From Folioceros fuciformis (Eukaryota): DNA of 21,310 nt. Below, one piece after another: positions 1 to 21,310 of this stretch. Each line of letters starts with the position of its first letter. Positions within the stretch are counted from its first letter, which is position 1. Under the pieces are notes generated by a model that searched no databases, had not been told where the DNA came from, and saw nothing but the letters and a program-made list of their open reading frames with translations. The position numbers were made by a program, and so were the translations under genes. The stretch covers positions 296,361 through 317,670 of the forward strand of contig JBNGIO010006224.1 of NCBI GenBank assembly GCA_049999805.1. The letters are read 5' to 3'.

Positions 1-1050
1 CCTAGAATCTAACAAGATGTCTCTACCTGAATGTTGCAGGTTTGAACGGGTGTATCTTTCCTGGAAGCACCTAGTCTGAAAGTGCCCGAGGGGATGGTGG
101 TAGGCACATGTGGAGCAGAAGTAGGTGTAACACAGGTTGTTTGCTCTGGGGAGCACAGCTAATTTCGTCTAACCAGATCCTGCAGGCAACTTCCAAACTG
201 GCAAGCATGTGCAGCTGGGCATGTTCGCAGCCCTGACCAGTCACGTAGAAGTCAATGATGGCTTAGGATTGGTCCTTCAGCACTAGAGTAGGAGCACAGA
301 GGTTGACACCAGGTCGGGACATTTTTTTGACCCCTGTTGCATTTTACAAGGAAGTGATGTAGTGCAGTAGTAGACAGTTTCATGTAACAAGTAGAAGATG
401 CTGTGGATGAGAACTGGGAATCTCCCAACTGGTTGTACACATCTACATGTGTAACCAAAGTCAGGACATTTGCCTGAATCAGGATGATCACATCGCCTGC
501 CCGCATGCGCTTCTGTTGTTCAGAAAACTGCAGGGAAACTAAAACCACGTCAGCAGCAGACTTCCTTTCCCGATCCGAACCTGCCCATCCAAGTCTTTGT
601 TGCCCTTGAATATTAATACAAGAAGAAGACGGAAGACTACGATGGGTTGCACCAAATCTCCCGTTGACGACGGGAAGAGCGGGGTCAAGAATGACAAGGA
701 AGGATCCCGTCCTTTCTTGCAATTTGTCGACGGAAAAAGGAGGAGGGAAAGCTAAAAAGGACAGTAACAGGCGGACTTGGAAGAAGACAGCCAAAACTGC
801 ACCAACCATGGAACTTTCGTTGCCGGTCAAGAGGGGGAGATTGTATATTCATATTTTGGAGCTGATGCGACCTAATTCGGTGAAGATTGTAGTTTGCAGC
901 TGGATGGAAGCTGACACGGAGTTCATGTGCAGATTTGATGAATCGGTGCGCATCAAGCTCCCGAAGAGAGACAAGACATGAGGTTGAAGAAGACAAGACA
1001 GGAAGTTATAAGGAGTTTGACTACACAAGTACAAGATCGAGAACCCCCAA
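1..1050 (+). mobile_element. Probable 3' end of an LTR retrotransposon: degraded internal region, polypurine tract (829-840) and start of the 3' LTR (TG at 842). LTR end not determined.
   Basis: AAGAGGGGGAGA-T-TGTATATTC at 829-850 is the typical plant LTR-element PPT/LTR junction. A TATA-like TTATAAGG lies at ~1006-1013. Upstream + strand frames are stop-riddled, and no RT/INT motifs are visible in the window. Confidence 0.45.
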
Positions 1051-1907
1051 AAATATTATTTTAAATTATTTATTCTTAATATATTTTAATATATTTCCTC
1101 TCTTCCATGTAAACACTGTTGCCAATTATTCTCGATATTTTTTCCGTTATCTCCTCTCTTTTATTTATTTATATTTAATTTTCTTTTCCTCAATTTGGTT
1201 GTATTGTTTAACATGTTTCTTTTTTCACTTGTCTCTATCTTTTATGCTTCTTTGGTGGGTTGCAAAAGGTAAGGATGTCATGCCAACTCTTAGGTCCAAT
1301 GGCTACTCTAAGTAAACACCATACTAAGTCTATGAAACACAACACTTGGTTTGTCTAAAGACACTAATAATATGGCATAAGCTGCTTTATGGCCACATTC
1401 TCATAAATGTCCATCCATATGGTTTATTTGATGTGTGATTGTTAGTGCCCATTGAGAGCAAATGACAAGACCACCCCACACACTCGAGCAACAAGGGCAA
1501 AATCTTCATGAAAAGTGGCCCTCCTTGAAAGTAATGAAACTAGAGCCCCCTCCCGAACAGCCATCAAACAAGCTTACGATTGGGTTACACAATGAAGAAT
1601 TGATTTAATTATGGAGTTCCAATAACTTCATGTCTAACCATTATTCCTATGAAGGAACACTTAAAATGGTCATTAGATTAAACAATAGCCATTAGGGTTG
1701 GCGTAACATGCTGACCCCAATACAAGTTGACAAAAACATTTGTGATGCATAGAATATCATGACCATAATACCAGACCATAAGTAGAATGTAAGTGAACAT
1801 TCATGTATGATAATAATAATGAAACAAAACCCCATAGTACTATATAATACATACAAATGTAATACATGACCTATAGTTAAGAGGACATAAGGCAAGTAAG
1901 TAACTCT

Positions 1908-4900
1908 TTAAAAACACTCAGTATATTTTTTTTCACCATGATTGATATCATTGTTAATACACCTTAGAAATTGCAACCCTTGTAAAACAATACACAACTT
2001 TCCAATAATTATTGCATTATCTACTACAGATGTGACGTCCAACTCCATAGTTATTTCCTCAAACTGTTGATCTTGTTGTATGACATGATGTAAATTGACC
2101 TGCAACATAAATTTAGATAACGTCAAATTCATTTACATGATATTTGAATAAATATAAAAAAATCTGCTTATTTTAATTTGTTAAAGCTTACTTCGCTTGT
2201 GCCTATTTGATGTTGTTGATTTAAAAGCTCATTTTTTCCTATGACTTGGAATGGGATTATGGAAACTTCTGACTCTAGTAAAAGCCTTAAAGCTTTTCGT
2301 GCTTCTTCGTGCTTCTTGGGAAGAGAAAAAGCTAGACATTTGAAAGAAGAACATGGCATACAATTACTACATGATCTTCATGTAAGTTACAAGCCAAGAT
2401 GATGCAAACTCATAGCCTTAAGTGCAACTAACCTCTACTATACAAATAAAAAGTGGAATTTTCCATGTTCTCCACGCTTGGTGTACATTGATCAGATTTG
2501 TTACAAAACTTGGAAAGAAAATCAAACTGTATGAAAATAGTTTGAATGCATGGGTCTACATGCTCTGGTTGCAACTGTAAACATCTTATTGTTAAAATAA
2601 TACAATCGTCCTTGGAAAGCATGTTGTTGGGTTCCATTGCAATAGTTGATTGGAGTTTCTTCGTTGTCATGGTATCCATGTCTGGTTCTAGATGTTTTAC
2701 ATGAATCAATAAACTTTCATGTGACTTTCAAATAGGTGAGAAGAACTTTGTAAACTATGCACTACCTACTTGATTCATCATTAATTCAAACCCTCATCAG
2801 CTATTAAAAATTCATGTGGCACCTTCAATCTCGGAAAATGTGCACTCACTATCCGCTGTCCGATCACTTTCCCAAGTTCGATCTGTCTCCAAAATTAATT
2901 GATGAATTTGGATTTGTGGCTCTATACTTTCCCAAGTTCGATCTGTCTCCAAAACTAATTGATGAATTTGGATTTGTGGCTCTATACTTTCTCGAATGTC
3001 CTCCTAGACATAACAAGAATAGCTCTCAAGTATATGTGTTTGCTCAAGGAGAAAAGATATGAAACTTGTTGTGCATCTTATTACATTAGTCAAACTCTTA
3101 CCACAATGACTTCATCTACTTCCTTTGAAATTGTAGTCTCTTTGGATAAAAGGAATCCAACACTAGAATTTGCCTCAATGTCTATGTTTTGATAATGTTT
3201 AAGAGGATTGTTAAGTTGCATCTCTTCCTCGGGCGTTGAAGATGTGATGGAGTTTTGTAGGCCTTCATTGTAGTGGATTTCACTATCTTCTATCAAAATG
3301 GAGATAGGAATTCTCGTTTTCTCACAAATCAATCCATTTGTTCGTAGCCCAGTCTCATCAATCATCTTCCCTTTCAACGATGTTGTACAATCTTTGCTTG
3401 GTTGTGATCTGGAGGAGCATACATATGATATTGTGTCTTGAGCTTTACGAGGTGTTATTGGGTGGTTTTCGTTTTTTGCAGCCTTCATATCTTCAAGCAC
3501 TGTGTGCACTTTATTACACTCTACATTTTTCCTTTGATGTGACAACATGTGTCGAATCTTTCCAGTTAAGGACTTCGGGGTACTCAATGTAGAGTTTGCA
3601 TTACTAAGAGTAGACTTCGGAGTACTTGTGCATAAAGTTGGAACCAGCTCAGTCTTCTTGGTAAACTCATGTTTACAATCCTAATAATAGGTCGTGCATA
3701 TTAATCTAATGTATGAACAAACTACACATTTTGTTGTGAGAACATGAGTTAATCATAGATCTAAATTCACTTGGAAATACCTAGTCACGAGTTTTGAGAT
3801 AAGTAGTAAAACCCCCACCCAATCCAATTTCATCCAATCCAATCCAATCCAATCCAACCCAACCCAACCCAACATAAGGTAATTATAATTAAAGATTGTG
3901 TCTAATAAAACTCACAAGAGGTAGGTTATTCATGCTTGAAATTGTGTTTGTTTCATGTAGTTTTTGCAAAGCTCGTTCATGGTTCACCTTAAGTAATTCA
4001 AGTTCTTCCATTGAACTTTGATACATTTTATTAAGATTTTCCATCTTGGCCCATGTGTCTAGTAGATGTTTTTTAACATTGTTTTTTGAATCACCTTCCA
4101 TTAAGCAATCTGCTATTACACTTTCCAACGTGCTTTGATCATCTATATCTTTCTTTTCATGCACCATAATATCCCCACTATTGTTCTCATCATGAGGATT
4201 AAATTTATACATGGGTAAAATTTCCACCTGTATTTTCCTTTCAAGAATAATGATCTTTGTCATTAGATTTCTTACAACATCATATTTTTTCAGTCAATAT
4301 TTTATTAGTCTCTTTAATTTGTATTAAAATTTTAGAGGGAGTGAGTATGTAACAAGAAGTTATCTTTACAAACTAGAAATAAAGCCTTAGAAAGTAGAAA
4401 ATATCAAAATAATTTGGGTCCTTATAGTGTAATTTTTTTCCTTAGTTTTAAGCTCTTGCATATTCTTTTAAAATATAAAACCATTACTTGTGCTGTGTAA
4501 CCATAAATCATAGACTTAAAAACAATCTTACAGCAAGAACATTTTTTAGTATCTATTGATTTGATTTTTTTTAAAGAAATCAAGAAACAGACACAATCTT
4601 TGATTCTCTAGTTATTACTAACCTCTTGTTTTGAAGTTGGTGTTTTAGCATCAAAGTCTCGGAACTCATCTACTACAGCACGTGTTGATGAATGTGTTTG
4701 AAGAGTAGCTCCAGATTGCATAGCTGGTTTCTCATACTGGGTGAGCTTGACTTTCAATTTCTCATTTTGTGAGCGCAACTCGATAACTTCTTCTTTTAAT
4801 CTTTGTACCATCTACATGAAGATTCACAGTATGCAGCCTGAGACCTAGCACCAAACCGTTGAAAGTAGAATCCATCAATTTACTTGCTACTTGAACACAA

Positions 4901-5737
4901 TTGACATGCATTACAACAACCACATCCGCACATGGATTCAAAATCCCTGAATGATATGTGACCACCTTGCAGCTACTTACATGGATTCAAAATCCCTGAA
5001 TGATATGTGACCACCTTGCAGCTACTTACATGGCTATCTCGCCCTCGAGATGCAGAGGAAGGGTGTGCACTCCAATTTCGCCGCATGGTTTCCTCCAATT
5101 GTTTTTTGAGGGTTAAGTTTTGGTCCTTGTAATATCGAATGTGTTCTCTTCTCTTTTGTGCCTCCCTTTCTTGATCTCTAAGCTTTTGTTCTAGTTCTCT
5201 TACTTTCTAAGCCATGACATACAATTTTAGATATAGTTATAAGAAGGAGATTAGTAAAATAATAATTATAACTATCAAGTACGAATATCACCTCAATGGC
5301 AACATATTGCTGGTTGATCCTTCCTATTGCAGAATACTTGGCCTTGGAAGCAACACAGTTCTGCTGAATATCATCGCGCATTTGTCGTTTCACTGTATCC
5401 TCAGCATGCGCTAATCGCACAAGGAGCCTGCAAATTCATGGGTTGAGTACAATCTCAAGAAACGTATTTCATTCAAGCGGCCAGCAGCTTGTAAGGCATG
5501 AGGCTCTTACTGTTTGTGCTGGTCTTCTCTGTGGTTAACTGCCATTTTGAGTCGGAAGACTTCCGCTTGCATTTCTAAATACCGATCCTCTGATATAGGG
5601 CCTCCCTCCCAGATGGGGCGCCCTCGTTTGGATCTGATGTCGGTTGACGCTCCATACAAACTGCATTCATCGGACATGGCACCTTTGGAGCGGGCCGAGA
5701 CAGGCCTTCGCCCATCTATCACAGACACAACATCCAT
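1908..5737 (-). CDS. RPGRIP1L: RPGRIP1L/RPGRIP1 (Fantom, NPHP8, MKS5)-like ciliary transition-zone protein, ~795 aa, 10 predicted exons
   Basis: Predicted exons (-): 5737-5511, 5427-5292, 5206-5030, 4811-4623, 4227-3916, 3680-3102, 3003-2823 (alternative same-phase donor ending at 2850), 2687-2433, 2331-2192, 2099-1908. All introns are GT-AG with consistent phases. The N-terminal EDRYLEMQAEVFRLKMAVNHREDQHKQLLVRL..KVRELEQKL resembles the RPGRIP1L first coiled coil ([38 protein letters not shown], from memory). The C-terminal DDCIILTIRCLQL..IQTIFIQFDF..IIPFQVIG..IGTSEVNLHHVIQQ..IGKLCIVLQGLQFL resembles the RPGR-interacting C2-type domain. Boundaries of exons 5, 7 and 8 are the least certain. 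Confidence 0.75.
2866..2991. repeat. 60-bp tandem duplication (2 copies + 6 bp), in frame within predicted exon 7 of the RPGRIP1L-like gene
   Basis: 2866-2925 and 2926-2985 are identical except for one base (2895 T / 2955 C), followed by ACTTTC. On the - strand this encodes ESIEPQIQIHQL(V/I)LETDRTW twice. Confidence 0.95.
3819..3873. repeat. Compound pentanucleotide microsatellite (CCAAT)n/(CCAAC)n in an intron
   Basis: ccaatccaatttcatccaatccaatccaatccaatccaacccaacccaacccaac. Confidence 0.9.
4930..5033. repeat. 49-bp perfect tandem duplication that copies the intron-3 splice donor of the RPGRIP1L-like gene
   Basis: ACATGGATTCAAAATCCCTGAATGATATGTGACCACCTTGCAGCTACTT occurs at 4930-4978 and 4979-5027, followed by ACATGG at 5028-5033. 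Confidence 0.95.
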
Positions 5738-6602
5738 GGGCCGTTAAGGTTGTCGGAAGTGAAGTTGTAGCCTAAAGCAACTGCACAGGGGAACTCATGG
5801 GGTTCAGATCCACGGCACGGCAGCCAGGTGCTGCATTGTGAGACCAATGCTTGTTTCCCAATCCTTTCTGGCTCTAACCCTAGTCCATGTGAACCGACTG
5901 CCCTGCACCAATTCAGGGGGTACTTGCGGTTTCACGCACTAAACTAATCCGACCCGATGTGTGCACAGCAGGGGACTCTCACATTTCACTCCTTCGCCCT
6001 CGGCTCTCCTTCCTGTGTTTTGAGCCGAACTTGTCTCTGGTGGAATCCGAAACGCATTACTATCAGATCAACTTTTCTGGAAGAAGGAAGGGAACGTGGC
6101 AGAGGGCGGGAAGCATTCCGAGGCTGGTGCATGATCAGAACCGGCTACATTGCACACAAGCATCCGTGCAAGGAAGGACAGTTCAAGCCGACGCGACACG
6201 GAGTCGCCTGAGACGAGTGACGTGCAGCATGACAGACCCTACCCCAGGGCTCCAAGGCAGCAGGAAAGGAGTGGAGTGCACGTACCGCCGCGGTTGGCAG
6301 GGGGAGGCGAATCGGGCCGATCGGAGTCATCCATGGAGTCCAGGTATGCAAGCTCTTCTGCTGTGCGATTCAGATAGACCATGGCTGCGCGAGTGCCTGC
6401 GCACGCGCACGTCAAGGGGCGCGCGGCTCCGATGAGAAAGCAGCTCCCGCACTCCTCCGCCAACACAGTACCGAACCGAACCGGGCAAACGTGGTCGCTT
6501 GGTCACCTAAGCCCTGCCCGTGTGAAACGCTACATTCTTGGTCACCTTTACTCTTCTCACATTCCTCATCAGCCCAACCTCTCGTGTGGTGGCGTGGTCG
6601 GG

Positions 6603-7250
6603 ATGGCGTTGCATCTTGTTGCGCACGCGCATGCCGGGCTCACCAGGCCATTTCCCGGATCCATTTCTGGATTTTGCTGCGCTCCTTGCCACTTCTCTGG
6701 ATTGCGTCAGCGTCGTGCGGGGAGTGTGAGCAGGAAAGCCAGAACATGGGCCAGGTGCAGGGGTGACAGCGAAGAGCAGGGCAACAGGGTCTCAGTGTCG
6801 GGGCCGCTGCTGTCTTTCTCCGCTATATCGCCGTTTCTGGCAGATGGAGCCGCAGCTGCAGGAGGAGGTGCAGAGGATGGCGTTCAGTTGCATTCAGGCG
6901 GTGTTGAGAGTGTAGCAGCTTTTCTACACGGCTTGCCACTGGCTGACCTAGACCCTGACACAGCACAGCTTCTGGCCAACATCTTAGGTCCTTTGTTTGC
7001 CTCATTGAATTTCCTTTTCATCTTGAGGATCGTCATGTCCTGGTACCCTGCCTTGCCGGTCGGCAAGTTCCCTTTTGTGATTGCTTATGCCCCGACTGAG
7101 CCCGTGCTTGAACCTACTAGGAGGTTCATTCCGCCTGTGGGGGGCGTTGATATTTCGCCTATCGTTTGGGTTGCATTGCTGAGCTTCCTGAATGAGATCC
7201 TTCTAGGGCAGCAAGGGTTGCTTGTTCTTTTATCTCAAGAGAGGCTCTGA
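6603..7250 (+). CDS. CCB3: Cofactor assembly of complex C subunit B CCB3 (YGGT/YlmG family, cytochrome b6 heme ci assembly), chloroplastic, 215 aa, intronless
   Basis: The C-terminal DLDPDTAQLLANILGPLFASLNFLFILRIVMSWYPALPVGKFPFVIAYAPTEPVLEPTRRFIPPVGGVDISPIVWVALLSFLNEILLGQQGLLVLLSQ matches plant CCB3. The ATG at 6603 (ggATGGCG) begins an Ala/Arg/Ser-rich, transit-peptide-like N-terminus. Confidence 0.9.
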   Translation: MALHLVAHAHAGLTRPFPGSISGFCCAPCHFSGLRQRRAGSVSRKARTWARCRGDSEEQGNRVSVSGPLLSFSAISPFLADGAAAAGGGAEDGVQLHSGGVESVAAFLHGLPLADLDPDTAQLLANILGPLFASLNFLFILRIVMSWYPALPVGKFPFVIAYAPTEPVLEPTRRFIPPVGGVDISPIVWVALLSFLNEILLGQQGLLVLLSQERL

Positions 7251-7808
7251 TTACTTAGCAGTTCCTTACAACTGTAACCACTTTTGTGCAGCAGCTGACT
7301 CCTTGACCCAATGTTCCACCGAATTGGTGGGAAATGCAGCATGGGTCTAGTGACTTCATTGTGCTGTTACTCCGGCTCCTCCTCTGTAGAAGGCTGTTTA
7401 GTCCATCACCCGGCGGTTTACCACCTGGCTCTCAAATTGTGGAACATCAGTAGCTCGGTCCACGTTGCTCACACGAAGAGCATAATACGCAAGGGGCCCT
7501 TCACAATCTAAAATGCATCCTGATCAAGTCAAACCCGGCCACGCGAGGACGTAGAACCCAGACAACAACGTGGTCCTCTACATTAAAGGCTAACCTGAAC
7601 AGAAACAGCTCCCACGTCGTCGAGTAGTTTTAACCTCAGAGATATTTGATTTAAGACAAGGAAAGCCTTTTCTTTGACATTACCAACTTGGAAGGCACAG
7701 ATACATAAACATGTTATTACACCGGAAGTGGGAACACACATGTGGGGTGGCACAAATCACAGAAACTCGATCGATGAGCCGTACTCACACCCTACACCGT
7801 TGCCTTAT

Positions 7809-9388
7809 CTATCCAGATGAATGCAAGGCCAGCTTTGCCATATGCTCCTTCCTAGGAAGCTTCACTTTGGTGGCCAAACCCACAGCTTCCAGAGCCTTAA
7901 CCACATACCACGTTGGGTCCAGCTGCCACCACTCGAGACCGTGTCGAGCAGAGTACTCGAAGGCATGATGGTTATTGTGCCACCCTTCGCCGAAGGCCAA
8001 AAGAGCTACCCACCTGGACGACCAAACGGAGCAGCTTAACATTAGATTCCAAGGACAGCACAACATCGTGGGGAATGGCTGCTCAAGAATTGCCAGAGAG
8101 TTATCCTCACCAATTGTTCCTGGAAAGATCACCAGTGTTCCACTGCTGAGTCCCCCACACATGAGAAGCCGAGTTCACAAACCATGTGATGTGATAAACC
8201 CACACCGTTCGGACAGCCTGCAGTTAACAATACTCTGTTAGACCGTGATCAGATGGGGATGGCCAACACGTAATATGGGCAGATAGAGTGACACGACATA
8301 CCATGCCCCAGACTATGTAAGGGACGCCTCCCAGCGCGTACAGTAGAACGGCCATCATCGTCGGATGAAGAGGATAGGTTTTCTGGACAAACTTGTAGAA
8401 CTTGTCATTCTGCATGTCACCAATGTTGCTGCGAGCTCCAACCTACGTGGTGCTGGGCAACGTTAGAGAAGAGAATAAACCATTGACACCTTCCTGGAGT
8501 TCAAAAATTCAGAAAGACATACCCGCTGTTCGGTTGACAGGTCATCCAGCAACCATCCCATGTGGCTGTGCCAAAAGCCTTCGTAAGGAGAGTGCGGGTC
8601 CAATGCTGTGTCACAGTGTTGATGGTGATACCTGTGGGAGCTCACCCATTCCAAAGGATCTCCCTGAATACCAGACCACACCAAGTCACTGCGTCATCAC
8701 ATCAGCTCATTGAGGAACCAAACTAACATAACTATGCTAGCTCGGTTATTCCAAGAATTAGGGGGGACAAAACCTGCACAGCTTGGACTCCGCAGTAGGC
8801 GAAAGTATACTCCAACCACTTGGGCAGCTTGAAACTCTTGTGTGACAAGTTCCGGTGATACGACAGTGTGATACCAAAAAGTCCAGTTATCACGTAAAGC
8901 AGCACAAACACTCCAAAAGCTTGCCATGAGAAAGTAAACGGGGCAAGCAAGCAGAGAGCATGCATCACCCCTAAATAGCCTCCGTACATCAAGTCCTTAG
9001 CTGTCCACTTCCTGTTCAAAAAGTAGGGCCTCTGCCTGGTCACTGGAACCTCAGAAAACCAGATTCTGCTGGCCCCCGACGTGGATGCAGCTGCAGCTTC
9101 GGTTTCCTCGCAAGCAGCCTCAACACGCACTGCACCTTGCTTCCCTGACCGAGGTCCTCCAGTGAGAACCAAGCATCGAAGCGCTGATCCTGAGAAAAAA
9201 TCTCGGGCCTGTATCCTCGTCGCCGAGCTTCTCACAGAAGCACTCCTGCTACAACAACCTCCTGCGTGGCTAGGGACTGCAACAGAACTAACAGGGCTGG
9301 CCTGCCTGTGTTTGGTAGTTTGCGACGGGGATGCCCTAGCCGGCACGTTGCACGCTCCGACAACAGGAATTGAAGCGGCAACCGCCAT
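7809..9388 (-). CDS. FAD5: Acyl-lipid (ADS family, delta-9-like) desaturase with a plastid transit peptide; probable palmitoyl-MGDG delta-7 desaturase FAD5/ADS3, ~402 aa, 5 exons
   Basis: Exons (-): 9388-8774, 8663-8523, 8442-8302, 8217-8111, 8013-7809, all GT-AG and in phase (1209 nt). Three His boxes HRNLSH, HRYHH and HNNHH, plus GITLSYHR, QGDPLEWV, DPHSPYEGFWHSHMGW and WFVNSASHVWG. The N-terminus is Ser/Ala/Arg-rich. Confidence 0.9.
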
Positions 9389-9610
9389 TGACGCTCGCTG
9401 TGCACAGAAGTGCCACCAAGTGTGCCACGGCCTCACAATCGGCGCATTTCCACCTCGAAAACACCCGCAACAGGTCTCCTCCCCGCAAAAACCTCGGGCG
9501 TCAAAACCTTTGCGGATGCCGCCCTAGTGAAATCAAAGGAAAAAAAACGAAGCCACTATCTGCACTGAGTCGCTACTGTGCTCAGCAGGCTAACCAGAAA
9601 CGAACCGAAC

Positions 9611-10230
9611 CTGCAAAAGATGCACTGGCACTGTCAGTTCAGTCCATACTGAACTCGTAGCTTCAGCAAGCGCAAGAACAAAACCAATGTAGGCTCTTGA
9701 GAGAGCCTTCTAACAACAGAGCACAACAGAATCGAATGTAATCTTAAAATGATGCGAGATGCGGAGTTGGCAGTGAACCGCACACAGCTAGGAACGAATC
9801 AGACCAGAGTCAAGGCACGCGAGTGGGAGGCATGCCGACTCACCGCACAATGCAAAATGCATATCAAACGACTGACATTCAAGGTTGGCGAATATGGACC
9901 TAGGAATGAAATCCACGAAGCAGCACAAAGCGCTGCCAACAAACAGAGCTTGCTGGGCAGGCAAGATCTCCGAAAACCGATCCTAGAAGAAGAGAATCGA
10001 CCAAACTAGAGCAAGGACAGATGTATGCACCGCACCAAAACCGCGTCCCAGCAGCAGCAGAGACAAGGACGGTTGAGGGCCAGGTTACATCAGGCGACAG
10101 GTGCCACAAGGCGGGCAGCAATCCGACAACACATGGCGTCACCTGCAGGAATTTGCAGTTCGGCGATGGCGGGCGCCCGTCACACAGAAAGCGCGAAAGG
10201 AGATCACTATTCGCAGGGCGTCTTATAAAG
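9611..10230 (-). promoter_or_regulatory. Putative TATA box (~10221-10230) and 5'-UTR intron (10142-9611) of the desaturase gene
   Basis: On the - strand: CTTTATAAGA, then a CAG|GTGACG donor ~80 nt downstream, a T-rich interior, and a TTTTGCAG|GTT acceptor at 9611/9610. No transcript evidence. Confidence 0.4.
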
Positions 10231-10693
10231 AACCGCTAAATTTGCAATGGGGTCAGGTCAGCCTGACCGTGATTAAGGTGATCGGTTAACCAAGCAAAAG
10301 AGAAATCCCGCGGGCCACTCCCAGGCCGGATAAGGTGCGGCTCCAGTGCTGCTGCCTGTCCCCTGGCCCGCCTCTTGGTGGCGAATGTGCTGGGCGAAAC
10401 CTTGGTTCTGACACCAGAGCAAATTCTGATCCTCTCGAATTCTAGAACAATATGTAGGAGACTGTCATGGTACACAAGGATAAATACTTGAAGTGGATAT
10501 TGTCGATGTCATCCTGGGGTGGGATGAAGGCATGGTGATAACCACGTCCTATACTTTCTGTTCGCACTTTCTTGGTAGCCTACGTCTAGTTAACTAGAGA
10601 GCACCAGGTATATACTTCCTTGATGACGGACATCCACTTCCAGTAAACAGCGCATAAAACATCGCCACAGCTTGCTCCTCAACGAGGCAGACG

Positions 10694-13600
10694 TCACTGT
10701 GGGCCAGCAGCCAGGATCTCCTCTGTCAGCTTGCTGTCCCCACCCACTTGGTAATCGGCAAACTTCTCAAAGTTTTTCTGAAATAATCTGGCCAGTTTGG
10801 TGACGGTTTCGGTGTAGGCCGCTTTGTCAGCCCACTGCACATGTAAGCACGAGGGAAAGGATGACTTGATTAGAGTGCGTCAGCTGGAAACCCAAAAGCC
10901 TCGGTCAAGGAAGCGGGTTGTGTGAAACTTACCATGGCCTCGGGATGGAGTAGCTCTGAAGGCACTCCCTCCACAGCGTCAGGGATCTGAAGACCGAACA
11001 CAGGTGTTGCAGAGTAGGTGGCTTTAAGGAGAGCCCCGTTGTGGATGGCGTCGATGATCTTGCGAGTGTATGCCAGCTTAATACGCTGACCCACCCCGTA
11101 GCTTTAATTCAACATGATACATAAGACGGTGTGAGCTTGTGTGCGAATCAGTAGTGATGGCATCAGGATTATAAGCCCACAACAATACTGCATACCTGCC
11201 GCCTGTCCATCCTGTGTTCACGAGCCACGCTGTGGCACCGTGAGTCTGCATCTTCTCTGCCAACATGGCTGCGTATTTCGTTGGGTGCAGCATGATGAAC
11301 GCAGCTCCGAAGCAGGCAGAAAACGTGGCCGTTGGCTCTTTAATGCCATCTTCAGTGCCAGCCACCTAGAATGCGAACGACAGACTCTGGTGTCAGGGTA
11401 GCGAGAGCCCCACATACACCAAGGTGTTAAGGATGTTGTGACATACCAGAGCAGTGTATCCACTGATGAAATGGTACATAGTCTGGGCCAGGCTGAGCTT
11501 GCTCACTGGTGGCAAGACACCGAATGCATCGCATGCCAGAAGAATGATATTCTTCGGATGGGGACCCACACACGGGATCTTTGCATTTGGCACAAACTCT
11601 ATGGGGTAAGCTGCCCTTGTATTTTCTGAGATACAAGACACACGCAACGTCAACAACCGATAGCCTGTACTAATGCACCAAAAATATATCACACATATTT
11701 TGTTTCCTGTACCTGTAACGGAGTTGTCTGTGAAGTCAACCTCCCGAAAATGCTCATCGAACACTACGTTCTCTAGAACTGAAATCCCAGCGACAAAAGT
11801 ATCAGAAGCAGAGTATCCGTCATGGAAGAACTGACGAAGCTGCACGGAGAGCAGTTATAGGGACCACAAACTGAGTGAGCATCAGGTACCAGTGCCAAAT
11901 TTGATAGCATTGAAGATGTCTGGCTCCTTCTCACGAGACAGGTCAATGCACTTGGCATAACATCCTCCTTCAATGTTGGAGACACCCTTGGAGCTCCAGC
12001 AATGCTCATCATCGCCAATAAGGTAACGGTTATGATCTGTTGACAAGGTGGTCTTTCCTGTGCCTGCAAACGAGCACATTAAAACAGTTTATGTGCTGTT
12101 TCAAACATGGAACTGCAAACAAAGAGCAAAGCAAGGACTCGTCCTCTTACCCGATAGGCCAAAGAACAATGCCACGTCTCCAGATTTGCCCATGTTACAA
12201 CCAGAGTGAAGTGATAAAATGCCCCTCTTGGGCATCAAGTAGTGCATAACACTGAAGAGTCCCTTCTTCATTTCACCAGCGTACAAGGTCCCCAGGATCA
12301 CCATCTCTCTTCTCCTCAAATTCAGATCAATGCTGGTAGAGGAGGTCATGTAGTGCGTGTATCGGTTGCAGGGAAACTGTCCAGCATTGTAGATGGTGAA
12401 GTCCGGGGTTCCAAAGTCCTCGAGTTCCTCAGCCGTTGGACGAATACACCTGCCAATCATACACTTGTAACAAAACCCTCACCAGAGACGAAATGTTATG
12501 TGAGGACTTGAACCCAGAGACTGGTGCACAAGTGAAATCGAGTGTGACATTACTCACATGTTGTGCATAAACAAGGAATGATAAGCCTTTGCGGACACTA
12601 TCCTGACTTTGATGCGGTTTTCAGGATCCCAATTGAGAAACTGGTCATTCACAAACACCTGCATGCAACACAGCAGGATGTCATCAACAGGGCAGGAGAT
12701 ATTTGCCATTGTTTGGGAAGAGTTCTACCCAGCCTGTAAGCAACCTTTTCAAGGGACGTGAGGTAGTCCACGGCCCGTTCCCTGTTGATTAAGAAGGTCT
12801 CCTCATCCATCTCAATGTTGGGAGACCCCCTGCAAAAGCACGAACGAGGCCGGCCAGCCAGAGTCAAAAATTGAAAGAGTGCGCGAGTGAGTAGGACGAG
12901 GCGCTGGGATTCACGATAAGGCCTCTTACTTTCCCCACCATAGGTCATTCTGGGAACTATCTTCAACCACAACTCGCTTATCTTTGGGCGAACGACCAGT
13001 CTTGGCTCCGGAGAGAGTGGCCAGAGCTCCAGTTGCAGTGATGTACGATCCCTTCTCAAACTTGATCGCCTGCTCGTAGAGCTCTGCGAAAAAGGAAAAT
13101 TGAGACGGAACGAGGTGGCACGGCATGCAGTGGTGGCCTCAGTGCGAGCTCACCTCCTGGAGACAGATTGTAGAGCACATGAGTGAACTTCAGCGAGCTA
13201 TCACTGATGACGGGCCTGGTCGGTATGAAGGACTCTCGATGTCTGGACTTTTCCGGATCCCCGGTCACAACTTGAGGCCCGATATCCCGAGTCAAGGACG
13301 CAAGAGATGCACTGCAACAAAGCACGCACGCACGCACGCACGGGGGTGAGGCACGAAATCCAGGTACCCGAACGTGCGGCACAGAAACAAGTCAAGCACT
13401 TGCCCCTGCAGGGTGGCCGGACGTACCTGATGGAGTACATCCGCTGGCGCTGCCTCTCCTCTTCCGAGATCCTGGAGGCGCTCCTGGGAGTGGAGGGAGC
13501 GGATTTCTTCTTCTGCATGGAATGCAAATGATCAAGCGAGCTGGCTCGCACGGTGGGAGTGCTGTCGTCCGTGCACACATCCAGGTCCCCATCCTCCGCG

Positions 13601-13725
13601 GTCCTACCGCGCAACGGGGTGGAGACATCGTCCGACGGCCCCTCCGACCTCCTCAGCGTCTCAATCTTTGGCAAGCCGTTGAGCCCGCTGGTGCCGTTGG
13701 ACTCGAAGATGGCGTCCTGGCCCAT
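10694..13725 (-). CDS. PCK1: Phosphoenolpyruvate carboxykinase (ATP), plant type, ~664 aa, 12 exons
   Basis: Exons (-): 13725-13427, 13311-13154, 13083-12930, 12829-12745, 12658-12558, 12449-12151, 12063-11890, 11778-11713, 11625-11447, 11365-11196, 11101-10933, 10834-10694 (1995 nt, all GT-AG, phases consistent). Motifs: [19 protein letters not shown]-loop [55 protein letters not shown]. The plant N-terminal extension contains KKKSAPSTP. Confidence 0.97.
13322..13342. repeat. (GCAC)5 microsatellite next to the intron-1 acceptor of PCK1
   Basis: gcacgcacgcacgcacgcacg. Confidence 0.85.
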
Positions 13726-14530
13726 GGCGCACACTCGCTCGCTCCCGCTCCCGCTCCGGGGCTCAGATAAAGCGCGACGCGGCAAGACAAATTAACAAAG
13801 CCGCGGCAATTGCGACAGCGAGCTGGCCGGGAGAGTCGATCGGGCCTGTCCGGAGGCTCAGGCCAGATCGAGCGCGGCTTGCTGCTGCAGCGGGTGCGGG
13901 AGCGGGTGCGGAGCATGAAAGTCGCTGGCGATGACAGCCCGAATCGATCTCCTTGTGCCAAGGGGGAAGGATGGAGCTCGTTGGGCGTTTTGCCTTTCGT
14001 GTAAGCTGGTCCAGGCACGGCTGCCAAATGGGGTTTCATGCACGAGTTGGGGTCCAATGTGAACACGTCATTATGGACGTTCCCGAGGACAAAGGGGTCG
14101 AATATAATCCCGTGGCCCCCTACTGTTTGTGTACTGGCTGCAGCGTCCTTCGGGCAGCCGGGCAGGTGACTTGGCGCGCTCCCGTTGCCGCATTGGCTCC
14201 TTTGCTGACGCGGCAGCGCATGGGGCTACCCTGTTATCCCCCTGCCCGCTGCCCGCGGCTTCTGCAACGAATACAACCTAAGGAATATCTCCCCTCTTCA
14301 CTAGAATAGTTAGATAGGTGGTAGACAAGTATCTCGTACTTATCCACACACCACGCAGGGAATAAATTTACTGTTTGCCTGCAACCTATTTTTAATTCAG
14401 GAAATGCTGTCAAGATATTTTTCACAGTAATAATTAATAAAATATTATTTTACATCTTACTCATTCCTAAACCTATTTTTAATCGTATTCAACGCTTTTT
14501 TTCTCCCCAAAGTTTTGGTTTTTCCTTCTT

Positions 14531-14564
14531 TAACCCTAAACCTTAGACCCTAAACCCTAAACCC
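14531..14564 (+). repeat. Short interstitial plant telomere-type repeat / telo-box cluster (AAACCCT)~4.5
   Basis: taaccctaaaccttagaccctaaaccctaaaccc. An inverted telo-like TAGGGGTTT lies at ~14608. Confidence 0.8.
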
Positions 14565-15051
14565 ATTCCTTCTTAATCCCAGAGATGTATTACTATCTTC
14601 CTACCTGTAGGGGTTTAAAACACCTTGTGATAGCCAAGAGTGTGATTGGAAGGACGACTACAATAGTGGAAATGAGTGCCCACCATTGCTAGAGTTGTGA
14701 AGTAGCAATTCGTACTTCCTAGGAGGCACTCAATGTAGAAACCAGCTAGATGACACACTCAATGTGTTGATTCAATCCACAAGTGTTTTGCATCTCCCAA
14801 TTTCGTAAATGTTTCACTCGCATACAATCTTTTGAATAGGGAAGTTAAGAAATTCCTCACTACACTATCCTACAGCCCTTAAACCTTTTGCTTGTGTGGC
14901 ATGCTTAGCCTTTTCCCCAGACAATGCATTATCCCAATCTGAAGATCATCTTCGTGCATCTAATACCACACTGTGTTCCATTGAATTGAAGAAACTTTTG
15001 GAGTGCCAACTACATGGCAATGTCCCACCTGGAAACTATGGTGATCCAAAT

Positions 15052-15214
15052 TGTTAAAGGGTAATTAACCTCAGCCTATATCTATGGTTAGTTCTGAATT
15101 AGGTTTAGTCAGTGAACCGTTGCTTACATTATGCATATACGACCTCTTTTGTTTTTATTCATTCATTCTTAGTATTCAATGTTCTGTTCTCTTTGTCTAC
15201 CACTCGTTTATTCA
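15052..15214 (+). repeat. Putative short 5' LTR (~163 bp)
   Basis: Ends in CA two bases before the PBS. The TGTTA start was chosen by LTR consensus only; there is no second LTR in the window to confirm it. Confidence 0.45.
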
Positions 15215-15216
15215 TA

Positions 15217-15228
15217 TGGTATTAGAGC
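15217..15228 (+). other. Primer-binding site, tRNA-iMet type
   Basis: TGGTATTAGAGC, one mismatch from the canonical TGGTATCAGAGC, directly after ..CA-TA. Confidence 0.85.
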
Positions 15229-16345
15229 ATGGTACGTATCTTGAGTACATATCTTAAAGATGCAAGATGCCAAGGCATGGTAGAAATCGTAGCTACTCAC
15301 TCTGAGGTGGGTCCTCTAGACACAATTGTCCAAAAGGATCTTCACCAAGGAATACAGCAACTATATATATCTAGATAAGGTGCTGGACCTCTACAAGCGA
15401 AAGTACTCTAACCTCTGGCTCCGGAAGTTTGCTGTCAAGCATTCTCCCAATACATCTACAAAAGGATGGATTCCGAATAGAAATCAAGAAGTTGACAAAT
15501 TATATCGAAAACGTTGCTACCGGCGTGGGCAAAACCCTGATTTGTACTACATAACTCGATCTTCAACATCAGCTTCATCGAATTTCCTGTCAAGACCTTT
15601 TGAGGAGGCCTTTCGACCTATTGCGAGAACCCAACCACCTGCAGCAACGCAACTCGAAATTTAACCCCTACACCAGCATAATGAGTGTCAAGGAAAAGAC
15701 ACGAGAAATTCTCACCCACGTGGAGAGGGTCGTATCTGTAGTGTCTGCAAATCATATTTGTCTCAAGAACAGAATCCGCTATCTAGACTTCCAAGCAGAG
15801 CGAGCAATTCTTGTCTGCACGGATCGACTCCAGCAAGACATTGGTAATTTTAATGTTCTCTTGCAACAGATGGGTTCGAAGCTGTAGAGTTTTGAACAGG
15901 ATTGCTCACCTATGGACTCCAGTGCTCATGTTTCTTAAAAAATTTCCGCTGCCCATGAGTGGGAACATTCGAGGCGTAGGAGAAGTTGTCACCCAGATCT
16001 GAAAAAGCGCTTTTCTATCCTACACCTCCTCGCAAATTTGCTGCACAGTAGAACATTGGTCAGTTAATGTCGTTTCCCAAGAATGGGACACGACAATTGT
16101 TTTTGACCTAATTGAAACGTCATAATGATAAGGCATTAATTTTTAAGGTTTTGTCAATAACGTTTCATGATAGCTCGAAAGGAAGGCTGAGGAGTTTAAC
16201 ATGAGCAGGGCATAGCCAACAGCTGCCAACACATGCAACATGCATGCATGCAAAAGTTCATTAACAACATGCATGCAAATCTTGGATATCGCATACCTAC
16301 TTGTACAGTAAGGGCCATAGCTTGTTACAGTCAAACCAGGTGTTC

Positions 16346-19300
16346 ATGTCCACTACATTCCTACAGGCACAGTTGAACACATTAACAACTAACTTTCAAC
16401 AGCTTAACCTTAACCAAGTTGTTCAAACAACTCAACCATCATCTATTCAAATGGCAGCAGCTGTAAGCACCCCATCCTTTACCTCAGACTTTAAAGGAAA
16501 GGATAGGTTTAAGGGACAAGGATACTTGATTTGGAGAGTTTGCATGAAAAGCATGTTGGTTGCACGTGGTGTCTAGCCTGTCGTGGAAGGCACCTCCAAG
16601 AGACAAGACTCCAATGCCACTCCAGCACCCTCGGTTGATGAGATTGCCAAATGGGACTTGCTTAACGACATTGCCATGGCCCTGCTCATCGGAGGACTGG
16701 ATGCAGATCTCGTTCCTGAAGTTGAGTTCTTCACAGCCATGGCTGAAATCTGGACACAACTTGAAAGGACATATCAAGTGCAAAATATGATGACCCTCTA
16801 CGCTGTAAGGCAGGAGTTCTATGCAGTTAAAATGAAGGAAGGCGACAAGGTGGCAACTCACACCAGTAGATTTTGACATCTACGGGCACAACTGACATCC
16901 TTGACCGGTAACAAGATGTTTGAATTGGGCGCTAAGTCAGGTCATCGTTTATGTACCTTCCACATGCTTGTAGACTTTAACACTTACTGTTTCTACAGAA
17001 AGCAATTCCCTAACAAATGCATCTTGAAAGGTATTTTGGAGAATGTTCTATACAAGTTAGACATCACCTGTTAGAAACAGTCCGTCAAACATGTTGCCCA
17101 TTCAGCAGAAGCTAAGTCACTTAGCTCTAGGCAGGAAGCTATTTTGTGGCATGCCTGATTAGGGCATATCAATCGTTCTAAGCTGATGGACATGTCTGTG
17201 ACAGAATGTCATCGTGAACCACTCCCAAAGTGTTTTAAGCATTTGCCTGTGCATGAGTCGTGCATTCTAGCGAAACAGAAAGAATCCCCGTTTCCTAATG
17301 CACCTACATACAGGGCGACACAAATGCTTGGTTTAGTACACGCTGACATATCAAGAAAAATCCAGGAACCCTCACTGGGAAGTTCTCAATACTTCTTTAC
17401 ACTGACAGATGGCTACAGTAGATATACTTGGACGTTCCCTATACAGCTGAAGAGCAACACTTTTTCCTGCTTCAAAGATTGGCTGACCTCTGTCCAGAGA
17501 CAGTATGGAATGCTGCTAAAAGTGCTCAAGACAGATAACGGGACAGAATTTGTGAACCAGCCTTTTGATGACCTACTGCGAGAGCATGGGATTCTTCGTC
17601 AGCGCACTGTTCCTTACACACCACAACAAAACGGCGTGTTAGAACGTAAGAATCAAAACTTTGCTGGTGATGACTCGAAGCATGTTCATTTGGGCTGGAT
17701 TACCTCAGGGTTACTGGGTAGAGGGTATTGTCCCCGCGACATACATCTTGAACAGGGTGTTCACTAGCTCTGTCCCACACAAGACTCCTCATGAGGTGTT
17801 ATGGTCCCGCAAGCCCAACTTACTCCATTTAAAGGTTTTTGGATCTCGAGCCTATGCATATATCCCACCTAATAAAAGGAAAAAGCTTATCCCCATTCAC
17901 AGGAGCTACTCTTCGTTGGGTACAGTGAAACTACAAAAGCATATAAGCTGGTTAACACAGAAACTGGATCTATGACACTTGCCAGAAGTATTAAGTTTAT
18001 TGAGCCAACAGTTCCATCTCTGGATGCTAATAATGAAGGCAACAACATCTTTCATCATACCTCTCCAAATGCTTATTCAACAGAACCAGATCTAGATATC
18101 AGTAATTATCCCTTGGATGGTATGGAACAAGTTGTCCCCTTGCCGACTATGAACCCATAGGCTCAGGCCCCACCTGTAGGCTCCGTTCCAGCACCGGTTA
18201 ATCCTGGTTCTCCCATTCCACCCTTACTAGATGGAGAGAGGGTACTTCCGGGTGACCCAGAGGCAAAGGGGGCCCTTGACATGGTTGCAGCTGCAGATGT
18301 TGCTGACCCTGATGATCAAGAGGAACCTGATATTGAAGATGATCCTGCTACCAACCCTGAACCTGAACCAGATCAGGGACTCAGGCGTTTAATACAACAT
18401 AGACCACCACCCTCAAAATGGAAGGAACCTCGTTATCAATCCATCAATTTTCGAACTCACCTTGTTCCCGGTCTTGTTGCTAGTACAATTCTACCGGATG
18501 AGCCCACCAGTTTGTCTCAAGCTTTCACTAGTCCTGAACATGTGCAATGGAAGGCCGCAATGGAGGATGAATACCAATCTCTTGTCAAGAACAAGCCCTG
18601 GGTGCTTGCGGATCTCCCACCATGATATAAGACCATATCCTGCAAATGGGTCTTTAAGTTAAAACTGAATGCTAAAGGAGAAGTGAGGGGGGTACCAGGA
18701 GGTCTATATATGCNNNNNNNNNNNNNNNNNNNNNNNNNNNNNNNNNNNNNNNNNNNNNNNNNNNNNNNNNNNNNNNNNNNNNNNNNNNNNNNNNNNNNNN
18801 NNNNNNNNNNNNNGAAACCATATTCTCAAAGCAAGACTTATGGCTAGAGGCTTCACTCAAGTTGAAGGGCTTGATTATCAGGAAACTTTCTCACCTGTTG
18901 TGCGTAACCAATCCATCAAACTCATTTTACCCTATGCCACAGAGTTCAACCTTGACCTCCAGCAGATGGATGTTTGCACGGCATTCTTGTATGGAGCACT
19001 CAATGAGGAGTTGTATATGCTCCAATCTGAGGCGTATGAGGACCCTGCACACCCAAACAAGGTATTAAAACTCCTGAAGTGTATATATGGTCTAAAACAG
19101 AGTGGAAGGGTGTGGTACATCACTATGCATTTGTATCTGCTCAACATCGACTTCGTTCAAAATACGGCTGACACAAATGTCTATAAGCTTACCCAAGGAT
19201 CCTCCATCATCCTCACCACCAATGACCAAGCACTGTTGTCAGTAGTTAAACAGAAGCTCCACAAAAGGTTCGACATGAAAGATATTGGGGAGCTAAAATT

Positions 19301-19677
19301 CTGTCTGGATATACAACTGTTACACGTTAGAGATGCAAGCCTTATGTATATACATCAGTATAAATACATAAACGAAATTCTCAAGAAATTCAACCTTGAT
19401 CAAGCCCCGCCAACAACCATCCCTTATGCAACAGGTACTAAGTTGACATGTTTACAGTATCCACAGACTACTGTAGATGAAATCAAAGACATGGCAGACA
19501 TACCTTCTAGGCATGTTGTTGGCAACCTTCTGTTCGTTGCAAATTGGACCAGGCTGGACATTCAGTATGCAGTCAACTCTGCCTCACAATTTCTTGAGAA
19601 CCCCCCGAGAGTACATTAGACAACTATTAAGAGGATTTTCCGTTACCTCAAAGGCACAAGCACATATGGCCTTATAA
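16346..19677 (+). pseudogene. Copia gag-pol pseudogene (gag N-terminus/UBN2, GAG-pre-integrase, rve integrase, RVT_2)
   Basis: gag: FKGQGYLIWRVCMKSML, EIWTQLERTY, RQEFYAVKMKEGD. Pre-integrase: LWHA*LGH. Integrase: LVHADI, DGYSRYTW, KTDNGTEF, PYTPQQNGVLERKN. RT: CKWVFKLK, KARLMARGF, DYQETFSPV, QMDVCTAFLYG, IYGLKQSGRVWY, FDMKDIGEL. In-frame stops at 16574, 16874, 17072, 17156 and 19617; frameshifts near 17660 and 17890. Confidence 0.92.
18714..18813. other. Assembly gap (100 N)
   Basis: Run of exactly 100 N. Confidence 1.
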
Positions 19678-20014
19678 CACAGTCTGCGCCTAACGGTCGT
19701 ATTCCGCCAAATCGGGCTTCGGGTCATTTTCGGCGTCATTTTCCGTGGCACATATCCATAAATCATGCTATTTGGTGTGGATTACCCCCAAATCTACAGA
19801 AAAACAGTCACGAAAAACTTTTTAATCGTCATGTTTACCCAGAAACTAGCCGAAATTATGGGTTACCAACAGTAAAACTTTTTGATCTTATCTAGTTCCA
19901 CGGTTGGTCTGACACTACCGCCTGCATGTAGACGGAATGATATTTTTTGAAATTGGAATTACTTGAAACTGTAAAATGTTAAAGCTTTTTCAATAACATT
20001 CATTTAACCCTGGA

Positions 20015-20118
20015 CGGTAGGAGTGCGCCGGTCTACCAGCGCGAAGACAGCAGGAGTGCATCGGTCTACTGACACACTGCTTGCTTAAGTGCGCCGGTAG
20101 ACCGGCGCACTCCTTCCG
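20015..20118. repeat. Inverted repeat built from three copies of a self-palindromic ~25-bp motif
   Basis: AGGAGTGCGCCGGTCTACC (20019-20037) is the exact reverse complement of 20096-20114. A degenerate copy lies at 20053-20078. AGTGCGCCGGT-AG-ACCGGCGCACT (20088-20111) is itself a palindrome. Confidence 0.9.
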
Positions 20119-20360
20119 GTGAAGCGATGAGTAGTAGGTGAACACCCAAATCGGGTTTGGGGAAAGTGCATCAGAACTATTCAAAACGAGTTAGGGTTAG
20201 GCCAGCGCACAATTAGGGCGAGGTAGCCTTTCTCTATGCGCACCCCCACAAGGGTGCTTATGAATAGCCAACCACAGCTCTTTGCCAACAGTGTTCATAT
20301 ATATAAAGTGTGGAATACATGAAAGTACTTAACCGGTATAGTCTACGTTTCATCAAGTAG

Positions 20361-21310
20361 TCATGCGAGGTTTTCATCAAGTTCATGTAGATGGTTTTCT
20401 TGACCTTGCCTAAGCACGTACAAGTTCTTTCTAATAAGGTTTCGAGTGCGAGCGTGCAGCTGTTTTTTACGAGTCAACTCAAATCCATACGCTAAAATAA
20501 AAGTGTCCGCGACAAATATTGTGTCAATATGCTTCCGAAGTCTTCTGCTTGGCCGTCGCTTACGTCGTCGTGTAGAACCCATGGCCAGGTCTTCATTCGG
20601 CAATATCATCTTCTCTTGATAACGGCCTTCAAATGCATCTGAACATTTCGTGACCCACCAATAGACTGTGATATTTTGAGTATCATTTTCCTTCTGCGTG
20701 TCCAGCACTTTCGTGATCCAAAAAGGCCTGTTGTCTACGTCTATCTCGCATGGGACAGCAATCATGTGCCCTACTTCGATCTCTGATACATCTCCACTGA
20801 AGCTGTCAACATCGTTCCCAACGTGTGCGTCTTTTCTATACGGCCCCACATACATATCTCTTCAGGAACTTCTCGTATCCGTGGGTTCTCCAACACCAAA
20901 GCATTTGGCACGAGTAATGGGCTGTTTACCAACTCTGCCTCGTTGCGATTATAACATTGCCATGGCAAGTCATGATCTTGCTCTACACCCGAATTAATAA
21001 TTTGAACGATGGCCTCTTGCTCGGCCCAAAATGAATCCCACCAGATGTCTTTGCCCACACCTAAGTGCTGACGTAATTTGAACTCCAATCTTGATCGAAT
21101 CTGGCACAGATTATATCCTGGGACATCGTCTGTAATACTCTTTTGTTTCCTACTCCTCACTTGCAGATGCATCAGTCAAGCGGCTTTCATATTCCTCTTC
21201 GGAACTGCTTTCAGGAGTTCTATCCCTTCATCAGGCGACCAGTATTGATCAGTGGAATACTGTTTTCCTCTCATAACTGTAACAGGTCCACGATCTCCGC
21301 GACTCTCTTT
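20361..21310 (-). pseudogene. C-terminal part of a disrupted transposase-like ORF; its 5' part lies beyond the window
   Basis: The frame from the window edge reads VTVMRGKQYSTDQYWSPDEGIELLKAVP..AA*LMHLQ.., shifts near 20850 and continues GHMIAVPCE..PFWITKVL..ITVYWW..RRRKRRPSRRLRK..FELTRKKQLHARTRNLI. These resemble C-terminal segments of eukaryotic DDE-transposon-derived (DUF7869-type) proteins from memory. The catalytic core is not in view. Confidence 0.5.

Follow-up and report, generated by a model that had tools for sequence, protein, structure and literature searches.

Human RPGRIP1L (also NPHP8 or MKS5) has 1315 amino acids and consists of coiled coils and three C2 domains, RPGRIP1N-C2, PKC-C2 and RPGRIP1C-C2. 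Within the same green lineage as the organism studied here, RPGRIP1L occurs in the algae Micromonas pusilla (GI 303288630) and Volvox carteri (GI 302841651); both are also included in the published N-C2 alignment, and thus keep the N-terminal C2 domain that is absent from the gene described below. Chlamydomonas and Micromonas possess MKS and NPHP4 genes. Paramecium has a naturally occurring form of RPGRIP1L with a different architecture, in which the opposite loss has taken place: the coiled coil and the central C2 domains are kept, and EF-hands replace the C-terminal domain (PMC7093003). In Caenorhabditis elegans, the coiled coil of MKS-5 suffices for localisation at the transition zone and for recruitment of CEP-290 (PMC4794247); therefore, a form without the central C2 domains can function, although this construct is an engineered truncation in an organism with MKS and NPHP modules and Y-links.

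For ciliated land plants, no transition-zone proteins were reported in the proteomes of moss and Selaginella (Barker 2014, PMC4092220). In Physcomitrella and Selaginella moellendorffii, genes of the MKS and NPHP modules are lacking, and an RPGRIP1L orthologue was called for neither species; in the supplementary table as extracted, whose columns are not dependably preserved, weak and uncalled best matches of 8e-7 and 2e-6 seem to stand close to the RPGRIP1L column. Sperm of non-seed plants are without Y-links, and the absence of transition-zone proteins from ciliated land plants has served as an argument that Y-links are built by those proteins (PMC4092220).

Here, we describe a gene in a window of 21,310 nt from the hornwort Folioceros fuciformis (contig JBNGIO010006224.1), which we are on balance inclined to regard as a divergent, single-copy RPGRIP1L/NPHP8 orthologue of 820 aa, composed of coiled coils, a linker and one RPGR1_C-type C2 domain, with the central C2 pair gone. 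Like RPGRIP1L, it would carry predicted coiled coils near its N-terminus and end in an RPGR1_C (PF18111) C2 domain, with a long polar linker in between; unlike RPGRIP1L, it specifies only ~820 aa, the N-C2 (PF11618) and PKC-C2 domains are undetected, and the genome search recovered none of the MKS partner families. In gene content, the genome resembles that of a hornwort (LCIB, dirigents).

Gene structure and transcripts

The revised model of the RPGRIP1L-like gene (Table 1) is a single minus-strand copy with 11 GT-AG exons encoding ~820 aa, i.e., 820 aa from the ATG at 6382 or 804 aa from the ATG at 6334. The original prediction of 10 exons, with the start ATG at 5737, the stop at 1908 and the exon-5 acceptor at 4227, does yield exactly 795 aa with GT-AG introns and no internal stop, but its 5′ end was wrong. 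According to RNA contigs, that ATG (5737–5735) sits inside the 570-nt intron 0: the loose RNA end at 5716 maps to 6287, which defines a GT-AG intron (6285–5716) and an extra upstream exon, which encodes an acidic, Pro-rich N-terminal peptide. The only contig that retains the sequence of the earlier ATG has a depth of 7.5 versus about 40. The junction phases of all exons are consistent with a single frame. Contamination was rejected as an explanation: with genes for YGGT, a desaturase and PEPCK beside it, the gene is part of a contig of >317 kb.

Table 1. Features of the RPGRIP1L-like gene (positions in the window)
Feature	Position	Strand	Evidence and remarks
Exon 0, coding part	6286..6382	-	RNA loose end 5716 to 6287; GT donor and frame; in-frame ATG 6382 or 6334; absent from earlier model
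Intron 0, 570 nt, GT-AG	5716..6285	-	RNA loose end 5716 to 6287; low-depth contig (7.5) keeps part
Exon 1; first predicted coiled coil begins at its 3′ end	5511..5715	-	RNA cover, joint 5426/5510; single copy in genome
Exon 2, predicted helical/coiled coil	5292..5427	-	Both flanking introns are RNA joints
Exon 3, E/K/R/Q-rich predicted coiled coil	5030..5206	-	RNA joint 5206/5292; composition
Read-through into intron 3 to stop codon	4973..5029	-	RNA contigs; 223-aa coiled-coil-only product
49-bp perfect tandem duplication copying the exon-3 donor	4930..5033		Sequence repeat
Exon 4, predicted coiled coil followed by linker	4623..4811	-	Ab initio; weak zipper-type Pfam matches below cut-off
Possible exon-5 upstream extension	4228..4372	-	Better-looking acceptor 4372; one base out of register at A-run near 4285
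Exon 5, last predicted coiled coil	3916..4227	-	Ab initio; acceptor uncertain
Exon 6, 193-aa polar linker without C2 signal	3102..3680	-	Ab initio
Exon 7, acidic linker with in-frame 60-bp tandem duplication (2866-2991)	2823..3003	-	Ab initio
Exon 8, linker end and first part of RPGR1_C-type C2 (from about 2610)	2433..2687	-	Atlas top match; motifs; no Pfam match alone
Exon 9, C2 middle (inserted helix and strand)	2192..2331	-	Ordered family motifs, two straddling its junctions; no Pfam match alone
Exon 10, C2 end and stop codon	1908..2099	-	Pfam PF18111 positions 116-164, 23.0 bits

The transcript data are the contigs of one run for which the tissue is not specified, and no listed dataset is on record as RNA. 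They confirm the introns 5510–5428 and 5291–5207 and reach a depth of 24–40 over exons 0–3 and the stop codon in intron 3. Contigs covering 4955–5208 run past the exon-3 donor at 5030 into intron 3 and end at 4955; from exons 0–3 and this read-through, a 223-aa product consisting of coiled coil only is predicted. A 79-nt RNA contig corresponds to one period of the 49-bp duplication plus 30. No joint of exon 3 with exon 4 occurs among the contigs of this run, their cover being limited to exons 0–3 and intron 3.

The acceptor of exon 5 was considered separately. Use of 4372, 4363, 4311 or 4270 breaks the frame, while 4254 keeps it but ends in AAG. The pyrimidine fraction is 0.71 at 4372 versus 0.35 at 4227; splicing at 4372 would entail a one-base frameshift immediately ahead of exon 5.

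Coding constraint on the 3′ half

These observations could also mean that the 3′ half was silenced recently and is now a relic: the functional gene would then be that for the 223-aa coiled-coil product, and exons 4–10 would no longer be spliced on, possibly because the exon-3 donor was duplicated or the reading frame was shifted ahead of exon 5. We consider this unlikely, albeit deserving of serious attention. The transcripts that read into the intron-3 stop without an exon-4 joint, the duplicated donor and the out-of-register segment with a good acceptor ahead of exon 5 all speak for it, as do the partner genes not found in the genome search and the composition of the 3′ exons, which are AT-shifted and CpG-poor (0.47 vs. 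0.76), with a GC3 of 0.32 versus 0.51–0.57 in three other ciliary genes of this genome. GC falls from 0.50 in exons 0–3 to 0.36 in exons 4–10.

Against a relic stands the coding quality of exons 4–10, where the 615 codons (1845 nt) include no stop, versus 42 and 58 stops in the other two frames. GC at codon positions 1, 2 and 3 is 0.45, 0.32 and 0.32, respectively, with 0.25 at four-fold sites and 0.29 in the introns; since first positions keep their GC and third positions match the introns, the AT shift arose under coding constraint. Composition by codon position thus speaks for a 3′ half that has been constrained as coding sequence. The probability of finding no stop in exons 4–10 is 0.015 after 5% of neutral change, and the two longest frames are longer than in shuffled sequences (P = 0.0005 and 0.001). 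The exonic duplication measures 60 bp and is in frame; the intronic one measures 49 bp. Given the coding constraint and the lack of an in-frame stop over 1845 nt, any silencing would be younger than a few percent of divergence. Moreover, a single run of unspecified tissue is uninformative on sperm, and missing RNA cover over exons 4–10 in one run is no evidence of silence.

Central region

The original prediction that the central C2 pair is lacking agrees with the searches, which were run on single exons and stop-free stretches. With Pfam, C2-type domains gave no match in the scanned stop-free stretches of the gene, including exons 4–7 (hence exons 5–7) and the introns; for PKC-type C2 (PF00168), exons 4–7 and the introns were likewise negative. 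RPGRIP1N-C2 (PF11618, C2-C2_1) had no match in the gene stretches or the genome, the control, a different ciliary C2, being found at only 20 bits. None of five N-C2 motifs from the family alignment occurs in the gene model, and the 193 aa of exon 6 gave no Atlas match. The introns indeed look too short to hide two C2 domains, the longest stop-free stretch across nine introns being 61 aa. As had been proposed, the composition of the central region is that of a polar, probably disordered linker, poor in aromatic residues (FoldIndex −0.02 and F/W/Y 2.9%, versus +0.19 and 7.1% in the C2 domain). Single-sequence AlphaFold gave a pLDDT of 35.0 for exon 6 and returned the control, the C2 part of exon 8, as mostly helical with a pLDDT of 57.5, so that the method is uninformative here. 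One DUF5754 match above cut-off was judged a repeat artefact, as it came from an out-of-frame stretch that spans the 60-bp repeat.

It is very unlikely that the architecture is an ordinary one, with central C2 domains present in exons 5–8 that have diverged past detection. Two minimal C2 domains would fit into the linker of ~280 aa, an exon-wise search hardly detects even the genuine C-terminal C2 (no Pfam match for exons 8 and 9), and a strand-like alternating motif in the exon-7 repeat looks, by eye, similar to the initial strand in one row of the published C2 alignment. However, in the parts of that alignment that were covered, no portion of the family is conserved more widely than the N-terminal C2 (ciliates, trypanosomes, algae), and it is this domain of which no motif was found; exon 6 is one uninterrupted piece without Atlas or C2 match, and the central composition is unlike that of a beta-sandwich.

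C-terminal C2 domain and gene identity

The claim of an RPGRIP1L-type C-terminal C2 domain is borne out by two borderline results. Exon 10 matches Pfam RPGR1_C (PF18111) with an E-value of 8.2e-5 and 23.0 bits, barely above the cut-off of 22.9, and falls just below it when trimmed (22.5 bits); the top Atlas match of exon 8 is the FTM/RPGR1_C cluster (0.90; 171 shared features), at a recognition value of 2001, under the reliability mark of 2300. The identity of the domain is supported because two different exons point to it by two methods. In the genome-wide profile search, exon 10 was the sole RPGR1_C match, at 19.7 bits, which is not stronger than a proven false match in a copia element (20.4 bits). 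All seven C-terminal C2 motifs from the published family alignment are found in order, two of them across ab initio splice junctions; no shuffle in 5000 exceeded three, with the motifs having been written after seeing the query (post hoc). By eye, the Micromonas row of the C-terminal C2 alignment resembles exons 8–10 along the whole length. Exons 8 and 9 alone have no Pfam match, though they are part of the domain.

At the N-terminus, neither the Pfam exon scans nor the homologue search with exon 1 gave a family-level match. The windows there are E/K/R/Q-rich and Pro-poor with a heptad bias, and their weak zipper matches stay below cut-off and are not family-specific. This coiled coil may resemble that of RPGRIP1L. 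So diverged is the sequence that phmmer, queried with exon 8, retrieved no protein among 1.84 billion representatives at E 0.001. The word-index search with exon 8 yielded one candidate, of which none scored, and the exon 1 search eight, again none scoring; exon 10 had no match among PDB sequences, and 160 pattern matches of exon 8 in metagenome contigs were all unconfirmed.

That the gene is not an RPGRIP1L orthologue, being either a lineage-specific coiled-coil protein with another C2-type domain or two neighbouring genes fused by the model, would accord with the unmatched N-terminus, the borderline scores and the fall in GC where the RNA ends, but is very unlikely: from different exons, Pfam and Atlas both have RPGR1_C as best match and no other C2 family, the order of coiled coil, linker and terminal RPGR1_C is the published architecture minus the central pair, and all junction phases fit one frame. 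The originally predicted RPGRIP1L/NPHP8-like identity is supported.

Transition-zone and ciliary inventory

Absences from the genome rest on an exon-by-exon profile search of a fragmented assembly. At this scope, none of the eight models for transition-zone partners (B9, Meckelin, two for CC2D2A, CEP290 CC5, TCTN, TMEM17/216 and TMEM231) was found; for the MKS module (B9, Meckelin, CC2D2A, TCTN, TMEM216/17 and TMEM231), this means no true match for seven models. A TMEM17/216 match was rejected as a copia reverse transcriptase. The four ciliary controls, IFT46, SAS-6, DZIP1 and C2CD3-N (in a C2CD3-like gene), were all found. Among the 72 matches listed in the IFT46 search, none bears the name of a land plant, so that this search was uninformative on the lineage. 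BBS5 was not found in the genome, in agreement with the expectation from Barker 2014. The original prediction of a reduced scaffold fits this inventory and the lack of a detectable central C2 domain. As in Physcomitrella and S. moellendorffii, MKS families were not found; in those two gene sets, no orthologue of RPGRIP1L had been called.

Discussion

The presence of this gene matters more than its short length, because moss and Selaginella were reported to be without any transition-zone protein. Taking it as an RPGRIP1L orthologue reduced to its two ends, we infer the localisation and the partners of the protein entirely. In spermatids, the coiled coils may bind the distal basal body or the transition-zone doublets, the probably disordered linker of ~280 aa could act as a flexible tether, and the terminal C2 domain might have a protein or a membrane as its partner. 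What remains would then be a residual docking or spacing scaffold that no longer serves as a hub, through which MKS and NPHP modules are united in a gated zone with Y-links. In other tissues, mainly the short transcript ending in intron 3 would be made. The promoter may be common to the RPGRIP1L-like gene and the YGGT gene, which would lie head-to-head.

Tentatively, and with less confidence than in the orthology itself, we put forward that, in a land plant without MKS module and Y-links, no other transition-zone protein has survived, and that this one is still selected after losing its two module-linking C2 domains. It may mark what RPGRIP1L does at its core and independently of a gate, namely docking of basal bodies or organisation of doublets via the coiled coil and the terminal C2 domain, with the output switched between full-length and coiled-coil-only protein by termination in intron 3.

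An RPGRIP1L-like gene under coding constraint in this hornwort would be an exception to the published view of ciliated land plants. It would show an order of loss, in which the modules and the central C2 domains go first and the coiled coil and the terminal C2 domain last, and it would represent a naturally occurring minimal form of a protein implicated in human ciliopathy, making the role of RPGRIP1L testable where there is no gate to build. Even if its 3′ half is a relic, the gene still documents ongoing decay of the transition zone.

Gene model and transcripts

In silico splicing rebuilds the original prediction exactly, with 10 minus-strand exons from the ATG at 5737 to the stop at 1908, every intron GT-AG, and a product of 795 aa when the exon-5 acceptor is placed at 4227; DNA and protein searches identify the locus as single-copy in the 87-Mb genome. 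The predicted start, however, did not stand. RNA contigs of one public run, whose source is this organism or one almost identical to it (at least 99% identity in 7 of 7 records), confirm introns 5510-5428 and 5291-5207, and a loose end at 5716 maps to 6287. This places a GT-AG intron of 570 nt at 6285-5716, preceded by a further exon that has in-frame ATGs at 6382 and 6334. The ATG at 5737 is therefore intronic; the sequence of this intron is retained in one contig only (depth 7.5). The revised protein measures 820 aa, or 804 aa if started at the second ATG (6334).

In the same run the sequence continues past the donor of exon 3 through part of intron 3, where it takes in an in-frame stop near 4975 and ends at 4955; this transcript encodes 223 aa. 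The joint between exons 3 and 4 is absent from the contigs of this one run, and exons 4-10 are an ab initio model. The surroundings of the gene are listed below. The first ATG of the neighbouring YGGT-family ORF (6381, putative start) overlaps the upstream ATG of the gene in a palindromic site, and a common promoter could account for transcription of the 5′ exons (exons 0-3) outside sperm.

Features of the RPGRIP1L-like locus and its neighbourhood (window coordinates)
Feature	Position	Strand	Evidence or remark
AT-rich, CpG- and CHG-poor island	1000-4800		GC 0.29-0.40 vs ~0.45-0.60 elsewhere in the window; reaches ~900 bp past the gene's stop codon
RPGRIP1L-like gene, exons 0-10	1908-6382	-	this work
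In-frame 20-aa repeat	2866-2991		exon 7
(CCAAT)n microsatellite, 10.8 copies	3819-3872		intron 5
YGGT-family ORF, intronless	6378-7250	+	Pfam 64 bits; head-to-head with the gene
Fatty-acid desaturase gene, spliced	7809-9523	-	Pfam FA_desaturase, last exon; apparent plastid transit peptide
ATP-dependent PEP carboxykinase gene, multi-exon	~11078-13791	-	Pfam 131 bits, one exon
Copia-type retrotransposon, broken	~16265-19900	+	gag and integrase matches; N run near 18.7-18.8 kb
Two open frames, 166 and 134 aa	20361-21175	-	no Pfam match

State of the 3′ half

One reading of the RNA is that the 3′ half (exons 4-10) has recently been silenced and that the 223-aa protein is the working product, which would agree with the missing junction onto exon 4, with a GC3 of 0.32 (0.51-0.57 in the IFT46, SAS-6 and C2CD3-like exons), with a CpG ratio of 0.47 as compared to 0.76 for the 5′ exons, and with an open segment of 29 codons whose acceptor, at 4372, is the better one but whose frame is shifted by one base relative to exon 5. 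We nevertheless consider it unlikely. The 3′ half runs through 615 codons free of stops (the other frames have 42 and 58), an outcome with a probability of only 0.015 after 5% neutral change; first-position GC remains at 0.45, while four-fold sites (0.25) are down to intron level (0.29); the 196- and 134-codon frames beat Markov shuffles (P 0.0005 and 0.001, respectively); and the duplication in the exon, unlike that in the intron, has a length divisible by three. The frame and codon-position evidence thus indicates that the AT shift occurred with the frame maintained, and silencing, if any, is recent.

Terminal and central C2 domains

The proposed RPGRIP1L-like C-terminal C2-type domain (exons 8-10) was recovered by profile search: exon 10 matches positions 116-164 of Pfam RPGR1_C (E 8.2e-5; 23.0 bits with a cut-off of 22.9; 22.5 bits when trimmed to the exon), and exons 8 and 9, each searched singly, gave no Pfam match. 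With exon 8 only, the top match in the ESM Atlas is the FTM/RPGR1_C cluster (0.90; 171 shared features), other C2 families ranking lower; this is moderate evidence, since the recognition value (2001) is below the 2300 mark. We drew up seven degenerate motifs from individual rows of an RPGRIP1C-C2 alignment published in the supplement of PMC3495828, all seven of which occur in the correct order within residues 655-796, with none of 5000 shuffles containing more than three, a figure that overstates significance because the motifs were composed with the query in view. Two of them lie across splice junctions (exons 8/9 and 9/10), and these ab initio junctions gain support from this. The combined Pfam, Atlas and motif evidence makes it highly probable, at the level of sequence, that the gene is of the RPGRIP1L type; a non-orthologous protein or a chimeric model appears improbable.

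The central pair (N-C2 and PKC-type C2) had been predicted to be missing, with introns that look too short to hide two such domains, and our searches agree. Among 77 stop-free minus-strand stretches of at least 22 aa, we scanned 62 (three trimmed) and exon 4 against Pfam, the other 14 lying at exon 1 or 5′ of it, or else beyond the stop; the scanned stretches, exons 4-7 included, gave no match to C2-C2_1 (PF11618) or any C2 family besides RPGR1_C, in a scan without a same-family positive control. In the nine introns of the original model, stop-free stretches reach at most 61 aa, and a profile search of the whole genome found no match to PF11618 and, therefore, no split-off gene. The linker (residues 373-650) is long enough to accommodate two decayed domains; its FoldIndex is −0.02 with 2.9% aromatics (terminal C2: +0.19 and 7.1%), none of five N-C2 motifs is found in the gene model, and exon 6 gave no usable Atlas match. 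That the central domains are present but hidden we regard as very doubtful.

The exon-7 repeat carries a strand-like alternating motif that by eye looks like the opening strand of a C2 in one row of the published alignment; it is either a remnant of a lost C2 or a product of chance.

Ciliary gene inventory

Profile searches of the genome recovered four of four ciliary controls; IFT46 scored 88 bits, SAS-6 74 bits and DZIP1 37 bits, and C2CD3-N reached 20 bits, below cut-off, with by-eye likeness to the moss row. The C2CD3-like gene (L008; G000:C5480:57317-57535) has a divergent N-terminal C2 across two exons. Genome-wide, none of eight transition-zone partner models (B9, Meckelin, CC2D2AN-C2, DUF5523, which we take to be tied to CC2D2A, CEP290 CC5, TCTN, TMEM231 and TMEM17/216) had a true match, an absence that is not proof because the assembly consists of 7240 contigs. 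The sole TMEM17/216 match was rejected as a copia element, from which it follows that 20-bit matches in this search can be false.

Dirigents, a land-plant marker, have 29 matches in the genome. LCIB, reported for hornworts and algae and for no other land plants in the text available (PMC8075897), has two collinear matches at one locus (L006; G000:C1919:3950-4891). On these two markers we take the plant to be a hornwort.

Discussion

The locus is a real, divergent RPGRIP1L-like gene without detectable central C2 domains. Because two domain features of the family were not found, it is a variant and not a standard member. Volvox and Micromonas proteins appear in both the N-C2 and the C-C2 alignments (PMC3495828), in contrast to the hornwort gene, in which no N-C2 is detectable; Paramecium offers the reverse variant, with the central C2 domains kept and the terminal one replaced (PMC7093003).

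Our most likely reading, held with modest confidence and interpretative throughout, is that the full-length protein would be produced in spermatids and serve there as a residual scaffold. It would be directed to the distal basal body by its coiled coils, a task for which the coiled coil alone suffices in C. elegans MKS-5 (PMC4794247). The linker would serve as a tether, and loss of the central pair would fit loss of the modules which that pair connects. In animal RPGRIP1L it is the second central C2 that binds NPHP4. An interaction of the two proteins as such is reported (PMC4466403). The terminal C2, which binds RPGR in animals (PMC4466403), would bind a partner.

In the account of Barker et al. 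2014 (PMC4092220), as far as available, no known protein of the transition-zone complexes occurs in Physcomitrella or Selaginella moellendorffii, RPGRIP1L is generally accompanied by an NPHP component, and Y-links are missing from sperm of Selaginella and five non-seed plant clades, the text not naming hornworts; these authors caution that absence is indistinguishable from divergence. The accessible part of the supplement of Zhang and Aravind (PMC3495828) has Selaginella once and Physcomitrella twice, never within the RPGRIP1 alignments. The literature searched from the Marchantia, streptophyte, hornwort and Physcomitrella angles, subscription journals being mostly outside it, held no report of a land-plant RPGRIP1L, nor did the available portions of PMC5850483, PMC9023351, PMC4888484, PMC3268115 and bioRxiv 2020.12.21.423647; database annotations of orthologues in plants may exist. 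The more interesting point is that a land plant in which MKS genes are not detectable has an RPGRIP1L-like gene.
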